Of a stretch of DNA of 64,000 nt, positions 1 to 64,000 are shown piece after piece. The translations under genes and the position numbers were made by a program. The stretch comes from Candidatus Anstonellales archaeon (lineage in GTDB: Archaea > Micrarchaeota > Micrarchaeia > Anstonellales > J096): the NCBI GenBank assembly GCA_038890615.1, contig JAWAFI010000001.1:336843-400842 (forward strand), read 5' to 3'. Under the pieces are notes generated by a model. It was not told where the DNA came from. It was given only the letters and a program-made list of their open reading frames with translations, and did no database searches. Positions within the stretch are counted from its first letter, which is position 1; every line of letters starts with the position of its first letter.

Positions 1-892
1 GCTTTGCCTTTGTGCCTTGCATAATTATGCTATTTTTGACTATCGTGCCAAAGCCTATCTCTACCCCATCCATAAGGCATACAGCACCGTTGAGCATGCT
101 ATTTGGCCCAACAACGCAGCCCTTCCCTATATAAGCGTTTCCATATATGAAAGAACCCTCCACTATAGCCCCCTCTTCAACAACCACATTACCTTTAACC
201 TTTGTCCCACTCACCCTTCCCTTAACCTTTGTCTTCATGCCAGAAAGCTCAAGCTCGTTTGCCTTAAGCACATCCCATGGATAGCCCATATCAATCCATT
301 CACCTTTCATCATGTAAATGCGAGAGCCTTTTACTACATCAGTAATATAGACCTCCCCGTTATTTTGCTCCTTTGCTTTTTCCAGCAATTCAAAAACCCC
401 CGGGTCAAAAACATAGATTGAGGTGTTTACAAGCCCTTTCCCCTTTTCTTTCTCGTCTATTCTTGCAACCCTGCCTTCCTTGACTACTACCTTGCCATAC
501 CTTTCCCCAGCATCAGCCTCCTTTACAGATACCACCCAGCCTCCGCCTGATTTGACAACACCCTTTATGTCCCTTGCCTCGCAATAAGTATCCACTGCAA
601 TTGCCAAAAAGCTTCCATCAACCTCATTCCTTGCGCTCCACAAAGCCCCTCCGCTCCCGCACTTCTTCTGCACAATATGCTTCGCTCCCAGCCGCCTTGC
701 CTCCTTTTCAATCCCCCCCTCACCACTACCTACCACCACAATGTCTTCAATGCCAGCAGCCCTCATCTTCCTTACCAAATTGCCAAGCATTGTGCCCCCT
801 GCATAAGGGATCAGAGGCTTTGGCTGTGTTATTGGCCACATCCGCTTCCCCTTTCCTCCTGCAAGGATTATGCCTTTCGTCACCTTATACAT
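1..892 (-). CDS. glmU: Sugar-1-phosphate nucleotidylyltransferase/acetyltransferase (GlmU-like); runs off the window edge
   Basis: Not in the ORF track. Manual translation gives MYKVTKGIILAGGKGKRMWPITQPKPLIP (NTP-transferase motif), WIDMGYPWDVLKAN and hexapeptide repeats. The start overlaps the trpS stop. Confidence 0.85.
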   Translation of the reverse strand, partial: MYKVTKGIILAGGKGKRMWPITQPKPLIPYAGGTMLGNLVRKMRAAGIEDIVVVGSGEGGIEKEARRLGAKHIVQKKCGSGGALWSARNEVDGSFLAIAVDTYCEARDIKGVVKSGGGWVVSVKEADAGERYGKVVVKEGRVARIDEKEKGKGLVNTSIYVFDPGVFELLEKAKEQNNGEVYITDVVKGSRIYMMKGEWIDMGYPWDVLKANELELSGMKTKVKGRVSGTKVKGNVVVEEGAIVEGSFIYGNAYIGKGCVVGPNSMLNGAVCLMDGVEIGFGTIVKNSIIMQGTKAK

Positions 893-2018
893 ACTTCCTG
901 CCCCACATCTCCTTGGCAAGCTTTCCTGTCTTCATGTATTTCTCTACTTTCCCCCTGTCCATGTTCTTTCTGAGCTTGCCAAGCATAAGGTTTATCTTCT
1001 CAATCACAAAAGCCTTCATCTCGCCGCTGGTAATATCTCCTTTCCTGTAGCCCTCTTCTATTTCCTTTATTCGCCTGTCATCTTCCTCAAAAAAATAGTA
1101 TAGCCACTGGAAAGGGACATCAACCTCAACCCTGCCGCCAAGCTTCCTGTGCTCTTCAAGCGTATCCCTTCCTCCGGAAAAGGCATACTTGTTCACTTTC
1201 CTTTCAACGGTTTTCTCATCATCATCAACCCATATTCCGCTGTTGGCATCGGATGAGCTCATCTTACCATCAACTCCCTGCAATGGAGGCAGGAATTTGC
1301 TGTGTATTATGCTCGCTTTCTGGCCAAAGCTTTCTGCGATGTCGCGCTGTATCCTCCAGTAAGGGTCTTGGTCTATTCCGCAAGGTATAAGACACCTCTT
1401 CTGCTCAAAAAAAGTAGGCACTATCTGATATGCTGGGTAAAATATGATCCCTATATTGCTTTCCCCACTGAAGCCAAACACAGCCTTTGCGCTGCTGAAG
1501 TTGATTTTTTTTGCTATCCTCGCAAGCATAGGATAAACATTGCCTATGTACTCACTGTCCTTGAATATAAAGGTCTTGTCAGGGTCGAACCCAACCCCGC
1601 TTATAACCTCTATATTGTTGGCTGACATCTTATCCAGCTCATCCCACCTTTCAATATCCTTTACAAACAGCTTCTCATCATCGCTTATTGCTATGTAGAC
1701 ATTGACCCCAAACACCTTCTGGAGCCATGCGCTGAAGAAAAAAGGCGCGATATGCCCTATATGCATTCTTCCTGATGGGCCCCTTCCTGTATAAACAAAG
1801 AAGCTCTTTCCCCTTTCCAAACCCTCAACCACCTTATCAAGGTCCCTGTGCGAAAAGAAATACCTCCTTCTGAGCATCACATGGCTTTCGCCAGCCATGG
1901 CTTCCAGCTTATTGGCAAGCTCATCCCCTATAACCTGAGTCCCGAACTTCTGCACCAGCTTGCTGTAATCTACAGAGCCCTTTACTTCCCAGGGGGTTAC
2001 TTCAAAGTCCTTTGTCAT
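885..2018 (-). CDS. trpS: Tryptophanyl-tRNA synthetase (archaeal type)
   Basis: TGRGPSGRMHIGH, GIDQDPY and KMSSS motifs. Confidence 0.97.
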   Translation of the reverse strand: MTKDFEVTPWEVKGSVDYSKLVQKFGTQVIGDELANKLEAMAGESHVMLRRRYFFSHRDLDKVVEGLERGKSFFVYTGRGPSGRMHIGHIAPFFFSAWLQKVFGVNVYIAISDDEKLFVKDIERWDELDKMSANNIEVISGVGFDPDKTFIFKDSEYIGNVYPMLARIAKKINFSSAKAVFGFSGESNIGIIFYPAYQIVPTFFEQKRCLIPCGIDQDPYWRIQRDIAESFGQKASIIHSKFLPPLQGVDGKMSSSDANSGIWVDDDEKTVERKVNKYAFSGGRDTLEEHRKLGGRVEVDVPFQWLYYFFEEDDRRIKEIEEGYRKGDITSGEMKAFVIEKINLMLGKLRKNMDRGKVEKYMKTGKLAKEMWGRKYV

Positions 2019-2719
2019 AGATACTTCTGTATTTCTTCTTCAGACAGGAACTGGAAGACTTTTTTATCCTCCTTCCCTACAGTTATCTCTATGTCTGAAG
2101 AGCCTATTTTCTGCTCAACGCTTTTCTTTATGCCTGCAACAACAAGCCTAATTGCGCCATCTATGCTCATCTCTTTCTTATACTCTTTCTCAAGCATTGC
2201 CATCACTTCATCCTTTCCGCTGCCTATTGCATCAGCCATATACCCAGTTATCGCCCCGCTTGGCTCTATTTCATAAAGCTTGTTCTCCCCATCTAACCCT
2301 CCAACCAGAAGGGAGACCCCGAATGGCCTTGCCCCCCCATACTGCGTGTAGGCCTGCATTGTGTCACCTAAGCTTTTGCTCAATCCATAGACGCTTATTG
2401 GCTCGTTGTAAACCATTCTATGCTTGTTTGCCTCATTCCTAGCATAATCCACCAGCCTTCTTGCGTCTGCTATGAGCCCGCTTGCAGCAATGCAGATGTG
2501 GTCATCAACAACAAATACCTTATGCAGAGATGAAGGGACTGCCAAAGGGCTGGGGGATGTTTTGTGCGCGCCCATCACCAAACCCCCATCAACAACAACC
2601 CCTAGGGCAATTGAGCCCCTTTTCACTGCTTCTTTCGCATAAGAGACCTGAAAGAGCCTTCCGTCAGGGCTAAATACAGTGATAGCCCTGTCATATGCCT
2701 GAGGAGATATTCCGTACAT
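2015..2719 (-). CDS. psmA: Proteasome subunit alpha
   Basis: YDRAITVFSPDGRLFQVSYA signature; RPFGVSLL. Confidence 0.97.
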   Translation of the reverse strand: MYGISPQAYDRAITVFSPDGRLFQVSYAKEAVKRGSIALGVVVDGGLVMGAHKTSPSPLAVPSSLHKVFVVDDHICIAASGLIADARRLVDYARNEANKHRMVYNEPISVYGLSKSLGDTMQAYTQYGGARPFGVSLLVGGLDGENKLYEIEPSGAITGYMADAIGSGKDEVMAMLEKEYKKEMSIDGAIRLVVAGIKKSVEQKIGSSDIEITVGKEDKKVFQFLSEEEIQKYL

Positions 2720-2824
2720 GCCTAAAACAAAGGCACCCTATTTTAAAATCTTTTGCAGGGGTCATAAAAGCCAATGCATTCACCAAAACCGAAAGCTTAT
2801 AAATTAACAATACAACAGTATTGC

Positions 2825-3259
2825 ATGAATAAGGGTGTTGAAGCAGCAATAGAGTTTGAGTTTTATTTCAACCGCTCCTTGCCTTTCATAGGTGTGCTCC
2901 TATTGGTAAGCGCAACCACAGGGCTTATGAGGATATTCAACAGCCCTTTCCCTGATTTTGCACTCTTGCTGCTCTATACGACAATAACAATGCTGCAGGC
3001 AGCCACGATGCTCAGGAAATACGACCCCTTCACCACTTCCGAGATTGTTAGCTTCACATTGCTCTATACGCACCCAATCAATTCATTAATCGGCATATGC
3101 GTCGGCATATTTACTTCAAACTACATTGCATCTGGGCTATCTTTCATATGGCTCTTCATAGGTTTCCCAGCTCTCCAGCATTTTTCTGCAGCGCTTACAA
3201 TGATGCTCTATTCCCCCAAGAAGAAAGTCAGCCCCATGCTTCAATCCTTAATTCCTTAA
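2825..3259 (+). CDS. Hypothetical multi-pass membrane protein
   Basis: Several hydrophobic segments; ATG 2825 follows a TATA-like TTATAAA (track start 2774). Confidence 0.6.
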   Translation: MNKGVEAAIEFEFYFNRSLPFIGVLLLVSATTGLMRIFNSPFPDFALLLLYTTITMLQAATMLRKYDPFTTSEIVSFTLLYTHPINSLIGICVGIFTSNYIASGLSFIWLFIGFPALQHFSAALTMMLYSPKKKVSPMLQSLIP

Positions 3260-3857
3260 CTCCCTCTGACTCTGCGATCTCTTTCATAGATTTTGCAAAG
3301 CCAACAGGGCCGCATATATAAGCAATATCCCAAGAATCCTTATGCTTTGCTACAAGAGCTGCATTTATCCTCCCTTTCTCATACTCCCATCCTTCTGGGG
3401 CGCTCCCAGTCACCGTAAGCACTACCCTGCTCCTTTTCAGCCCAAGAAGCTCTTCCTTAAAAGGGAAGTACCCCTCTCTGCATGAGTAGAATATAGTGCC
3501 TTTCCCAACCCCCCTTAGCTCCATGTCCTTTACAATTCCCCTGATAGGGGCTATCCCGCTGCCTGCTGCGAAGAAGGCCTGCCTTGACCCTCCGTAAACA
3601 AAATCCCCAAACGGCCCTTCGATACCTACAATATCCCCTGCCTTTATGCTTCTAAGGGCATTGCTCATCTCCCCAAGGCCAAGCTTAACCAGAAACAAGA
3701 TGCTTTCTTCAAGAGGGGAAGAGGCAGCTGAGTAAGGCCTCTTTATGCCTTTGTATTCAACAACAAAATACTGGCCTGCTCGGTATTCACAGACCTTTTC
3801 CACTTTCAAGTAAAGATAGCCGCTCTCAAAAAGAACTTCCAATGCTTTTGCTTGCAT
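3228..3857 (-). CDS. FAD/NAD(P)H oxidoreductase, ferredoxin/flavodoxin reductase family
   Basis: RPYSAAS, EGPFG, AAGSGIAP and YICGP motifs. Confidence 0.9.
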   Translation of the reverse strand: MQAKALEVLFESGYLYLKVEKVCEYRAGQYFVVEYKGIKRPYSAASSPLEESILFLVKLGLGEMSNALRSIKAGDIVGIEGPFGDFVYGGSRQAFFAAGSGIAPIRGIVKDMELRGVGKGTIFYSCREGYFPFKEELLGLKRSRVVLTVTGSAPEGWEYEKGRINAALVAKHKDSWDIAYICGPVGFAKSMKEIAESEGVKELRIEAWG

Positions 3858-3898
3858 GTTTTACCTTCCCACCCCTTATTTAAGCGTTGTTGTCCTTG

Positions 3899-5170
3899 CT
3901 AGCCAAAGTTCTTGACCATCTTTTCCAGCTCACCCCTTAGCTTCCTGTCCTTCTTTACCTTATCAAAGAGCTTCTTCATTTTCTCAAACTCTTTTATGAA
4001 TGAAGCAACATCCTTTTCCCCAACTCCTGCGCCCTTGGCAATCCTTGCCATCCTTGACTTGCTTTTTTTGACTATCTCAACATCCTTCCTCTCCTCTTTT
4101 GTCATTGATTCGATGATTGCGATAATCTTCTTCATTTTCTCTGCTGCCTCATCCTTCTTCGCTTTCATCCCAACCATTGAGAAAAGCTGGTCTAGAGGGC
4201 CTGCCTTCCTTGCCTGCTTTATCTGCTGGAGAAGCACATCTGCTGTTATCTCCTCAGGGATTTCTTGGGCTTCTATTCCTGCTTCCTTGAATTTCTCCAT
4301 TATTGCCTTTATGTCCGGCATGCCTAGGAGCCGCGCTATGTAGCTTTTTGGGTCATATTCCTCAAAATCGCCTACTTTCTCCCCTGTTCCTATGAATGCT
4401 ACCTTTGCGCCTGCTGCTGATGCGCTGCTAAGCGCAGCCCCCCCTTTTCCGCTCCCATCAACTCTTGTGACGATAAGCGCGCTAAGCGGAACTGCCTCCC
4501 TAAACGCAATTGCCTGTGCCTTTGCCTCCTGCCCCATGTCAGCAGAAACAACAAGAAAAACCTCATCTGGCTTTGCAAGCTCATAAGTCCTCTGCAGGTC
4601 TTTTTTCAGCCTTTCGTCCATCCCATCCCTGCCTGCACTGTCCACAATCACAACATCCTCCTTTATTCCTGAAATCACTGAAGGCAATTCCTCAATGCCC
4701 TCCTTTATGCCATAATACCTTACCCCATTTTCCTCAGCAAGCTGCCTCAGCTGATCGAGCGCAGCAGGCCTTGATAAGTCTGCACCCAATACAGCTGCAC
4801 TAAGCCCTTTTTTCATCAAGTACTTAGCCAGCTTTACTGCAGTGGTTGTTTTGCCAACCCCATAAATGCCTGCAACCATTATCCTGCCCTTCTTAAGAGG
4901 CATTGTGTAGCCTTCCCCCATTACCTGCACTAGCTTGTCATAAACCACCCTAAGCACATGCTCCCTCAGCGTGAGCCCTTTTTTCAGCTCTTGCGCTAGC
5001 GCCTCCTTCTCTATCTCCTTTCCAAGCTTGAGAACTATCTCAACATCAACATCAGAAGAAATGAGAATCCTTTCAATATCCCTTATTAGCGCTTTAACTG
5101 ACTTTTCATCTACAGCGTGCCTCCTTGCAAAGGAGTCAAGGGCATCCCTTATCTTTTCACCTATGCCCAT
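3899..5170 (-). CDS. srp54: Signal recognition particle 54 kDa protein
   Basis: GVGKTTT, DSAGR, DGSGKGG, GTGEK; M-domain SMTKEER...RIAKGAG. Confidence 0.95.
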   Translation of the reverse strand: MGIGEKIRDALDSFARRHAVDEKSVKALIRDIERILISSDVDVEIVLKLGKEIEKEALAQELKKGLTLREHVLRVVYDKLVQVMGEGYTMPLKKGRIMVAGIYGVGKTTTAVKLAKYLMKKGLSAAVLGADLSRPAALDQLRQLAEENGVRYYGIKEGIEELPSVISGIKEDVVIVDSAGRDGMDERLKKDLQRTYELAKPDEVFLVVSADMGQEAKAQAIAFREAVPLSALIVTRVDGSGKGGAALSSASAAGAKVAFIGTGEKVGDFEEYDPKSYIARLLGMPDIKAIMEKFKEAGIEAQEIPEEITADVLLQQIKQARKAGPLDQLFSMVGMKAKKDEAAEKMKKIIAIIESMTKEERKDVEIVKKSKSRMARIAKGAGVGEKDVASFIKEFEKMKKLFDKVKKDRKLRGELEKMVKNFG

Positions 5171-5174
5171 AGAA

Positions 5175-5711
5175 TCAGTTTTCTTCCTTTTCTATAACAA
5201 CTACATCCTCTAGGCTTACTAGCTCTGTGTCTTCTATTCTCTTCCTCCTTACTAGGTCCTTCTTCATCTCCTTTCTCTTCTTTTGGAGGTCAGCTATATT
5301 TTCCCTTATCTCCTTTAGCTGCTTCTCTATCTCTTCTGCCTGTGCGCCTAGATCCTGCAAGTCCTTTTCTATAAACCTCTTTTTCTTCCTTGCCTTTTCT
5401 ATAGGCTCTATCTTTTTAAGCTCCTTTTCAAGGGATTTTATCATCTTCACTATTTCTCTTTCCCTCTTCAAAGTATAGCCCTGCGTAGAAAGCTTGAACT
5501 CAAGCCTAGAAATGGTCTTCCTTATTGGAAGCGTGTTAACCTCTGATGTTTCCTTCAGGAATGGCTCCAATGCCTTAAGCTCATACTTCTTATAGAGAAC
5601 TCTCCTGTTTACCTCCTTTATCTTCTCTATAAGTTCTTTCTTCCTTTCCTCTAATTTTGCTATCTCTCCTTCTAGCTTGCCTATATCATCTATAATCTTT
5701 GGCTCGTCCAT
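5175..5711 (-). CDS. Archaeal coiled-coil protein (COG1340-like)
   Basis: Heptad-rich K/E protein with LEFKLSTQGYTLKRERE motif. Confidence 0.65.
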   Translation of the reverse strand: MDEPKIIDDIGKLEGEIAKLEERKKELIEKIKEVNRRVLYKKYELKALEPFLKETSEVNTLPIRKTISRLEFKLSTQGYTLKREREIVKMIKSLEKELKKIEPIEKARKKKRFIEKDLQDLGAQAEEIEKQLKEIRENIADLQKKRKEMKKDLVRRKRIEDTELVSLEDVVVIEKEEN

Positions 5712-5762
5712 GCATTCTCCTCAAAACATAACATTATTAAGGTTTAAAAAACTTCCTAACCT

Positions 5763-6386
5763 ATGCGCTTGGTTTTAGTTGAGCCAGAATACGACATGAA
5801 TGTTGGCGCAGTTTGCCGGGTTATGAAAAACTTTGGCTTCAGTGAGCTTTATCTCGTGCGCCCTGCCTGCCCAATGGGCTTCAACGCAAGAATGTTTGCC
5901 AAGCACGCCACAGACATTCTTGAAAGAGCGCGCATAGTTGGCACTATTGATGAGGCCCTTGAGGGCTTTGTCATAGCCACATCTGGAATAAGGCGCCGCA
6001 ACTCCATCCTTTTGAAGGATTTTGCCCCTCCAAAATCGCCTTACACTCTTATCTTTGGGAGGGAAGGCGAAGGGCTGCATTCAGACGAGCTTGCAAAGGC
6101 AGACGCCCTTGTCCACATAGAAACCTCCCCTGCTTACCCTTCCTTGAATGTTGTAAATGCAGTTGCCATAACCCTATTCCATATATCCTCTTTTCCACCA
6201 GCTCCAAAACATCAGCTATATGAAAAGAAGCTTTCAGCCCTTGTCTCCTTGGCAGAAGAATTAGGAGGAAAGGAGCTCTCAAAAGCAATGCGCTCAATCA
6301 TTGTGCGCTCATCGCCAACTGAGAAGGAGCTCAATGCGATGCTTCGTTTCTTCTCTTCATCAAAGCACAAGAGGCTTACTCAATAA
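5763..6386 (+). CDS. trmJ: SPOUT RNA 2'-O-methyltransferase, TrmJ/LasT family
   Basis: VLVEP...NVGAVCRVMKNFG, FGREGEGL and YPSLNV motifs. Confidence 0.9.
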   Translation: MRLVLVEPEYDMNVGAVCRVMKNFGFSELYLVRPACPMGFNARMFAKHATDILERARIVGTIDEALEGFVIATSGIRRRNSILLKDFAPPKSPYTLIFGREGEGLHSDELAKADALVHIETSPAYPSLNVVNAVAITLFHISSFPPAPKHQLYEKKLSALVSLAEELGGKELSKAMRSIIVRSSPTEKELNAMLRFFSSSKHKRLTQ

Positions 6387-7027
6387 ACTCCTAATCCATA
6401 GTAGTATCTTAACTGATTGCTTATGAATTCATCGTCCCAATATTTTGAATTATGTGCTGGCCCTCTATGCTCAAACAATGCGCGAAGGGATTTCATAACA
6501 CGATGTACGCTTTCCATGCTCATGACTTCAATGGAATAATTCATAATAGCAATCCAACCATTCTTTTGGCTCTTGTTTGCTTCCAAAGGCGGGTGCTTGA
6601 TTTCGCCTCCTATTTTGCCTCCTTCAAAAAGAGGCGGATATATCCTTGTATATTCTGTACTGCCATGTGCAAATGCGCTTACAATGATTGCGAATGCACC
6701 ATACCTCCATGCCTCGTTTGCCACTTCCAGCCCTGATTCGTCTTTTTCCATCTTAAGGTCAGTAATTACTAGGTGATAGCATCCTTTCCTTATCTTCTCC
6801 ATTGCTTCCTTACCGCTTTTTGCATATTCTACCTCAAAGGGCAATTCTCCAAAGAACTCTTTTGCAGCCTTTCTGTTTTTCTCTTTGTCGTCAACTACAA
6901 GCATCTTGCTTATCCTTTCTTTTTTAAGCCAAGAAACAATTGCCTTTGTTTCTTCGTCTAGCATAGGTTCTGCTAAAAGTTTTTTTCTTTCCTTATTGGA
7001 TCCATACTCTTTTTTCTTTTGCCTCAT
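6380..7027 (-). CDS. Orphan receiver (CheY-like) domain protein with basic N-terminal extension
   Basis: LVVDD...SGKEA...LVITDLKM...SGLEV receiver pattern. Confidence 0.7.
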   Translation of the reverse strand: MRQKKKEYGSNKERKKLLAEPMLDEETKAIVSWLKKERISKMLVVDDKEKNRKAAKEFFGELPFEVEYAKSGKEAMEKIRKGCYHLVITDLKMEKDESGLEVANEAWRYGAFAIIVSAFAHGSTEYTRIYPPLFEGGKIGGEIKHPPLEANKSQKNGWIAIMNYSIEVMSMESVHRVMKSLRALFEHRGPAHNSKYWDDEFISNQLRYYYGLGVY

Positions 7028-7078
7028 AAACTACATATCCCCTCAACTTTTTTAATTGTTGCCCTCTTTTAACCTCTA

Positions 7079-7193
7079 GCCAAGGTAGCTCAGCCTGCGA
7101 AGAGCGCCAGACTCATAAGAATGAGTGTTGAGCATCCTGCTATGAAAGAACTGGGCAATCTGGAGGTCGGGGGTTCAAATCCCCCCCTTGGCA
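7079..7193 (+). tRNA. tRNA-Met(CAT) with 40-nt intron (7118-7157) at position 37/38
   Basis: Acceptor GCCAAGG/CCTTGGC; anticodon arm CCAGA-CTCATA[intron]A-TCTGG; GGTTCAAATCC T-arm; bulge-helix-bulge geometry (CTCA/TGGG helix, TAA and CAA bulges). Confidence 0.92.
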
Positions 7194-7775
7194 TCAGAAC
7201 AGCCTTTTCTGCATGACCCTCTCAAGCGTTTTCCACTTCTTCCTCACATAGGGCTTAAGGACTTCAAAATTGCCCTGAAGGGCTGCAATTGTTTTTTTGT
7301 CAGAGGGATAGCCGCTTCCAAAATCCACTGTTTTTCTCCTTATCTCTTCAATCTCCCTATCCCTAATTACCTTTGCAATTACAGAAGCAGCAGAAACTAT
7401 CTTGTACTTTTCGTCTGCCTTGAATGAAAGCACTATATCCCTGTCCTTTGGAAGCATGGCCCTGAACCCTTTCCTGTTTACAGAAGGCAAATCAGCATAA
7501 ATCTTTTCAGCCCTGCTTTTCCTTATCAGCTCAGCCATTGCCTTTGCCTCAAGCACATTTATGTTTTCCTTGTCTATCTCTTCAGGCATTATCTTTTTTA
7601 CAGCATAGTCGCTAGGGAGCACCTTCTTAAAGAATTCTTCCCTCTCTTCAGGGCTCATCTGCTTCGAGTCCCTGACATCCAACCTTTCCAATATCGCTTC
7701 GTTCCAAAAAATAGCAACAACAAGAGGCCCTATTACAGAACCCCTCCCTGCCTCATCCAGACCTGCCCTTGCCAT
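7194..7775 (-). CDS. rnhB: Ribonuclease HII
   Basis: GLDEAGRG, DSK, SAASVIAKV and GSGYPSD motifs. Confidence 0.96.
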   Translation of the reverse strand: MARAGLDEAGRGSVIGPLVVAIFWNEAILERLDVRDSKQMSPEEREEFFKKVLPSDYAVKKIMPEEIDKENINVLEAKAMAELIRKSRAEKIYADLPSVNRKGFRAMLPKDRDIVLSFKADEKYKIVSAASVIAKVIRDREIEEIRRKTVDFGSGYPSDKKTIAALQGNFEVLKPYVRKKWKTLERVMQKRLF

Positions 7776-7781
7776 AGGGGG

Positions 7782-8048
7782 TCAAACTTCAGAGGTTATA
7801 TTCTTCCTGTCAACGAGCACATAGTCCCCGACAGCAAGAACGCATTCATATGGGGCACACACAAGCCCATCTTCTTTCTTCATCTTTGAGGCAAGCTCGC
7901 TGTCTGGGTTTGGGTCAACAACAAGAGCCTCTATGCTCCCTGTCACTTCATTTATATTTATATCCACTACCTTTCCGAAATCTTCACCTTCATTGGTCAC
8001 AACCTTCTTTCCAGACAACTGCCTTGCAATAGCGTACTTTCCAGCCAT
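7782..8048 (-). CDS. PRC-barrel domain protein
   Basis: LSGKKVVTNEGEDFGKVVDI...AVGDYVLV pattern. Confidence 0.85.
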   Translation of the reverse strand: MAGKYAIARQLSGKKVVTNEGEDFGKVVDININEVTGSIEALVVDPNPDSELASKMKKEDGLVCAPYECVLAVGDYVLVDRKNITSEV

Positions 8049-8109
8049 ATGATCACCGCTGCTTTTTCTACTTCTCCTTATTCATTTTTAAATCTTTGCT
8101 ATTCCTTCC

Positions 8110-9270
8110 TCACTCAACGACTGCATAAGCTGAGAGCCTCCACATATGGCCTATCTTCCTGCTTATGGCAACCTTATTGCCCTTCTCAACCCATACAGGG
8201 TACTTAAGCCTTATCTCTGCGGAGTGCTTCTTTATCTTGTCAACAAACCCTATCGTTGTGGCTGTGTTTACAGAAACCACAACCTGCTCTGAAGGCGTAA
8301 GCCCCTTGTTTTCAAAGTCCTTCCTATCAAGCATATGCACCTTGACTTTTAGCAGGTCCACAGGGTCTTCTATCTCGCCATCCCTTCCTATCACAATCCC
8401 AACCATCTTGTCTTTCTTTGTGATTGCCGGGTCCAATTCAGTGCCCACAGCTATCAGCCCTCCAGGGGTTGCTTCCTCAAGCCTCTCGTTTTCCTCTGCA
8501 AGCGAGGTTATCCTAAACCTCTTTACTATATGGCCGCTGCTCTTTACAATATCCCCTTTTCTAAGCACCCCCCTTGCCAGGCTCCCTCCTATTACCCCTC
8601 CTACAAGCTTTTCAGGAGGGGTGCCTGGCTTGTTCACATCAAATGACCTAACAATAAACATCTTTGGGGGGGCATTAATATCCCTCTTTGGCGTCTTTAT
8701 GTTGCTCTCTATCGCCTCAACCAGCTTGTCAATGTTTATCTTGTGTATAGCAGCTACTGGGACTATTGGGGCATCAACACCATTTTCTGACAGGAAATTC
8801 TTTATCTCTCTATAGCTTTCATATGCCCTCTCCTTGCTAACTAAGTCAAGCTTTGTCTGCACAACCACTACATTCCTTATTCCCATGACTTTTAGTATGA
8901 GCATATGCTCGATTGTCTGCGGCTGAGGGCATTTTTCGTTTGCTGATATTAAGAAAAGCACCCCATCCATAAGCGCTGAGCCTGAAATAGCAGTAGTCAT
9001 AAGCGCTTCATGCCCAGGCGAATCCAACAAAGATATCCTTCTTTTTGGCTCAAGCTTCTTTTTGCACTTAGGGCATTTTGGCTTTACCGACCACGCATTG
9101 CACGCTTCGCAGTAATGTGATTCAAACGTTGCATACCCAAGCTTTATGCTGATGCCTCTTTTCATCTCTTCGCTGTGTGTATCTGTCCATTTGCCTGTCA
9201 GGGCTTCAACAAGGGTGGTTTTTCCATGGTCGACATGCCCAAGAATACCTACATTTATTTCAGATTGCAA
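8110..9270 (-). CDS. eif2g: Translation initiation factor aIF2 gamma
   Basis: GHVDHGKTT, RGISIKLGY, zinc-knuckle cysteines, DSPGHE; TTG start abuts the rps6e stop. Confidence 0.96.
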   Translation of the reverse strand: MQSEINVGILGHVDHGKTTLVEALTGKWTDTHSEEMKRGISIKLGYATFESHYCEACNAWSVKPKCPKCKKKLEPKRRISLLDSPGHEALMTTAISGSALMDGVLFLISANEKCPQPQTIEHMLILKVMGIRNVVVVQTKLDLVSKERAYESYREIKNFLSENGVDAPIVPVAAIHKINIDKLVEAIESNIKTPKRDINAPPKMFIVRSFDVNKPGTPPEKLVGGVIGGSLARGVLRKGDIVKSSGHIVKRFRITSLAEENERLEEATPGGLIAVGTELDPAITKKDKMVGIVIGRDGEIEDPVDLLKVKVHMLDRKDFENKGLTPSEQVVVSVNTATTIGFVDKIKKHSAEIRLKYPVWVEKGNKVAISRKIGHMWRLSAYAVVE

Positions 9271-9669
9271 CTAATCTCCCTCTTTCCCCCCTTCCTTCTT
9301 TTCCTGCTTGGGCATCAACTCGTCAAGCTTCTGGATTCCTTCTTGCTTGACAATGCAGTTTAGTTGGCTTATGTCTTCTCCAACAATGTTCCCCCTTATC
9401 CTTTTTCTCTTCCTTTCCCCTTTTTTCCCTCTGAAACCAACCCCAGGGGAAAGGAAAGCGCTTGAAGAGCCAGCACCCTTCACATCTGCCCTCATAGGGG
9501 CCCCTGTGCTGTCGCTCCCTCCTGTTATTACTAGTATATACCCTGGAAGCCCAACCATTCCGCCATCTATCTCATCCCCTATTTTTTTGCCTCGGAGCGC
9601 CATGACCTCGCTTTCGCTTAGCTCTTTTGAATATGCCTTCCCTTGCTTTGTGCCAACTACTATCTTCAT
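9271..9669 (-). CDS. rps6e: 30S ribosomal protein S6e
   Basis: ITGGSDSTGAPMR; GERKRKRIRGN; upstream of eif2g. Confidence 0.95.
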   Translation of the reverse strand: MKIVVGTKQGKAYSKELSESEVMALRGKKIGDEIDGGMVGLPGYILVITGGSDSTGAPMRADVKGAGSSSAFLSPGVGFRGKKGERKRKRIRGNIVGEDISQLNCIVKQEGIQKLDELMPKQEKKEGGKEGD

Positions 9670-9735
9670 TATATCTACCGAATAAAAATAAAAAAGAAGA
9701 GTTTAAAAAACTGATGGCAAAGATGCAACGTTTTA

Positions 9736-9960
9736 TTATGCGTTCTTCATCTTCACTCTGTATACATGGCCGTCTGTCTTGACGAAGTAAAGCCAGCCAG
9801 CCTCTTTCTTCATATATTCAGAGCCGACTTTGAGCTTCCTTCCTCCTTTGTTGTGCTTCATGGGCACTCTCCATACATACCCATCATTGGCCAGGTAATA
9901 CAGATATCCTTTCTCTACTTGCACAGGCTTTGTAGAAACCCTTTCATGCTTTCCCATCAT
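9736..9960 (-). CDS. Small basic protein with two Cc1-like chromatin-protein repeats
   Basis: Internal repeat KGYLYYLANDGYVWRVPMK / AGWLYFVKTDGHVYRVKMK; GGTGAT RBS directly before ATG 9960/9957. Confidence 0.65.
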   Translation of the reverse strand: MMGKHERVSTKPVQVEKGYLYYLANDGYVWRVPMKHNKGGRKLKVGSEYMKKEAGWLYFVKTDGHVYRVKMKNA

Positions 9961-10058
9961 ATCACCGAGAGTTATAAGAGAGAAAAGGTTTAAAAGCCTT
10001 TCTCTCGGCACCTATCTCGAAGATCATGACACATTTATTCTTCCTTGACACATTAACT

Positions 10059-11117
10059 TCAGGCAAAATACCACACATACTCCCTTAGCTTTGAAGCTGA
10101 GCAATGCTTCTCAAGCAGCTTGCTCCTTTCCTCCATCTCCTTCCTCTTCGCCCAGATAGCAGCCCTGCTCCTTAAAAGCTGTGGGAAATTGATCCTTCCA
10201 CTTGAATTCCTGAAAGCAGGCATTCCTGCTACAAGAGCAGACCTGTACCTAAGCATCTTCCAGCTGCTTTTTGTCCTAGCGTTGTATAGCGTAGAAAGAG
10301 CAAGCAGATCCAATGCTTGAGCTAGCTCAATCTTCCTGAAAAAAACAGGAGCGTTCTCAAGCAGCCAAGGCTCTGCATCATCGAGAGAAACAGCGCCCCA
10401 AACAGTATTCAATGCTTCCCTCATGCTTCTCGCTCTCATGAATTCCCCTACATAAGAAAACATGTCTTGCTTAATGTCCCTGCCCCTACCAGCCATGCCT
10501 TCCAAGCTGTTCAATGCTGCCCTTACATCGCCGTTGCTTTGTGCAGCTATGGCTTCTATATCCTGCTGCCCAATGCTTATCCCTTCTTTTCTTGCCACGC
10601 TCGCAAGCAGCTTTGCTATCTCTTTTTCAGAAACCCTGCTGAACTTCACTGCCTTTGCGCCTTCCCTCAGAACCTCAAATCCTCTAGCCCAAATGTCTTG
10701 GAGGGTCATTATAAGAGGCACCTTTTTCTCCTTTGCTTTATTCATTATTTCTTTCAGTATAGATCCAACACCTCCTCTATTTGGCTGGAGGCAGTCTACA
10801 TCATCAAAAAGCACAGCCCTCCTTCCTGCGAAAAGCCCCCTTGCATCAAGCGAGCTGCTTATCCTTTCCACATCATCAATTCCTTCTATTGAACCCGGCT
10901 CAACCCTTACTAAATCCCAGCCCATCTCTCTTATTATTGCAATGGCAGCGCTGCTTTTGCCAGTGCCAGGCGGCCCATAAAGCACAAGCGGATACGCTTC
11001 ACCTTTTGCATATGCATCCATCCATTCATTGCATTCTTGGACAGCTTTGAAGTTGCCCACAATCCCTTCAAGATTTTCAGGCCTGTATTTTTCAGCCAGC
11101 ATCATAGATATAAACAA
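10059..11117 (-). CDS. rfcL: Replication factor C large subunit
   Basis: EKYRP, GPPGTGKS, FDDVD and GDVRAALN motifs. Confidence 0.85.
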   Translation of the reverse strand: MFISMMLAEKYRPENLEGIVGNFKAVQECNEWMDAYAKGEAYPLVLYGPPGTGKSSAAIAIIREMGWDLVRVEPGSIEGIDDVERISSSLDARGLFAGRRAVLFDDVDCLQPNRGGVGSILKEIMNKAKEKKVPLIMTLQDIWARGFEVLREGAKAVKFSRVSEKEIAKLLASVARKEGISIGQQDIEAIAAQSNGDVRAALNSLEGMAGRGRDIKQDMFSYVGEFMRARSMREALNTVWGAVSLDDAEPWLLENAPVFFRKIELAQALDLLALSTLYNARTKSSWKMLRYRSALVAGMPAFRNSSGRINFPQLLRSRAAIWAKRKEMEERSKLLEKHCSASKLREYVWYFA

Positions 11118-11145
11118 CCTTTAAAAATAAGATCCTACTATTATC

Positions 11146-14100
11146 ATGCACACACGAGCTCTGTTTCTTGTTTTTCTTATTGCCCTTTCATTCTCAGCAT
11201 ATACTCATGACAGGCCGTGGAATGAGCCATATTATTCAGAATACTGCCCTTATGTAATTTCAATCCCCTATTTCCCAGAGATATGGGATGTGAAGGCAAT
11301 GACACCCCCGCTTGATTCCCTAAACCTAAGCAGGGTTGCCTATGGGCCAGAGGTTTCAAAGGAAATAGAATCAGCGCGGAAGAGCTACGGGAATGCAAAG
11401 GAAGTTTATACTTGGAGCATAACATGCTCCCTATCTTGCTTTCCAGGCCTTCCTTCAAACATAGTGTTCATACTTGAAAAGGTGGTATTTGAGCGAAGCG
11501 CGCCTACCCAATCAGATTTCAGGGAGTTGCTAAACTATGGCATTGACCTTATATTGCAGGCAATAAGCCCCTACCTTGCTTACCCATCATACTGGAAGGG
11601 CACTGCAAACAGCGCCCTTGATGCCCTTGACAAAAGCTTCCAGATAAATGACATGGAATGGGGCAGGGTTTACTCATTGTACAGGGAAATGGACTATATG
11701 GGGCTGTGCAATGCTGATTACCTTGGGCCTGCATCCGCTGAATGCAAGTATTCAAGGCAAATGCTTTCTGCTCTAGGGCATACAGACGCTGGCAGGGCTG
11801 GCTCTTATTCCCGCGCCTTCTCCCACTTGAACAAACTCACACAATCTTTCTACAGCCAGAAGCCAGACTTCTCTTCTTACTCATTGGCAATGGAGGAGCT
11901 GTGGGGCCCAAATGGAAGCATAATTTACGCCCGCGAAATCCAAAGCCAGTCCTCTTCAGCCATAGAATCAGCCAAGGATTCGTTAAAAAGCGAGGAATTT
12001 TCTGCCGAATCCCTTTCCTCCCAAGCCAAGTCATCTCTTAAGAAGCTAAAGGACGAGAAGGTTGGGCTCATAGCATCCCCAAGAGAGGTTTCAACAGTCC
12101 AGCAGCAAAGCTTCTTGGCTTCAATGCAGTCCTTTGAGGATGCTATCCAGGCAGGAGATTCCCACATGTCATATGCCAAAAAGCTCCAATCCGAAAAGCC
12201 GCGCGGCTGGCTCGCAGAATCAATGCAGAACCTGCAGGAAGCAAAGCTCCTATATTCGCGGGTCGCATCAGAAAGCCCTGCTCTTCTTGCTGATGCCCGC
12301 TCTGCAGTTTCTTCAAAAAGGCAAGATGCCATGTCAGCAACAGCCGAGCTGTACAATATGCAGCTTTCTCTTAGGCAAAAGGAAAGGCTTGAAGCGCTCA
12401 ACTCATCGCTTCTCTCATCTGAATCCCTGCCTCTTGGCGACCAATACTTATTATATGAAAATATTATCAAGGAATGCAAAACAATAAATGAAGAGGCAAA
12501 GAGCGGCAGCATAGCTGTGCTTTCCTACAAACTCAGCTCGCTGCGAGAGCTTATGGAAAAGGCAAAGAAAGATGGCATTCCAATTCAAGAAGAGGAGCAG
12601 CGCCTTGCCCTGCTGGAGGAAATGGGCCCAACAGAAGATGGGATTCAAAGCATACAAGATTCAATAATCCTCAAGGCCTCAATAAAGTACGCAGAAGTGC
12701 CCTTCCTGCGCGAGCAGGTGCTTTCCTACCTTTCCACAGGGGCATTCCCAGACCTGCAGGCAAAAGTCAGGCAGAAAGAGCGTGGCTTAGTGTACGATAG
12801 CTTCTCTTTTGAGCTTGCCTTGGGGAGCCTTCATGCGCTTGAAGCGTTCTACATTGAAACTCTGGAGGAGATTGAAGGGCGAAAAGGAGAGATAGCGCTC
12901 TCTTCCCTAATATTGGAGCACAGCTCACGCCCAATAGTTGCAACCCTTGATTCCCCTTCTCTGGTTTCTGCCTACATAGTTGCCACGAACCCGACTGATT
13001 ATTATGCTTCAGGGGCATCAGCCTCAATCCCATTCCCGCTCCAGGTAATCTCTTCTGACCTTCAAAATGTGAAAACATTTTCATACAAGAGTGGCACCCT
13101 AAACCTCTACTTTGATGTTGCGCCCCACGAATCAAAAACAATAAAGGTTTCTAAGGAAGCAGTGCTTGCTTCCACAATAAAAATAGAAACAATGGCAGAA
13201 GGCAAATATGGGAATGCATACGTTGATGAGGAGCGCTCAATATTCTTGGAGATAGACTGCGATGCACTGGAGATACCGCTAACTGATGAAGGAACTATAG
13301 ACGGAGTCCCATTTTACAACTCTATCATGGCTAAGCCAATAAAGCAGGGAAAGCACACGCTCTCCTTTTCCTACGTTGTGCCAAATGCCTACAATGTGGA
13401 GTATACCAGTGTCTCTGCAACGCCCGTATCAGGAGGCACCTACTTCTCCTACACAATAACCCTAACCCCGCATATGGATTTGGATGTAGCTTACCTTCCA
13501 ATAGAATACGGAGCCAATGCAGAGCCTATATCTTACCATGAGATTGAAACAGCCGCTTCCTACGTGGTGATAGCCAAAGTGCACAACGGGGAGCAGGCAA
13601 AGGTGCGAATCTTTTGGACAGCAGAAAATATAAGCAGCGAAATAGATTCCCTTGAATCCCAGCTTAGCTTGCTGAACCTTACAGAATCCGAGCAGTTCCA
13701 ATTTGACCAAATAGAGCTTATGGCAGACAGCGCTGAGAAGGCGAAGCTTCTCCTTTCGCTGAAAAAGGCAGTTGACAAGCGCCTTCTTGAAGAAGCGAAA
13801 AAGGCAGCCCAGCTTGAGCAGGAGCAGGAAGCCCTCTCCTCATTAATAAGCCGCTACTCATCCGCACTTTCGCTTGCCAACTCGCTTGGCGAGAAGACCC
13901 TTTCCCCAACCATTTCTGCAGACCTTTCGGCGCTTATTGAAGCCAACCGCACAGGGGCCAAGGTTGACTTCTCAATAGAAAAGAGAAGGATAAAGGAATT
14001 CAAAGAAGCCCTTTACAATTACTATTATTCGCTCAAGGAAAAATCCTATGGCTGCAATTCCTCTCTTTCAAGCGCTGATTCCTTATTCTCATCGCTGGAG

Positions 14101-14655
14101 CTTTCCCCATCACTTGAAACTGCTGTGCGCATAAGCTCAATCCTAGAGGCAACAGAGCGCGAGCTCTCTTCTTGCCAGCCACTGCCCCAACCAGAAACCC
14201 CTGCAGCTTCGCTTTTGAAAGAAGTGGAATCCCTTATATCGCGATATAACAACGAGTTTGCTGATGCAAAGGAGCTGGGCCTAACCTCCCTACTTCCCTA
14301 CACAACACAAGGGGTTGAATCAAGCTACCAAAAGGCAAAGAAAGCAGGGGAAGCAGAGCTACAGCGCTTCAAGGAGCTTCTTTCCTCGGTTATGGAACGG
14401 CTGGAGGAAAAGGCAGAGTCTTCTGCCTCTTCCCTTGAAAAATTGGGCATCGACTCATCAAGAGTAAGAGACCATATAAAAGAAGGCCGATACATAAAAG
14501 CAATAGCAGCTGCACAATCCCTCTTAAGCTCAAGGGGCAAGGACAACAATCTTCTAATCATAGGTGCAGTTGCACTGGTTGTGCTTGGAGCCGTTGCTTT
14601 CCTGTACATGAAAGGGAGCAAGGAAAAAGAATTAAGGAGGCTAAAGAAAATCTGA
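11146..14655 (+). CDS. Large (1169 aa) surface protein with signal peptide and C-terminal membrane anchor
   Basis: N-terminal LFLVFLIALSFSA; C-terminal LLIIGAVALVVLGAVAFLYM plus basic tail; helical-beta-helical layout. Confidence 0.8.
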   Translation: MHTRALFLVFLIALSFSAYTHDRPWNEPYYSEYCPYVISIPYFPEIWDVKAMTPPLDSLNLSRVAYGPEVSKEIESARKSYGNAKEVYTWSITCSLSCFPGLPSNIVFILEKVVFERSAPTQSDFRELLNYGIDLILQAISPYLAYPSYWKGTANSALDALDKSFQINDMEWGRVYSLYREMDYMGLCNADYLGPASAECKYSRQMLSALGHTDAGRAGSYSRAFSHLNKLTQSFYSQKPDFSSYSLAMEELWGPNGSIIYAREIQSQSSSAIESAKDSLKSEEFSAESLSSQAKSSLKKLKDEKVGLIASPREVSTVQQQSFLASMQSFEDAIQAGDSHMSYAKKLQSEKPRGWLAESMQNLQEAKLLYSRVASESPALLADARSAVSSKRQDAMSATAELYNMQLSLRQKERLEALNSSLLSSESLPLGDQYLLYENIIKECKTINEEAKSGSIAVLSYKLSSLRELMEKAKKDGIPIQEEEQRLALLEEMGPTEDGIQSIQDSIILKASIKYAEVPFLREQVLSYLSTGAFPDLQAKVRQKERGLVYDSFSFELALGSLHALEAFYIETLEEIEGRKGEIALSSLILEHSSRPIVATLDSPSLVSAYIVATNPTDYYASGASASIPFPLQVISSDLQNVKTFSYKSGTLNLYFDVAPHESKTIKVSKEAVLASTIKIETMAEGKYGNAYVDEERSIFLEIDCDALEIPLTDEGTIDGVPFYNSIMAKPIKQGKHTLSFSYVVPNAYNVEYTSVSATPVSGGTYFSYTITLTPHMDLDVAYLPIEYGANAEPISYHEIETAASYVVIAKVHNGEQAKVRIFWTAENISSEIDSLESQLSLLNLTESEQFQFDQIELMADSAEKAKLLLSLKKAVDKRLLEEAKKAAQLEQEQEALSSLISRYSSALSLANSLGEKTLSPTISADLSALIEANRTGAKVDFSIEKRRIKEFKEALYNYYYSLKEKSYGCNSSLSSADSLFSSLELSPSLETAVRISSILEATERELSSCQPLPQPETPAASLLKEVESLISRYNNEFADAKELGLTSLLPYTTQGVESSYQKAKKAGEAELQRFKELLSSVMERLEEKAESSASSLEKLGIDSSRVRDHIKEGRYIKAIAAAQSLLSSRGKDNNLLIIGAVALVVLGAVAFLYMKGSKEKELRRLKKI

Positions 14656-16107
14656 TATAGTTGTTTGGCCCTTTCTCTTAACTTCTTTTGGGGCTTCCTT
14701 TGCTCCAACAACCCTATCCCTGCTAGCCCTGCCATCCATCTCCTTCCTCATCCTTCCAAGTATGCTCTTCATCTTCTTCTCTTTGGTGAACGAAGCCCAA
14801 TAATGGAATTCGTCCCTGGTGCCCTCGCTCATGAGCACATAAACCTTCCCATCCATGAACCTTCCTGCCCTCCCTCTTCTTTGTATTGTCCTTATCTCGC
14901 TTGGTATCGGCTCGTAAAAAACCACCACATCAACCTTCGGTATATCAAGCCCTTCTTCGCCTATAGAGCTCGCAACCATTATGTCAATCTCCCCGCTCCT
15001 GAACCTGCTTATTACCTCCTCTTGCTTCTTCCTGCTGTATCCCTCTTTTTTGCCTATGAAAACCTCTGCCTTTATTCCTTTCTCCTTAAGTTTTTCCACT
15101 ATGTGCCTGACCTGCTCCCTATATTGCGCAAAAATTATGACCTTCTTGCCTCTTATCCTTTCAACCAGTTCCAAAAGCTTGCCCATCTTTGGGTGCTCCA
15201 TTCCCTTTAGCCTTTTTTCAATCTCAATGACCTTAGGATGCCTTGACACTATTGCTGCGCTTTTGCCCTGCTTTGCCCTTAGCCCATCAAGGTACTTTAA
15301 GAAAGCATGCACGCTCTCTGTTTCAAGGAGCTCAAGCATGTGGTTCAGGTGGAGCGCAACATTGTAATTCACAAGGAGCCTATACTTCATCCCGTGCTGT
15401 ATGCCCATTATCTTCTTTCCAACTTCAATAAGCTTTGCCTTTGATTTCAATGGAAGGGGGAAGCCGGCTTCGCTCATTAGCTTGGCATAATGCTCTAGCA
15501 ACCCCTTAAGCTCCTTTATTTCAGCTGCTATTGGCCCTAAACCAACCTTTACCCACTCTATCTCTATGTTCTTTACATAGCCTTTGACATCCTCATCGCT
15601 TGCTGCCCTTATCTCTATGTTTTTTATCTTTAGGTTCTTGACCACTTCTTCAATCCTTGCTTTCTTGCCTCCTGGGGATGCTGTGAGTGCCAGGAAAAGG
15701 CAGTCAAACTTCTGCGCAATCTCAACATATGCGTAATCACCTACAGCCCTGTGCGCTTCATCAAAAACTATCAGTGAGGCATCCTTTACTAGGCCTTTCC
15801 TCATGTCATTCCTTACTGTTTGGGGCGTTGCAAATATTGCTTCACATTTCCACAAATCCTCCCTATTCCTGCTTTCACCAGTTATAAGCACGCCTTCCTT
15901 CCCTGTGAGCTCCCTATAAGATTGCCAATGCTGCTCGCAAAGGGGCTTGGTAGGGGCCATGAATATGCATCTTCCTCCAACCCTTTCCATAACTGCAAAA
16001 GCAACAAGGGTTTTCCCAAGCCCAGTAGGCAGCACAACAAGCGTGTTTCCCTTGCTGAGAGCAGATTCAACGATATTTTTTTGGTATTCCCTCAATTCAG
16101 CCTTCAC
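14641..16107 (-). CDS. hef: Hef/FANCM-type SF2 helicase (helicase part only)
   Basis: LPTGLGKT, DEAHRA, LTASPG, EEGLDIP and IQRRGRAGR motifs. Confidence 0.92.
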   Translation of the reverse strand: MKAELREYQKNIVESALSKGNTLVVLPTGLGKTLVAFAVMERVGGRCIFMAPTKPLCEQHWQSYRELTGKEGVLITGESRNREDLWKCEAIFATPQTVRNDMRKGLVKDASLIVFDEAHRAVGDYAYVEIAQKFDCLFLALTASPGGKKARIEEVVKNLKIKNIEIRAASDEDVKGYVKNIEIEWVKVGLGPIAAEIKELKGLLEHYAKLMSEAGFPLPLKSKAKLIEVGKKIMGIQHGMKYRLLVNYNVALHLNHMLELLETESVHAFLKYLDGLRAKQGKSAAIVSRHPKVIEIEKRLKGMEHPKMGKLLELVERIRGKKVIIFAQYREQVRHIVEKLKEKGIKAEVFIGKKEGYSRKKQEEVISRFRSGEIDIMVASSIGEEGLDIPKVDVVVFYEPIPSEIRTIQRRGRAGRFMDGKVYVLMSEGTRDEFHYWASFTKEKKMKSILGRMRKEMDGRASRDRVVGAKEAPKEVKRKGQTTISDFL

Positions 16108-16162
16108 AAAGCAATAACTCAGTTATATTTAAAAAAGCCAACTCTTCTTATAAAAAGCAGGA

Positions 16163-16234
16163 GCGGCTGTAGTCTAGTCGGTAGGATATAACCTTGCCAA
16201 GGTTAAGACCCGGGTTCAAATCCCGGCAGCCGCA
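16163..16234 (+). tRNA. tRNA-Gly(GCC)
   Basis: GCGGCTG/CAGCCGC acceptor; TAACC-TTGCCAA-GGTTA anticodon arm; GGTTCAAATCC. Confidence 0.96.
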
Positions 16235-16239
16235 TATGG

Positions 16240-17283
16240 TTGAGAACGAGTTCAAAGCCAACCTCCCTGTTGAGATTAGGAAAGAGCTCTCTGGGGAATG
16301 GGCCTTTAAAGAAGTTTTCAATTTTAAAGAAAAAACTCAAACAGGAAAAAACTAGAGGAAGATCTTTTTTCTGGAAAAAACATATGGCTACATGGGGCAC
16401 ATTACTCCGCTATGATTCAGAAAAAAACTGCATTATCTTTTATAGATACGGGGAGGATAAACCACCCATTTCCCTAAAGCTCAATGATAAAAAGGATAAA
16501 ATAGTTGGCATAAAAACTGAAATAGATGAAACATACAATAAAGCATTTACTTTTGTTTTTGACATTCTTTCATCAGGGCTAATAAAAAAAGAGCTTGTGT
16601 CTTTTTTTGGATTTCCAAAAGAATTGGTTGATGAAGCCTCAACAAAAGCCCAGGAAGTGCTTGAAATAAGGGAAATGAATAAGAAAAAACCAGGAACAAA
16701 AGAGCTAAAAAAAGAGCTAGGAGTTATATCACCTTTAATTTACAAAGAACCAGAAATACCATCCTCAATTGCCAAAAAACCCTATGTAGTGGTGCAGGGC
16801 GAGGCAGCAATCCTAAGCAAAGACAACCCACACGATGCGCTTTATACTTTTGGGGCAGGCCCCTGCTCAATTGTTGCAGCAGTGGTTAAGAACGAAAAAG
16901 GGGAGGTGGAGAAGGTTGCCCTGGCTCACCTTGATATTTTTGTAAGCAAGCAGGACATGAGGAAGCTTTTGGGCATCATCAACTTCGGGAGCCACCAAGT
17001 AGAATTTTCAATAATAAGCGGGCAAGAAAACCTGGTGCTTAAAATATACGAAGTCCTCAACGAATTCAACAATGTGAAAGACATAAAGTATTTTGATGTT
17101 GACCTTGAAGGATCAAGGAATGACAGCCTTGCAATAACAAAAGAAGGAAAAATTTTCTATGGGGAAAACCAAGAATGGAACCAAATGGCCAGTAGAAGGA
17201 TAGACCAAACAAACAGGATGTTCAACACACAACTTAACATAACCCATCTAGGCGAAAAAGAGCAGAAGATTTTGGTAAAGTAA
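16240..17283 (+). CDS. Orphan protein with C-terminal CheD/CNF1/YfiH-superfamily Cys-His deamidase-like domain; start uncertain
   Basis: VVQGE...LYTFGAGPCSIVAA...VALAHLD; first in-frame ATG is 16384. Confidence 0.65.
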   Translation: MRTSSKPTSLLRLGKSSLGNGPLKKFSILKKKLKQEKTRGRSFFWKKHMATWGTLLRYDSEKNCIIFYRYGEDKPPISLKLNDKKDKIVGIKTEIDETYNKAFTFVFDILSSGLIKKELVSFFGFPKELVDEASTKAQEVLEIREMNKKKPGTKELKKELGVISPLIYKEPEIPSSIAKKPYVVVQGEAAILSKDNPHDALYTFGAGPCSIVAAVVKNEKGEVEKVALAHLDIFVSKQDMRKLLGIINFGSHQVEFSIISGQENLVLKIYEVLNEFNNVKDIKYFDVDLEGSRNDSLAITKEGKIFYGENQEWNQMASRRIDQTNRMFNTQLNITHLGEKEQKILVK

Positions 17284-17322
17284 ATTTTTAAAGAAGGAAT
17301 GTAAAAGCAATTGAGGAGTAAA

Positions 17323-17811
17323 ATGCCAAAAAAACTATGCAGCTGCAATCCAAAGCAGGAGGATTACGAGAAATTTATGAGAATGGCAATAGAGGAGAGC
17401 ATTATTTCTGTGAAGGAAGGCCAGACTCCTTTTGGAGCCGTAATAGTCAAGGATGGAAAAATAATAGCAAAAGCGCACAACAGTGTCTACAAAACCTCTG
17501 ACCCAACTGCGCATGCTGAAATGAACGCTATACGCATTGCATCATCAAAGGCAGGCATAAACCTAAAAGGGGCGATATTGTTCTCTTCCTGCGAGCCCTG
17601 CCCAATGTGCTTCTCTGCATCTCATTGGGCTAAGATAAGCGAGATTGTATACGGCGCAACAATAGATGACGCAAGAAAGCTGGGGTTCAGGGAGATTTCC
17701 ATATACAACAAAGATTTCCTTTCGAAAGGTTCTTCCATAAAGATCATTCCAGGCCTCCTGCGCAAGGAAGCGGTCAAAGCGATGAAGAAGTGGAAGGGGC
17801 GGCCTTACTAG
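17323..17811 (+). CDS. Zn-dependent nucleoside/guanine deaminase (CDA superfamily)
   Basis: PFGAVIV, DPTAHAE and EPCPMC motifs. Confidence 0.9.
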   Translation: MPKKLCSCNPKQEDYEKFMRMAIEESIISVKEGQTPFGAVIVKDGKIIAKAHNSVYKTSDPTAHAEMNAIRIASSKAGINLKGAILFSSCEPCPMCFSASHWAKISEIVYGATIDDARKLGFREISIYNKDFLSKGSSIKIIPGLLRKEAVKAMKKWKGRPY

Positions 17812-17815
17812 AAAG

Positions 17816-17899
17816 TGCAGGGAGTGGGATTCGAACCCACGAACCCACTTAGGGACAGGCTCCTGAGGCCTGCGCCTTTGACCACTTGGCGATCCCTGC
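17816..17899 (-). tRNA. tRNA-Leu(CAG)
   Basis: GCAGGGA/TCCCTGC acceptor; CAGGC-CTCAGGA-GCCTG anticodon arm; long variable arm; GGTTCGAATCC. Confidence 0.96.
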
Positions 17900-17984
17900 T
17901 CCTCTTCTATAACATCCCCTTGCTATTTAAGCGTTCTTTTAAACCTCTTTACCCTATCGGCAGCTTCTTCCCTGTATTTCCTTA

Positions 17985-18617
17985 TCATTTCTGCAATCCC
18001 TTGTCCTTTGCAAGGTCCTCTGCCATCCTGCCTTCATTATCCTGCAGCAACGGGTTTGCCCCAAGCCTCATGAGCTCAATGCACCCTTCTTTATTGCCCC
18101 ATATTGCTGCGATCATCAGCGCTGTCCTTTGCATGCAATCAGTTGCATCTATATTAGCCCCTTTTTTGACAAGTGGCTCAATCAATTTTGGGCTGTTTAT
18201 GGCAGCAAACATAAGCGCAGTCATTCCACTCTTCCTTTTTGCATTTGGGTCTGCGCCTGCATCAAGCAGGATGCTGGCAATCTTCTCGCTGTCGCTCCAA
18301 ACAGCAATAATAAGGGCTGTGTCTCCATCGCAATTTTTCTGTTCTATGCAAGCCCCCATGCTAATAAGGGCTTTAACTACATCCTCTTTTCCGCTGAAAA
18401 CAGCTTCCATCAAAGGGGTCCAGCCATCAAGCCCTACAGCATTGACAGAAGCGCCTTTTGCAACAGCATCCTTGCACCTTTCTAAATAGCCTTCCCTAGC
18501 TGCCAATATAAGCTCATGCTCTAGTTGGTTTAATAATCTTTCAGGGTTTTTAAGAAATCTGCTGGGCATCCTCTCCTTGCTGTACACCGCCTTCCTTCCC
18601 TTTTCCTTTTCTTTCAT
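17985..18617 (-). CDS. Ankyrin-repeat protein
   Basis: GWTPLMEA, GDTALIIA, GMTALMFA, QRTALMIA with GAxxN turns. Confidence 0.92.
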   Translation of the reverse strand: MKEKEKGRKAVYSKERMPSRFLKNPERLLNQLEHELILAAREGYLERCKDAVAKGASVNAVGLDGWTPLMEAVFSGKEDVVKALISMGACIEQKNCDGDTALIIAVWSDSEKIASILLDAGADPNAKRKSGMTALMFAAINSPKLIEPLVKKGANIDATDCMQRTALMIAAIWGNKEGCIELMRLGANPLLQDNEGRMAEDLAKDKGLQK

Positions 18618-18706
18618 GGCAATACCGTTTCTCTCTGCATTATAATTAGCACTTCCCGAAACCCTTTAAAATCCTCGCATTCTAAGCAGTTAATAAAGGT
18701 GAGCAT

Positions 18707-18820
18707 TTGGGAGCCAAGCCAAGGAAGTGGAAGAAGAAAGGCAAGATGCGCTGGAAATGGGTAAAGAAGAAAAGGAGAAGGATAAAAAGGCAGCAGAAGA
18801 GGAGGGTAGGGAAGCTTTAA
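18707..18820 (+). CDS. rpl41e: Ribosomal protein eL41 (archaeal long form, eS32)
   Basis: Below track cutoff: [40 protein letters not shown] start after an AGGTGA RBS. Confidence 0.88.
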
Positions 18821-20064
18821 ATCCCTAGCTCTTTTGCGCATGAGCTTATTTTCCCAATGAATTCATCAATATCAGCTTTTGAGTGGGCGGCGCTTAGCTG
18901 GACTCTTATCTCATCCTTCCCTTTTGGCACAACAGGGAAGCTTATGTTTGTAACCAAAATTCCATTCTCAAAAAGAGCATCTGTTAGCTCCTTTGCCTTT
19001 GCTGCATCCCCTATAAGCACAGGCTGTATTGGGTGCTCTGATTCAGCAGAGAACTTCAGCCCTGCGTTCTTTGCCTTCTCCTTAAAGTATCGTATGTTTT
19101 CATTTAGCTTCCTGATGAGCCCCTTACCCTCTGGGGAATCAACAACATTGAGAGCTTCAAGCGCAGCAGCAGCAGTTCCTGGGGATACAGGGTTTGAGTA
19201 TATGTAAGTGGCAGCTGATTCCCTAAGGTAATCAACAATAATCTTGTCCCCAACAACATATCCCCCATCGCTTCCAAATCCCTTTCCAAAGGTGCCTACA
19301 AGCAAGTCGCACTTTGCCCCTGCCTTCTCTTCGCACCCCCTTCCTGTTTCCCCAAAGCACGCAACCCCATGGCTGTCGTCAACCACGCTTATCACCCCTT
19401 CTTCATAATCGCCATCGTGCTTATTGCAAACCTCAACCATCTTCCTAAGATCAGGGCATTCCCCTAGCATTGAGAATATGCCATCGCTTACCACTATTGC
19501 CCTCTTGAACTTCCCTGCATTTTCGCTTAGCACCTTATCCAACTCTTCATAATCCATATGCTTGAATATCGCCCTGTTTTCCTTTGGAAGCCCTGCAACC
19601 CTTATGCCATCTATTATGCTCCTGTGGTTCAGCTCATCTGAAACTACAAGCGTTTCCCCCCCAACAAGCGAGGCGCTGCTCTGCCCTTTTATTATGCAGT
19701 GGAGCACTGCCATGTTTGCAGCAAATGCAGAAGAGAAAACCATCCCTGCCTCTCTCTTGTGGAACTCAGCCACCTTCTCCTCAAGCTCAACATGAACTTT
19801 AAGCGTTCCAGCGATGAACCTGACAGCGCCTGGCCCAGAGCCGTACTTCTTTGCAGCTTCTTCTTCTGCCTTGTTTACCCTTGGGTTGAACCTGAGCCCC
19901 AAGTAGTCATTTGAGTTGAACACTAAGTATTTTTTCCCTCCAATAATCGCCTTTTTGTCTTTGGTAAATCCTTCAATCACTTTCTCCCATCTTTTAGATG
20001 TTTTTGAGTCATCTGTCCTCTTCAGCTCCCTTGCTATTAGCTCATAGAATTTTTCCTTCGGCAT
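18817..20064 (-). CDS. kbl: 2-amino-3-ketobutyrate CoA ligase (AONS-family PLP enzyme)
   Basis: [49 protein letters not shown]; start MPKEKF. Confidence 0.88.
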
Positions 20065-20116
20065 GTGCCTTATATCTTCCCCAACCTTTTTTAATCCTGC
20101 TTTTCTTAACCCCATT

Positions 20117-21070
20117 ATGAAAATACTTGTAACGGGCGCAGCAGGCCAGATTGGGTCTGAGCTTGTGCCTGCCCTTCGCGAAAGATATGGAACCGAAAGC
20201 GTGATACCTCTATACCACCACACCATTCCCAAAGGCATTGAGAAGCCTTACATTATAGGGGATGCCACTGACAAGGATTTCCTTTTTGGAGCAATAAAAG
20301 ACAATGAGATAGATGTTATTTACCACCTTGTAGGGATTCTGTCAGCAAAAGGGGAGAAGGACCCTGACCTTGCCTATTCAGTGAATATGGGCAGCCTGAA
20401 AAACGTGCTTGACATTGCCAGATGGCTCAAGGAGAATGGCAAGCCAATAAAAGTATTCTGGCCAAGCTCTATTGCTGCCTTTGGCCCAACAACGCCAAGG
20501 GACAAAACGCCACAGCACACTGTGCTTGAGCCATCCACAATGTACGGGGTCACAAAGGTTGCGGGGGAGCTTCTTGTAAATTACTATTTCAAAAAATTCG
20601 GAATAGACACACGAAGCGTCCGCTATCCAGGCATAATAAGCTGGAAAACGCCTCCAGGCGGGGGCACCACAGATTACGCAGTTGAGATTTTTCATGAAGC
20701 TCTAAAGAACAAATCATACACATGCTTCTTAAACAAGGGAACATACTTGCCCATGATGTATATGGATGATGCCATAAGGGGGACTATAGAGCTTATGGAG
20801 GCAGAGCCTTCACGCATAAAGGTAAGGACAAGCTACAACATTGCTGCAGTAAGCTTCGCCCCAGAGCATATTGCAGAGGAAATAGCAAAGCATATCCCTG
20901 GATTCAGGATTTCATACAATCCTGACTTCAGGCAACAGATCGCTGATTCTTGGCCGCGCTCAATAGACGATTCCGCAGCACGCTCTGATTGGGGGTGGAG
21001 CCATCGCTATGGGTTGAAGGAAATTGTGGAAGCCATGCTTTCCAACCTTAAAAGGGAGCTTAACCTTTAG
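20117..21070 (+). CDS. tdh: L-threonine 3-dehydrogenase (SDR/GalE-like)
   Basis: TGAAGQIG, PSSIAAFG, YGVTK, PGGGTTDYA, RQQIADSWP; divergent from kbl. Confidence 0.9.
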   Translation: MKILVTGAAGQIGSELVPALRERYGTESVIPLYHHTIPKGIEKPYIIGDATDKDFLFGAIKDNEIDVIYHLVGILSAKGEKDPDLAYSVNMGSLKNVLDIARWLKENGKPIKVFWPSSIAAFGPTTPRDKTPQHTVLEPSTMYGVTKVAGELLVNYYFKKFGIDTRSVRYPGIISWKTPPGGGTTDYAVEIFHEALKNKSYTCFLNKGTYLPMMYMDDAIRGTIELMEAEPSRIKVRTSYNIAAVSFAPEHIAEEIAKHIPGFRISYNPDFRQQIADSWPRSIDDSAARSDWGWSHRYGLKEIVEAMLSNLKRELNL

Positions 21071-21071
21071 C

Positions 21072-22376
21072 TTAAGCATTTTGCTTAACGAACTCCACAA
21101 GCTCCCTTGCAATCTTCTCTGCTTTTGCCTTGTCTTTTGATTCTGCGAAGACCCTTATGAAATTCTCTGTGCCAGAAGGCCTTATGAGGAACCAAGAGCC
21201 ATCTTCCATGTCCACCCTGACCCCATCAACCATGTTCGCTTGAGGGTATTTTGCGTATATTGCCTCCATTGCCTTTTTCTTTTCAGTGCACTCAACCTTT
21301 TCTTTAATCAGCCAGTACTTTGGCATCCTTCTTAGGGCATTTTCAATCCCTTCCTCTGCCTCTATCTCAAGCATCTTAAGCCCAGTTAGGAAGCCGTCCT
21401 TTGCGTAGCTGAACTCAGGCCACACAGTGCCCCCAACCTCTTCCCCTGCCATAATGCCACCTACCTCAATGAGCTTTTCAACTATGTACGGCACCCCAAC
21501 TTTAGTTTTGACAACACTCCCCCCTGCTGCTTTTACAACCTCATCAACGACGTTGCTTGTGCCAACTGTGCTTACCACAATCCCTTTTTTGTGCCTAAGC
21601 TTTCTTTCTGCAGCCAAGGCAAACACCACATCCCCAGAGACAAAGCCAGAGGGGGCTGCAAGCGATATCCTGTCTCCATCTCCGTCCCATGCGATCCCTA
21701 TGTCAGCATTGCCTTCCTTGACAAAATTTATGAGCTCCTGTATGTTTGCTTCCTTTGGCTCAGAGGGCCTTCCAGGGAAAGACCCATCAACCTTCTCATT
21801 GAAAACAAATAACTCAGCAATCTCCCTAAAAAGAGGCAGCACATTGACTGCAGTGCAGTTTGAGCAGTCAACAGCAACCTTGAGCTTAGCTTTCTTTATG
21901 AGCTGAATGTCAGCATGCTTCCTTATCTCGCTTAGATAAGTTTCCATAACACCTTTCACTACTATATCCTTCCCTATTGAATTCCACGCAGAAGGCACCA
22001 CAACCTTCTCTTCAAGCATTGCATTAGCCCTTTCTTGGGGTATTATTACCCCGTTCTTGTCAACAATCTTTATCCCATTCCATTCCTTTGGGTTGTGTGA
22101 GGCAGTTATTATTGCAACCCCATCAAGCTTTCTGTGCCTTATCATGAATTCAGCAACAGGAGAAGGCACAAAGCCAAGGACTTCAACATCAGTGCCCCCT
22201 GCTTCTATCCCGCTTATCAATGCATGCGCATAAAGCTCAGAAGAGCTTCTGCAATCCCATGCAACCCCAACCCTTTTCCTACCTTTTGAGAAGTTGTAGC
22301 CTATCTCAACTATTCTCCTTAGGTCAAATTTCCCTGTTATCTCCCTTACCCCTGATGTTCCAAATGAAAGTGCCAT
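21072..22376 (-). CDS. Phosphohexomutase (PGM/PMM/GlmM family)
   Basis: FGTSGVR, ITASHNP, DGDGDR and RPSGTE motifs. Confidence 0.93.
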   Translation of the reverse strand: MALSFGTSGVREITGKFDLRRIVEIGYNFSKGRKRVGVAWDCRSSSELYAHALISGIEAGGTDVEVLGFVPSPVAEFMIRHRKLDGVAIITASHNPKEWNGIKIVDKNGVIIPQERANAMLEEKVVVPSAWNSIGKDIVVKGVMETYLSEIRKHADIQLIKKAKLKVAVDCSNCTAVNVLPLFREIAELFVFNEKVDGSFPGRPSEPKEANIQELINFVKEGNADIGIAWDGDGDRISLAAPSGFVSGDVVFALAAERKLRHKKGIVVSTVGTSNVVDEVVKAAGGSVVKTKVGVPYIVEKLIEVGGIMAGEEVGGTVWPEFSYAKDGFLTGLKMLEIEAEEGIENALRRMPKYWLIKEKVECTEKKKAMEAIYAKYPQANMVDGVRVDMEDGSWFLIRPSGTENFIRVFAESKDKAKAEKIARELVEFVKQNA

Positions 22377-22425
22377 AAAATGTATAAAAGCAACCTTTTT
22401 AATAAAAAGCGCAAAGGCACTTTTT

Positions 22426-23064
22426 ATGGTTGTGCCTCTTTTCCTGGCTGTGCGCCAAAGAAAGCAGGAGCTTCACGAGATAAGACCATCCCTCTTCTCA
22501 AAAATATTTCTTGAGGACAAAAAGACTTCCGAAAAAATCCAGAAAGCTCTTGAGAAAAGTCCCAGGGAGCTTGAGCTCATGCTAACCATAACAAGAATGA
22601 AACCATATTGCATTTTGCCAAACCACTTGGTTGATAAAGCTGCAGAGGCAATAGAATTGGCAGGGCTAAAGACACTTAAGTCTTCCAATAAGGAAAGGGG
22701 CACTTATGTCTATAGCCCAGATGCCCTTTCAGAGTTCTTATTTTTCTTAGGGGTAAACGCTGTGTCACCGCGCGAGTACCTTAAGACGTGTGACCAGATA
22801 GAATTACTCATGGAATTCTTGAGACCCAATATACTCCAAGAAGGAAGTACAACCATAAAAATCTACGCAGAGGGGCTTGAAGGAAGCATAAACTTCACAG
22901 CCCCTAAAAACTCAAATTGCAGAGAGATGATAGAAGAATATGGGGCTGCAATAAAAAAACTAGAAGCTTTTGGGGTGAAAAACCTTGGCAAGGTTGTTGC
23001 TGAATTAAGGGTGAACAAAAAGATAGGAGGGCCAGCTAGAACTAGCACAATCATTTTCCCTTGA
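22426..23064 (+). CDS. Hypothetical protein
   Basis: 212-aa ORF filling the gap, TATA-like element upstream. Confidence 0.7.
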   Translation: MVVPLFLAVRQRKQELHEIRPSLFSKIFLEDKKTSEKIQKALEKSPRELELMLTITRMKPYCILPNHLVDKAAEAIELAGLKTLKSSNKERGTYVYSPDALSEFLFFLGVNAVSPREYLKTCDQIELLMEFLRPNILQEGSTTIKIYAEGLEGSINFTAPKNSNCREMIEEYGAAIKKLEAFGVKNLGKVVAELRVNKKIGGPARTSTIIFP

Positions 23065-23074
23065 GGTTGTCAAT

Positions 23075-24226
23075 CTAATAAGGGCCAACTCCGGTTCCGC
23101 TGCTGCTCGTTTTCTCGGTGTTTATGTCCAGCACATCCTCCTTTTTCCATTCCTGTTGCCTATTTCCTGCAACATCCTTTGCCCCACTTATTTTTATGTC
23201 AAGGCCTGTTGCCCTTTCCTCTTTGTCCAGTATCTCGTACTTGGCGACATAAGTAAGCTCGTTGATCCAGCTGCCTCCTTTTGGGCCCAGAACTTTAAGG
23301 GCTTTTGAGAATTCTATGCTTGGCTCGCTTGCTTCCATTGGCTCACTGTACTTAACTCTCACTTCTATTACCTTTCCAATATCCTTCCTCGTTATAAAAT
23401 CGTCGCTTATCTCAAGCCCAACAACATAAGGCCTTATCATATCTACCATAAACACAGCTCCAGAATATTCTTCTTGCAGGTTTCCAGCGCTATCCCTTCC
23501 GCCGCTCACTTGTGCATCAACTCTTTGCGCCTCAAAGCTGCTCTCCTTTATGCTATAGAGCATTTCATAATCGTTATCGCTTATCCAGCTTCCTTCCTTG
23601 AATGCAAGCACTCTTGCCATATCAGGGCTGAAAACAACAGAGGGATTGCCTTTGCCCATTTTTTCGCTGTATCTTATCCTAACTGCAAGAGTGCCCCCAA
23701 CATCCTCTGTGCTTATCTTTGAATCAGAAGCTTCTACTAAGGCGACCTTTGGCCCAACATTGTCTATGCTGAAGGCGTCCCTTTCTACATATTCTTCATT
23801 CTCGTTGCCAGCCAAATCCCTTGCCCCTGTCACTATTATGTCAAACCCTTCTGCCTCCAAGCCTGCGTTGCCTATCATATACTCTGCTGCATAGCTGTAT
23901 TCATCAATCCATCCTTCAGTACTTGGTAAAAGCAAATGGCTAAGGTCACGGCTGAACCTTATGCTTGGCTCAACCTCCCTATCCATGCTTTCGCTAAACC
24001 TAACACTTACCCTGAAAACACCCCCGGCATCTGCTTTTGTTATCAGCTTATCAGATACCTCTACTTCTGCAACATAAGGAGCTGTGCTGTCTATCAAGCT
24101 CTCATTAGTTTCGTTTGTTATATTCTGCGTTTCATTCTTGAGCTCATTGGGAAAATCAATGCACCCAAAGAAGAGCATCACAGCAAAAACACCTACAGCT
24201 AAAAATTTATTCATGCTCTCACACAA
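23075..24226 (-). CDS. Lipoprotein with three tandem bacterial Ig-like repeats
   Basis: MLFFGC lipobox; three ~108-aa repeats D..P.V...SD..I...(F/Y)SE.M...W...G..D.AGN. Confidence 0.8.
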   Translation of the reverse strand: MCESMNKFLAVGVFAVMLFFGCIDFPNELKNETQNITNETNESLIDSTAPYVAEVEVSDKLITKADAGGVFRVSVRFSESMDREVEPSIRFSRDLSHLLLPSTEGWIDEYSYAAEYMIGNAGLEAEGFDIIVTGARDLAGNENEEYVERDAFSIDNVGPKVALVEASDSKISTEDVGGTLAVRIRYSEKMGKGNPSVVFSPDMARVLAFKEGSWISDNDYEMLYSIKESSFEAQRVDAQVSGGRDSAGNLQEEYSGAVFMVDMIRPYVVGLEISDDFITRKDIGKVIEVRVKYSEPMEASEPSIEFSKALKVLGPKGGSWINELTYVAKYEILDKEERATGLDIKISGAKDVAGNRQQEWKKEDVLDINTEKTSSSGTGVGPY

Positions 24227-24264
24227 CTCAATGGCTCTTTTGATTTAAAATAGTATTGTTTTGG

Positions 24265-25428
24265 TTAAGTCATCCTCCTAAGTATATGGACCACTGCAGT
24301 AGCCCCACTGCCCCCAACATTATGGGTAAGCCCTATCTCTGCCCCGCTTACTTGTCTGTTCCCTGCTTCGCCCCTCAGTTGCCATACTGCCTCGACAACC
24401 TGCTTTACCCCTGTTGCCCCTACCGGATGCCCGCATGCTTTCAAGCCTCCGCTGGTGTTTATGGGAATCTTGCTTCCAAGGTAAGTAAGGCCCTCTTCTA
24501 CTGCCTTGTAGCCCTGCCCTTTTTCGAAGAAGCCCAAGTCCTCTATTGCTAGGAGTTCAGCAATTGTGAAGCAGTCGTGCACTTCTGCAAAATCAATGTC
24601 CTGCGCGCTTATGCCTGCCCTTTCATAGGCCTTTTTGGCAGCGATCCGCGTAGCATTCAAGGAAGTAAGACTTTGCCTATTGTTTAGGGCTAAGCTATCG
24701 CTTGCCTGCGTGCTTGCAGCTATCTCTACAGGCGTGTCAGTGAATTCCTTTGCCCTTTCCAAAGGAGCTAGCACAACCGCTGCAGCCCCATCTGTTATTG
24801 GCGATGAGTCAAACACCTTGAGCGGATCTGCGATCATCTTTGATTTCATCACTGTTTCCACTGTAATCTCATTCTGGTACTGCGCATATGGATTAAGCGA
24901 GCCGTGCTTGTGGTTCTTGACAGCAACCATTGCCAAGTGCTCTTCTTTTGCGCCAAAGTCATTCATATACCTAGTTGCCATTAGCGCATAAAGCCCTGGG
25001 AAAGTTGCCCCAAGGAAGAGCTCCCATTCCTGGTCCCCTGCTCCTCCAAGCACTTTTGTTGTTGCCTCTGTCCCTATATCTGTCATTTTCTCAACGCCAC
25101 CTACTACCACTATGTCGTGCATCCCTGATGCCACTGCCATAAACCCTTGCCTGACTGCCATTCCTCCTGAAGCGCAGGCGCCCTCCACCCTTGTCATGGG
25201 TATTGGGTTAAGCCCCATGTAATCAGCAAGCAAAGCCCCCAAGTGCTCCTGCCCTGCAAAGCTACCTCCTGCCATATTCCCAACGTACCCTGCCTCTATG
25301 TCCTTGCCTCCTACTCCTGCGTCTTCAATTGCCTTTATGCCTGCTTCGAGTGTCAAGTCCCTAAGCCCCTTATCCCAATGCTCCCCAAACTTTGTCATTC
25401 CTACTCCTATCACAGCTACTTTCCTCAT
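24265..25428 (-). CDS. Acetoacetyl-CoA thiolase (archaeal SCP-x-like)
   Basis: EGACASG, EVHDCF and GHPVGATG motifs; coupled to HMG-CoA synthase. Confidence 0.95.
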
Positions 25429-26468
25429 TCTACCAACCCCTTCAATTTTCTCCTCAGCTTAACATACCTTGCATAAGTAACATATTCTTTGTCTGCTATC
25501 ATTTCCTCAACGCTTGGCCCAACTTTCTGCAATTCTTCAATACCTTCCTTGACCTCAATCACAAAGGAATCGCTCCCTGCACCGCTGCCGAAGCTTGTTG
25601 CAAGTATCTTTTGCCCTGGCTTGGCAACATCAAGAACTGCGCAAAGCCCAAGCATTGTTGCCCCTGAGTAAGTGTTTCCTATTCTTGGCACCAAAAGGCC
25701 AGGCATAAGCTTCTCCTTTGGTATTCCAAGCTTCTTTGCTGCTTGGGTTGGAAACTTTGCATTTGGCTGGTGGAACACCACATAATCAAACTCGTTTAAA
25801 CTGTACCCCCCTTTCTCAAGTATGCCTTTTGTTGCACCTATTATGTGCTTGAAGTATGCTGGCTCCCCAGTGAACCTCCCTCCATGGCTTGGGAACTCTG
25901 CCCCTTGCCTTCTCCAAAAATCAGGGGTGTCAGTGCTGAAAGAGTATGTCATCTCTATATGCGCTATGCCGCTCTTCCCTACAACTATAGCCCCAGCCCC
26001 TGCAGCAGCGCTGTACTCCAATGCATCTGCAGGCCTTCCCTGCGCAGTGTCAGAACCTATTGCTAGCGCGTATTTCATGAGCCCTGAGTCAACCATTCCT
26101 ATGCCTATCTGCACTCCTGCAGTGCCTGCCTTGCATGCGAACTCAAGGTCAGCAGCAGTTAGCGAAGGCGTTGCATCTATTGCCTCTGCAACTATTGTTG
26201 CCGTTGGCTTCACTGCATATGGATGGCTTTCGCTCCCAACATATACAGCCCCAATATCCTTTGGGTTTATCCTGCCTCTCCTTATGGCAACCCTTGCTGC
26301 CTCAACAGCCATTGTTGCTGCATCCTCGTCAAAAGCAGGTACTGCCTTTTCCTTTATGCCAAGGCCATCCTCTATTCTTGCTGGGTCCTCTCCCCATACT
26401 TCTGCTATCTCCCTCGTCTGTATCCTGTATTTTGGTATATAAGCTCCATACGAAACTATATCTGCCAT
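25425..26468 (-). CDS. Hydroxymethylglutaryl-CoA synthase
   Basis: [31 protein letters not shown] and SFGSGAG motifs. Confidence 0.96.
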
Positions 26469-26581
26469 AGCGAAAACCCTCCAGCAGGTATTTTAATATT
26501 GCTTGCCTTGCTTCGTTGATCGTAGAAATTGAATTAATAAAACATATTTAAATAAACACTAAAAATAACTTAAGGTTAAGG

Positions 26582-27313
26582 ATGAAGCCTCTTGCTTTGA
26601 TTATTTTGGTTTCAACGTGCTTTGCTATCCCCTTAATCACTGTTGAAAGGGATGGAACAGCCATAATAGAAATTGATGAGCCCTTCCAAAATACATTCAG
26701 CTTTGATGTTATTGAGGGGAACTTCAGTATTGAAGGCACAGAAGTAATTCCTTCAACCCACCTTACGCTCCAAACACAAGACATTACCTCAAAGAACGGA
26801 ACAGAATGGTCCTTAAAGCTTCCTTTCCGCGCAACAGTGCTCCTGCCAAAGCCGGTTTCAATAGTGAATACACCTAACATAGAAAAGGTTTCCTTCTCAT
26901 TTGACAGGGTTTCTGTTGTTGCTTCCCCAGGGAACCTCTATTACTCATTGGATAAGCAGGATGCCTCTTCAGTCCCTCTTTCCACTGTGCTTGCCGCATT
27001 GGCAATGCTGCTGATTGCAGCAATAGCTCTGCTCATCTACTTCTTCCTTAAGGAGGGGGGAAAACCAGCAGCGCAGGTTGTTCAGCACCAAGCCCCAAAA
27101 GAAGACATTTTGCGTTTGCTCACTGAAAACGAAAAAGCCCTTTATACTAAGATAGCAGAGAGGCCTGGAATAACACAGAAGGAGCTGTTTGCGCTTTCAG
27201 GCCTACCTAAATCAACGCTTTCAATAACGCTCAAGCGCCTCATCTCAAAAGGCTTGGTGGATCGTGCGAAGGTAGGCATTTCTGTAAAGCTTTATCCTGC
27301 CAAAAAGCCATAA
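26582..27313 (+). CDS. Membrane-tethered winged-helix regulator (COG2512-like)
   Basis: Signal peptide, beta ectodomain, one TM helix, C-terminal LTENEK...GITQKEL...LPKSTLSITLKRL..KGLV. Confidence 0.82.
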   Translation: MKPLALIILVSTCFAIPLITVERDGTAIIEIDEPFQNTFSFDVIEGNFSIEGTEVIPSTHLTLQTQDITSKNGTEWSLKLPFRATVLLPKPVSIVNTPNIEKVSFSFDRVSVVASPGNLYYSLDKQDASSVPLSTVLAALAMLLIAAIALLIYFFLKEGGKPAAQVVQHQAPKEDILRLLTENEKALYTKIAERPGITQKELFALSGLPKSTLSITLKRLISKGLVDRAKVGISVKLYPAKKP

Positions 27314-27320
27314 TTTATCC

Positions 27321-27363
27321 CGGTTCAAGTCTGTTCAACCCTGTTCATGCTCATATTTAAATA
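27321..27363 (+). promoter_or_regulatory. Three direct repeats C(G/T)GTTCA at an exact 10-bp period, followed by TATA-like TATTTAAATA
   Basis: CGGTTCAAGT CTGTTCAACC CTGTTCATGC TCA TATTTAAATA upstream of the 27395 gene. Confidence 0.65.
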
Positions 27364-27394
27364 CCATTCAGAATGATGGTTGCTGGTGATGCAT

Positions 27395-28171
27395 ATGGAA
27401 GCAAAAACAATGTTTTTGGGTTTGCTCCTGCTTGGTTTTTTCACAGCAGGGCTAAGCGCCCAAGGCCCTTATGGGCAGGGAGCATGCGCACAGGTAATTA
27501 CATATGCTGAGAACCCCTCAACAGGGGGGGTTGAGGCATTCCCAACGCCTTGCGATGTGCCAAAAGGATGGAAAACAGTTTCAGGCCCTAAGGGCAGCTT
27601 AGGGGATGGCCAGAAAAATCAAGGAAGTGCAGGGGGAGGGCAGGGCAATGGCCTGCAAGGTCAGGATGGTACGAGCAATGGCGCAAGCTCTGATTTCATA
27701 AGGGTTTTTGTATACGATGCCGGCAACCCTGTTAACGCTATTGGAGTGCTGCTTAAGGATGGCATAGTAGTTGATGCAACCATGGGCCACAGGCTGAATC
27801 TCAAAGGCGAAGGCGAATACACCCTTATGGTTATAGCTGTTGGTTATCCTATAAAAACCCTTGATGTTTCAGCAGGCGACTACACTATAGACCTTTCAAG
27901 CAACACAATACAATCAGCCGAAGCAGGCTCAATGCAGGTGTGTGCCAACACAGGCCCCCAGATGAGCGCAGAGCAGGCAAAGAACAGGGTTAGGTCAAAG
28001 TTTGGCGAATTAAAAGATATAGTTGGGCAGGTGCGCCTAGAATTCAAGGACTGCAAAGCGCTCTACAAGATGAAGGTAAGGAAGCAGATGAGGCTTTTTG
28101 GAGTGCTCCCTATTCCATTTGATGAAGAATTGGAGGTGGCAGTGGATGCACAGACAGGTGAGGTAAGCTAA
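27395..28171 (+). CDS. Secreted protein (small Cys motif, Gly/Gln linker, beta domain, PepSY-like C-terminus)
   Basis: Signal peptide; CAQVITYA...FPTPCDVPKGW; MSAEQA...VDAQTGEV; GGTGAT RBS. Confidence 0.75.
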   Translation: MEAKTMFLGLLLLGFFTAGLSAQGPYGQGACAQVITYAENPSTGGVEAFPTPCDVPKGWKTVSGPKGSLGDGQKNQGSAGGGQGNGLQGQDGTSNGASSDFIRVFVYDAGNPVNAIGVLLKDGIVVDATMGHRLNLKGEGEYTLMVIAVGYPIKTLDVSAGDYTIDLSSNTIQSAEAGSMQVCANTGPQMSAEQAKNRVRSKFGELKDIVGQVRLEFKDCKALYKMKVRKQMRLFGVLPIPFDEELEVAVDAQTGEVS

Positions 28172-28174
28172 CTT

Positions 28175-29323
28175 TTAATTTCCTAATTTTTCAGCTGCCT
28201 TCTTGAATTCTGCTGAGCTCCTGTAAACATCCCTATTCCCCATCAGTATCTTAAGCCCATTTTTTATAAGCTCAATAGGCTCCTTCATATAGCTGTCCTT
28301 TGTTTTTTCTATTTCCTTTACGATATACCAAAGCTTTGTGCTCTCGATAATTTCGCATGCTTCAGCAACCCTCTGGAGCGCCATGGATGAATTTCCATTG
28401 GATAAATAGTAAAGGGCTGAGATAACTTTCTTCTTTGCATATTCTTCAGTTCCCTTGTACTTGAGGCTGTCTCTAATTTGCTCTAGCTCCTCCTTTGAAC
28501 TAGGATCTTCTTTCCTTATCTTCTTTTCCACTTCCTTAAGCATATCTATATGCTTCTTATCCCTTTCCCAAAGCGATAGCAAAGCGTACCTCTGTGCCTT
28601 GCTCTTGCCCTCAAATAGCAGGAGCACCTCCTTGAGCATCACATCCCTAACTTGCCTAAGCCCGTATTCCCTGAGCTTGTTGTATGCCATTATGCCGCTG
28701 CTTTCCTTGTCCCTCCAATTGCCAAACCTGTTCCTAAATGCCACTATCTTGGAGCAAGCTGCAGCTATAAGGGCGCGCTTCCTGAAAATAGAGATGGTTC
28801 CATCCTTCATCTCATCAAGGTATTTGTACACCTCTTCAAGCTTTTCATTGGCCAGCTGCTTGCTCAATGACCTTGCAAGCGTTGTGTTTTCAAGAATGAA
28901 ATCAATATCTCTTTTCACTGCTTCGATCTCTTTGCTTCCCATAGATTCCCCATTTTCAGCAAGCTGCGCATTTATTTTCTCAGCGATCTTAAGGACCTTG
29001 TCCCGCTTCTTAAACTCTTTGATGTAATTTTCCCCAATGTGCTTTAGCATCCTCACCCCTTTTGCTATGCTGACAACGGCTTTCTTCTCCTCCTCCCATT
29101 CCTTGAATTTTATCTCCACCATGCCCCCAAAGAAGCGCATCTTCATGTCTTCTGGGTGTTTGGTTATTACTGACTGCCCGTTTTCATCCTTGCCTACTAT
29201 ATCCCTTCCGCTTAGTTTTGCCAGCTTGGAGGAAGGGTTTTCTTCAAGAAGCACGCTTTTCCTGAACTCATTCCTTAATTTTGCGAGCTCCCCCTCAAGG
29301 AGCTTTGAGGCCTTGCTCTTCAT
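28175..29323 (-). CDS. Hypothetical helical protein
   Basis: 382-aa K/E-rich ORF with no recognised motif. Confidence 0.75.
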   Translation of the reverse strand: MKSKASKLLEGELAKLRNEFRKSVLLEENPSSKLAKLSGRDIVGKDENGQSVITKHPEDMKMRFFGGMVEIKFKEWEEEKKAVVSIAKGVRMLKHIGENYIKEFKKRDKVLKIAEKINAQLAENGESMGSKEIEAVKRDIDFILENTTLARSLSKQLANEKLEEVYKYLDEMKDGTISIFRKRALIAAACSKIVAFRNRFGNWRDKESSGIMAYNKLREYGLRQVRDVMLKEVLLLFEGKSKAQRYALLSLWERDKKHIDMLKEVEKKIRKEDPSSKEELEQIRDSLKYKGTEEYAKKKVISALYYLSNGNSSMALQRVAEACEIIESTKLWYIVKEIEKTKDSYMKEPIELIKNGLKILMGNRDVYRSSAEFKKAAEKLGN

Positions 29324-29358
29324 GCATATCTATTCCTTTTCTCCTTTTAATACCCTTT

Positions 29359-30360
29359 CTATTTTATTGGAACGCCCTTGAGGTAAGTCCTTTTTGGAAC
29401 ATCGTACTCAACACCAATTATTTTGCCTTCAGGGTTGAGGATGTAATGGGTCCTTTCTGTCACATCCTGCGGGGCAAAAACAGTGCATTCCAGCTCCTTT
29501 GAAATCAGATGGCCGATCCCTCCAATGTTCATCCCCCCTGTTGAGCACGAAAGAAGCACAACAGTTGGGTTGTCCACGAAGAATTTCTTGAGCTTGGCTA
29601 TCTCTTCCTTGTCGCTCAAGTCAATCATACCCATTTCATTCTTATCGCCAAGGGTTATGTTGGTCGGCTCCCCATGGCCTGCCAATATGAGCGTATCTAT
29701 CTTTCCGTACATATTTGAGAAATATACAATGTTTGAGTATAGCTTCTCCTCTTTCTCTACTTCAAATAAGATGACATTGTAGTATTTAGCCAATCTTTCA
29801 AGCTCAGCCCCTTCTTTGTAAAAAGCCCCTATATAATCGCTTTTGTTGAAAGCCACAAGGAGCAAGGGCTTTTTGCTTGCCTTTTTAAGATTTGAGTATA
29901 CCTTTTCAAGAAGATTTTTTGTATACCTCCCAAAGTTTTCTATTCCTAATTCCCTGTAAAGCGTAAATGTATTTTCAATCCCTATTGCATTTATAGCATA
30001 GGCAAAGTTGAGCACTGTTATGGGCTTGGGCTTTTTTATGCCGCTGTCCTTGAGCATCTTCTCTGCTTTGAGGTAAACTTCTTTGTTTATGGAAAGCAGC
30101 ACTTCCACATCCGGGTTGAATTGAAGCATAGAAGTAAAGCACAGCATATCACTGAAATTTGCCCCCCTATTTTTTATAACTCTTATGAGTTCTAAGAACC
30201 TGTCAAGCACCTTTTCTTCAACTAGATTCTTTCTTAAATAAGGGTTGCTTATCAGCGAATCCATCACCCAACCAGCATCAAGGCCCTTTTCTTCTGCTTT
30301 CTTGATTAGCAGTTCAAGCCCTTCCTGCTGCTTTTTTTTGTCAGCTTCCTTAAGAGGCAT
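29359..30360 (-). CDS. Putative caspase/hemoglobinase-fold (DUF4347-like) cysteine peptidase
   Basis: IDTLILAGHG and VVLLSCSTG motifs, then TVFAP. Confidence 0.68.
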   Translation of the reverse strand: MPLKEADKKKQQEGLELLIKKAEEKGLDAGWVMDSLISNPYLRKNLVEEKVLDRFLELIRVIKNRGANFSDMLCFTSMLQFNPDVEVLLSINKEVYLKAEKMLKDSGIKKPKPITVLNFAYAINAIGIENTFTLYRELGIENFGRYTKNLLEKVYSNLKKASKKPLLLVAFNKSDYIGAFYKEGAELERLAKYYNVILFEVEKEEKLYSNIVYFSNMYGKIDTLILAGHGEPTNITLGDKNEMGMIDLSDKEEIAKLKKFFVDNPTVVLLSCSTGGMNIGGIGHLISKELECTVFAPQDVTERTHYILNPEGKIIGVEYDVPKRTYLKGVPIK

Positions 30361-30410
30361 AAAGGAAATTCGCTCACAACCTTTTTAATCTTAATCTATA
30401 GAGCTACTTA

Positions 30411-31094
30411 TCAAATATAAGCTGGCAGGTTGTAAAAGAGAGATATAAGCACAATCAAGGAGTATTGGATTGCATAAGAGGACAGGGGATACCTACCCAT
30501 CAAAGAAATTATCGGAGCCTTAACGCTGCTTTTCTCAAGCTGTTTTGTTGCAAATGCAGCAATTGGAGTGCAGAGCGAGGTATAATTGTATGGTGCAGGC
30601 AGGAGCAAGGCAGCAGGCAAGAAAACCAGCGAAACCCAAGGGCTGCTGCCTTTTCTTATAAGCATGCCAAGAGCAGCCTGCGAGAAGACAAGAGGTAGCG
30701 GGTAATCAAAAAAATAAGAGGTTGGATCAAGAGGGTAAAGGAAAACTGCTGGAAGAAGCAGCGCAAGCGCCTCTCCAAACAAAATGCACAGAGCATAAAC
30801 AGCAAGGAAGCTTGCAAGTATCTCCACCTTCCTCATTATTGGCAAATAAAAGAAGTTAACAAAAAACGCAACAAGCAAAATATCCACTGCCCTAACCATA
30901 AGCCTTTCCCTGCCCCTCCCAACAAGGAAATAACCTATAAGCACTGCGAATATTGGCTCTGCCAACCTTGTTAAAATCCTCAGATTGCTTGTCTCAACTG
31001 GCTGGAACAGCACTATCGCAAGGAAGTGGTCAAGCACCATCAGCGATATGGCTATGCCGCGAAGGGTATCAAGGCCTTCCTTTCTTTCCATCAC
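30411..31094 (-). CDS. TraX-like membrane acyltransferase
   Basis: DTLRGIAISLMVLDH...TRLAEPIF; multiple TM helices. Confidence 0.65.
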   Translation of the reverse strand: MMERKEGLDTLRGIAISLMVLDHFLAIVLFQPVETSNLRILTRLAEPIFAVLIGYFLVGRGRERLMVRAVDILLVAFFVNFFYLPIMRKVEILASFLAVYALCILFGEALALLLPAVFLYPLDPTSYFFDYPLPLVFSQAALGMLIRKGSSPWVSLVFLPAALLLPAPYNYTSLCTPIAAFATKQLEKSSVKAPIISLMGRYPLSSYAIQYSLIVLISLFYNLPAYI

Positions 31095-31138
31095 TAACCT
31101 ATGCGCATCATTATTAAGATTTGCTGTTATTTATCATA

Positions 31139-32404
31139 ATGGAATTTAAGGATTTGATAAAGAAAGGCACGCTACTCTTATCCATAGAGAGGGCAGGCTT
31201 CAGGAAGCCAACAGAGATACAAGAAAAGGCAATACCGCCTCTCCTTGAAGGCCAGGATGTGATAGGAAAGGCAAGGACCGGCACAGGAAAGACAGGCGCG
31301 TTTGCGCTGAGCATGCTAAGCAGCATAAAGCCCTATCTTTATGGGCTTATAGTAGTGCCTACAAGGGAGCTATGCTTGCAGATAGTTGATGAGTTCAAGA
31401 AGCTTGGAAGGAATGAAAGGTTCAGCATAGTTGCGGTATACGGAGGGGTTTCAATAGGAAGGCAGGCTGACCAGCTTAAGCACGCCAGCATAGTTGTAGC
31501 CACGCCTGGAAGGCTGCTTGATCATATAGGCAGGGGCAACATAGACCTATCAAAGATAAGCTTCTTAGTATTGGATGAGGCAGACAGGATGCTGGACATG
31601 GGCTTCATAGACGACATAAGGGAAATACTTAGACATCTTCCTGAAGACAGGCAATCTGCGCTTTTCTCAGCAACTCTACCTCCTGAGATAATAAGGCTTT
31701 CGCAGGACTTTATGCGCGACCCAATAACAATTGATGCAATAGGGGACAAGCACACAGTAGAAACCTTGGCGCAATACTATGTCCATGTGCCCCAGAACAG
31801 GAAGGTGTCTGCGCTTGCAGAGCTACTCCGCACAAGGAAATACGATGCTGCGCTTGTATTTACCAGGACAAAACGCACTGCTGATTTCCTTTTTCGCATT
31901 TTGTCAAAGGAGTTTAAGGCCTCAAAGCTTCATGGGGATATGAGCCAGAAAAACAGGGAGAGCTCAATCACGAGCATGCGCAAGGGCCATTCACAAGTGC
32001 TTATAGCAACAGATGTTGCAGCAAGGGGCATTGACATCTCAAGCATTGACCTTGTAATCAACTACGACATCCCGGAGGATTCTGACTCTTACATACACAA
32101 GGTAGGAAGGACTGCAAGGGCTGATGAGAAAGGGGAGGCAGTGAGCATAATCTCCAACATGGAAGAGCATAGGAGGATTGAGGAATACTCTTTCAGGACA
32201 AGGGCGCCGATAGAAGAGATAAAGGTTGCTGACTCTTACAAAGGGCGCGAGTATTATGAGCCAAGGCAGGAGGACATCGTGTTGAGGAGGCCAACCTTTG
32301 GCGTTGTTGAGAGGCGCAGAAGCACAGGCTCACACAAAAGAAGAGTTTATGGAAGGACCCAAAGTGGCAGGGGCCATGGCCACGCAAGGGGAAGGCGTGG
32401 CTAA
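31139..32404 (+). CDS. DEAD-box RNA helicase
   Basis: PTEIQ, TGTGKT, PTREL, TPGRL, DEAD, SAT, ARGID and HKVGRTAR motifs; RG-rich tail. Confidence 0.96.
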   Translation: MEFKDLIKKGTLLLSIERAGFRKPTEIQEKAIPPLLEGQDVIGKARTGTGKTGAFALSMLSSIKPYLYGLIVVPTRELCLQIVDEFKKLGRNERFSIVAVYGGVSIGRQADQLKHASIVVATPGRLLDHIGRGNIDLSKISFLVLDEADRMLDMGFIDDIREILRHLPEDRQSALFSATLPPEIIRLSQDFMRDPITIDAIGDKHTVETLAQYYVHVPQNRKVSALAELLRTRKYDAALVFTRTKRTADFLFRILSKEFKASKLHGDMSQKNRESSITSMRKGHSQVLIATDVAARGIDISSIDLVINYDIPEDSDSYIHKVGRTARADEKGEAVSIISNMEEHRRIEEYSFRTRAPIEEIKVADSYKGREYYEPRQEDIVLRRPTFGVVERRRSTGSHKRRVYGRTQSGRGHGHARGRRG

Positions 32405-32408
32405 AGAA

Positions 32409-33359
32409 TCACCCTAAGATATAATTGAAGAAGTATCCAGTAAGTACAAACGAAATGAAAAGGCTAACCACAAAGATTGCAAGAAGCTTTGGCTTAAGCA
32501 CCTTCCGCAGTATTATTATTTCAGGGAGGGAAAGCCCTATAACACTCATCATGAATGCAAGCGCAGTTCCTATGGCGACCCCTTTTGAAATAAGGACTCC
32601 AATTATTGGAATCATGCCTGCTGCGTTTGAGTAAAGGGGTATTCCTACAAGCACTGCTAGAGGCACTGCCAGAGGGTTGTCCTTTCCTGCTACTGAAGCA
32701 AGGAAGTCACCAGGGGCATAGCCATGTATTATCCCTCCTATTCCAATACCAACTAAAAGGTAAGGCAACACCCTCGTTGTTATGTCCTTTGATTCAGAAA
32801 TTCCAAATCTAACCCTTTCCTTCCAATTCATCTGCTTTTCAACAACCTCATTTGCCTTTATCTTGTATACAAAGTCTTCAACTTCGCTTTCAAGGCCCAT
32901 CCTGCCTATGGCTATCCCCGTAGCTGATGCAATGATAATTCCGCTGCCTATGTAAAGTGTTGCAATCTCCCATCCAAACATGGCCAGAAGCATTGTTGCT
33001 GCAACCTCATTTATCAATGGGGACGCTATCAGGAAAGAAAAGGTTACGCCTAGTGGAACCCCTGCCTCTACAAAGCCAATGAAAAGAGGAACTGCGGAGC
33101 AGGAGCAAAAAGGTGTAGGTACCCCAAGTAACGCTGCCATCACATTCCCAATCCCTTCTCTCTTCCCCCCAAGCCATTTCTTCACCTTTTTAGGGGTAAT
33201 GAAAGTCCTTGCTATGCCTATAAAAAACACAACTGCTGCAAGAAGCAAGGTCACCTTTATTGAGTCATAAACAAAGAAGTTTATTGCAGAACCAAGGCTG
33301 CTTTCTTCTGATAGCCCAAGCAATGAATAGGTTAACCAATCCGCAAACTCCTTTATCAT
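32409..33359 (-). CDS. arsP: ArsP/DUF318 family permease
   Basis: TPFCSCSAVP, FLIASPLINE, GIPLYS and LSLPE motifs; in an arsR operon. Confidence 0.88.
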   Translation of the reverse strand: MIKEFADWLTYSLLGLSEESSLGSAINFFVYDSIKVTLLLAAVVFFIGIARTFITPKKVKKWLGGKREGIGNVMAALLGVPTPFCSCSAVPLFIGFVEAGVPLGVTFSFLIASPLINEVAATMLLAMFGWEIATLYIGSGIIIASATGIAIGRMGLESEVEDFVYKIKANEVVEKQMNWKERVRFGISESKDITTRVLPYLLVGIGIGGIIHGYAPGDFLASVAGKDNPLAVPLAVLVGIPLYSNAAGMIPIIGVLISKGVAIGTALAFMMSVIGLSLPEIIILRKVLKPKLLAIFVVSLFISFVLTGYFFNYILG

Positions 33360-33595
33360 TTGGCACCCTCTACTATCCTCCTAAGCTCCTCTACCTCCGG
33401 AATACTTCCTTGGCAAACAATTTCACTATCTATCACCAGCGCCGGGGTTGAAATCACCCCGTATTCTGCGATCTTTTCATAGTCCTGCACCTTCTCTATA
33501 TCTGCTTTTACTCCTGCAAGGTCAAGAGCTCTCTTTACATTTTCCTCAAGCATTCTACATCTTTTGCACCCGATTCCCAATACCTTTATTTTCAT
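33356..33595 (-). CDS. Small thioredoxin-fold redox protein
   Basis: MKIKVLGIGCKRC...YGVISTPALVID. Confidence 0.9.
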   Translation of the reverse strand: MKIKVLGIGCKRCRMLEENVKRALDLAGVKADIEKVQDYEKIAEYGVISTPALVIDSEIVCQGSIPEVEELRRIVEGAK

Positions 33596-33596
33596 A

Positions 33597-33839
33597 TTAC
33601 CACCTAGCAATATCTTTGAGCACATTCAACCCTTTTTTGGATAGGGAATAAATTCTTCTTGACCCCTCCTCCCTAACCTTTACCAACCCAGCCTCTAGGA
33701 GAACTTTTAGATGCTGGGAACAAGCCGGCTGGCTTACCTTAAGGTGACTTAGAAGTCTGCATGCGCACTCTTCACCCTTGGCTAGCCTTTTCATTATTTT
33801 AAGCCTGTTTATATCAGCAACTGCCTTCAGCACTTTCAT
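33597..33839 (-). CDS. arsR: ArsR/SmtB family regulator
   Basis: KAVADINRLKI...ECAC...SQPACSQHLKVLLEAGLV. Confidence 0.92.
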   Translation of the reverse strand: MKVLKAVADINRLKIMKRLAKGEECACRLLSHLKVSQPACSQHLKVLLEAGLVKVREEGSRRIYSLSKKGLNVLKDIARW

Positions 33840-33845
33840 TTAATT

Positions 33846-33867
33846 CATATAAGTATAAACTTATATG
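33846..33867. promoter_or_regulatory. Putative ArsR operator (perfect 9-4-9 inverted repeat)
   Basis: CATATAAGT-ATAA-ACTTATATG between a TATA-like TTTTAAAA and the arsR start. Confidence 0.8.
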
Positions 33868-33881
33868 TTTTTAAAACTTTG

Positions 33882-35009
33882 TTAATAAAGCGTTTCCTCT
33901 ATCTTATAGAATTTCTCAGAAATGGGCCCAACAAGGAAGAAGGAGCCAAAAACAAGCACGCGCTCATGCTCCAATGCTTTTTCTAATGCCTTCCACATGT
34001 CTGGCTCTGCAGAGCATCCTAGCTTATCAGCAATCTCGCTAGCAGGCGTGCATTCCATAGGCCCTGGGAATTCAGTTGCTATTATCTCCTTTGCTTTTTT
34101 AGGCATGAAAATATTTTCAACTTTTTTTCCTTTTCTGCATGCGAACACAACTGCCAAGTCCTTTTCCTTGTAGCAGTCAATATGCCTGCTTACCTTTTCC
34201 CAGCCTGCAGGATTCTTGGCCACATCAAGTATTATCCCGCCAACCCTTTCAAACCTGCCATGGAGCTTTGCGCTGGCAATACCCTTTTCGATTGCATCAC
34301 CCCCAACCCCAATGATTCTGCACAATGCTGATGCAATTGCTGCGTTATCCTTCTGCCAAGGCCCTTCCATCCCTATTTTGCCAAAATAAGGGGCAGGCCA
34401 GATAACCTTTCCTCGCATTTTCCTTATCTCTTCAAGCGCCTCCCCTTGCTCAAGGGTTATTGCTGTTATGCCTTCTTTGATTATCCCTGCCTTCTCTTTT
34501 GCTACTTCCCTTAAAGTGCTTCCCAATATATCCTCATGATCCATTGAAACTGATGTAATTGCCACAGCCTTTTGCTTGCTTATTGATGTAGGGTCATGTG
34601 CCCCTCCTACACCTGCCTCTACCACTGCATAATCAACCCCTTCATCTGCGAAGTAGAGATATGCCATAGCTGTGAGATGCTCAAAGAATGAGAGGTTTCC
34701 TGCTTGCTTAACTTCCTCAAACAATGAGCAGAACCTCTTTTCCCCAATTAGTTTCCTGTTCACGACAATCCTTTCAAGGAGTGTCTGCAAGTGGGGGGAC
34801 ATGAAGAGGCCTGCCTTTAACCCATCTGCCTCCATTGAAGAATGCACCATCGCAGCAACAGAGCCCTTCCCATTAGTCCCAACAATATTGACTGCATCAA
34901 ATTTTTCCTGCGGGTCCCCAAGGTTCTTCAATGCCTTCCTAAACCTCTCTAAATCTGTGCCCATCTTAGGCATTGAGTAAAGAAAATCTCTTACCTCTTC
35001 AAAGCCCAT
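33882..35009 (-). CDS. folC: Folylpolyglutamate/dihydrofolate synthase
   Basis: GTNGKGS, SPHL...ERI, EAGVGG..D, DHEDILG and FGSFFL motifs. Confidence 0.92.
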   Translation of the reverse strand: MGFEEVRDFLYSMPKMGTDLERFRKALKNLGDPQEKFDAVNIVGTNGKGSVAAMVHSSMEADGLKAGLFMSPHLQTLLERIVVNRKLIGEKRFCSLFEEVKQAGNLSFFEHLTAMAYLYFADEGVDYAVVEAGVGGAHDPTSISKQKAVAITSVSMDHEDILGSTLREVAKEKAGIIKEGITAITLEQGEALEEIRKMRGKVIWPAPYFGKIGMEGPWQKDNAAIASALCRIIGVGGDAIEKGIASAKLHGRFERVGGIILDVAKNPAGWEKVSRHIDCYKEKDLAVVFACRKGKKVENIFMPKKAKEIIATEFPGPMECTPASEIADKLGCSAEPDMWKALEKALEHERVLVFGSFFLVGPISEKFYKIEETLY

Positions 35010-35484
35010 AAAAATCCCTTCGCAATGATGCAATTGCACATATGCCTGTAATTAGGAGAGCTGCAGCAAGAGGGCATGCTCCACCAGGCCCTTTGCCCTT
35101 GTCAATCACATTGTCAACAGACAAGAAGTAGCCGCTGAACCACTCATCTCCCCTGAATTGCATGCTGCCGCTTATCCTGCCGCCTGCATAAAATGGGTTT
35201 GCCTCATATTCCTCCTTGCCTACAATTATTTTTGATTCCTTTGAGCGGCTTATGTATTCCCAGTCGCATCCCCTACCATTGACATACTCCTGCGTAGTAT
35301 AATTTTCTATATTGAGCTTGACAGAGTAGTACTCTATTCGGCGCTTTTCCCCAAACATACTGTTTATCTTCTGTTGCACATGCTCTACAGAAGCCACTTC
35401 AGCAGTTATGCTGCAAATAGGCATTGGAGCAGCAGGAACTGCCCAGGCGAAGCCCAAGAGCAAAAGGGCAACAGCATATTTCAT
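34999..35484 (-). CDS. Secreted protein with C-terminal Cys-containing sorting/anchor segment
   Basis: Signal peptide; C-terminal GPGGACPLAAALLITGICAIASLRR. Confidence 0.7.
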   Translation of the reverse strand: MKYAVALLLLGFAWAVPAAPMPICSITAEVASVEHVQQKINSMFGEKRRIEYYSVKLNIENYTTQEYVNGRGCDWEYISRSKESKIIVGKEEYEANPFYAGGRISGSMQFRGDEWFSGYFLSVDNVIDKGKGPGGACPLAAALLITGICAIASLRRDFYGL

Positions 35485-35626
35485 GCCTTTCCTTGTGCAT
35501 TACCATTTTAAACCCTTACAGAACCTTTAACCCACCATCTAACTTAATTCAACCATTAACAGTCAATCTCCAACACATTACCTGTTTTAGGCATACATTT
35601 TTAAACAAAATACCACAAACAAAATT

Positions 35627-35998
35627 ATGGGGGAACTTCAGTATAGGTTAAGAAGAGGGCGACCTATAGACACTGTTAAGCTTCCAATGCCATTGCTTGA
35701 CAGTGGAGCAGTAGGGAATGAGATATTTGCAAAGAAAGTAGAGAATTTGATAGCCAGCAGGGTGATTCCAAGGGAAGATGCAAGGGCTCCATTAATCGCA
35801 TTGCGAAACAACAACAGGCAGATGGCTCTGGAATCCATAAAGGGGCTCCTAATGTCCCCTGATCCTGACAAAGTAAGCTCAGGTATAGAACTTGCAAGGG
35901 CTTGCAAGGCAACTGAGCTCAGCCACATGATTAAACCACTGGAGAGAAGCCCTGCCCACGCAGAGAAGGCAAAATTTGCACTCAGGGACCTTTCTTAG
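35627..35998 (+). CDS. Hypothetical protein, possible HEAT-like helices
   Basis: 123-aa ORF; LLMSPDPDKV...AKFALRDL. Confidence 0.6.
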   Translation: MGELQYRLRRGRPIDTVKLPMPLLDSGAVGNEIFAKKVENLIASRVIPREDARAPLIALRNNNRQMALESIKGLLMSPDPDKVSSGIELARACKATELSHMIKPLERSPAHAEKAKFALRDLS

Positions 35999-36031
35999 CA
36001 TCCTTTTTAGTAAACTACTTTTAAGGAATGC

Positions 36032-37324
36032 TTAACCTTCTTCTATCTCTTCTATGGATTCCTTTAGCTTCCTTTCCTTGTCTGCTATTATTCTAACATT
36101 CCCTATATCTTTCCTCCCCCATACTCCGCTTATGCCTTTCTCTGCATTGGCTATCTTTGAATATGCTTCCTCAAGAGTATTTCCCTCTGCATAGAGTACT
36201 AATGACCTGCCCTTCCCTGAGTAAAGCGCCCTGTTTGCTTCGCTTACATTGTGGTGCAGGAGCAAAGCCCCTGACCTTATTATCTCCATCTCATTTATCT
36301 TTACCTCCCTTGGCTGGGTTATCTTTGGGAAGCCAACAGGCACATATACCTTGGCTATGCTCGCCCTGTTTTTGAATTCCAACTCAAACGGCTCTTCATT
36401 CGCCATCCTAACTACAACATCCACCAAGTCCCCATTTATGAGCGAGAGCGCATTTATTCCATCAGGGACCCAGATTGCAGGCACCATCGTTTCAAACGAA
36501 ATGTTTTTGCCTACATGCCAGCCAAACTTGGCAACACCCTTGTAGCCGTGCTCAAGGAGCTTTTTGGATGCCCTCTTGACCGCATCATAAACTTCCTCTT
36601 TTTGTGCTTCGCTAAGGAAAAAGAGCTGCTCTGCAGTATAGCTGCCCATCCCTTTTGTCCCAGGCCCCTGGTTTTCCTCGTAAAGCCTGTTCTCGCTGTA
36701 AATTATTGGGGAAAATTTCATGCTCTTCCCGTTGCTGAACCCGTAAACCGCGAATGCCTGCCCTGTCTCCCTCCCTCTTAAATAAGCTTCCCCGTGCTTT
36801 GATATAACCTTGGCAATAGCCTTCTTTGCTATCGTTGTGCTGTCTTTCTTGTGGTTCCAAAAGTAGTAGTCAAAGTAGCCCTTCATCTTCACTGGCGATA
36901 TGAATACAGAACCTATTTCTTTTGCAAAAGAAAGCGCCTCATCAACGTCTTTTGTTATTTTATGTGGCAAGTGATGCTTAGTGGAGCTTTCTATTATCTC
37001 TGAAAGTTTTTCCCTGTCGGTGCAGCATTCGCACTGCTCTTTTGTTGCTGTAGCTACCTTTACGCCAACCTTCTCAAGGGCATCTGCAAACCCTGCGCTT
37101 ATCGATGGCCAGTCTGTGATTATGCTGTACTCTATGCCTTCCTTGAGAGCCCACAGCGCTGCAGCGCTAGGCGTTATTTTTTCAAATATGAAACTCTTTG
37201 TTGCTATCCTCATTGCCCCTGGGTTTGGCCTTCTTGCAAGCACAAACACCTCTGCTGTTTTTGCGCATGCCCTTGTCAATACATGAACACTTGCCCCGCC
37301 CCTGCCTGCGCACATTATCTTCAT
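36032..37324 (-). CDS. Degenerate PurD-like (GAR synthetase, ATP-grasp) protein
   Basis: PurD length and layout; NQGPGTKGMGSY and GRSL...GNTLEEA...RKDIG, with catalytic motifs altered. Confidence 0.72.
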   Translation of the reverse strand: MKIMCAGRGGASVHVLTRACAKTAEVFVLARRPNPGAMRIATKSFIFEKITPSAAALWALKEGIEYSIITDWPSISAGFADALEKVGVKVATATKEQCECCTDREKLSEIIESSTKHHLPHKITKDVDEALSFAKEIGSVFISPVKMKGYFDYYFWNHKKDSTTIAKKAIAKVISKHGEAYLRGRETGQAFAVYGFSNGKSMKFSPIIYSENRLYEENQGPGTKGMGSYTAEQLFFLSEAQKEEVYDAVKRASKKLLEHGYKGVAKFGWHVGKNISFETMVPAIWVPDGINALSLINGDLVDVVVRMANEEPFELEFKNRASIAKVYVPVGFPKITQPREVKINEMEIIRSGALLLHHNVSEANRALYSGKGRSLVLYAEGNTLEEAYSKIANAEKGISGVWGRKDIGNVRIIADKERKLKESIEEIEEG

Positions 37325-37410
37325 TTGCCCCCCTCCAGAATTTTTTCAATGAATCCAATAACCCTGAAAGCTAATGAGCTCCTGCATTCCTTCAATACTT
37401 CAAACTTCAT
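37321..37410 (-). CDS. Possible 29-aa microprotein
   Basis: MKFEVLKECRSSLAFRVIGFIEKILEGGK; fills the gap exactly, ATGA overlap with the purD-like start. Confidence 0.4.
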   Translation of the reverse strand: MKFEVLKECRSSLAFRVIGFIEKILEGGK

Positions 37411-37414
37411 TTTC

Positions 37415-38404
37415 TTATTCATAGACAACTGAATAGCCTGATGCATTTACTGTTACAATTACTGTGCCTCCTTTGAAGGTCTCATACAACGCTATTCCTT
37501 TTGTGTTCAGCTTATTCTCTATGCTGTACCTGCTGTTTGTTGGTTCGTATGAGGAGCCAGTGATCACTGCCTTCTCAGGCGAAACCTTAAGCAGGAAGAT
37601 GTCTGTTGCGGCAGTGCCAAACCCAGTGCCGTAGTATGGCACCTCAAGGACCTTGCAACCTATTTCTTTGTCAAACTTGTTGGCAAGGTATCCCTGTGCC
37701 CCTCCAAGTATGTTTCCAGTAAGGAGTATGCACGAGCCCCTGTCCCTTATTGCCACAACAATGCCATTGTTCTCCTTCTCTTCCTCCTTGGTTGAGAACA
37801 CAAAGGTGCCGTCTTCTTTCACGTTTGGGTTGTACACAGTTATTTCCATCCCATTTATGCTGTAAGCCTTGGGGTGCCTTACCTTTTCGTAGATCCTTGC
37901 CTTTGCTTTTGCATAAGCTACATTGCCTTCATCGTCCCCTATCCCATTTGTCCACATGCTTTCAATTACGAACTTATCAGCAACTGCTTTGAGCTCATCA
38001 GTCCTGCCAGCAACGCTGTTGCTAACTATAAGGAGTTCAATGTCATCTGCACCTAATGCCTTTATCTTGTCAGCTGTCCCTTCAACCCCAGCGTCAAAAA
38101 GTATGTCAACATCACCTTTCTTTATGTATACTGTTTCCCTGTGCCTGTTGTCATCTGTCTTGAAGAAGTAAACCTTCATTGTGCTTTCAGGGTTGTAAAC
38201 ATAGCCGACAGTGTAATTGCTGCCTTCCACTTCGCCTGAATAATTTGCCTGCCCCCCTACTGTTGAGTTCTGTTGCTCTCCAAGCGTTATTTCGAACTGG
38301 AGGTTTTTCTTTCCACTGCTGCTGCCTCCGCCATCACTTGGTTGCGAAGTGCAGCCAAACATCGCTGCAGCCAAAATAATTAGCAAGATGAATTGCACCC
38401 TCAT
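37415..38404 (-). CDS. ComEC/Rec2-like metallo-beta-lactamase-fold lipoprotein lacking metal ligands
   Basis: MFGC lipobox; ILFDAG, ENNGIV, LLTGN, VSPEKAVIT; His ligands absent. Confidence 0.72.
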   Translation of the reverse strand: MRVQFILLIILAAAMFGCTSQPSDGGGSSSGKKNLQFEITLGEQQNSTVGGQANYSGEVEGSNYTVGYVYNPESTMKVYFFKTDDNRHRETVYIKKGDVDILFDAGVEGTADKIKALGADDIELLIVSNSVAGRTDELKAVADKFVIESMWTNGIGDDEGNVAYAKAKARIYEKVRHPKAYSINGMEITVYNPNVKEDGTFVFSTKEEEKENNGIVVAIRDRGSCILLTGNILGGAQGYLANKFDKEIGCKVLEVPYYGTGFGTAATDIFLLKVSPEKAVITGSSYEPTNSRYSIENKLNTKGIALYETFKGGTVIVTVNASGYSVVYE

Positions 38405-38441
38405 GCATTAAGATGCACTATTAGGTTTAAATACTGAACGG

Positions 38442-39752
38442 TCAGTTGCCCATCAGGACCTGGTATGCTTTGCTTCCTTTGCTTACATAAACCCCCTTAA
38501 GCTTTGGATCAGCCATTCCAACCCAGTCAAGCACTACCCCATCCTTGCCATCTTCAAGCACAACCTCCCATTCCAGCTCTGAAAATTCCAAGCTCTTTGT
38601 GCACCACCCTTGGCCTATTTTGGCATTCCAGAGTATTGCAAGGTCTTCCTCCCCATAAACCCTTTCTCCCATTGCCATTGCCATCTTTTCATTGCTGCAG
38701 CTTCCTTTGTCAAGCTTGCATATCACCAGCCTTATCTTGTCAGCGCTATCGTTTACTAGAATGGATGTTCCCTCAAAGGCAAACTGATTTTCCCCAACCC
38801 TAACAAAGCCCTTGCCCTCTTGGAATTCGCACCCAACAGGGTTTAGCACAACCCTCTCCCTTTCCTTCCCTAGGCAGAGCTTTGAGGAATGCGTTTCATT
38901 GTTGTACTCCAAGCAGGTGGTCAGATAAGTTGAGTTCCCGAATGGAATGCTTAGTGGTCTTAGTTTTGCTTCCCCTCCTAAGCCGCTCATTGCAGGTATT
39001 GGGTCTTTCATTATTATCCTGACCCCTCCTTCCTCAAGGTCTTCCTCCCCTGCATACTCCTTTCTATTCAAGGGGTCGCTGATTGCAAAAGTGAATGAAG
39101 GCGGCTTGGGCTTTTGCCTCTCTACAGAGGTAGCTTCCACTACAAACACCAGCTCATCTTCAGTTGCCTCAAACCTGAAAACAAGCCCGCTTGTCCCAAA
39201 AAGCTCAATCTCCTTTCTGTCTTCTACCTCAATGAAGCTGCCATCCATATAAACCTCAACCCTTCTCATCCCAGTATCGCTTACAGCCCTCCTTATCCTC
39301 CATTTTGAGTCCTTGAAAATCACCCCATCAACAAGCATTATTGAATTCCCTTCTGTGCTTTTTAGCACATCAAAGCATCCTTGGGCACACACTGAAAGCA
39401 AGGAATATTCCTTGCCAAGGAACATCACATTTATGCATTCCTCTGGGTATTCAGCATAGTAAACTGCCTCTAACAATGCCCCCCTGCCCCTAATCACTGC
39501 AGGCACAAGCCTTATGCCTTGCTTTTCTTTTCCTGAGCACCCTCCTTCAAGCATGCTCAAGCTCTCCCCATCAAGCTCAACAGGGCTGAATCTGCCTTCA
39601 TATGCCCTTACCACTACAACGTCCTGCTTTCCTTCTGTTGCGCTTGTATTTTGGCCAATGCTTCTATTGGCGCTATTCCCATCTTCAGGCTGTACGCATC
39701 CCAAAAAAGCCAGCGCAAGACCAAGCGCAACCAAAAGCCATCTCATTGGCAT
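38442..39752 (-). CDS. Hypothetical lipoprotein
   Basis: MPMRWLLVALGLALAFLGC lipobox; beta-rich body. Confidence 0.7.
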   Translation of the reverse strand: MPMRWLLVALGLALAFLGCVQPEDGNSANRSIGQNTSATEGKQDVVVVRAYEGRFSPVELDGESLSMLEGGCSGKEKQGIRLVPAVIRGRGALLEAVYYAEYPEECINVMFLGKEYSLLSVCAQGCFDVLKSTEGNSIMLVDGVIFKDSKWRIRRAVSDTGMRRVEVYMDGSFIEVEDRKEIELFGTSGLVFRFEATEDELVFVVEATSVERQKPKPPSFTFAISDPLNRKEYAGEEDLEEGGVRIIMKDPIPAMSGLGGEAKLRPLSIPFGNSTYLTTCLEYNNETHSSKLCLGKERERVVLNPVGCEFQEGKGFVRVGENQFAFEGTSILVNDSADKIRLVICKLDKGSCSNEKMAMAMGERVYGEEDLAILWNAKIGQGWCTKSLEFSELEWEVVLEDGKDGVVLDWVGMADPKLKGVYVSKGSKAYQVLMGN

Positions 39753-39848
39753 TAATTCGTGGGCATAATTTAAAAACCTTCCAAACAAAAACCATTTTAA
39801 ACCAGAAGCGCAACTTTCTCCATGGCTCTCAAAGAGCTTCAAATAAGG

Positions 39849-40886
39849 ATGCTCCTCTTGGCACTTCTGCTGCTCAGCCCTTTATGGGCAGCCCGCCTTT
39901 ATGGCTCAATATCAATACCCGAGGGCTCAATGGTGCATAATGCAACCCTTCTCATAAAAGGGGAGGGATTCTCCTACCTCTATTCCCTCTACGGAAAGCA
40001 AAACTATTCACTTGAGCTTCCAGAGGGCAACTATACCATAACTGCTGAATTCGTCTCAGCTGATGGCTTGCTGCTCTATTCATTCTCCAACAAGACCTCG
40101 CTCTCACAAGACACAAAGCTTGACATCCTCTTTGTGCCCCCAAAAGAGGAGTTTCCTTATTGGCTTATCATACTTGTATTTTTCCTTATGCTTGTTGCGC
40201 TTTTCTTTTTCTACCAGCGCTACCAAGAGGAGCAGTGGAGGTATTACCAAGAGGCGCAGAGGCAGAGCCAGCTCGATGCAGAGACGCCTAAATCCCCGGA
40301 AGATGAGCCCAAAAAGGCAAAGGAGAGCAAGCCAGCAGCCAAGAAGGAAGCAAAGGCAAGGAATGCCATTAAAGAGGAAAAGAAGGAGCCAAAGGAAGAG
40401 GAGGGCAAGGCACATAAGGAAAAGATTGAAGAAATAAAGAAGGGCCCAAAGGAAGAGAAAGAGGAAAAGCCAGAGCCCATTGCATCATTTGAGGTTGAGT
40501 TTGAAGGCGAGGAAAAGCAGGAAAGGCCAAAGGAGAGCGAGCTGCCCTCTGATTCTCGTAAGCTCATCCTTGAGCTGAAGCTGCACAGAGGAAGGATGCT
40601 GAAGAAGGACCTAAAGAGAATCCTCAAGTACCCTGATTCAACCCTTGACCTTGTGCTTGCAGAGCTGGAGGATTACGGCTTCATAAAAGTAAGCAAGGAG
40701 GGAAAAGAGAAGGTTGTTGCCCTTTCAGGCATTGAAGAGGAAAATAAGCCAACACAAAGGCCAGCCCCTTCCAAGGAGCCAAAAGCCCAAAGAGCAAAAG
40801 CAGGCAAGAGCCGGGAAAGGCTGCCAGTGAAAAAGCCAGCAAAGAAAAAGCCAAGCAAAAGAAGAAAGGCAAAGCATAAAAAGTAG
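39849..40886 (+). CDS. Second membrane-tethered winged-helix protein (COG2512-like) with K/E-rich linker
   Basis: Signal peptide, carboxypeptidase-regulatory-like ectodomain (LPEGNYTITA), TM helix, LPSD...GRMLKKDL...LVLAELEDYGFI. Confidence 0.75.
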   Translation: MLLLALLLLSPLWAARLYGSISIPEGSMVHNATLLIKGEGFSYLYSLYGKQNYSLELPEGNYTITAEFVSADGLLLYSFSNKTSLSQDTKLDILFVPPKEEFPYWLIILVFFLMLVALFFFYQRYQEEQWRYYQEAQRQSQLDAETPKSPEDEPKKAKESKPAAKKEAKARNAIKEEKKEPKEEEGKAHKEKIEEIKKGPKEEKEEKPEPIASFEVEFEGEEKQERPKESELPSDSRKLILELKLHRGRMLKKDLKRILKYPDSTLDLVLAELEDYGFIKVSKEGKEKVVALSGIEEENKPTQRPAPSKEPKAQRAKAGKSRERLPVKKPAKKKPSKRRKAKHKK

Positions 40887-40961
40887 CGGGCTCGGAGGGA
40901 TTTGAACCCCCGACCTACACCTTAGGAGAGTGCCGCGCTATCCAGGCTGCGCTACGAGCCC
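40887..40961 (-). tRNA. tRNA-Arg(CCT)
   Basis: GGGCTCG/CGAGCCC acceptor; GCACT-CTCCTAA-GGTGT anticodon arm; GGTTCAAATCC. Confidence 0.95.
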
Positions 40962-40988
40962 AAAAAAGAGCTTAATTAAGTTAGTTGA

Positions 40989-41099
40989 TTACTCCTCTTC
41001 CTCGTCTTCCCACTCTTCCTCCTCTTCTTCAAGCTCTTCCTCCTCTTCCTCCTCGTCTTCCCAGTCTTCTTCATCTTCGTCATCCAGGTCTGCAAACAT
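40989..41099 (-). CDS. Hyper-acidic 36-aa microprotein
   Basis: MFADLDDEDEEDWEDEEEEEEELEEEEEEWEDEEEE; AGGTGAT RBS 4 nt before the ATG. Confidence 0.75.
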   Translation of the reverse strand: MFADLDDEDEEDWEDEEEEEEELEEEEEEWEDEEEE

Positions 41100-41151
41100 A
41101 CTTATCACCTATGCTTTAAAGAATTAGAAACCATTAAATAGCTATCGCGGG

Positions 41152-42381
41152 CTATCCCATGCTTATAATCAAGCCTTCCCCAACCTCCCTTATCCTATCC
41201 AGGCTTATCTCTATGTTGGTCCCTGTGGTGCTCTTTATTACAATCCTCTCTTTCTTAGGGTCAATCCCAACTGCGCTCCCTATGAGCATCCCATTTTGGT
41301 CTATTACTTCTTTACCAACTATGCTCATCTTAAGGAGCGCCTCTGTCCTAAGCCCTTTCACCACGCTTATGCCTACAGCAGTAACAATGCCAACTGCTAT
41401 TATGCCTATAACCAAGTCGCTGAACCCTATGTATGGCTCGCTCTCATTTGTAATCCATCTTGCAAACCAGTTTATCACGAAGTATATTGCTATTATGCCA
41501 ATGGTGTACATTCCGTAGGTGGCTATCTTGTAACTCCTGTTCTTCTCAATCAGGGCATCAACAACCCCTCCTATTATGAAAAGGAAAGCCGCCCAAGGCA
41601 TTATTATCATTGCCCCTAGCACGAACTCTCCTATCTCCTTTACTCTGTCATCACTATGGATTGCCTGCATTCCCATCCACAGAGATATTATGAAAAGGAG
41701 TAAGGAAGCCCCTCCTGCTATCCATCCAGGCCTCTCCACTGAGAACTTAAAGCTTTTCAAGCTGCTGCCAATAAGCTCATCTATGCCAAAGCCCTTCAGC
41801 AAAAGGTAGAAGCCAACTATTATCCCGACATACTGCCATGGCAGGTTGAGAAGCGTTATGGCTGAAACCACAAGTATAAAAAGCGCAGGGACTCCCAGCA
41901 AAAGCCTTGCGTAGTAGGGATCCTTCAGCTTCTCGAGCAGCACAAAGTAGGTTTTTTCAAGCTCTTTTGCTTGCTTCATCACGATGTTCTTCACTGCTTC
42001 TACCTTTACCACTGTGTTAATCATAGGCAGCACTTCTTCATCTCCCACCCCATCTCCCACTACTATTGCGCTCTCTGGCTTGAAATCATAAACAATCATG
42101 TCAAGCTGCTTCTTTATCAGCTGGTTGGCAGAGTATCCCAAGTTTTTGTGGCCTGTGAGCACTGCAATCTCAACTTCCCTACCTCCCTTCTTCAATTCAG
42201 AGTATATCTGCACTGCTGCGAACATGGCGTTTGCATCAGGCTCCTCAGGGTCTGCGATTGCCATCTTAATTGCTGCTGCCTTTACATTCTCAAGCCCAAC
42301 CACAGGCCCCCTTACCTTTGCCTTTTCAAACAAGTCATTGTCTATGTCTATGCAAAGGACAAGGGTTCTCATTGCTATCAC
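41152..42381 (-). CDS. DUF373 family membrane protein with C-terminal PRC-barrel-like domain
   Basis: LVLCIDIDNDL, DPEEPDAN, DGVGDE, Q..ELEKTY; TM helices. Confidence 0.85.
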   Translation of the reverse strand: MIAMRTLVLCIDIDNDLFEKAKVRGPVVGLENVKAAAIKMAIADPEEPDANAMFAAVQIYSELKKGGREVEIAVLTGHKNLGYSANQLIKKQLDMIVYDFKPESAIVVGDGVGDEEVLPMINTVVKVEAVKNIVMKQAKELEKTYFVLLEKLKDPYYARLLLGVPALFILVVSAITLLNLPWQYVGIIVGFYLLLKGFGIDELIGSSLKSFKFSVERPGWIAGGASLLLFIISLWMGMQAIHSDDRVKEIGEFVLGAMIIMPWAAFLFIIGGVVDALIEKNRSYKIATYGMYTIGIIAIYFVINWFARWITNESEPYIGFSDLVIGIIAVGIVTAVGISVVKGLRTEALLKMSIVGKEVIDQNGMLIGSAVGIDPKKERIVIKSTTGTNIEISLDRIREVGEGLIISMG

Positions 42382-42434
42382 TTTCTACAAAAATGCTTTT
42401 AAAGGTTGAAGGTATTAAACTTAGCGGTGATTTT

Positions 42435-42836
42435 ATGAAAACAGCATTAGATGTTGAGCCAAACATTATCATCAAAAAGGTTGCAGAAAGCCTTAAAGGC
42501 GTAATCAGCAAGCCTGCTTACATAGATTTCGTAAAGAGCGGCGCGCATGCTGAGAGGCCGCCTGAGCAAGAGGACTTTTGGTATATAAGATGCGCCTCAA
42601 TACTTAGGCATGCATATGCCAACCCGGTTGTGGGGGTCAATAGGCTAAGGAGGCATTATGGGGGCAGGAAGAACAGGGGCTTGCTCCCTGAAAAGCACAG
42701 GCCAGCAGGGGGGAAGATCATAAGGGATGCACTAAGGGCACTTGAGGCAGCAGGATTCCTTGAGAGGGCTGAGCATGGGAGGAAGCTAAGCGCAAAAGGC
42801 AGGAGCTTCCTTGACAAGGTGGCGAAAGAAGCATGA
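42435..42836 (+). CDS. rps19e: 30S ribosomal protein S19e
   Basis: VKSGAHAERPP..DFWYIRCASILR; YGGRKNRG. Confidence 0.96.
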   Translation: MKTALDVEPNIIIKKVAESLKGVISKPAYIDFVKSGAHAERPPEQEDFWYIRCASILRHAYANPVVGVNRLRRHYGGRKNRGLLPEKHRPAGGKIIRDALRALEAAGFLERAEHGRKLSAKGRSFLDKVAKEA

Positions 42837-43090
42837 GCGAGATTGATGAATCTTTAAGAAAAGAGATGCAGCTCAAGGCATTGCTAAGGCAATGCTTGGA
42901 GAATGATGCTTATGAAAGGCTTATGAATGTGAGGCTTGCGAATGAGGAGCTTTACCTAACCTCTTCTGAAGTGGTCATAGCCAATTCAAGGAGGCTTGGC
43001 AGGAAGCTCAATGATGCAGAGATGCTTACCATTCTAAGGCGCCTGAAGGGGCCAAAGCAAAGCGGCTCCATCAATATAAGGAGAAGATGA
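42833..43090 (+). CDS. PDCD5-family DNA-binding protein
   Basis: LRQCLENDAYERLMNVRL...INIRRR; conserved position after rps19e. Confidence 0.85.
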   Translation: MSEIDESLRKEMQLKALLRQCLENDAYERLMNVRLANEELYLTSSEVVIANSRRLGRKLNDAEMLTILRRLKGPKQSGSINIRRR

Positions 43091-43094
43091 TTTT

Positions 43095-43247
43095 ATGGCA
43101 AAAGACCTTAAGACAAAAATGAGGCTTGCAAAAGCTGCAAGAAGGACAAAAGGGCTTTCAAATTTCGTTTTAGTAAGGACAAGGAGAAGAATAAAGAGTG
43201 CAGGGAAGCGAAGACATTGGAAAGGCCCAAAGCTTAAGCTAAGGTGA
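43095..43247 (+). CDS. rpl39e: 50S ribosomal protein L39e
   Basis: Below track cutoff: MAKDLKTKMRLAKAARRT...RRHWKGPKLKLR; precedes rpl31e. Confidence 0.88.
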   Translation: MAKDLKTKMRLAKAARRTKGLSNFVLVRTRRRIKSAGKRRHWKGPKLKLR

Positions 43248-43251
43248 TGCT

Positions 43252-43647
43252 ATGGAAGAGCGCATTTACACAATAAGCCTGAGGGAGGCATTCAGCCACA
43301 GCAGGGCAAAAAAGGCAGAAAGGGCTGTTAAAGAGATAAAGGAATACTTAAAGAAGCACACTAAGAAGGAAAAGGTGTCTATAAGCAATGCAATATCGCA
43401 GGCGGTCTATGCAAGGGGCTACAAGAAGTGCCCAAGGAAAGTCAAAGTAATAGTCAGAATAGAAGAAGATTCTGCAAAGGCCTACCTGTTCGGGGAAGAG
43501 CCCAAAAAGGAAGAGCCAAAGAAAGAGAAAAAAGAGGAGAAGCCTGAAGGCAAGGAAGAGCCCAAAAAGGAAGAGCCAAAGAAAGAGGAGCCCAAGGAAG
43601 GGGCAAAAAGCAAGGCAGAAAATAAGCAAGCAAAGAGCTCCACATGA
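43252..43647 (+). CDS. rpl31e: 50S ribosomal protein L31e with EEPKK-repeat tail
   Basis: ERIYTISLR...KKAERAVKEIK...RGYKKCPRKVKV. Confidence 0.93.
   Translation: MEERIYTISLREAFSHSRAKKAERAVKEIKEYLKKHTKKEKVSISNAISQAVYARGYKKCPRKVKVIVRIEEDSAKAYLFGEEPKKEEPKKEKKEEKPEGKEEPKKEEPKKEEPKEGAKSKAENKQAKSST
43494..43587 (+). repeat. Exact 34-bp direct repeat (60-bp period) in the rpl31e tail
   Basis: GGAAGAGCCCAAAAAGGAAGAGCCAAAGAAAGAG at 43494 and 43554. Confidence 0.85.
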
Positions 43648-44288
43648 AGCTGTCCTACTTCAGGAACGAGAATATAGGGCTCTACTTTTTCACCAATGAC
43701 AGGGTTACTATTGCCCCTCCTGCACTGCCTGAAAAGGATGCAGAGGCGATAGGCAGGAGGCTTGGCACCAAGGTAGTGCGCACCGAGGTATGCGGAAGCG
43801 ATTTTATAGGTATTTACTGCGCAGGCAACAACAACGGCATAATAATCCCAGAAATGGCAACAAAAGAAGAGGCAGGATCCATTGAAGGGGTTGAGGTATT
43901 CCAAATAAGGAGCAGGGCAAATGCATTTGGCAACAACATAGCTGCAAACTCTAAGGTTGCCCTAGTTGGCCCAGTATACAATTCAAAGGAGAAGGAAGCA
44001 ATAAGGGATGCGCTTGATGTAGAAGTAATAGAGGTTGACTTAGCTGGCTACCCTACAGTAGGGTCTCTTATAAGGATGAACGATACCGCCTTCCTTCTGG
44101 GCTACAAGGCAGAGGAAGAGATTGATCATCTTAAGGAAATTCTTGGCATGGAGGGAAAGGCTGGCTCTGTGAACATGGGTTCGCCAATAATAAAATTAGG
44201 TTGCGTTGTAAACAACAAAGCTTATATAGCAGGATCTGCCTGCTCTGGGGTCGAGATCGGTACCATGGAAGAGGTGTTTATGCTATGA
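43644..44288 (+). CDS. eif6: Translation initiation factor aIF6
   Basis: NIGLY, GNNNGIIIP, FGNNIAAN and GSVNMGSP motifs. Confidence 0.93.
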   Translation: MKLSYFRNENIGLYFFTNDRVTIAPPALPEKDAEAIGRRLGTKVVRTEVCGSDFIGIYCAGNNNGIIIPEMATKEEAGSIEGVEVFQIRSRANAFGNNIAANSKVALVGPVYNSKEKEAIRDALDVEVIEVDLAGYPTVGSLIRMNDTAFLLGYKAEEEIDHLKEILGMEGKAGSVNMGSPIIKLGCVVNNKAYIAGSACSGVEIGTMEEVFML

Positions 44289-44593
44289 TACAATACGCTG
44301 ATTTCGCAAAGCTCGAGCTGGTTGTCGCGAAGGTCTTAAGCGTGGAAGATGTGGAAGGCGCTGACAGGCTCTACAAGCTTACCCTTGACATAGGCGGCTC
44401 AACTGCTACTGTTGTGGCTGGGATAAAGGGCTTCTATAAAAAAGAGGAGCTTTTAGGCAAGCAGCTTGTATTGCTAAAGAACCTTGAGCCGCGAATAGTA
44501 AAAGGAATAAAATCAGAAGGCATGATACTGGCTACTGCTGGGTCTGTAATAACCCTGGACAGGGAGCAGCGCCCAGGGGAAAGGGTGATGTGA
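44285..44593 (+). CDS. Stand-alone tRNA-binding OB-fold protein (Trbp111/MetG C-domain)
   Basis: DFAKLELVVAKV...GADRLYKL...NLEPR...SEGMIL. Confidence 0.9.
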   Translation: MIQYADFAKLELVVAKVLSVEDVEGADRLYKLTLDIGGSTATVVAGIKGFYKKEELLGKQLVLLKNLEPRIVKGIKSEGMILATAGSVITLDREQRPGERVM

Positions 44594-44749
44594 ATGAAAG
44601 TAAAAGGGTTTTTTAAAAAGCTAAAAAAGAGGTTCGAGATTGAGGTGGATGCAAAATCAAAGAAGGAGGCAATGGAAAAGGCCTATTCTTACTTCGGCTC
44701 AAAGATGGGCATGAAGAGAGGAACAGTTGAGATAACAGAGGTGGCATGA
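44594..44749 (+). CDS. rpl18a: 50S ribosomal protein LX (eL20/L18Ae)
   Basis: Below track cutoff: MKVKGFF...EAMEKAYSYFGSKMGMKRGTVEITEVA; precedes pfdA. Confidence 0.85.
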   Translation: MKVKGFFKKLKKRFEIEVDAKSKKEAMEKAYSYFGSKMGMKRGTVEITEVA

Positions 44750-45133
44750 ATGCAGAGCATAGAGCAGGAGTACCAAGTGCTCCTAAGCCAGAGGTCTGTT
44801 TTTGCCTCTGAGCTTGAGAACCTTGCCTCGCTTTTGGCAGTGCTTAGCGGAGCAGCTGTATCGCTTGAGGAAATGAAGAACAGCGCCTGGGTCTCGCTTG
44901 GGGCGCAAGCAGGTTTCATACTTGCAAAGGAGATAAGCGATGAGGTCCTTGTGCCAGTTGGCTTCCGCTTCTACTTGAAAATGCCAAAGGCTTCTGCCAA
45001 AGAAAAGATAGAGAAAAGGGTTAATCAAGTAAGGAAGGCAATAGCCAAGCTTAATGAAGAGGTGGAGAAGATTGAGAGGCGCATGCTTGAGATGCGCAAA
45101 GAGGCGCTGAAGGCGAGAAAAGGAGATGTTTGA
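44750..45133 (+). CDS. pfdA: Prefoldin alpha subunit
   Basis: Coiled coils flanking VSLGA...VLVPVGFRFY hairpins; position before ftsY. Confidence 0.85.
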   Translation: MQSIEQEYQVLLSQRSVFASELENLASLLAVLSGAAVSLEEMKNSAWVSLGAQAGFILAKEISDEVLVPVGFRFYLKMPKASAKEKIEKRVNQVRKAIAKLNEEVEKIERRMLEMRKEALKARKGDV

Positions 45134-46103
45134 CCTACTCAAGAAGCATATAAGCAACTTTGTTGAAGGCGCAAAAGAGTTCATTGGTGAGAAGAAAAAA
45201 GAGGTTAGCCAGGAAGTTGCAGCAAAAGTAGCCACAATAGGGAAAGGGGTAAAGGAAATAGCCACTGGGGAGCTTGAGATAGAGGAAAAGGACTTAGAGC
45301 CCCATCTGCGCGAGCTTGAGATAAGCCTGCTCTCCTCAAATGTTGCCCAAGAAGCAGTGCAGCAGGTCATTTCAGACCTGAAGAAAGACTTGGTGGGCAG
45401 GAAGCTCAAAAAAGCAGAATTGAACTCTGTTGTAAAGGCATCCCTTCGCTCATCGTTTGAACGTCTCCTTATGAAGGAGCGCCCCCTGATAAAAGATTTC
45501 ATCAAGGGCAAGCCTTCTGTAATCCTTTTCTTTGGCCCAAATGGCACTGGCAAAACAACAACAATAGCAAAGGTTGCCCTTCTCCTAAAGGAGCAAGGCT
45601 ATAACCCAGTAATTGCTGCAGCAGACACATTCCGTGCTGCTGCAATAGAGCAGCTTGAGAAGCACGGAGCCAACATAGATGTCAAAGTTATAAAGAGCAA
45701 GTATGGCGCTGACCCTGCTTCTGTTGCTTACACTGCCAAGCAGTATGCAATTGCCCATTCCTGCGATGTGGTGCTTGTTGACACAGCAGGGAGGCAGGAC
45801 CTTAACAGGAACCTCATGAAGGAGCTTGCGAAGATAGCTAGGGTTTCTTCCCCCGATGCTAAGTTTTACATAGGTGAAAGCATTACAGGCAATGCGATAG
45901 TTGAGCAGGTGAATGCATTCAACAAAGAGATAAAGATTGATGGTGTAATCCTGACCAAGGTCGACTTAGACCGGAAAGGCGGCAGCGTAATATCTGTTGA
46001 GAAGGCTACAGGGGTCCCGATCCTATATGTGACAAACGGCCAGGGCTACAAAGACATAGAGCCTTTTGATGGGAAAAAATACATTGACCTTTTGCTGCCA
46101 TAA
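45126..46103 (+). CDS. ftsY: SRP receptor FtsY
   Basis: GPNGTGKTTT, DTFRAAAIEQL, DTAGR, TKVD..KGG and GQGY motifs. Confidence 0.96.
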   Translation: MFDLLKKHISNFVEGAKEFIGEKKKEVSQEVAAKVATIGKGVKEIATGELEIEEKDLEPHLRELEISLLSSNVAQEAVQQVISDLKKDLVGRKLKKAELNSVVKASLRSSFERLLMKERPLIKDFIKGKPSVILFFGPNGTGKTTTIAKVALLLKEQGYNPVIAAADTFRAAAIEQLEKHGANIDVKVIKSKYGADPASVAYTAKQYAIAHSCDVVLVDTAGRQDLNRNLMKELAKIARVSSPDAKFYIGESITGNAIVEQVNAFNKEIKIDGVILTKVDLDRKGGSVISVEKATGVPILYVTNGQGYKDIEPFDGKKYIDLLLP

Positions 46104-46172
46104 AATACCTCTTTGGTTGCCACTAAATTGTTTTTGGCAAAGATATTTAAACCACCCATGCAAATAGCTCCC

Positions 46173-47171
46173 ATGAAAAAACAGCCTTCACGAGAAAGCA
46201 CAAGCCAGCAAGAGAGCGTTATGCTCGCAGGGGCGCTCCTCGTTGGTGTTGTGCTTGGGATTGCAATAGGTTACGGTGTTTTTGTTCTTATGGCACCGCC
46301 ACAGCAGCAAATCACCCAAACAACTGCAAACAACACAACTTCCTTCCAGATAAGCAACGCAAAGATCCAAGAGCAGCTGGGCTACTTTGAGGAATACTAT
46401 GCACTAATGGGCCAGAAAATAAAGTTCACCCTTGTCTCAGCAAAGCTTAACCAAGAGGGTTTGATAGAGGCTTCTGTAAAGGAGGCAACAACAGGGCAAG
46501 AAATAACATTCTACTTTACCCAGAAATACAACTTTGTGCCCCAAGGGCCTGTAAACCTAAAGGAAGTGCTTGACCAGATAAAGCAGCAGTTTGTCATACC
46601 AACAGCAGAAAAGCCAGTGGTTAAGCTCTTCATAATGAGCTACTGCCCGTACGGCAACATAGCTGAGAATGCCATAAAGGACGTGATTCTCCTCTTAGAC
46701 AACAAGATTGATTTTGAGCCAGTTTATATAATTTCAGGGAGCAACGGCAACTACCAATCCCTGCATGGGGTAAACGAGCTGAACCAAGACATAAGGGAGA
46801 AGCTAATCTACAAAGAGTATGGCTCAAAGGTTTGGATGGAATACGTATATGCTGTGAATGCCCAATGCTCTCTAGACACAATTGAGACCTGCTGGAAAGA
46901 AGTAGCTGATTCAATGGGTATTGATTCTTCAAAGATACAGCAGAGGTACGATTCTGAGTTCAATGCAATTGCTGATGAAGAAGTGCAGAAGACCATTAGC
47001 TACCAAGTAACTGGCTCCCCAACGCTGCTAATAAACGGGAAGCCGTACAATGGGCAAAGGTCTGCAAGTGCATACTTGGAAGGGATATGCTCTGGCTTCA
47101 ATAACCCGCCTTCAGAGTGCAGCGCAGAGCTTAGCGGGGCAACATCAGCACCTTCAGGCAGCTGCGGCTGA
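46173..47171 (+). CDS. Membrane-anchored DsbA/thioredoxin-fold protein
   Basis: N-terminal TM helix; FIMSYCPYG, SLHG..E and GSPTLLING motifs. Confidence 0.8.
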   Translation: MKKQPSRESTSQQESVMLAGALLVGVVLGIAIGYGVFVLMAPPQQQITQTTANNTTSFQISNAKIQEQLGYFEEYYALMGQKIKFTLVSAKLNQEGLIEASVKEATTGQEITFYFTQKYNFVPQGPVNLKEVLDQIKQQFVIPTAEKPVVKLFIMSYCPYGNIAENAIKDVILLLDNKIDFEPVYIISGSNGNYQSLHGVNELNQDIREKLIYKEYGSKVWMEYVYAVNAQCSLDTIETCWKEVADSMGIDSSKIQQRYDSEFNAIADEEVQKTISYQVTGSPTLLINGKPYNGQRSASAYLEGICSGFNNPPSECSAELSGATSAPSGSCG

Positions 47172-47213
47172 GCCAAAGCCTAACCTTTTAAACTATTTTC
47201 CCCTTTTTCTTGC

Positions 47214-47873
47214 ATGCACTTGGCTTTTATACCAGATGGCAATAGAAGGTGGGCTGCAAGCAAGGGCCTCAAGCTTGCAGAGGCATATGAGGTTGGCATA
47301 AAAAAAGTCAAGGATGTTGCAGAGTGGTCGCTAAAGCACGGCGCAGACCAGGTTAGCTTCTGGGGGTTCTCAACAGACAACTTCAACCGCTCAGAGTCAG
47401 AAAAGGCGCAGTTGTTTGCCCTTTTCAGGCGCTTCCTGATGCAGGTTGTTGAGGAGCTTTCAGAGACAGATAAGGTATCAATCCTATTCACTGGGGACAT
47501 TGACAGGTTCCCAAAGGACATTGCAGACATGATGCGGGATGTTATGAGCCGCACAAAAGGCAGGTCAAAAATAATAAACATATACGCTGCTTATGGGGGG
47601 CGCGAAGAGATAGCGCAAGCAGCTGCAAACCTCTCAAAGCAGGGAAAGGAGATAACCGTTGAATCAATCTCAAAAGAGATAAGCCCCATGCTTTCTGACA
47701 TAGACATCATAGTGCGCACTTCTGGGGAGAAAAGGTTCAGCAACTTTGCCCTCTGGAAGGGGGCATACGCTGAATTCGTGTTCCTTGACAAGTACTGGCC
47801 TGAGCTGACAGAGCAGGACATAGAAAAGATATTTGCTGACTTCAAAAGCAGGGAAAGGAGGTTTGGAAAGTGA
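47214..47873 (+). CDS. uppS: cis-prenyltransferase (polyprenyl diphosphate synthase)
   Basis: HLAFIPDGNRRWA, FSTDNFNR, RTSGEKRFSNF and RRFG motifs. Confidence 0.95.
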   Translation: MHLAFIPDGNRRWAASKGLKLAEAYEVGIKKVKDVAEWSLKHGADQVSFWGFSTDNFNRSESEKAQLFALFRRFLMQVVEELSETDKVSILFTGDIDRFPKDIADMMRDVMSRTKGRSKIINIYAAYGGREEIAQAAANLSKQGKEITVESISKEISPMLSDIDIIVRTSGEKRFSNFALWKGAYAEFVFLDKYWPELTEQDIEKIFADFKSRERRFGK

Positions 47874-48211
47874 AGGCACTTGGCAAGCTGATGAACTTGA
47901 CAAAGGGTTCGCTTATTGCAAAGGAATGCTTCTTGGTTGAAACAAATTTTGAGAGGGCAAGGGGTCTTATGTTCAGCCAAAAGAAATGCTTGGTTTTCAA
48001 ATGCGATGGCTTCCTTCCAGTCCATTCGTTCTTTGTGTTCTTCCCAATAACTTTGCTCTACATAAAAAAAAGGAGGGTTGTGGAGAAGCACCTCCTAATG
48101 CCTTTTACAGCGCATTACAAGAATAGCCACCCCGCAGAATACATGATTGAAGTGCCTGGGGAATGCAACGCAAAAAAGGGCGATAGGGTTGCTTGGGTGG
48201 AAGATAGTTGA
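47870..48211 (+). CDS. DUF192 family protein
   Basis: ERARGLMF...VHSFFVFFPI...YMIEVP...GDRV. Confidence 0.85.
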   Translation: MKALGKLMNLTKGSLIAKECFLVETNFERARGLMFSQKKCLVFKCDGFLPVHSFFVFFPITLLYIKKRRVVEKHLLMPFTAHYKNSHPAEYMIEVPGECNAKKGDRVAWVEDS

Positions 48212-49484
48212 GCAAGGGGCTTATAGGATCCCGCTAAAGGCCTTAAGCAGTGATGAAGAGGGCCTTCTCTCAACATTCCTTTCAAATGTTTCGCTCCAAG
48301 AATCAGAGCTTTCTTCAATAAAGGCAGAGCTTGACTCATTTGCCCATTCTCAGGGAATATACCTTGACCATGGCCAGCTTGGCTACCTTTCAGAATACCT
48401 TTTCCACCATGTATTCGGCTTTGCCTTCCTAGATTTCCTGCTAAAGGACGATTCAATAGAGGAGATAAGCATACCTCAGGTAGGCAAGAACGCATATGTT
48501 TTCATAAGGAAGAAGGGATGGCAGAAGGTCAACGCAATGTTTACAACAGAAGAGGCAGTTATGGAAACAGCCAACAAGATGGCGAAGTCATGCGGAAGGC
48601 GCATAACCTACAAGAGCCCTCGGCTTGATGCAGTGCTGCCAGATGGCTCGCGCCTGCATGCCTCCTTATTCCCAATCTCAGGGGGTGAGCTGACAATAAG
48701 GAAGTTCAGGCAAAGCCCGTTCTCCCCCCACGAGCTTTTCTCCTCTTCTACCTATCCTCTTGAAGCGCTTTCATTCCTTTCCTTCGTATTCCAGTCAGAC
48801 CTTTCAATACTCATTGCAGGCAACACAGCAAGCGGTAAAACGACTTCTTTAAACTCCTTCTTCTCATATGTGCCCCTGAATGAACGGGTTGTTATTACTG
48901 AGCAAACCCCAGAGATAAACATACCCCATGAGCACGTAGTCCGCCTTGTTGCAAGCCCTGAATCAGGGGTGGGAATGAGCGACATAATATACGACACTTT
49001 CAGGATGAGGCCTGACCGCCTTATAGTAGGGGAAGCAAGGAGCGCCCAAGAAGTCAATGCCTTGTTTGATTCCCTGCTCGCAGGTCAGGCGAGGGGTTGC
49101 TATGCAACATTCCACGCAAACAGCTCATCAGAGGCTCTCAAGCGCCTCTCCCTCTTGGGAATCTCGGAGCTTGACCTTAAGGCAATAGATTTGGTTGTTG
49201 TGCAGAAAAGGATGCTCCGCTATGACCCAAAAGAGCGGAAGAATGCCGAGCTAAGGAGGATGCTTGAGATTTTTGATGTCAAGGAAGGCAAGCAGGTGTT
49301 TATGTTCAACGGAAAAGGATGGAAAGAGAGAAGCACCCTTTCTCTCAGCCGAATCTCCTCCTCGCTTGGGATAACAGCAAAGGAGCTTTCAGCCCAAAGA
49401 AAGGCAAGGGAATCTTTCATAAGGAAGCAAAGGGATTTCAGCAGCTTCGTAAGCGCCTTCCAGAAGGAATTCTATGGACTATAA
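48189..49484 (+). CDS. Type IV pilus/type II secretion ATPase (CpaF/FlaI/VirB11 family); start approximate
   Basis: LPDGSRL, LTIRKF, GNTASGKTT, RMRPDRLIVGEAR and TFHA motifs. Confidence 0.92.
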   Translation: MLGWKIVEQGAYRIPLKALSSDEEGLLSTFLSNVSLQESELSSIKAELDSFAHSQGIYLDHGQLGYLSEYLFHHVFGFAFLDFLLKDDSIEEISIPQVGKNAYVFIRKKGWQKVNAMFTTEEAVMETANKMAKSCGRRITYKSPRLDAVLPDGSRLHASLFPISGGELTIRKFRQSPFSPHELFSSSTYPLEALSFLSFVFQSDLSILIAGNTASGKTTSLNSFFSYVPLNERVVITEQTPEINIPHEHVVRLVASPESGVGMSDIIYDTFRMRPDRLIVGEARSAQEVNALFDSLLAGQARGCYATFHANSSSEALKRLSLLGISELDLKAIDLVVVQKRMLRYDPKERKNAELRRMLEIFDVKEGKQVFMFNGKGWKERSTLSLSRISSSLGITAKELSAQRKARESFIRKQRDFSSFVSAFQKEFYGL

Positions 49485-50847
49485 GGCCCCTCTCTCGTTT
49501 TTGGTTTCCATAGCAATACTCTCCCTTCTGCTCCCGCTCTCGCTCTCTTTCCTTTTCTCATCCATAATAGCCCTCATCGTGCACCAATACCCTCGGATGA
49601 AGGCAAGGGAGAAAGAGGCATTAATAGAGGCAGAGCTTCCTTATTTCTTAAGGCAGCTTGGCACATTCCTTTCGCTCGGAATCACATTCGAGAGGGCTTT
49701 GTCCAAAAGCCTCACCCCTTCGCTTGCAGAAGCCCTTAAAGGGGTAGAGCAGGCAAAAAACCTCCCTCTTTTCCTTTCAGCAAAATCATCTTCTTTTGAA
49801 TCGCTCCAGATAAGGAGGGCTCTTGCGCAGGTGGTTAATGCTTACCTCCATGGCTCAGGCAAGGAGCTAATTTCGCTTGGCAACGAGATGGCGGGCTACA
49901 TGCTCTTCTCCCTAAAGGAGAGCAGCTCAAGGATAACAACAATAGGGCTCATCTATGTTGTTGCCCTTTCTGTTGTACCAACATTCCTTATCATCCTCTC
50001 ATCTGTTTCTGGCTACCTTGAGTTCTCAATAAGCCCTGAGCTCCTTTGGGTCCTTCTAATGCTTGCTGTGCCTTGCCTTGCGTTTGCAATCCTTATGCTT
50101 GCAATAGCCTCTTCCCCACCCCATCCATTCTCCCCAAAACAAGTGAATTACTACCCCCTCCTGCTTGCTCCTGTTGCGGTTGCCTTTCCTTCATTCTCCC
50201 TGCTGTGGGCAGCGATGGGGGCGTTCTACTTTTTATATGCCTTCCTGTCAGCCCAAAAAGCAGAGGATTATTCTGACCTTTCATCTGCCCTGCTTTCTGC
50301 TTCTGCGCTCAAGGGAAGGCCTGCTCAGGAAATACTAAATGCACTTAGCACCTCAAAGTTTTTTTCAGGCATAAAAGCCCACTCCTCAAAAGACATTGGG
50401 CGGGCAATAAGGGAATTCATAAGGGGCAAGGAGGAGGTTGTTGTGCGGGTGGGTGAGCTTCTTGAGGGCGCCTACACTGCTGGCTCTGACATGGCAGATG
50501 CCTGCGGCCACTCTGCATCTGACATACTCCGCTACCTTGAATACAGGAGGGAGCTCATCTCCTCCCTTGGCATGCAGAAGTACACCATCCTTCTTGGCGC
50601 CCTGCTTATCCCTCTTATTTTATACATGGCCAATTCACTTTCCTTAAACCTCGGCTCTTATTTGGGCGAGCAGTGGGGGCCAAAGGAAGAGCTTATAGGA
50701 GCTTACTTGGTTATCTACTCCTCCTTGAGCTCATTCTACATCCCTTCTGTTTCAATGGAAAAAAAGGAAGCAGCAGCCCTTTCAGCATTCCTTTTCATAG
50801 CCCCTGCTCTTTCATTCTTTCTCCTAAGCCTTTTAAAGCCATTCTGA
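49474..50847 (+). CDS. TadC/FlaJ-like pilus assembly platform protein
   Basis: IEAELPYFLRQL...GITFERAL; two T2SS-F-like halves; follows the ATPase. Confidence 0.82.
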   Translation: MDYKAPLSFLVSIAILSLLLPLSLSFLFSSIIALIVHQYPRMKAREKEALIEAELPYFLRQLGTFLSLGITFERALSKSLTPSLAEALKGVEQAKNLPLFLSAKSSSFESLQIRRALAQVVNAYLHGSGKELISLGNEMAGYMLFSLKESSSRITTIGLIYVVALSVVPTFLIILSSVSGYLEFSISPELLWVLLMLAVPCLAFAILMLAIASSPPHPFSPKQVNYYPLLLAPVAVAFPSFSLLWAAMGAFYFLYAFLSAQKAEDYSDLSSALLSASALKGRPAQEILNALSTSKFFSGIKAHSSKDIGRAIREFIRGKEEVVVRVGELLEGAYTAGSDMADACGHSASDILRYLEYRRELISSLGMQKYTILLGALLIPLILYMANSLSLNLGSYLGEQWGPKEELIGAYLVIYSSLSSFYIPSVSMEKKEAAALSAFLFIAPALSFFLLSLLKPF

Positions 50848-50852
50848 GCTTT

Positions 50853-51251
50853 ATGCTTATGTTTGATGCTTGGGACATAGCATACGGGCTTTTCATACTC
50901 GCAATACCTTTACTTAAAAAGAAGCCCATAAAAGAGGTGGCTATTGTAGCCATTCTTTCCTTAATAACCTTGCTTTCCCTAAAGCTCTACTTTGCAGTCC
51001 CACGGCCCTGCTCAGGCCAGGAATGGTGCCCTGCATCTTATTCATTCCCAAGCGGGCATACCTTATTTTCATTCTCTTTCTCATCATATTATGTGGGCTC
51101 TGATATATTCCTGATGCTATATGTAATCTCAGTCCTTACAGGCATGGAGCGCGTCATAAGCGGGGTGCACACGCCTGCTGATGTAGTGTTCTCGCTTGGG
51201 CTTTCAATAATTGTATCTACGCTTGCGAGGTGGATAAATGATAGGGCTTAA
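50853..51251 (+). CDS. PAP2-family polyprenyl pyrophosphate phosphatase
   Basis: K...PRP, SFPSGH and ERVISGVHTPADV motifs. Confidence 0.88.
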   Translation: MLMFDAWDIAYGLFILAIPLLKKKPIKEVAIVAILSLITLLSLKLYFAVPRPCSGQEWCPASYSFPSGHTLFSFSFSSYYVGSDIFLMLYVISVLTGMERVISGVHTPADVVFSLGLSIIVSTLARWINDRA

Positions 51252-51747
51252 TGAGAGGAAGGCAATCCATGTTGCAGCAGGAGCAGGCCTTATGTTCCTT
51301 ACTTACGTGGCCCAGCCCTACCTTCTCCCTATCCTTTTCGTCCTATTCATAGTGTTCCTTTTGGTTATGCACGAGTCAAAGGAAGGGGTTATGAAATTCC
51401 TTCTTCCAGGCCTTGCAGCCCCAACTGTAAACTATGTTGCAGGCCTTTGCATAGCCCTTCCCCTCCTTGAAATGAATGAGTTTAGGGCTGTGCTGGTTGC
51501 TCTTGCCCTTAGCGACAGCTTCGCTGCGCTTTTTGGGAAGCACCACCCAATCAAGCGGATGAGCAACGGAAAATCGCTTGGAGGGGCTTTTGCATTCTTT
51601 GCTACCTGTCTCCTTACTTTTCTCTTCCTTCCATTTCCAACCTTCCTTATTTTTGCGCTTGCGCTCTCCTTGATAGAGCTGCTTACACCACTCGATGACA
51701 ACCTAACAATCCCTGTTTCAGGGGCTATACTTCTTTACTTCCTTTAG
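51238..51747 (+). CDS. CTP-dependent dolichol/phytol kinase family protein
   Basis: RKAIH, SDSFAALFG, KSLGGAFAF and DDNLTIP motifs. Confidence 0.85.
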   Translation: MIGLNERKAIHVAAGAGLMFLTYVAQPYLLPILFVLFIVFLLVMHESKEGVMKFLLPGLAAPTVNYVAGLCIALPLLEMNEFRAVLVALALSDSFAALFGKHHPIKRMSNGKSLGGAFAFFATCLLTFLFLPFPTFLIFALALSLIELLTPLDDNLTIPVSGAILLYFL

Positions 51748-54303
51748 CCTGCCTTTGACCACTTCTTTCCCCCCAAAGCTGCCGCCGCATTGATAAACAA
51801 CTTCCTTTGCCCTAATTATCCCTTTTTCGCCAAAAGCCCCGAATTTCCCTTGCTTACCTATGAGCAAAGCCCCTTTTACCCCTTCCTTCCTCATCCTTTC
51901 AAGCAGGCGGTCTATAATTGAGTCCTCAACTATCTCCTCTACATAGTCCTTTCCCCTTGCCTTTTCCATTTCCTTTTCCACAATCGCCTCTTCAAGGCGC
52001 TCAACCTCCTTGCGGAGCTCCTTCCACTCATTAAAGAACCTTTCTGAGGTTTTTGGCAAGTCCTCCTTTGCTACCCTAAATACGCTAGCTGACTTTGAAA
52101 GATACTCCTCCTGCTCGTGCACATACTCAAGGGCTGCTTCCCCTACCTTGTAAACAATCCTTTCTACCCCGTCCTGAACCCCCTCCCTCCTCACTATCTT
52201 AAATAAGCCAAATTCCCCTATGTTGTCATGCATCTGGTGGGTTCCGCCGCATGCCTCAACATCAACCCCTTCAATGATCACTATGCGGAGCTCCTTGCCA
52301 GGCACAGCCCCTCCTTGGTATATCCCAAACCCATACTTTTGCTCCGCTATGTTCCTTGGGATTATCTCAATGCTTATCTTCCTTTCCTCCCTTATCCACT
52401 TGTTTATCATCCTTTCCATTTCCTTGAGCTCATTGTCTTCTATTCTCTTATAGTGGGTGATGTCAAGATGGGCTATATTCTCTGATTTCTTTGCGCCTGC
52501 CTGGTAGCAGTGCCTTCCCAACACAGCCCTTGCTGCTGCGTTTATGAGGTGAGCTGCAGTGTGGTGCTTTGCAATCCTCTTTCTCCTCTCTATGTCAACG
52601 CTGCACCTAACCTTCATTCCTTCCCTAAACTTTGAAGCATCCCTTACCTTATGGAATATAACTCCGTCCTTCCTGAAGACCTCAACAACCTCTTCTTCAT
52701 TAATTTTTCCCTTGTCGCACGCCTGGCCCCCGCCTTCAGGGTAGAAAGCGCTCCTGTCAAGCACAATGTAGTTTCCATCAACCCTAAGCACAATGGCTTC
52801 GAAATCCCCTTCTTTGCCATAGTAGAGAGGCTCTGTTTTCTCTACCCCTTCTGTCTTTAGGTCAAAGCCTCTTTCTGCTATATCCTCCTTTTCGCTTATG
52901 AGCGAATAGAAATTCTCAGGCACCTTTATCTCCAGCCCTTTCTTTGCTGCTTCCTCTGCAACATATTCAGGCGGTATCCCATTGCTCTTGTAGAGCTCTA
53001 CAAGCTTTTCAGTAGTTATGCTGCCCTTGGCTATCTCCTTCTCAACCTTTCTCCCTGCCTTTTCTATTGTTTCCCTATACTTCCTTTTCTCCTCCTCAAT
53101 TACCTTCCCTGTGCTTTCAACCCCTTCCTGCAGGTATGGGAACATTTCTTCCAAGAAATCAGCATGGAGCTCGCAAAGCTTTGCATAGTCCCATTCCCAG
53201 CCAAACTTCTGCTCAAACCCGAATGCCCTCCTCAATATCATGCGCAGGTTATAGCCGCCTCCTGAATTGCCTGGAAGCATGCCGTCTGTTGTTGTGAAGA
53301 GCACCGTTAGCACATGGTCTGCAGTTGCGTAAATCGCCTGAAGCATCCTTAGCTCATTCTCATCAACCCCAATCTCCTCAACTACTTTCCTTTCAAGCTC
53401 TTTTGCGCCTTTTGTTTCTTCCATGTTTATCCTTCCCAAGCGCATGGCATATTCTCCCATTCTCTTTTCATCCACATCTACACCTGCCTGAGCCTTCATA
53501 TATTCAACTGCCTTGGCCATAACGATCTCATAAGAGGTTGGGGTTCCATGAGTTATCCAGCTGAGCCTTGCCAGCCCTGCGCCCATGTCTATAACTTTTG
53601 TGTTGAGCTCCTTTCCGCTATCTTCGTACTGCATGAAAACGCAGTTCCCCAGCTCAAGCCCATCCTTAAAGTATTCAAGAGAAGGCCCGTAGTTGCCACC
53701 TCCTGCCCAAACATCCTCAACAAATGTAATGTCCTCCTGCCTTATTCCTAAGGCTCCAAGGTAGCCTATGTCGTGCTCTATTGCTTCTTCCTTCCAGTAG
53801 AAAACCCCTGTCTTTTCAGTGTTAAAGGCCAGCTGGCCCACCATAACAAAGTTGGTATAATGCCTTCCTGTAACCCCAACATTGTCCACATCAGGGAATC
53901 TTATGCACGGCTGGGGGATTATAACAGGGTTTGCTATTGGCTCAAGCTCGCCCCTAACTGTGTAGGGCTGGAAGTCGTTTATGCTTGCTATTGTGAAGTA
54001 AAGGTCATCCCTCCACCTTGCCACTGTTGGGAAGGGCTTGACATAGCCATGCCCTGTTTTTAAAAAATAGTCCTTTATGACATTCCAAGTTTCAATATAG
54101 CCAAGCTTTTTGCCAACCTTGCCTATGAAAGAGTAGCCAACGCATTCAGAGTCCCCACAGTACTCTCTTTCTTCTATGCTCCAGAAGCTCTTCCCGCAGC
54201 CTTTGCACTTCTGCCTGCTGAACCCCCTTTCCCTTAGCACACGAAGCTCATAGTGCTTCTTCCATTCATTGCTGAACTCCCTACGGAGCTTTTCCTTGTC
54301 CAT
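51718..54303 (-). CDS. alaS: Alanyl-tRNA synthetase (archaeal type)
   Basis: ARWRDDLYFTIASI, NVGVTGRH, DMGAGL, FYPEGGGQ, HTAAHL and EACGGTH motifs. Confidence 0.97.
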   Translation of the reverse strand: MDKEKLRREFSNEWKKHYELRVLRERGFSRQKCKGCGKSFWSIEEREYCGDSECVGYSFIGKVGKKLGYIETWNVIKDYFLKTGHGYVKPFPTVARWRDDLYFTIASINDFQPYTVRGELEPIANPVIIPQPCIRFPDVDNVGVTGRHYTNFVMVGQLAFNTEKTGVFYWKEEAIEHDIGYLGALGIRQEDITFVEDVWAGGGNYGPSLEYFKDGLELGNCVFMQYEDSGKELNTKVIDMGAGLARLSWITHGTPTSYEIVMAKAVEYMKAQAGVDVDEKRMGEYAMRLGRINMEETKGAKELERKVVEEIGVDENELRMLQAIYATADHVLTVLFTTTDGMLPGNSGGGYNLRMILRRAFGFEQKFGWEWDYAKLCELHADFLEEMFPYLQEGVESTGKVIEEEKRKYRETIEKAGRKVEKEIAKGSITTEKLVELYKSNGIPPEYVAEEAAKKGLEIKVPENFYSLISEKEDIAERGFDLKTEGVEKTEPLYYGKEGDFEAIVLRVDGNYIVLDRSAFYPEGGGQACDKGKINEEEVVEVFRKDGVIFHKVRDASKFREGMKVRCSVDIERRKRIAKHHTAAHLINAAARAVLGRHCYQAGAKKSENIAHLDITHYKRIEDNELKEMERMINKWIREERKISIEIIPRNIAEQKYGFGIYQGGAVPGKELRIVIIEGVDVEACGGTHQMHDNIGEFGLFKIVRREGVQDGVERIVYKVGEAALEYVHEQEEYLSKSASVFRVAKEDLPKTSERFFNEWKELRKEVERLEEAIVEKEMEKARGKDYVEEIVEDSIIDRLLERMRKEGVKGALLIGKQGKFGAFGEKGIIRAKEVVYQCGGSFGGKEVVKGRLKEVKKYSP

Positions 54304-54313
54304 GTGCTTCTAT

Positions 54314-55999
54314 TCACGCTTTTCCTTGCTGGCTTTTTAATTCTTTTCTAAATTCATTAAGCTGGTTAAAAGCCAGTTGTTGTTGCCACGGATCCCCGAA
54401 ATTGATGAGAAGAATAAGATTGAAAAGCACTGTTGGGTCTTTCTTCTTTATTGCCTCCTGGACCTTTTCCTTTATAATTTTTTCATCATTAGTAGTAATG
54501 CCAAGCATGGAGGCAGCAACGCTTACCCTTGAATTTACAACTTCCTTGTACTCGGCAAGCTCTTTGCTGTCTATGAAGTATGACCTCTCCTTAAGCATAT
54601 TCACTGCTGAAAGATAGCCTACTGCTTTCCTTCCTTCGTCAGTAGTCGGATCCATCTCTGCAATCTGGTGCATATCTTTGGCGGTTTTTCCAATTACCTT
54701 GGGATCCCCATCTATTACATGCGACATTGCTAATGCGTAGCCTACAATCTCAGGTGGTGCATTGCTTTTAGCAAGCTTTTCAGCAATAGCCTTTGCCTTG
54801 TGCCTCTGGCCGTTTGCCATTGCCTTATGTAAGCTATCAATTTTTTTGTAAAGGCTCTTGATTCCATCCTGAGTCATTCTGCCATTTTCATCAACTTCAA
54901 ACTTATATCCTTTCCTTGGGTAGAACACCGTATACCATAATTCTGAAAGTTGATAGGTTGCGCTCTTCATTGAATTGTACACTGTCCTTGCGAGGTGAAT
55001 AGGGAGCTTTAATATGAATTCATCGGCAAATGACTTCACATAGTCCCCATTACTTAAAATTTCTCCTTTGCTCTTTTTCTCTGCTATTCTTTCCTTGTAG
55101 GTGCCATATGCGTCAAGCATTGCCATAACCCCTACTATAATCGGATCTGCAAAGCTTGCGCCTTGCTTTCCAATAGAAGCAAAACCGAGCCCAAGGGAAG
55201 CCCCTCCGCTGCCCCAATAAATAGGCCCGAGTGAAAGAGCAGGATTCTTTGAAATACTAAGCCCATAAATATCCCTCCTAAACTCAATTGCACTGTTCTT
55301 TGTTATTGCAAGACCTGCATAGGTACTACCGCTCTTCTCTGTTTGGCCTGATATCGAGGCGCTAAGAGAATGCTGTAGTTCTCCTTTGTCATTCACAACT
55401 GTTTGCACTCCTACGCCTCCATAAACAGTTTTAGTAGGCGTTAACCTTAAAATTTTCTTTGCAGCTCTTGAAAATCTAGCCCCTGCATAAAGGTGCTTTT
55501 CAGCTCCAGGTCTGTAAAACAGCTGCTCAAGCGCATTATTCATGAATTTCTTGGAGCTCATACTATCCCCGGGCTCAAGCACATATCCTTTTTCGGTTTG
55601 GGTTATCTTGTCGCCAATCATCTCAGGCCGGAGAACCCCTGTTTCAATCAGCACATGAATGCAGATATTCATTGCTCCCTTCCCTGCCTCACCGTTGAAA
55701 TAGAGCTTTCTTCCATTCTCTATCCTTGTTGCTGCTTCTTCAAGTATTTTTATAACTTCTGATATTCTTCCGCCTGTGCTACTGTCTGTGATGGCAATTA
55801 ACTCTGCGAGGCTTATTTTACTCCTATTCTTGAATGCTTTCTCAACTTCTTCCTGCACCTTGTCCAAATTAGTGTAGCCAACCCTGTCTGCGAAAAGCCT
55901 TGTTGATTCAATAGCTTGCTCCTTTGTAAGCATTATTTTGCTTGCATTTGTCCTGCCTTCAACAACCTTATCAAGATTTTGGATCTGTTTTTCTACCAT
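54314..55999 (-). CDS. Orphan 561-aa protein with central Gly-rich beta/hydrophobic segment
   Basis: Long ORF; GAGGTGAT RBS overlaps the upstream gene's stop. Confidence 0.85.
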   Translation of the reverse strand: MVEKQIQNLDKVVEGRTNASKIMLTKEQAIESTRLFADRVGYTNLDKVQEEVEKAFKNRSKISLAELIAITDSSTGGRISEVIKILEEAATRIENGRKLYFNGEAGKGAMNICIHVLIETGVLRPEMIGDKITQTEKGYVLEPGDSMSSKKFMNNALEQLFYRPGAEKHLYAGARFSRAAKKILRLTPTKTVYGGVGVQTVVNDKGELQHSLSASISGQTEKSGSTYAGLAITKNSAIEFRRDIYGLSISKNPALSLGPIYWGSGGASLGLGFASIGKQGASFADPIIVGVMAMLDAYGTYKERIAEKKSKGEILSNGDYVKSFADEFILKLPIHLARTVYNSMKSATYQLSELWYTVFYPRKGYKFEVDENGRMTQDGIKSLYKKIDSLHKAMANGQRHKAKAIAEKLAKSNAPPEIVGYALAMSHVIDGDPKVIGKTAKDMHQIAEMDPTTDEGRKAVGYLSAVNMLKERSYFIDSKELAEYKEVVNSRVSVAASMLGITTNDEKIIKEKVQEAIKKKDPTVLFNLILLINFGDPWQQQLAFNQLNEFRKELKSQQGKA

Positions 56000-56008
56000 C
56001 TAATCACC

Positions 56009-59000
56009 TCAAAATATCCAATACCAGTAGCCTCCAATCCCTATTGCCCAGCTTTGCCCTACCTTTTCGAACTTTATGTCAAGCACTCCACTGCTGTCAG
56101 AGCCTTTTTTCATATCAACTGCCACCCCCATCACGAGCTCCTTTATAGGCCCTCCTTCGAAATTCGTCTTGCCCCCTCCAAGATAAAACCTTATGTCAGT
56201 AAGCGCAAGCTTTCCTTCATTATTTACCCGCAAGCTGTATATGCCTCCATGGAAGGTTAGGAGCTCGTCAGTTACATCCTTTGCCTGCGCATTGGCGTCA
56301 ATGAGGACCATGCCCTGTTTTGTGAACCCAACATACCATTTGAGCCCATTCTTTGTCCTTACCTCAATCCCTACCTCACCAAGAGTTATTTTTGCGTCCT
56401 TGAAATATTCTGCTATCTTTTCAGGGGTTATGCTCTGGGCCATATTTCCCTCCGTATAGCCCATCACCAGCGTGATATTTCCGCTCTTTATCCCAGCGTA
56501 GAGGCTATCCGTGCTAATTACGCCTTCAGAGCCGCTTTCCTTTATCTTTTTCACTACCACCCCTAGAACTGCGCTTGAGATAGGCACAACAACCTGCGCC
56601 TCTTGCACCTCAGTCATTTTTTCTGCTTGTGTGTACTCAAAAAGCCCCATTGATGCCGCAACACCTCCATCTATCTTTATGAAAGCGTTTACCCCATAAT
56701 TCCCCTCTTTCCCGTAAAGGGCTGCAAGCTCAAGCTTTCCAAGCCCCTTCTTGTTCACAGCATAAAGAGCGCCGTAGTAGGTTTGCGATAAAGCAAAGAG
56801 CGACAATGCTGATCTGCCTCTCTTCAAGTACCTTTCAATATTGCTCTTTATTCTGCCAAGCTCTGCGTGAAGCTTTCCCTTGTCTCCTTCTGTAGAATTT
56901 ATTTCATCCAGCTTTTCCTGGTATCTTTTCAGTTCTTCTCTTATATTCACGTTTATGTATGCCAGCTCAAGAAGGGCAAAGCTGAACTCCTGCGCATAAT
57001 TGTAGTAACTCAACTGGACAGTCTGCTTTGTATTGTTGCCTTTTCCATATGTTCCCTGGAGTATGATGCTGTCCATTCCAAGCAGCGTTTCTTTTGCAAA
57101 TGTGCCAAGTATAAGACCGTCCCATTCCTCCTCACTAAGATGACCTCCAAAAGTCCCACCCACCCCTGTTCCTTTTCCTGAATATCTCCTAAGGTTGAAT
57201 ATGCTTGCATCAACGGAAATATTGCCTTCTTTCATTCCATAGCTAGCAACATAGTAGTTGTTCTCTTCCTTGCTTTCCCCTGCGATTCCAAGCCACATGA
57301 AATCCTTTTTCCTGTCTCTGCCTACGAAATAGCCAGCCATCAACCCATAGTCTAGGCTTTTTTCCCCTCCTTTTATTACAGGTGGCCCGTATACTTCAAC
57401 ATAGCCGTATTTGTTTCCTTCGCTCATGAGCAACCCAACAGCGCTTGCGTTGTCTGCAGCAGCAGCGAATGCAGCAAAGTTGTTTGTGCTCATGCTCAAA
57501 AGGCCGCCAACTAATCTATCTTCGCTTGCCATTATTTTCATTTCAGCAGAGTTTCCTGACATCGCTATAAGCAATCTGTCAAGGCCCTCTTTAGGTGCGT
57601 CGAAATGCACCCTATACCAATAGCCAGTTTCAGTGTCATGGAAGTAGCCTCTTACACTGTATCCTTTCTCTGTTTTATCAAAGAAAAGCAGTGTGTTTCC
57701 CTTAAGCAGGCCTTCTTTGACCATTAGGTCAAGCGCTGTGTGGAGCTCTTCCTCCTCTTCACCTACAACCGCACTTACTCTGCCGTCAAATGTCCAGTTC
57801 TCCCCATTGGATATGTCATTAAGGATAGAGTCCAGCCTATATCTATGGAAGTCAGTGGTTATAGTAGTATCTAACCTCCCTATCCCTATAAAGCTCGCTG
57901 TTATTGTTCCATACCCTACGTCTCTTTCACCCCTATCATAATACCTTCCACTCAATACCCCCGTCGTTTCAAGAAACTTCGTTTTATCAAAAAATTTTGG
58001 GCGCTCCATCTCTACTATAAATTTGCTTAGCGAAGAAGAGAGAATCTTGAAAGGAAGGACAGGAACATACCTTTTTGTGCTGAGTATGCTCCTTGTTTCA
58101 GCGTCGAAAGGCATTCCGAAATTCGGCCTTTCATAAGGCCCTCGCAGTTCTTCCACTGCTTGTTCCCCTCTTGTGAGCATAGGGAACAATGCATTTGCTC
58201 CAGGATAGAGCGAAAATGCGGAGGGATAGCCTCGTTGGGAAATATAGAAGTTCCTTACCCACTGCTCAGTAGGACCTAGCAGGCGCATACTTTCATCTCT
58301 TATTTGGGCATTAGACCCATACCCATATATGGTGCTTGCTGCTGTGCTTAACCCCCTGTCTTGATACATTTCATTAATTAGAATTTTCATCATTTCCTGC
58401 AGGGAGAACGAAACTACCTCTTTCTTTCTTTCAAAATGCTCCACAACCTTGCTCTCAGCTTCCCAAGTGTAGTAGCTTATTATTTTTGACTCAGCCACCG
58501 TCACAGCATTAAGCACGTCTATGAAAACCCCCAAGTCCTCAATCTGGCCTAAAAGGTGGGGGTAAAAAGAGTTTATTAGTTCCAGCTTTGTTGAATCAAG
58601 CTTTACTGCCCCGAAGTGTTCGGCGAACAGCCTTAACCACTCAACTTCATCCATCTTTGAGTCCAGAACATATTCATAACCTTTCTTTTCCTCATTCCAT
58701 TTGCCCATAACTCCTACATAATTGCTTTCCCTTATAACTGGCACAAGATTGCTGTAGAACGAGTACTGTTGGAGCAGGTCAAGGTTTTTCAGGAGCGAAA
58801 CATGCTCTAGCTGCTTCTCCTTGTTTTCCTTGGTGAATGTGCCATACTGTGCTGCAAACCCCCCCCTCCACCCTTGGAACCCTTTATCATTTTCTATCTT
58901 TTGCAATGCTTTCAGCAATACTTCATAGGCGTCTTTGCCATCCACTCCGAACCATTTCTTTAGGCTTTCTTTTGGCCCATATTTTTTCTCAATAAGGTAG

Positions 59001-59875
59001 TTCACTCCCTCCCTTCCGTTCTTTTTTTCTATTTCTTTTAGAAGCTGTCTTAAATTAGCTACTGACTGGGCTGCATCAAAAGTTGAGGCATCTGCAGCCA
59101 TTGCACTACTAAGGTTAGCATATCCTTCATTAAGCTGCATTACCTTTTGCACAACATCCTCTTCTTCCCCTATAACCTTTGCTAATTTCTCCCTGTTCCT
59201 TCTTACAAAATCCTTAAGCCGTGCTGCTCCTTCAAGCTGAGAGGGCCATTTTCCTTCTTTGATGGCCTCAATCAGCAACTTATTTACATATTTCTTTACC
59301 TGTGGATCCTTGCTCATTTCACTGTAGAGCTTTTCTGCAACTAGTCTTCCTTGTGTATCGACATCCCCCACCCTTCCCAAGAGTGCTAGAGATTGGATGA
59401 AATATTTTAGCACCATGCTTTTCTGGCTTTCTGTAAGCTCTTTTGGGTTGAAATATTGTGTTTCCAATTCACTAGGCTCTTCTTTCTTCTTATCTTCCTT
59501 TTTCGTTTTGTCTTCTTTCTCTCTCCTTTCTTCAGGTTTAGGTTCTACCTTTTTAGGGACTTCTTCCCCCTTTTTCACTTTCTCCTCTCCTTTTGGTTGT
59601 GGTTCCTTCCCTGCCTTCCTCCTACCATAAACGATCTCCTCCATCTTCTCAACGATATGCTCTACGAGCTGTTTTTTAGTAAAATTTGGATTGTTTAGGT
59701 TTTTTATAAGGAATTCATCAATAAACTTATCTATCTTTTCCATCTTCCTTCTGCTTAGATTAAGGTATTCATTCCTTGGGTTTCTTCTGTTATATTTATC
59801 TATTGCCTCTAATCTGATTTCTATCATTTTTTTCCAATCATTGTTTGATATTTTTTCTTGAGCAGACACTGGCAT
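56009..59875 (-). CDS. Orphan 1288-aa protein: helical N-half, beta-rich C-half ending in GGYWYWIF
   Basis: Long ORF, AGGTGGA RBS, no signal peptide. Confidence 0.88.
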   Translation of the reverse strand: MPVSAQEKISNNDWKKMIEIRLEAIDKYNRRNPRNEYLNLSRRKMEKIDKFIDEFLIKNLNNPNFTKKQLVEHIVEKMEEIVYGRRKAGKEPQPKGEEKVKKGEEVPKKVEPKPEERREKEDKTKKEDKKKEEPSELETQYFNPKELTESQKSMVLKYFIQSLALLGRVGDVDTQGRLVAEKLYSEMSKDPQVKKYVNKLLIEAIKEGKWPSQLEGAARLKDFVRRNREKLAKVIGEEEDVVQKVMQLNEGYANLSSAMAADASTFDAAQSVANLRQLLKEIEKKNGREGVNYLIEKKYGPKESLKKWFGVDGKDAYEVLLKALQKIENDKGFQGWRGGFAAQYGTFTKENKEKQLEHVSLLKNLDLLQQYSFYSNLVPVIRESNYVGVMGKWNEEKKGYEYVLDSKMDEVEWLRLFAEHFGAVKLDSTKLELINSFYPHLLGQIEDLGVFIDVLNAVTVAESKIISYYTWEAESKVVEHFERKKEVVSFSLQEMMKILINEMYQDRGLSTAASTIYGYGSNAQIRDESMRLLGPTEQWVRNFYISQRGYPSAFSLYPGANALFPMLTRGEQAVEELRGPYERPNFGMPFDAETRSILSTKRYVPVLPFKILSSSLSKFIVEMERPKFFDKTKFLETTGVLSGRYYDRGERDVGYGTITASFIGIGRLDTTITTDFHRYRLDSILNDISNGENWTFDGRVSAVVGEEEEELHTALDLMVKEGLLKGNTLLFFDKTEKGYSVRGYFHDTETGYWYRVHFDAPKEGLDRLLIAMSGNSAEMKIMASEDRLVGGLLSMSTNNFAAFAAAADNASAVGLLMSEGNKYGYVEVYGPPVIKGGEKSLDYGLMAGYFVGRDRKKDFMWLGIAGESKEENNYYVASYGMKEGNISVDASIFNLRRYSGKGTGVGGTFGGHLSEEEWDGLILGTFAKETLLGMDSIILQGTYGKGNNTKQTVQLSYYNYAQEFSFALLELAYINVNIREELKRYQEKLDEINSTEGDKGKLHAELGRIKSNIERYLKRGRSALSLFALSQTYYGALYAVNKKGLGKLELAALYGKEGNYGVNAFIKIDGGVAASMGLFEYTQAEKMTEVQEAQVVVPISSAVLGVVVKKIKESGSEGVISTDSLYAGIKSGNITLVMGYTEGNMAQSITPEKIAEYFKDAKITLGEVGIEVRTKNGLKWYVGFTKQGMVLIDANAQAKDVTDELLTFHGGIYSLRVNNEGKLALTDIRFYLGGGKTNFEGGPIKELVMGVAVDMKKGSDSSGVLDIKFEKVGQSWAIGIGGYWYWIF
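59703..59861 (-). repeat. 159-bp direct repeat, copy 1 (5' end of the 1288-aa gene)
   Basis: Identical to 63242-63400 except one base (59748 vs 63287). Confidence 0.95.
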
Positions 59876-59936
59876 CTATCCACCTATAAAAATAAGGGCT
59901 GGGCATATATTTAAACCTAATCTTTCTTTCCCTATT

Positions 59937-60698
59937 ATGGAAAAGCAGGAGAAACTAATTACAGAGCTTATGGCCGCCGAGAGAAAATATCTCGAGCTCC
60001 ACTTCATTACCCTCTATAAGCTCACAACAGGAGTAGAAGCAGAGCAAGAGCTGCAGGAAAAGGCAGAGCTTGAGAGAAGGATAGCAGAGCTCCATTCAAA
60101 GCTTTCAGGCTTAAAGCTCTTCTTCCCATTCCAAAACAACATAGAGGCGCTTACTGCAAGGATTTCTGCCCATACAGAGCAGGAGGTTGTAAAGGCGCTG
60201 AGGGAGAAGAGCGGGGAGCTCTACGAGCTGATAAAAAGCAGAGGTGTTTTGATAAGGCAGAACTTTGACAGGCAGGAAGATATTGCCCGTTTGATCTGCT
60301 TTGTCAATAGGCTTGGTGGTTCAGAGGAGATAATAAAGATGGTGAAGGAAGGAAAGTGGGACAGGGAGATGCAGGTAAAGGATGCTGCTGAGCTTGCCAA
60401 GCACCTTAACAGGGCAGGCATAACCTGCAAGGCTCAAGGGGATAAGGTAGTGCCTGGGGAGATGGAAGAGAAGGAGCGCCTTATCCAAGTTGATGAAAGG
60501 AAAATTTGGCTTCCAGCGCAGAAGGCAGAAGAGCTTGAGAGGCTCCTAAAGGAACTCAACGAGGTAAACCTCAAGATACAGCTGAAGAACGCAGAGAGGC
60601 AGATAAAGGTGTTCAGCGAGCAGGAGGAGAAAGATTTCACTGAGCTCCAGATTAAGTATTTAGAGCTGATAAAGAAAAAGAAGGAGATTATAGGTTAG
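59937..60698 (+). CDS. Hypothetical coiled-coil protein
   Basis: 253-aa E/K/L-rich ORF, divergent from the 1288-aa gene. Confidence 0.8.
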   Translation: MEKQEKLITELMAAERKYLELHFITLYKLTTGVEAEQELQEKAELERRIAELHSKLSGLKLFFPFQNNIEALTARISAHTEQEVVKALREKSGELYELIKSRGVLIRQNFDRQEDIARLICFVNRLGGSEEIIKMVKEGKWDREMQVKDAAELAKHLNRAGITCKAQGDKVVPGEMEEKERLIQVDERKIWLPAQKAEELERLLKELNEVNLKIQLKNAERQIKVFSEQEEKDFTELQIKYLELIKKKKEIIG

Positions 60699-60700
60699 AG

Positions 60701-62326
60701 TTACTCAAAATCTTCCTTCTCTGACTCAGGAGCCTTTGATGTTGTGCTTCCCTTTGCACTTATTATATCATCAATCCTAAGCATGAGCCTTGCTGTCTCT
60801 GTTGCGCTTGCAATTGCCTGCCTCTTGACTTTAGTTGGTTCAAAAATGCCTTTCTTCTTCAGGTCTCCTACTTCCCCTGCCATAACGTCGACGCCATATA
60901 TATGGCCCTTCTGGTGCATGTTCCTTAGCTTCACGATTGTTTCAATTGCATCCATGCCAGCATTCTCTGCAAGCGCCTTCGGCACTGCTTCCAATGCATC
61001 TGCAAATGCCTGTATTGCAAGCTGCTCCCTCCCTCCTATCTGCTTTGCATATTCGTTGATCTTGTTGCTTAGTGCCATCTCTGCTGCGCCTCCGCCTATA
61101 ACATAAGAGCCCTCTTCAATTGTTGAGATCACAGCTCCCCTTGCATCTACAATAGCCCTCTCAACCTCGCTAACAACATGCTCTGTGCCTCCTCTTACGA
61201 ATATTGTAACGCTCTTTGGGTTCTTGCAGTTTTCTACAAAAACCATAGCTTCCCCGCTTATTTTCCTTTCTTCAACAAGGCCTGCATATCCCAAATCACT
61301 TTCTTTTAAGTCATCCAAGCTTGTGACTATCTTCGCCCCTGTTGCCCTTGCAAGCTTCTCCATGTCGCTTTTCTTCACCCTCCTAACTGCAAGGATTTTC
61401 TCCTTTGCTAGGAAGTGCTGTGCTGTGTCATCAATGCCTTTCTGCACAAAGACCGCAGTAGCCCCGCTCTTCTTTATCTTCTCAACCATGTCTCTAAGCA
61501 TCTTCTCTTCCTGCTTTAGGAAGCTCTCAAGCTGCTCTGGCCCTGTGATCTCTATCTTTGCGTCAGTCTCTGTTTTCTCAATCTCAAGGGCTGAATCAAT
61601 AAGTGCTATCTTGGCATCCTTGACTAGCTTAGGCATCCCAGGATGGACCACTTCTTTGTCAATAACAACCCCTTTCACAAGCTTGGTGTCCATTATCTCC
61701 CCGCCTGCCTTTTTCTCTATCTTTATAAGCTCAGAGTCAATGCTTTTCTTGCCATCCTTGTTTTCTACCACTTGGAGCACTGATTCAACGACATAGCCAG
61801 CAAGCACCTCTTTTTCTGCAGGGCTGCCTATTCCTTTTGATCCCATTGCAACAAGCGCTATCTTTGAAAGCACATCCTTGCCGTCTGCGCCCGTTGAAAT
61901 CTCCTTAAGGAATTCCTCTGCCTTTGCAGAAGCGAGCTCGTAGCCCTTTATTATAGTTGTTGGGTGTATTCCTTGCTCTAGCAAGTCCCCTGCCCTCTTA
62001 AGCAGATTACCTGCTATTACCACAGAGGTAGTGGTGCCATCTCCTACCTCCTTGTCCTGCGTCTTTGCTATCTCTACCATAAGCTTTGCAGCAGGGTGGT
62101 CTACATTCATCTCCTCAAGTATCGTTGCTCCATCATTTGTTATCACTATGTCCCCCATGTCTGTCACAAGCATCTTGTCCATGCCTTTTGGCCCAAGAGT
62201 TGTCTTTATTATGTTCGCTATCGCATAGCCAATGGCTATGTTTATCCTCATTGCATCCCTGCCTATGACCCTTTGGGAGCCTTCAGGCAATACCATTACC
62301 TGCTCTCCAGTTACCTGTTTAGCCAT
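60701..62326 (-). CDS. ths: Thermosome (group II chaperonin) subunit
   Basis: [25 protein letters not shown] and GGGAAE motifs; GAGGTGAGG RBS. Confidence 0.97.
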
Positions 62327-62421
62327 ATTCCTCACCTCACAAAATATACACTAATTTTGCTCAGAGTATTTCTTAAATCTTTAATTTTAGCAAATCTTTA
62401 TAAATTTTTGCATTAAACTCC

Positions 62422-63618
62422 TTACTTGTTTTGTTTTTCTCTCATCTTTTCTTCTTCAGCGGCTATTTTCCTCTGTTTCATTAGCAAGTCTATTTCGTAA
62501 GGATAAAAAACCTTAGAGATGCCCGACGTCATGAACGTTATAGCGTCTTCAAGAGGACATTTTGGGTCTTTTATACATGCCTTGGCCAACTCAATAAGCA
62601 TAAGTTCTTCTGATTCTGTGAGTTGTCCTCTATATTTTTCATTTATCTCTTTTATATTGTAAGAAAAAATAACATAGTCTCCTTGTTCTAGCATCCTTTT
62701 AAGCTTTTTCCTAAATTCCTCCAATTGATTATTTATTTCCTGAAAACCTATATCAGTATTTGCTCCTGCGAGCATTAGATCAACGATCTTTTCAACTGGG
62801 CAACCAACCACAATGCAATTATGAAGTTCTTGCCCTAATTCATTAGCTCTTTTCTCTCCAATCTCTGCTCTTCTCGTTTTATTTATCATCAATAGCATAT
62901 CTCTATCACTTGGATTAAGATTTTTTTCTTTCATCCCTCTTATTACCCTCTCCCTTAAATCCTTTTCTATCCCTATTTTCTCGATGCTTTTTGAGGCTTT
63001 TTCCATATTTGGTGGGGCAGGTTTTTTCTCTTGGACATTGCTCTTTGGTGCTTCTTCTGATGGAAGTTTTGTTGGTGGAGGAGAGGCATTAGTTTTTTCT
63101 ACCACAGTAGCATTGGCTTTAGTTCTCTGCCCATCAACTGATGTTACAGGGCTGTTATAAGTTTTCTTTACTCCAGCAATCTCTTCCATTTTTTTTACTA
63201 TGCTTTCTACGAGCTGCTCTTTACTTAGCTTGTTTATATTATTTATAAGGAATTCATCAATAAACTTATCTATCTTTTCCATCTTCTTTCTGCTTAGATT
63301 AAGGTATTCATTCCTTGGGTTTCTTCTGTTATATTTATCTATTGCCTCTAATCTGATTTCTATCATTTTTTTCCAATCATTGTTTGATATTTTTTCTTGA
63401 TGTTCTTTCGTCTCTTTTGCCCCACCACGGTTGCTATAGCTAGTGGTAGCTGATGTTCCGCAAGCAATGCTAAAAGAGAGAAACATGGCTAGAGCTGCTC
63501 CTGCTAATTTTTTTAGCAACCATTTCTTTGTTGGTTTCTCTTCTGCCAACGGCTCTAAACACTTAAACTTTGTTTTATAGGTCTCTTTTCCTTTTTCGGT
63601 AATTGTTTTGCTTTTCAT
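62422..63618 (-). CDS. Orphan 398-aa protein with hydrophobic/lipobox-like segment and the duplicated module
   Basis: LAGAALAMFLSFSIAC segment; QEKISNNDW... module; Pro/Thr linker; AT-rich. Confidence 0.8.
   Translation of the reverse strand: MKSKTITEKGKETYKTKFKCLEPLAEEKPTKKWLLKKLAGAALAMFLSFSIACGTSATTSYSNRGGAKETKEHQEKISNNDWKKMIEIRLEAIDKYNRRNPRNEYLNLSRKKMEKIDKFIDEFLINNINKLSKEQLVESIVKKMEEIAGVKKTYNSPVTSVDGQRTKANATVVEKTNASPPPTKLPSEEAPKSNVQEKKPAPPNMEKASKSIEKIGIEKDLRERVIRGMKEKNLNPSDRDMLLMINKTRRAEIGEKRANELGQELHNCIVVGCPVEKIVDLMLAGANTDIGFQEINNQLEEFRKKLKRMLEQGDYVIFSYNIKEINEKYRGQLTESEELMLIELAKACIKDPKCPLEDAITFMTSGISKVFYPYEIDLLMKQRKIAAEEEKMREKQNK
63242..63400 (-). repeat. 159-bp direct repeat, copy 2
   Basis: Same orientation as copy 1, offset 3539 bp. 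Confidence 0.95.
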
Positions 63619-63631
63619 GAGTGTTATTTTT

Positions 63632-63943
63632 CTAATCTCTCTTTTTAAATTTTTCTATGCTTACCTTTCCTTTTTCTATATAATGAGGGGTTCCTTTTGG
63701 TATTACTATCTCCTCTCCTTTCATGAGCATAATCTCTCTAGTGCCTATGTGAACTACGCTGTCCTCAAGTGCTATATAACGTTGGCTTTTTTCATGGATG
63801 TGCTCTTTGAATGAGCCCCTCGCACTCCTGTTTTCTCGCTCATTCCAAGAAAGCGTTATATCCTTTCCCTCCTTCTTGACTATAAAACTTTTCCTCCATT
63901 TTTCCCCCTTCTTCTTAAATAAGCCTAAAATCCTCTCTTTCAT
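63632..63943 (-). CDS. Small cupin-like protein
   Basis: EHIH...KGEEIVIPKGTPHYIE resembles the cupin motifs. Confidence 0.6.
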   Translation of the reverse strand: MKERILGLFKKKGEKWRKSFIVKKEGKDITLSWNERENRSARGSFKEHIHEKSQRYIALEDSVVHIGTREIMLMKGEEIVIPKGTPHYIEKGKVSIEKFKKRD

Positions 63944-63944
63944 C

Positions 63945-64000
63945 CTAATCCATCTCCCTTGCTGCCTTGAAGCTCAACTCAAGTATGCCGTTTTTGTACC
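63945..64000 (-). CDS. 3' end of a probable Hsp20-family gene (partial)
   Basis: YKNGILELSFKAAREMD* resembles the alpha-crystallin Y.NG.L motif; only 17 residues visible. Confidence 0.5.
   Translation of the reverse strand, partial: YKNGILELSFKAAREMD

Follow-up and report, generated by a model that had tools for sequence, protein, structure and literature searches.

A giant protein family with a predicted transmembrane β-barrel and a downstream partner gene in Micrarchaeota

A two-gene unit of a small, likely host-dependent archaeon encodes a 1288-aa giant protein (P0001), whose C-terminal half probably folds as a transmembrane β-barrel, and a 561-aa partner (P0002) that likely helps deliver or gate the predicted pore. 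The unit lies in the window, the 64,000-nucleotide stretch of contig JAWAFI010000001.1 analyzed here (genome G000; G-numbers denote genomes, g-numbers genera and f-numbers families). Iterated profiles assign the giant to a family of divergent proteins, 930-2120 aa long, present in 32 of the 401 genomes of the phylum.

Transmembrane β-barrels are regarded as characteristic of bacterial outer membranes and of organelles, and our literature search found no published account of such barrels in Micrarchaeota. A lineage-restricted archaeal family, if real, would bear on the existence of diderm Micrarchaeota, on barrel insertion without BamA, and on which proteins build DPANN-host junctions, described as poorly understood in the accessible part of one report (PMC11329633). 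The window supplies one concrete gene pair for the study of archaeal barrels, and the split described below between signal peptide-bearing and partner-coupled giants is a new handle on barrel biogenesis.

The gene pair and its protein family

The features of the unit are as follows.

56009..59875, minus strand: gene of the giant protein P0001, 1288 aa (open reading frame and family profile)
59880..59884, minus strand: ribosome-binding site GGTGG of the giant, whose ATG is immediately preceded by an in-frame TAG (sequence)
59630..59875, minus strand: P0001 aa 1-82, helical N-terminal module without a signal peptide (sequence)
59471..59629, minus strand: P0001 aa 83-135, K/E/P-rich linker (sequence)
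57986..59470, minus strand: P0001 aa 136-630, helical N-half (helical moment z 4.1 and model)
56012..57985, minus strand: P0001 aa 631-1288, Gly/aromatic β-meander, predicted transmembrane barrel domain (strand pattern and homolog model)
56777..57004, minus strand: P0001 aa 958-1033, antiparallel α-hairpin inserted in the β-domain (model and relatives)
56012..56053, minus strand: P0001 aa 1275-1288, terminal aromatic strand SWAIGIGGYWYWIF, β-signal-like (sequence)
56004..56010, minus strand: ribosome-binding site GAGGTGA of the partner, sharing letters with the TGA stop codon of the giant (sequence)
54314..55999, minus strand: gene of the partner P0002, 561 aa, with a helical N-terminal part, a Gly-rich β stretch, amphipathic helices and a helical C-terminal part
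55172..55447, minus strand: P0002 aa 185-276, Gly-rich β-hairpin run ending LSLGPIYWG (multiple alignment only)

The original prediction, made from the letters of the window, had described two large genes with strong ribosome-binding sites, the second overlapping the stop codon of the first, and alaS 10 nt downstream; all of this is present, as are the quoted strand motifs and the WAIGIGGYWYWIF end of the giant, whose last residues read YWYWIF. The start of alaS (Pfam tRNA-synt_2c, E 2.7e-82) lies at 54303, 10 nt past the partner's stop, an adjacency seen in the window and absent from the relatives' loci that were fetched. The giant was likewise correctly described as lacking a signal peptide, since its first 150 aa contain no uncharged 12-mer; the TAG directly before its ATG leaves no upstream extension and rules out an upstream in-frame signal peptide. 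Lys and Glu make up 37% of aa 1-135, and the best-conserved motif of the family, LDLLxQYxF (aa 365-373), falls within the helical N-half. The hydrophobic stretch claimed for the partner exists, but its peak KD19 value of 1.24 is low for a membrane-spanning helix. No Pfam family matches either protein above its cut-off.

Three further observations concern the surroundings of the unit. A near-copy of the giant's aa 1-82 lies inside a 398-aa gene at 62422-63618. The GC content of the locus (0.43/0.42 against 0.446 for the contig) gives no sign of recent transfer. A SecB-like gene, which adjoins the giant only in two g32 loci, was rejected as part of the window unit, its G000 homolog being about 62 kb from the giant.

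Both genes had been called orphans, a description that proved wrong: a single-sequence search returns one relative for the giant (57%) and none for P0002, while iterated profiles recover the wider family of the giant, whose named relatives belong to Micrarchaeota/Anstonellales. By this family profile no giant was found in families f13 (0/94) and f14 (0/83), and a word-indexed profile search added no further members. Metagenome scans gave no relative among 595 pattern matches with A1 and only two identical copies with a g4 protein. At the margins of the family, the G002 match (E 0.0037) falls in a 300-aa frame, and the repeat protein P0049 (profile E 3.6e-4) was treated as a chance match. The link between g5 and P0001 is itself weak (E 0.0087 before g5 joined the profile), and a profile of the g5 β-domain does not match P0001; the link draws on motifs, layout and gene order that the two have in common. 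Strand number and inserts differ between members, the α-hairpin insert standing at the same position in most relatives and being missing in g5. For the N-half, a quick-method tree of 31 rows without G011 clusters the members by genus, except G034; its deep forks are unresolved, and it therefore cannot tell whether the partner-bearing forms are one clade.

Strand pattern and models of the β-domain

Within P0001 aa 630-1288 we count 23 alternating strand-like windows against 13.5±2.6 in shuffles (z 3.6), the family median being z 1.6 with values above 2 in 9 of 26 members. The 170-degree hydrophobic moment is z -0.9 for aa 621-960 and z +2.0 for aa 1031-1288. An AF2 model of aa 280-1288 is of low confidence (pLDDT 50, pTM 0.33), with a confidently helical stretch at aa 280-467 and last five strands at pLDDT about 70-76; on its strands the face asymmetry is not significant (z 1.4, reached by 172 of 2000 shuffles). 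Foldseek on this model tells us nothing useful (TM<=0.08, a mixture of propellers and barrels, propellers among the top rows) and VIA matches only the α-hairpin, so that fold assignment from a model this poor was dropped. The poor model, those propeller rows and the insignificant asymmetry are what one might also see if the protein were a soluble or S-layer-associated β-rich shell or adhesin that is not membrane-inserted, its terminal aromatic being a packing residue.

We therefore turn to the compact, distant g5 homolog of genome G015, whose β-domain was modeled by AF2 with 31 strands of mean length 9.7 aa (pLDDT 66, pTM 0.50; local pLDDT about 70-90 at residues 260-515 and below 50 at residues 123-239). 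One face of these strands is 78% apolar and 4% charged, against 37% apolar and 22% charged on the other (z 5.3, reached by none of 2000 shuffles); with Gly, Ser, Thr and Asn making up 39% of it, the second face may resemble a lumen more than a soluble surface. Foldseek returns 196 matches at E<=1e-3, and among the matches listed (best 50 ranks) all are transmembrane barrels, including PapC/FimD ushers (E 3e-8), LptD, Deinococcus SDBC, VDAC and porins. The 50 VIA rows listed are likewise all transmembrane barrels, led by 5oyk (Z 14.2, rmsd 4.0 Å, 206 residues aligned). TMq against any barrel is only 0.12-0.30, and AF2 may favor barrels for any amphipathic meander. In light of the homolog model, we predict that the C-half forms one antiparallel meander with the geometry of outer-membrane barrels and a single apolar face. 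The claim of a β-barrel C-half draws on the homolog, whose model matches transmembrane barrels among the rows listed and has one apolar face, but not on the low-confidence model of P0001.

The soluble propeller or sandwich that would have contradicted this claim appears in the strand topology of neither model; together with the 78% apolar g5 face and a terminal aromatic conserved across families, this makes the soluble shell improbable. The family keeps that aromatic end: 23 of the 31 complete members have F or W as their last residue, compared with 42 of 690 background open reading frames of G000 (the members being kin and not independent), and any aromatic residue closes 26 of 31. Ends of the form Y-x-F/W are common (GGYKF, FGYKF, VFYKF, GGYRF, GGYKW), with the terminal Phe mostly missing in g4 and g15 members.

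An open β-groove, as in the TamB/AsmA/VPS13 bridge-like lipid transfer proteins, could also use an extended, short-turned meander that is apolar on one side, such as the G015 model has, carrying host lipids along it; the low global TM against all barrels and the variation in strand number and inserts would suit it, and TamB also carries a β-signal-like final strand. TamB/AsmA proteins have an N-terminal membrane anchor, of which P0001 shows none. We nevertheless regard the groove as rather unlikely. Every match listed for G015 by Foldseek and by VIA is a closed barrel, and SprA, propellers, RHS shells and TamB/AsmA grooves are missing from these listings; 8 of the 50 VIA rows listed begin at or before model residue 20 and extend to residue 515, the span one would expect of adjacent first and last strands, these being alignment ranges only. 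The second face, only 22% charged, may be lumen-like. A transmembrane barrel is our probable reading of the giant's fold.

Partner gene, export and the proposed conduit

A second gene follows the giant directly in 12 genomes of four genera (G000, G003, G007, G011, G004, G012, G015, G017, G034, G040, G156 and G157), so the predicted co-occurrence elsewhere is borne out for the unit, with homology of P0002 to the other partners below detection (hhalign probability 0.2; rank 8 and 7 of 897 open reading frames). P0002 and the g4, g5 and g15 partners have the same position and layout, and its LSLGPIYWG run aligns with an L-G-P-W/F hairpin of the g4/g15 partners in a multiple alignment only, not significantly by profile. 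The partner profile matches 15 of 176 genomes of the order: G000 (by construction), all three of g4, four of six in g5, six of eight in g15 and one weak case in g7; the G010 match has E 0.005. When partner groups were left out in turn, only g4 was recovered (E 1.4e-6). A predicted complex of the g5 β-domain with the N-part of its partner (score 0.02, mark 0.32) speaks neither for nor against pairing. The partner is not obligatory, as 18 giants with readable downstream DNA do without it.

By a crude rule, a signal peptide-like N terminus occurs in none of 13 partner-bearing giants and in 9 of the 19 others, the remaining ten partner-less giants likewise having no called signal peptide. The partner-bearing relatives go without an export signal, and so a role for the partner in delivering or gating the predicted pore is likely. 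No Omp85/BamA was found in G000 (94% complete) by PF01103, with the control recovered in 7 of 14 genomes; a very divergent insertase could escape such a search. The screen of G000 also gave no second barrel-like open reading frame, leaving one per proteome.

We propose a soluble helical N-half joined to a very large single-chain transmembrane β-barrel of about 30-40 strands, its last strand pairing with its first to close a ring of about 5.5-7 nm backbone diameter. An open pore of that diameter would drain the cell, and the N-half, the α-hairpin insert or the partner would therefore plug it. Sec would export the signal peptide-bearing giants; for signal-less ones such as P0001 the partner would replace the targeting step or complete the barrel, and insertion would be independent of canonical BamA. 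Its most likely job would be exchange of macromolecules or metabolites at the host-contact site, a role drawn from the lineage's lifestyle. The whole mechanism, a plugged envelope or host-contact conduit of 30-40 strands that the partner delivers or gates, we put forward tentatively, at somewhat less than an even chance.

The same structural evidence, with SDBC (7zgx, 8agd) and OmpM1 (8bym) among the listed matches, would fit a protein with a structural or transport role in a genuine outer membrane, the second of these cells, in which the helical N-half spans the periplasm and the barrel anchors it, as in the Deinococcus SlpA or OmpM tethers. The signal peptides of 9 of 19 partner-less members agree with such a location, as do a weak PG_binding_1 match upstream of the giant in three g4 loci (best E 4e-4, below the cut-off, and only in g4) and, in the accessible part of one source, the citing of ARMAN cells as diderm (PMC8871954). 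Against it stand the patchy range (32/401 in the phylum, 0/94 in f13, 0/83 in f14), the single barrel-like frame per proteome with no Omp85 found, the absence of a signal peptide from P0001, and the accessible part of a report on one cultured Micrarchaeon, Ca. Micrarchaeum harzensis, with an S-layer over a single membrane (10.1101/2021.04.28.441871). On balance we consider it unlikely that the barrel serves such a membrane.

The Y-x-F/W ends of many members, which resemble the bacterial β-signal, raise another thought: that the terminal strand is read by the BAM of a Gram-negative host and the barrel becomes a feeding or translocation pore in the bacterial outer membrane. The window genome has no BamA of its own that we could find, and the PG-binding-like gene of the three g4 loci would be at home there. 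Yet BAM works from the periplasmic side, and the protein would need a way to get there; there is no known host, the PG-binding match falls short of the cut-off and was found only in g4, and the g4 and g15 ends depart from the β-signal. We judge this destination very unlikely.

Returning to the plugged conduit in the archaeal envelope, a broader extrapolation is that Micrarchaeota possess a class of giant single-chain barrel translocons of their own, at least of SprA size and BamA-free, with two export modes (Sec without a partner; signal-less with one), serving as conduits that tap hosts. We regard this generalization as doubtful.

Comparison with known barrels and host-contact structures

Porins, TonB-dependent transporters and VDAC/Tom40 give the best VIA matches (Z 14.2-11, rmsd 3.3-6.5 Å, 184-271 residues) and share strand tilt, curvature and short turns with part of the meander, but have 16-22 strands against at least 31 and cover only about half of the domain. 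The top Foldseek matches of the G015 model, among those listed, are PapC/FimD (24 strands) and LptD (26 strands; E 3e-8 to 1e-5), which like the giant family build a large barrel from a single chain and add soluble domains and an inserted one. They differ in that TMq is 0.2-0.3 at 6-12% identity with no Pfam match, that the family has at least 31 modeled strands and helical accessory parts where ushers and LptD have Ig or jellyroll ones, and that no chaperone or Lpt genes were seen near the giant. The usher, LptD, porin and TonB-dependent Pfam families gave no match at E<=0.1 for P0001, P0004 and two g4 giants; a weak lead from the Atlas is a cluster with Porin_4 on 22% of its members (scores 0.82 and 0.88).

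In domain order the giant resembles Deinococcus radiodurans SlpA/SDBC (7zgx, 8agd) and OmpM (8bym), which are among the Foldseek and VIA matches listed and also place a helical N-terminal region before a large barrel whose C terminus is aromatic. Unlike them, the giant is archaeal, has no SLH domain (Pfam), carries an α-hairpin inside the barrel sequence and comes from a genome in which no BamA was found; TMq is 0.12-0.17. In size it recalls the SprA/Sov type IX secretion translocon, whose 36 strands are similar to the predicted count and which also has a partner that could plug or complete the barrel, whereas SprA/Sov is not among the matches listed, shows no sequence match (Pfam) and has no T9SS genes beside it in our loci.

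A last comparison is with the barrel-shaped docking complex that Microcaldus variisymbioticus ARM-1 carries in its envelope at the host-contact nanotube (PMC11329633). At 21 nm it is about three times as wide as the 5.5-7.3 nm computed for 30-40 strands, and the accessible part of the account names no protein for it; like the proposed conduit, it is barrel-like and belongs to the envelope of a DPANN symbiont.

The gene pair and its family

A two-gene unit had been noted, and both reading frames and both ribosome-binding sites are indeed present in the sequence, the site of the partner overlapping the giant's stop codon and alaS following after 10 nt; all motifs quoted for the two proteins were found:

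56009–59875, minus strand: P0001, the giant, 1288 aa
54314–55999, minus strand: P0002, the partner directly downstream, 561 aa

An in-frame stop directly before the ATG, together with the lack of any uncharged stretch in the first 150 residues, bears out the claim that the giant has no signal peptide. Neither protein has a Pfam match over the cut-off. The proposed helical N-half agrees with a helical periodicity of z 4.1, whereas the β-strand C-half stands in part: strand-like alternating windows are in excess (23 vs. 13.5 ± 2.6 in shuffles), but two further amphipathicity tests were weak. The hydrophobic stretch of the partner (KD19 1.24) is read less well as a transmembrane helix than as a Gly-rich hairpin with an amphipathic helix.

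The description of the pair as orphan does not hold, as iterated genome profile searches recovered relatives of the giant in successive rounds in 12/176 genomes of the order, 15/401 of the phylum and 23/176 of the order, with 32/401 phylum genomes matching at E ≤ 0.01 in the last round (one match weak). P0004 is the single close relative (57%), and full-length, collinear relatives in genus g4 share 22% identity. The giants, 930–2120 aa long, are a real, lineage-restricted family, apparently new to description, and have in common an LDL..QY.F motif within the N-half, a G-x-G...GP motif where the β region starts, a W-Y-R hairpin and the terminal strand; an alpha-hairpin insert is usual, not universal. 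Among 1.84 billion representatives the giant profile gave 24 matches at E ≤ 0.001, names being available for four of ten matched clusters checked (Anstonellales archaeon, Micrarchaeota archaeon twice, uncultured archaeon), and no bacterial giant was seen at the sensitivity of a profile built without g5 and f21 members. With the 401-genome profile, families f13 (0/94) and f14 (0/83) and genus g27 (0/28) had no match, so the distribution would be either patchy or beyond the reach of the search.

Two g15 giants (L046:5774–9580 in G034; L079:2204–5908 in G156) start by eye with TPR-like repeats, and the N-terminal module therefore appears exchangeable. The G011 giant carries one in-frame TAA (L007:6498–6500), a pseudogene or an assembly error, leaving ORFs of 414 and 906 aa. 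A second, more distant giant in G141 (L123:4192–8481, E 3e-7 to the profile) adjoins a SecB-like look-alike gene, and its end contains Ns.

Partner and neighboring genes

Co-occurrence of the two genes elsewhere is upheld by position, a 560–840 aa gene lying directly downstream of the giant in 12 genomes (the window's own, three of g4, four of g5 and four of g15), but homology of P0002 to the other partners went undetected by profile: profiles built from the others did not recover it, and leave-one-genus-out tests recovered g4 alone. What places it in the family is its position, its layout and the motifs that align. The common layout comprises a Gly-rich strand run, amphipathic helices and a helical tail; g4 and g15 partners share an L-G-P-W/F hairpin. 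The partner profile matched in 15/176 order genomes and in none of g28, g30, g32, g34, g19 and g12, where giants stand alone; in G159 the giant and partner matches lie on separate short contigs.

Under a crude rule, which judged by eye misses G141 and G131, a signal-peptide-like N-terminus occurs in 9/19 partner-less giants vs. 0/13 partner-bearing ones (G138 and P0004 left out), the latter representing four genera and hence only four independent observations.

Several further genes were observed around the giants. A neighboring gene contains a near-copy of the giant's first ~80 codons (230 nt, 89.6% nucleotide identity), preceded by a signal-peptide-like stretch:

59634–59861, minus strand: the giant's first ~80 codons
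63179–63400, minus strand: the repeat
62422–63618, minus strand: 398-aa gene holding the repeat, low GC (0.354)

Since P0004, the closest relative, differs in this region, the domain was probably copied or converted recently. Residues 210–295 of the 398-aa gene form a ~80-aa module common to at least 10 other ORFs of the genome (E ≤ 3e-4), by sequence an expanded paralog family; its LMLAGANTD motif we take to be ankyrin-like. In g4 a third gene overlaps the giant's start (L006:1066–2205, L007:7742–8857, L008:10002–11027) and matches PG_binding_1 weakly, at E 4e-4 at best and short of the cut-off; no such gene was found in the window's genome or the other loci compared outside g4. In g5 a conserved 860–950 aa gene of no assigned function lies directly upstream of the giant, giving a three-gene unit. 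Beta-rich proteins near giants in G140 (L022:14334–17999) and G122 (L025:14374–15858), one ending in ...GTLQLRLGGEF and the other with a strand-rich N-half, may be further barrel families.

Large genes upstream of g5 giants (genomes of 0.5–0.6 Mb) and other very large secreted-looking proteins of the window's genome
L083:1–1752, g5 upstream gene
L114:2331–5171, g5 upstream gene
L115:2481–5141, g5 upstream gene
L116:2914–5496, g5 upstream gene
C6:3–12473, secreted-looking, 4157 aa
C1:304733–313255, secreted-looking, 2840 aa
C3:51585–56621, secreted-looking, 1678 aa

Terminal strand and structure models

Complete C-termini of giants end in an aromatic residue in 26/31 cases, and in F/W in 23/31 vs. 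42/690 ORFs of the window's genome, a count that leaves out the truncated G135, G039 and G159 and the N-containing second G141 copy; g4, most g15 and G023 giants depart from this pattern, and G062 ends in Tyr.

Structure prediction with Foldseek answered for a homolog but not for P0001 itself, whose AF2 model (aa 280–1288, 32-row alignment) reached pLDDT 50 and pTM 0.33. This model has confident helices at aa 280–467, an alpha-hairpin at aa 958–1033 and strands all along the C-half, of which the final five have pLDDT values of about 70–76; its fold searches were uninformative. We also modeled the compact β-domain of a g5 homolog from G015, which is free of the alpha-hairpin insert, and obtained 31 strands (pLDDT 66, pTM 0.50), with residues 123–239 below pLDDT 50 and likely concealing further strands. 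The Foldseek matches listed for this model (best E 3.2e-8, TMq 0.12–0.30) are without exception transmembrane barrels, namely ushers, LptD, SDBC, VDAC and porins. All 50 VIA matches listed are barrels too (Z 14.2–8.1), and eight of them begin at the first strands and continue to the last; an open lipid-transfer groove is a rival reading of such a fold. Of the two strand faces, one has 78% apolar and 4% charged residues and the other 37% and 22%, an asymmetry equalled in 0/2000 shuffles and to be weighed against a surface protein outside any membrane. The barrel fold would carry over to P0001 by weak homology: G017 matched at E 0.0087 before g5 joined the profile, and the g5 β-domain profile did not match P0001. 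Together, we consider a transmembrane β-barrel the probable fold of P0001, and for the family the models make a good but indirect case for a very large one.

Envelope setting and proposed mechanism

The 94%-complete genome holds no Omp85, and a screen found no second barrel-like ORF, which makes a bacterial-type outer membrane populated by a whole set of barrels less likely; an outer-membrane tether and a pore inserted in the outer membrane of a bacterial host are the rivals that this bears on. ARMAN, Ignicoccus and Altiarchaeum are cited as diderm in PMC8871954, and A_DKE is reported in 10.1101/2021.04.28.441871 to have one membrane under an S-layer. ARM-1 has a 21-nm barrel-shaped complex as docking site of host-derived nanotubes, according to PMC11329633; the main text of PMC12892359 lacks the words barrel, porin and outer membrane. 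Full-text searches, supplements and subscription papers lying outside their scope, found no paper on β-barrels in Micrarchaeota or on transmembrane β-barrels of DPANN archaea in relation to their hosts, and titles and abstract starts on DPANN, β-barrels and outer membranes yielded none on such barrels.

Our full mechanism is more tentative than the fold. P0001 would form a plugged single-chain barrel of about 30–40 strands, for which geometry gives a backbone diameter of 5.5–7.3 nm, and serve as a conduit through the cell envelope, most probably where the cell touches its host. The partner would either stand in for the signal peptide or complete the barrel. The giant is predicted to work as bacterial outer-membrane barrels do, but could be placed in none of the named families tested.
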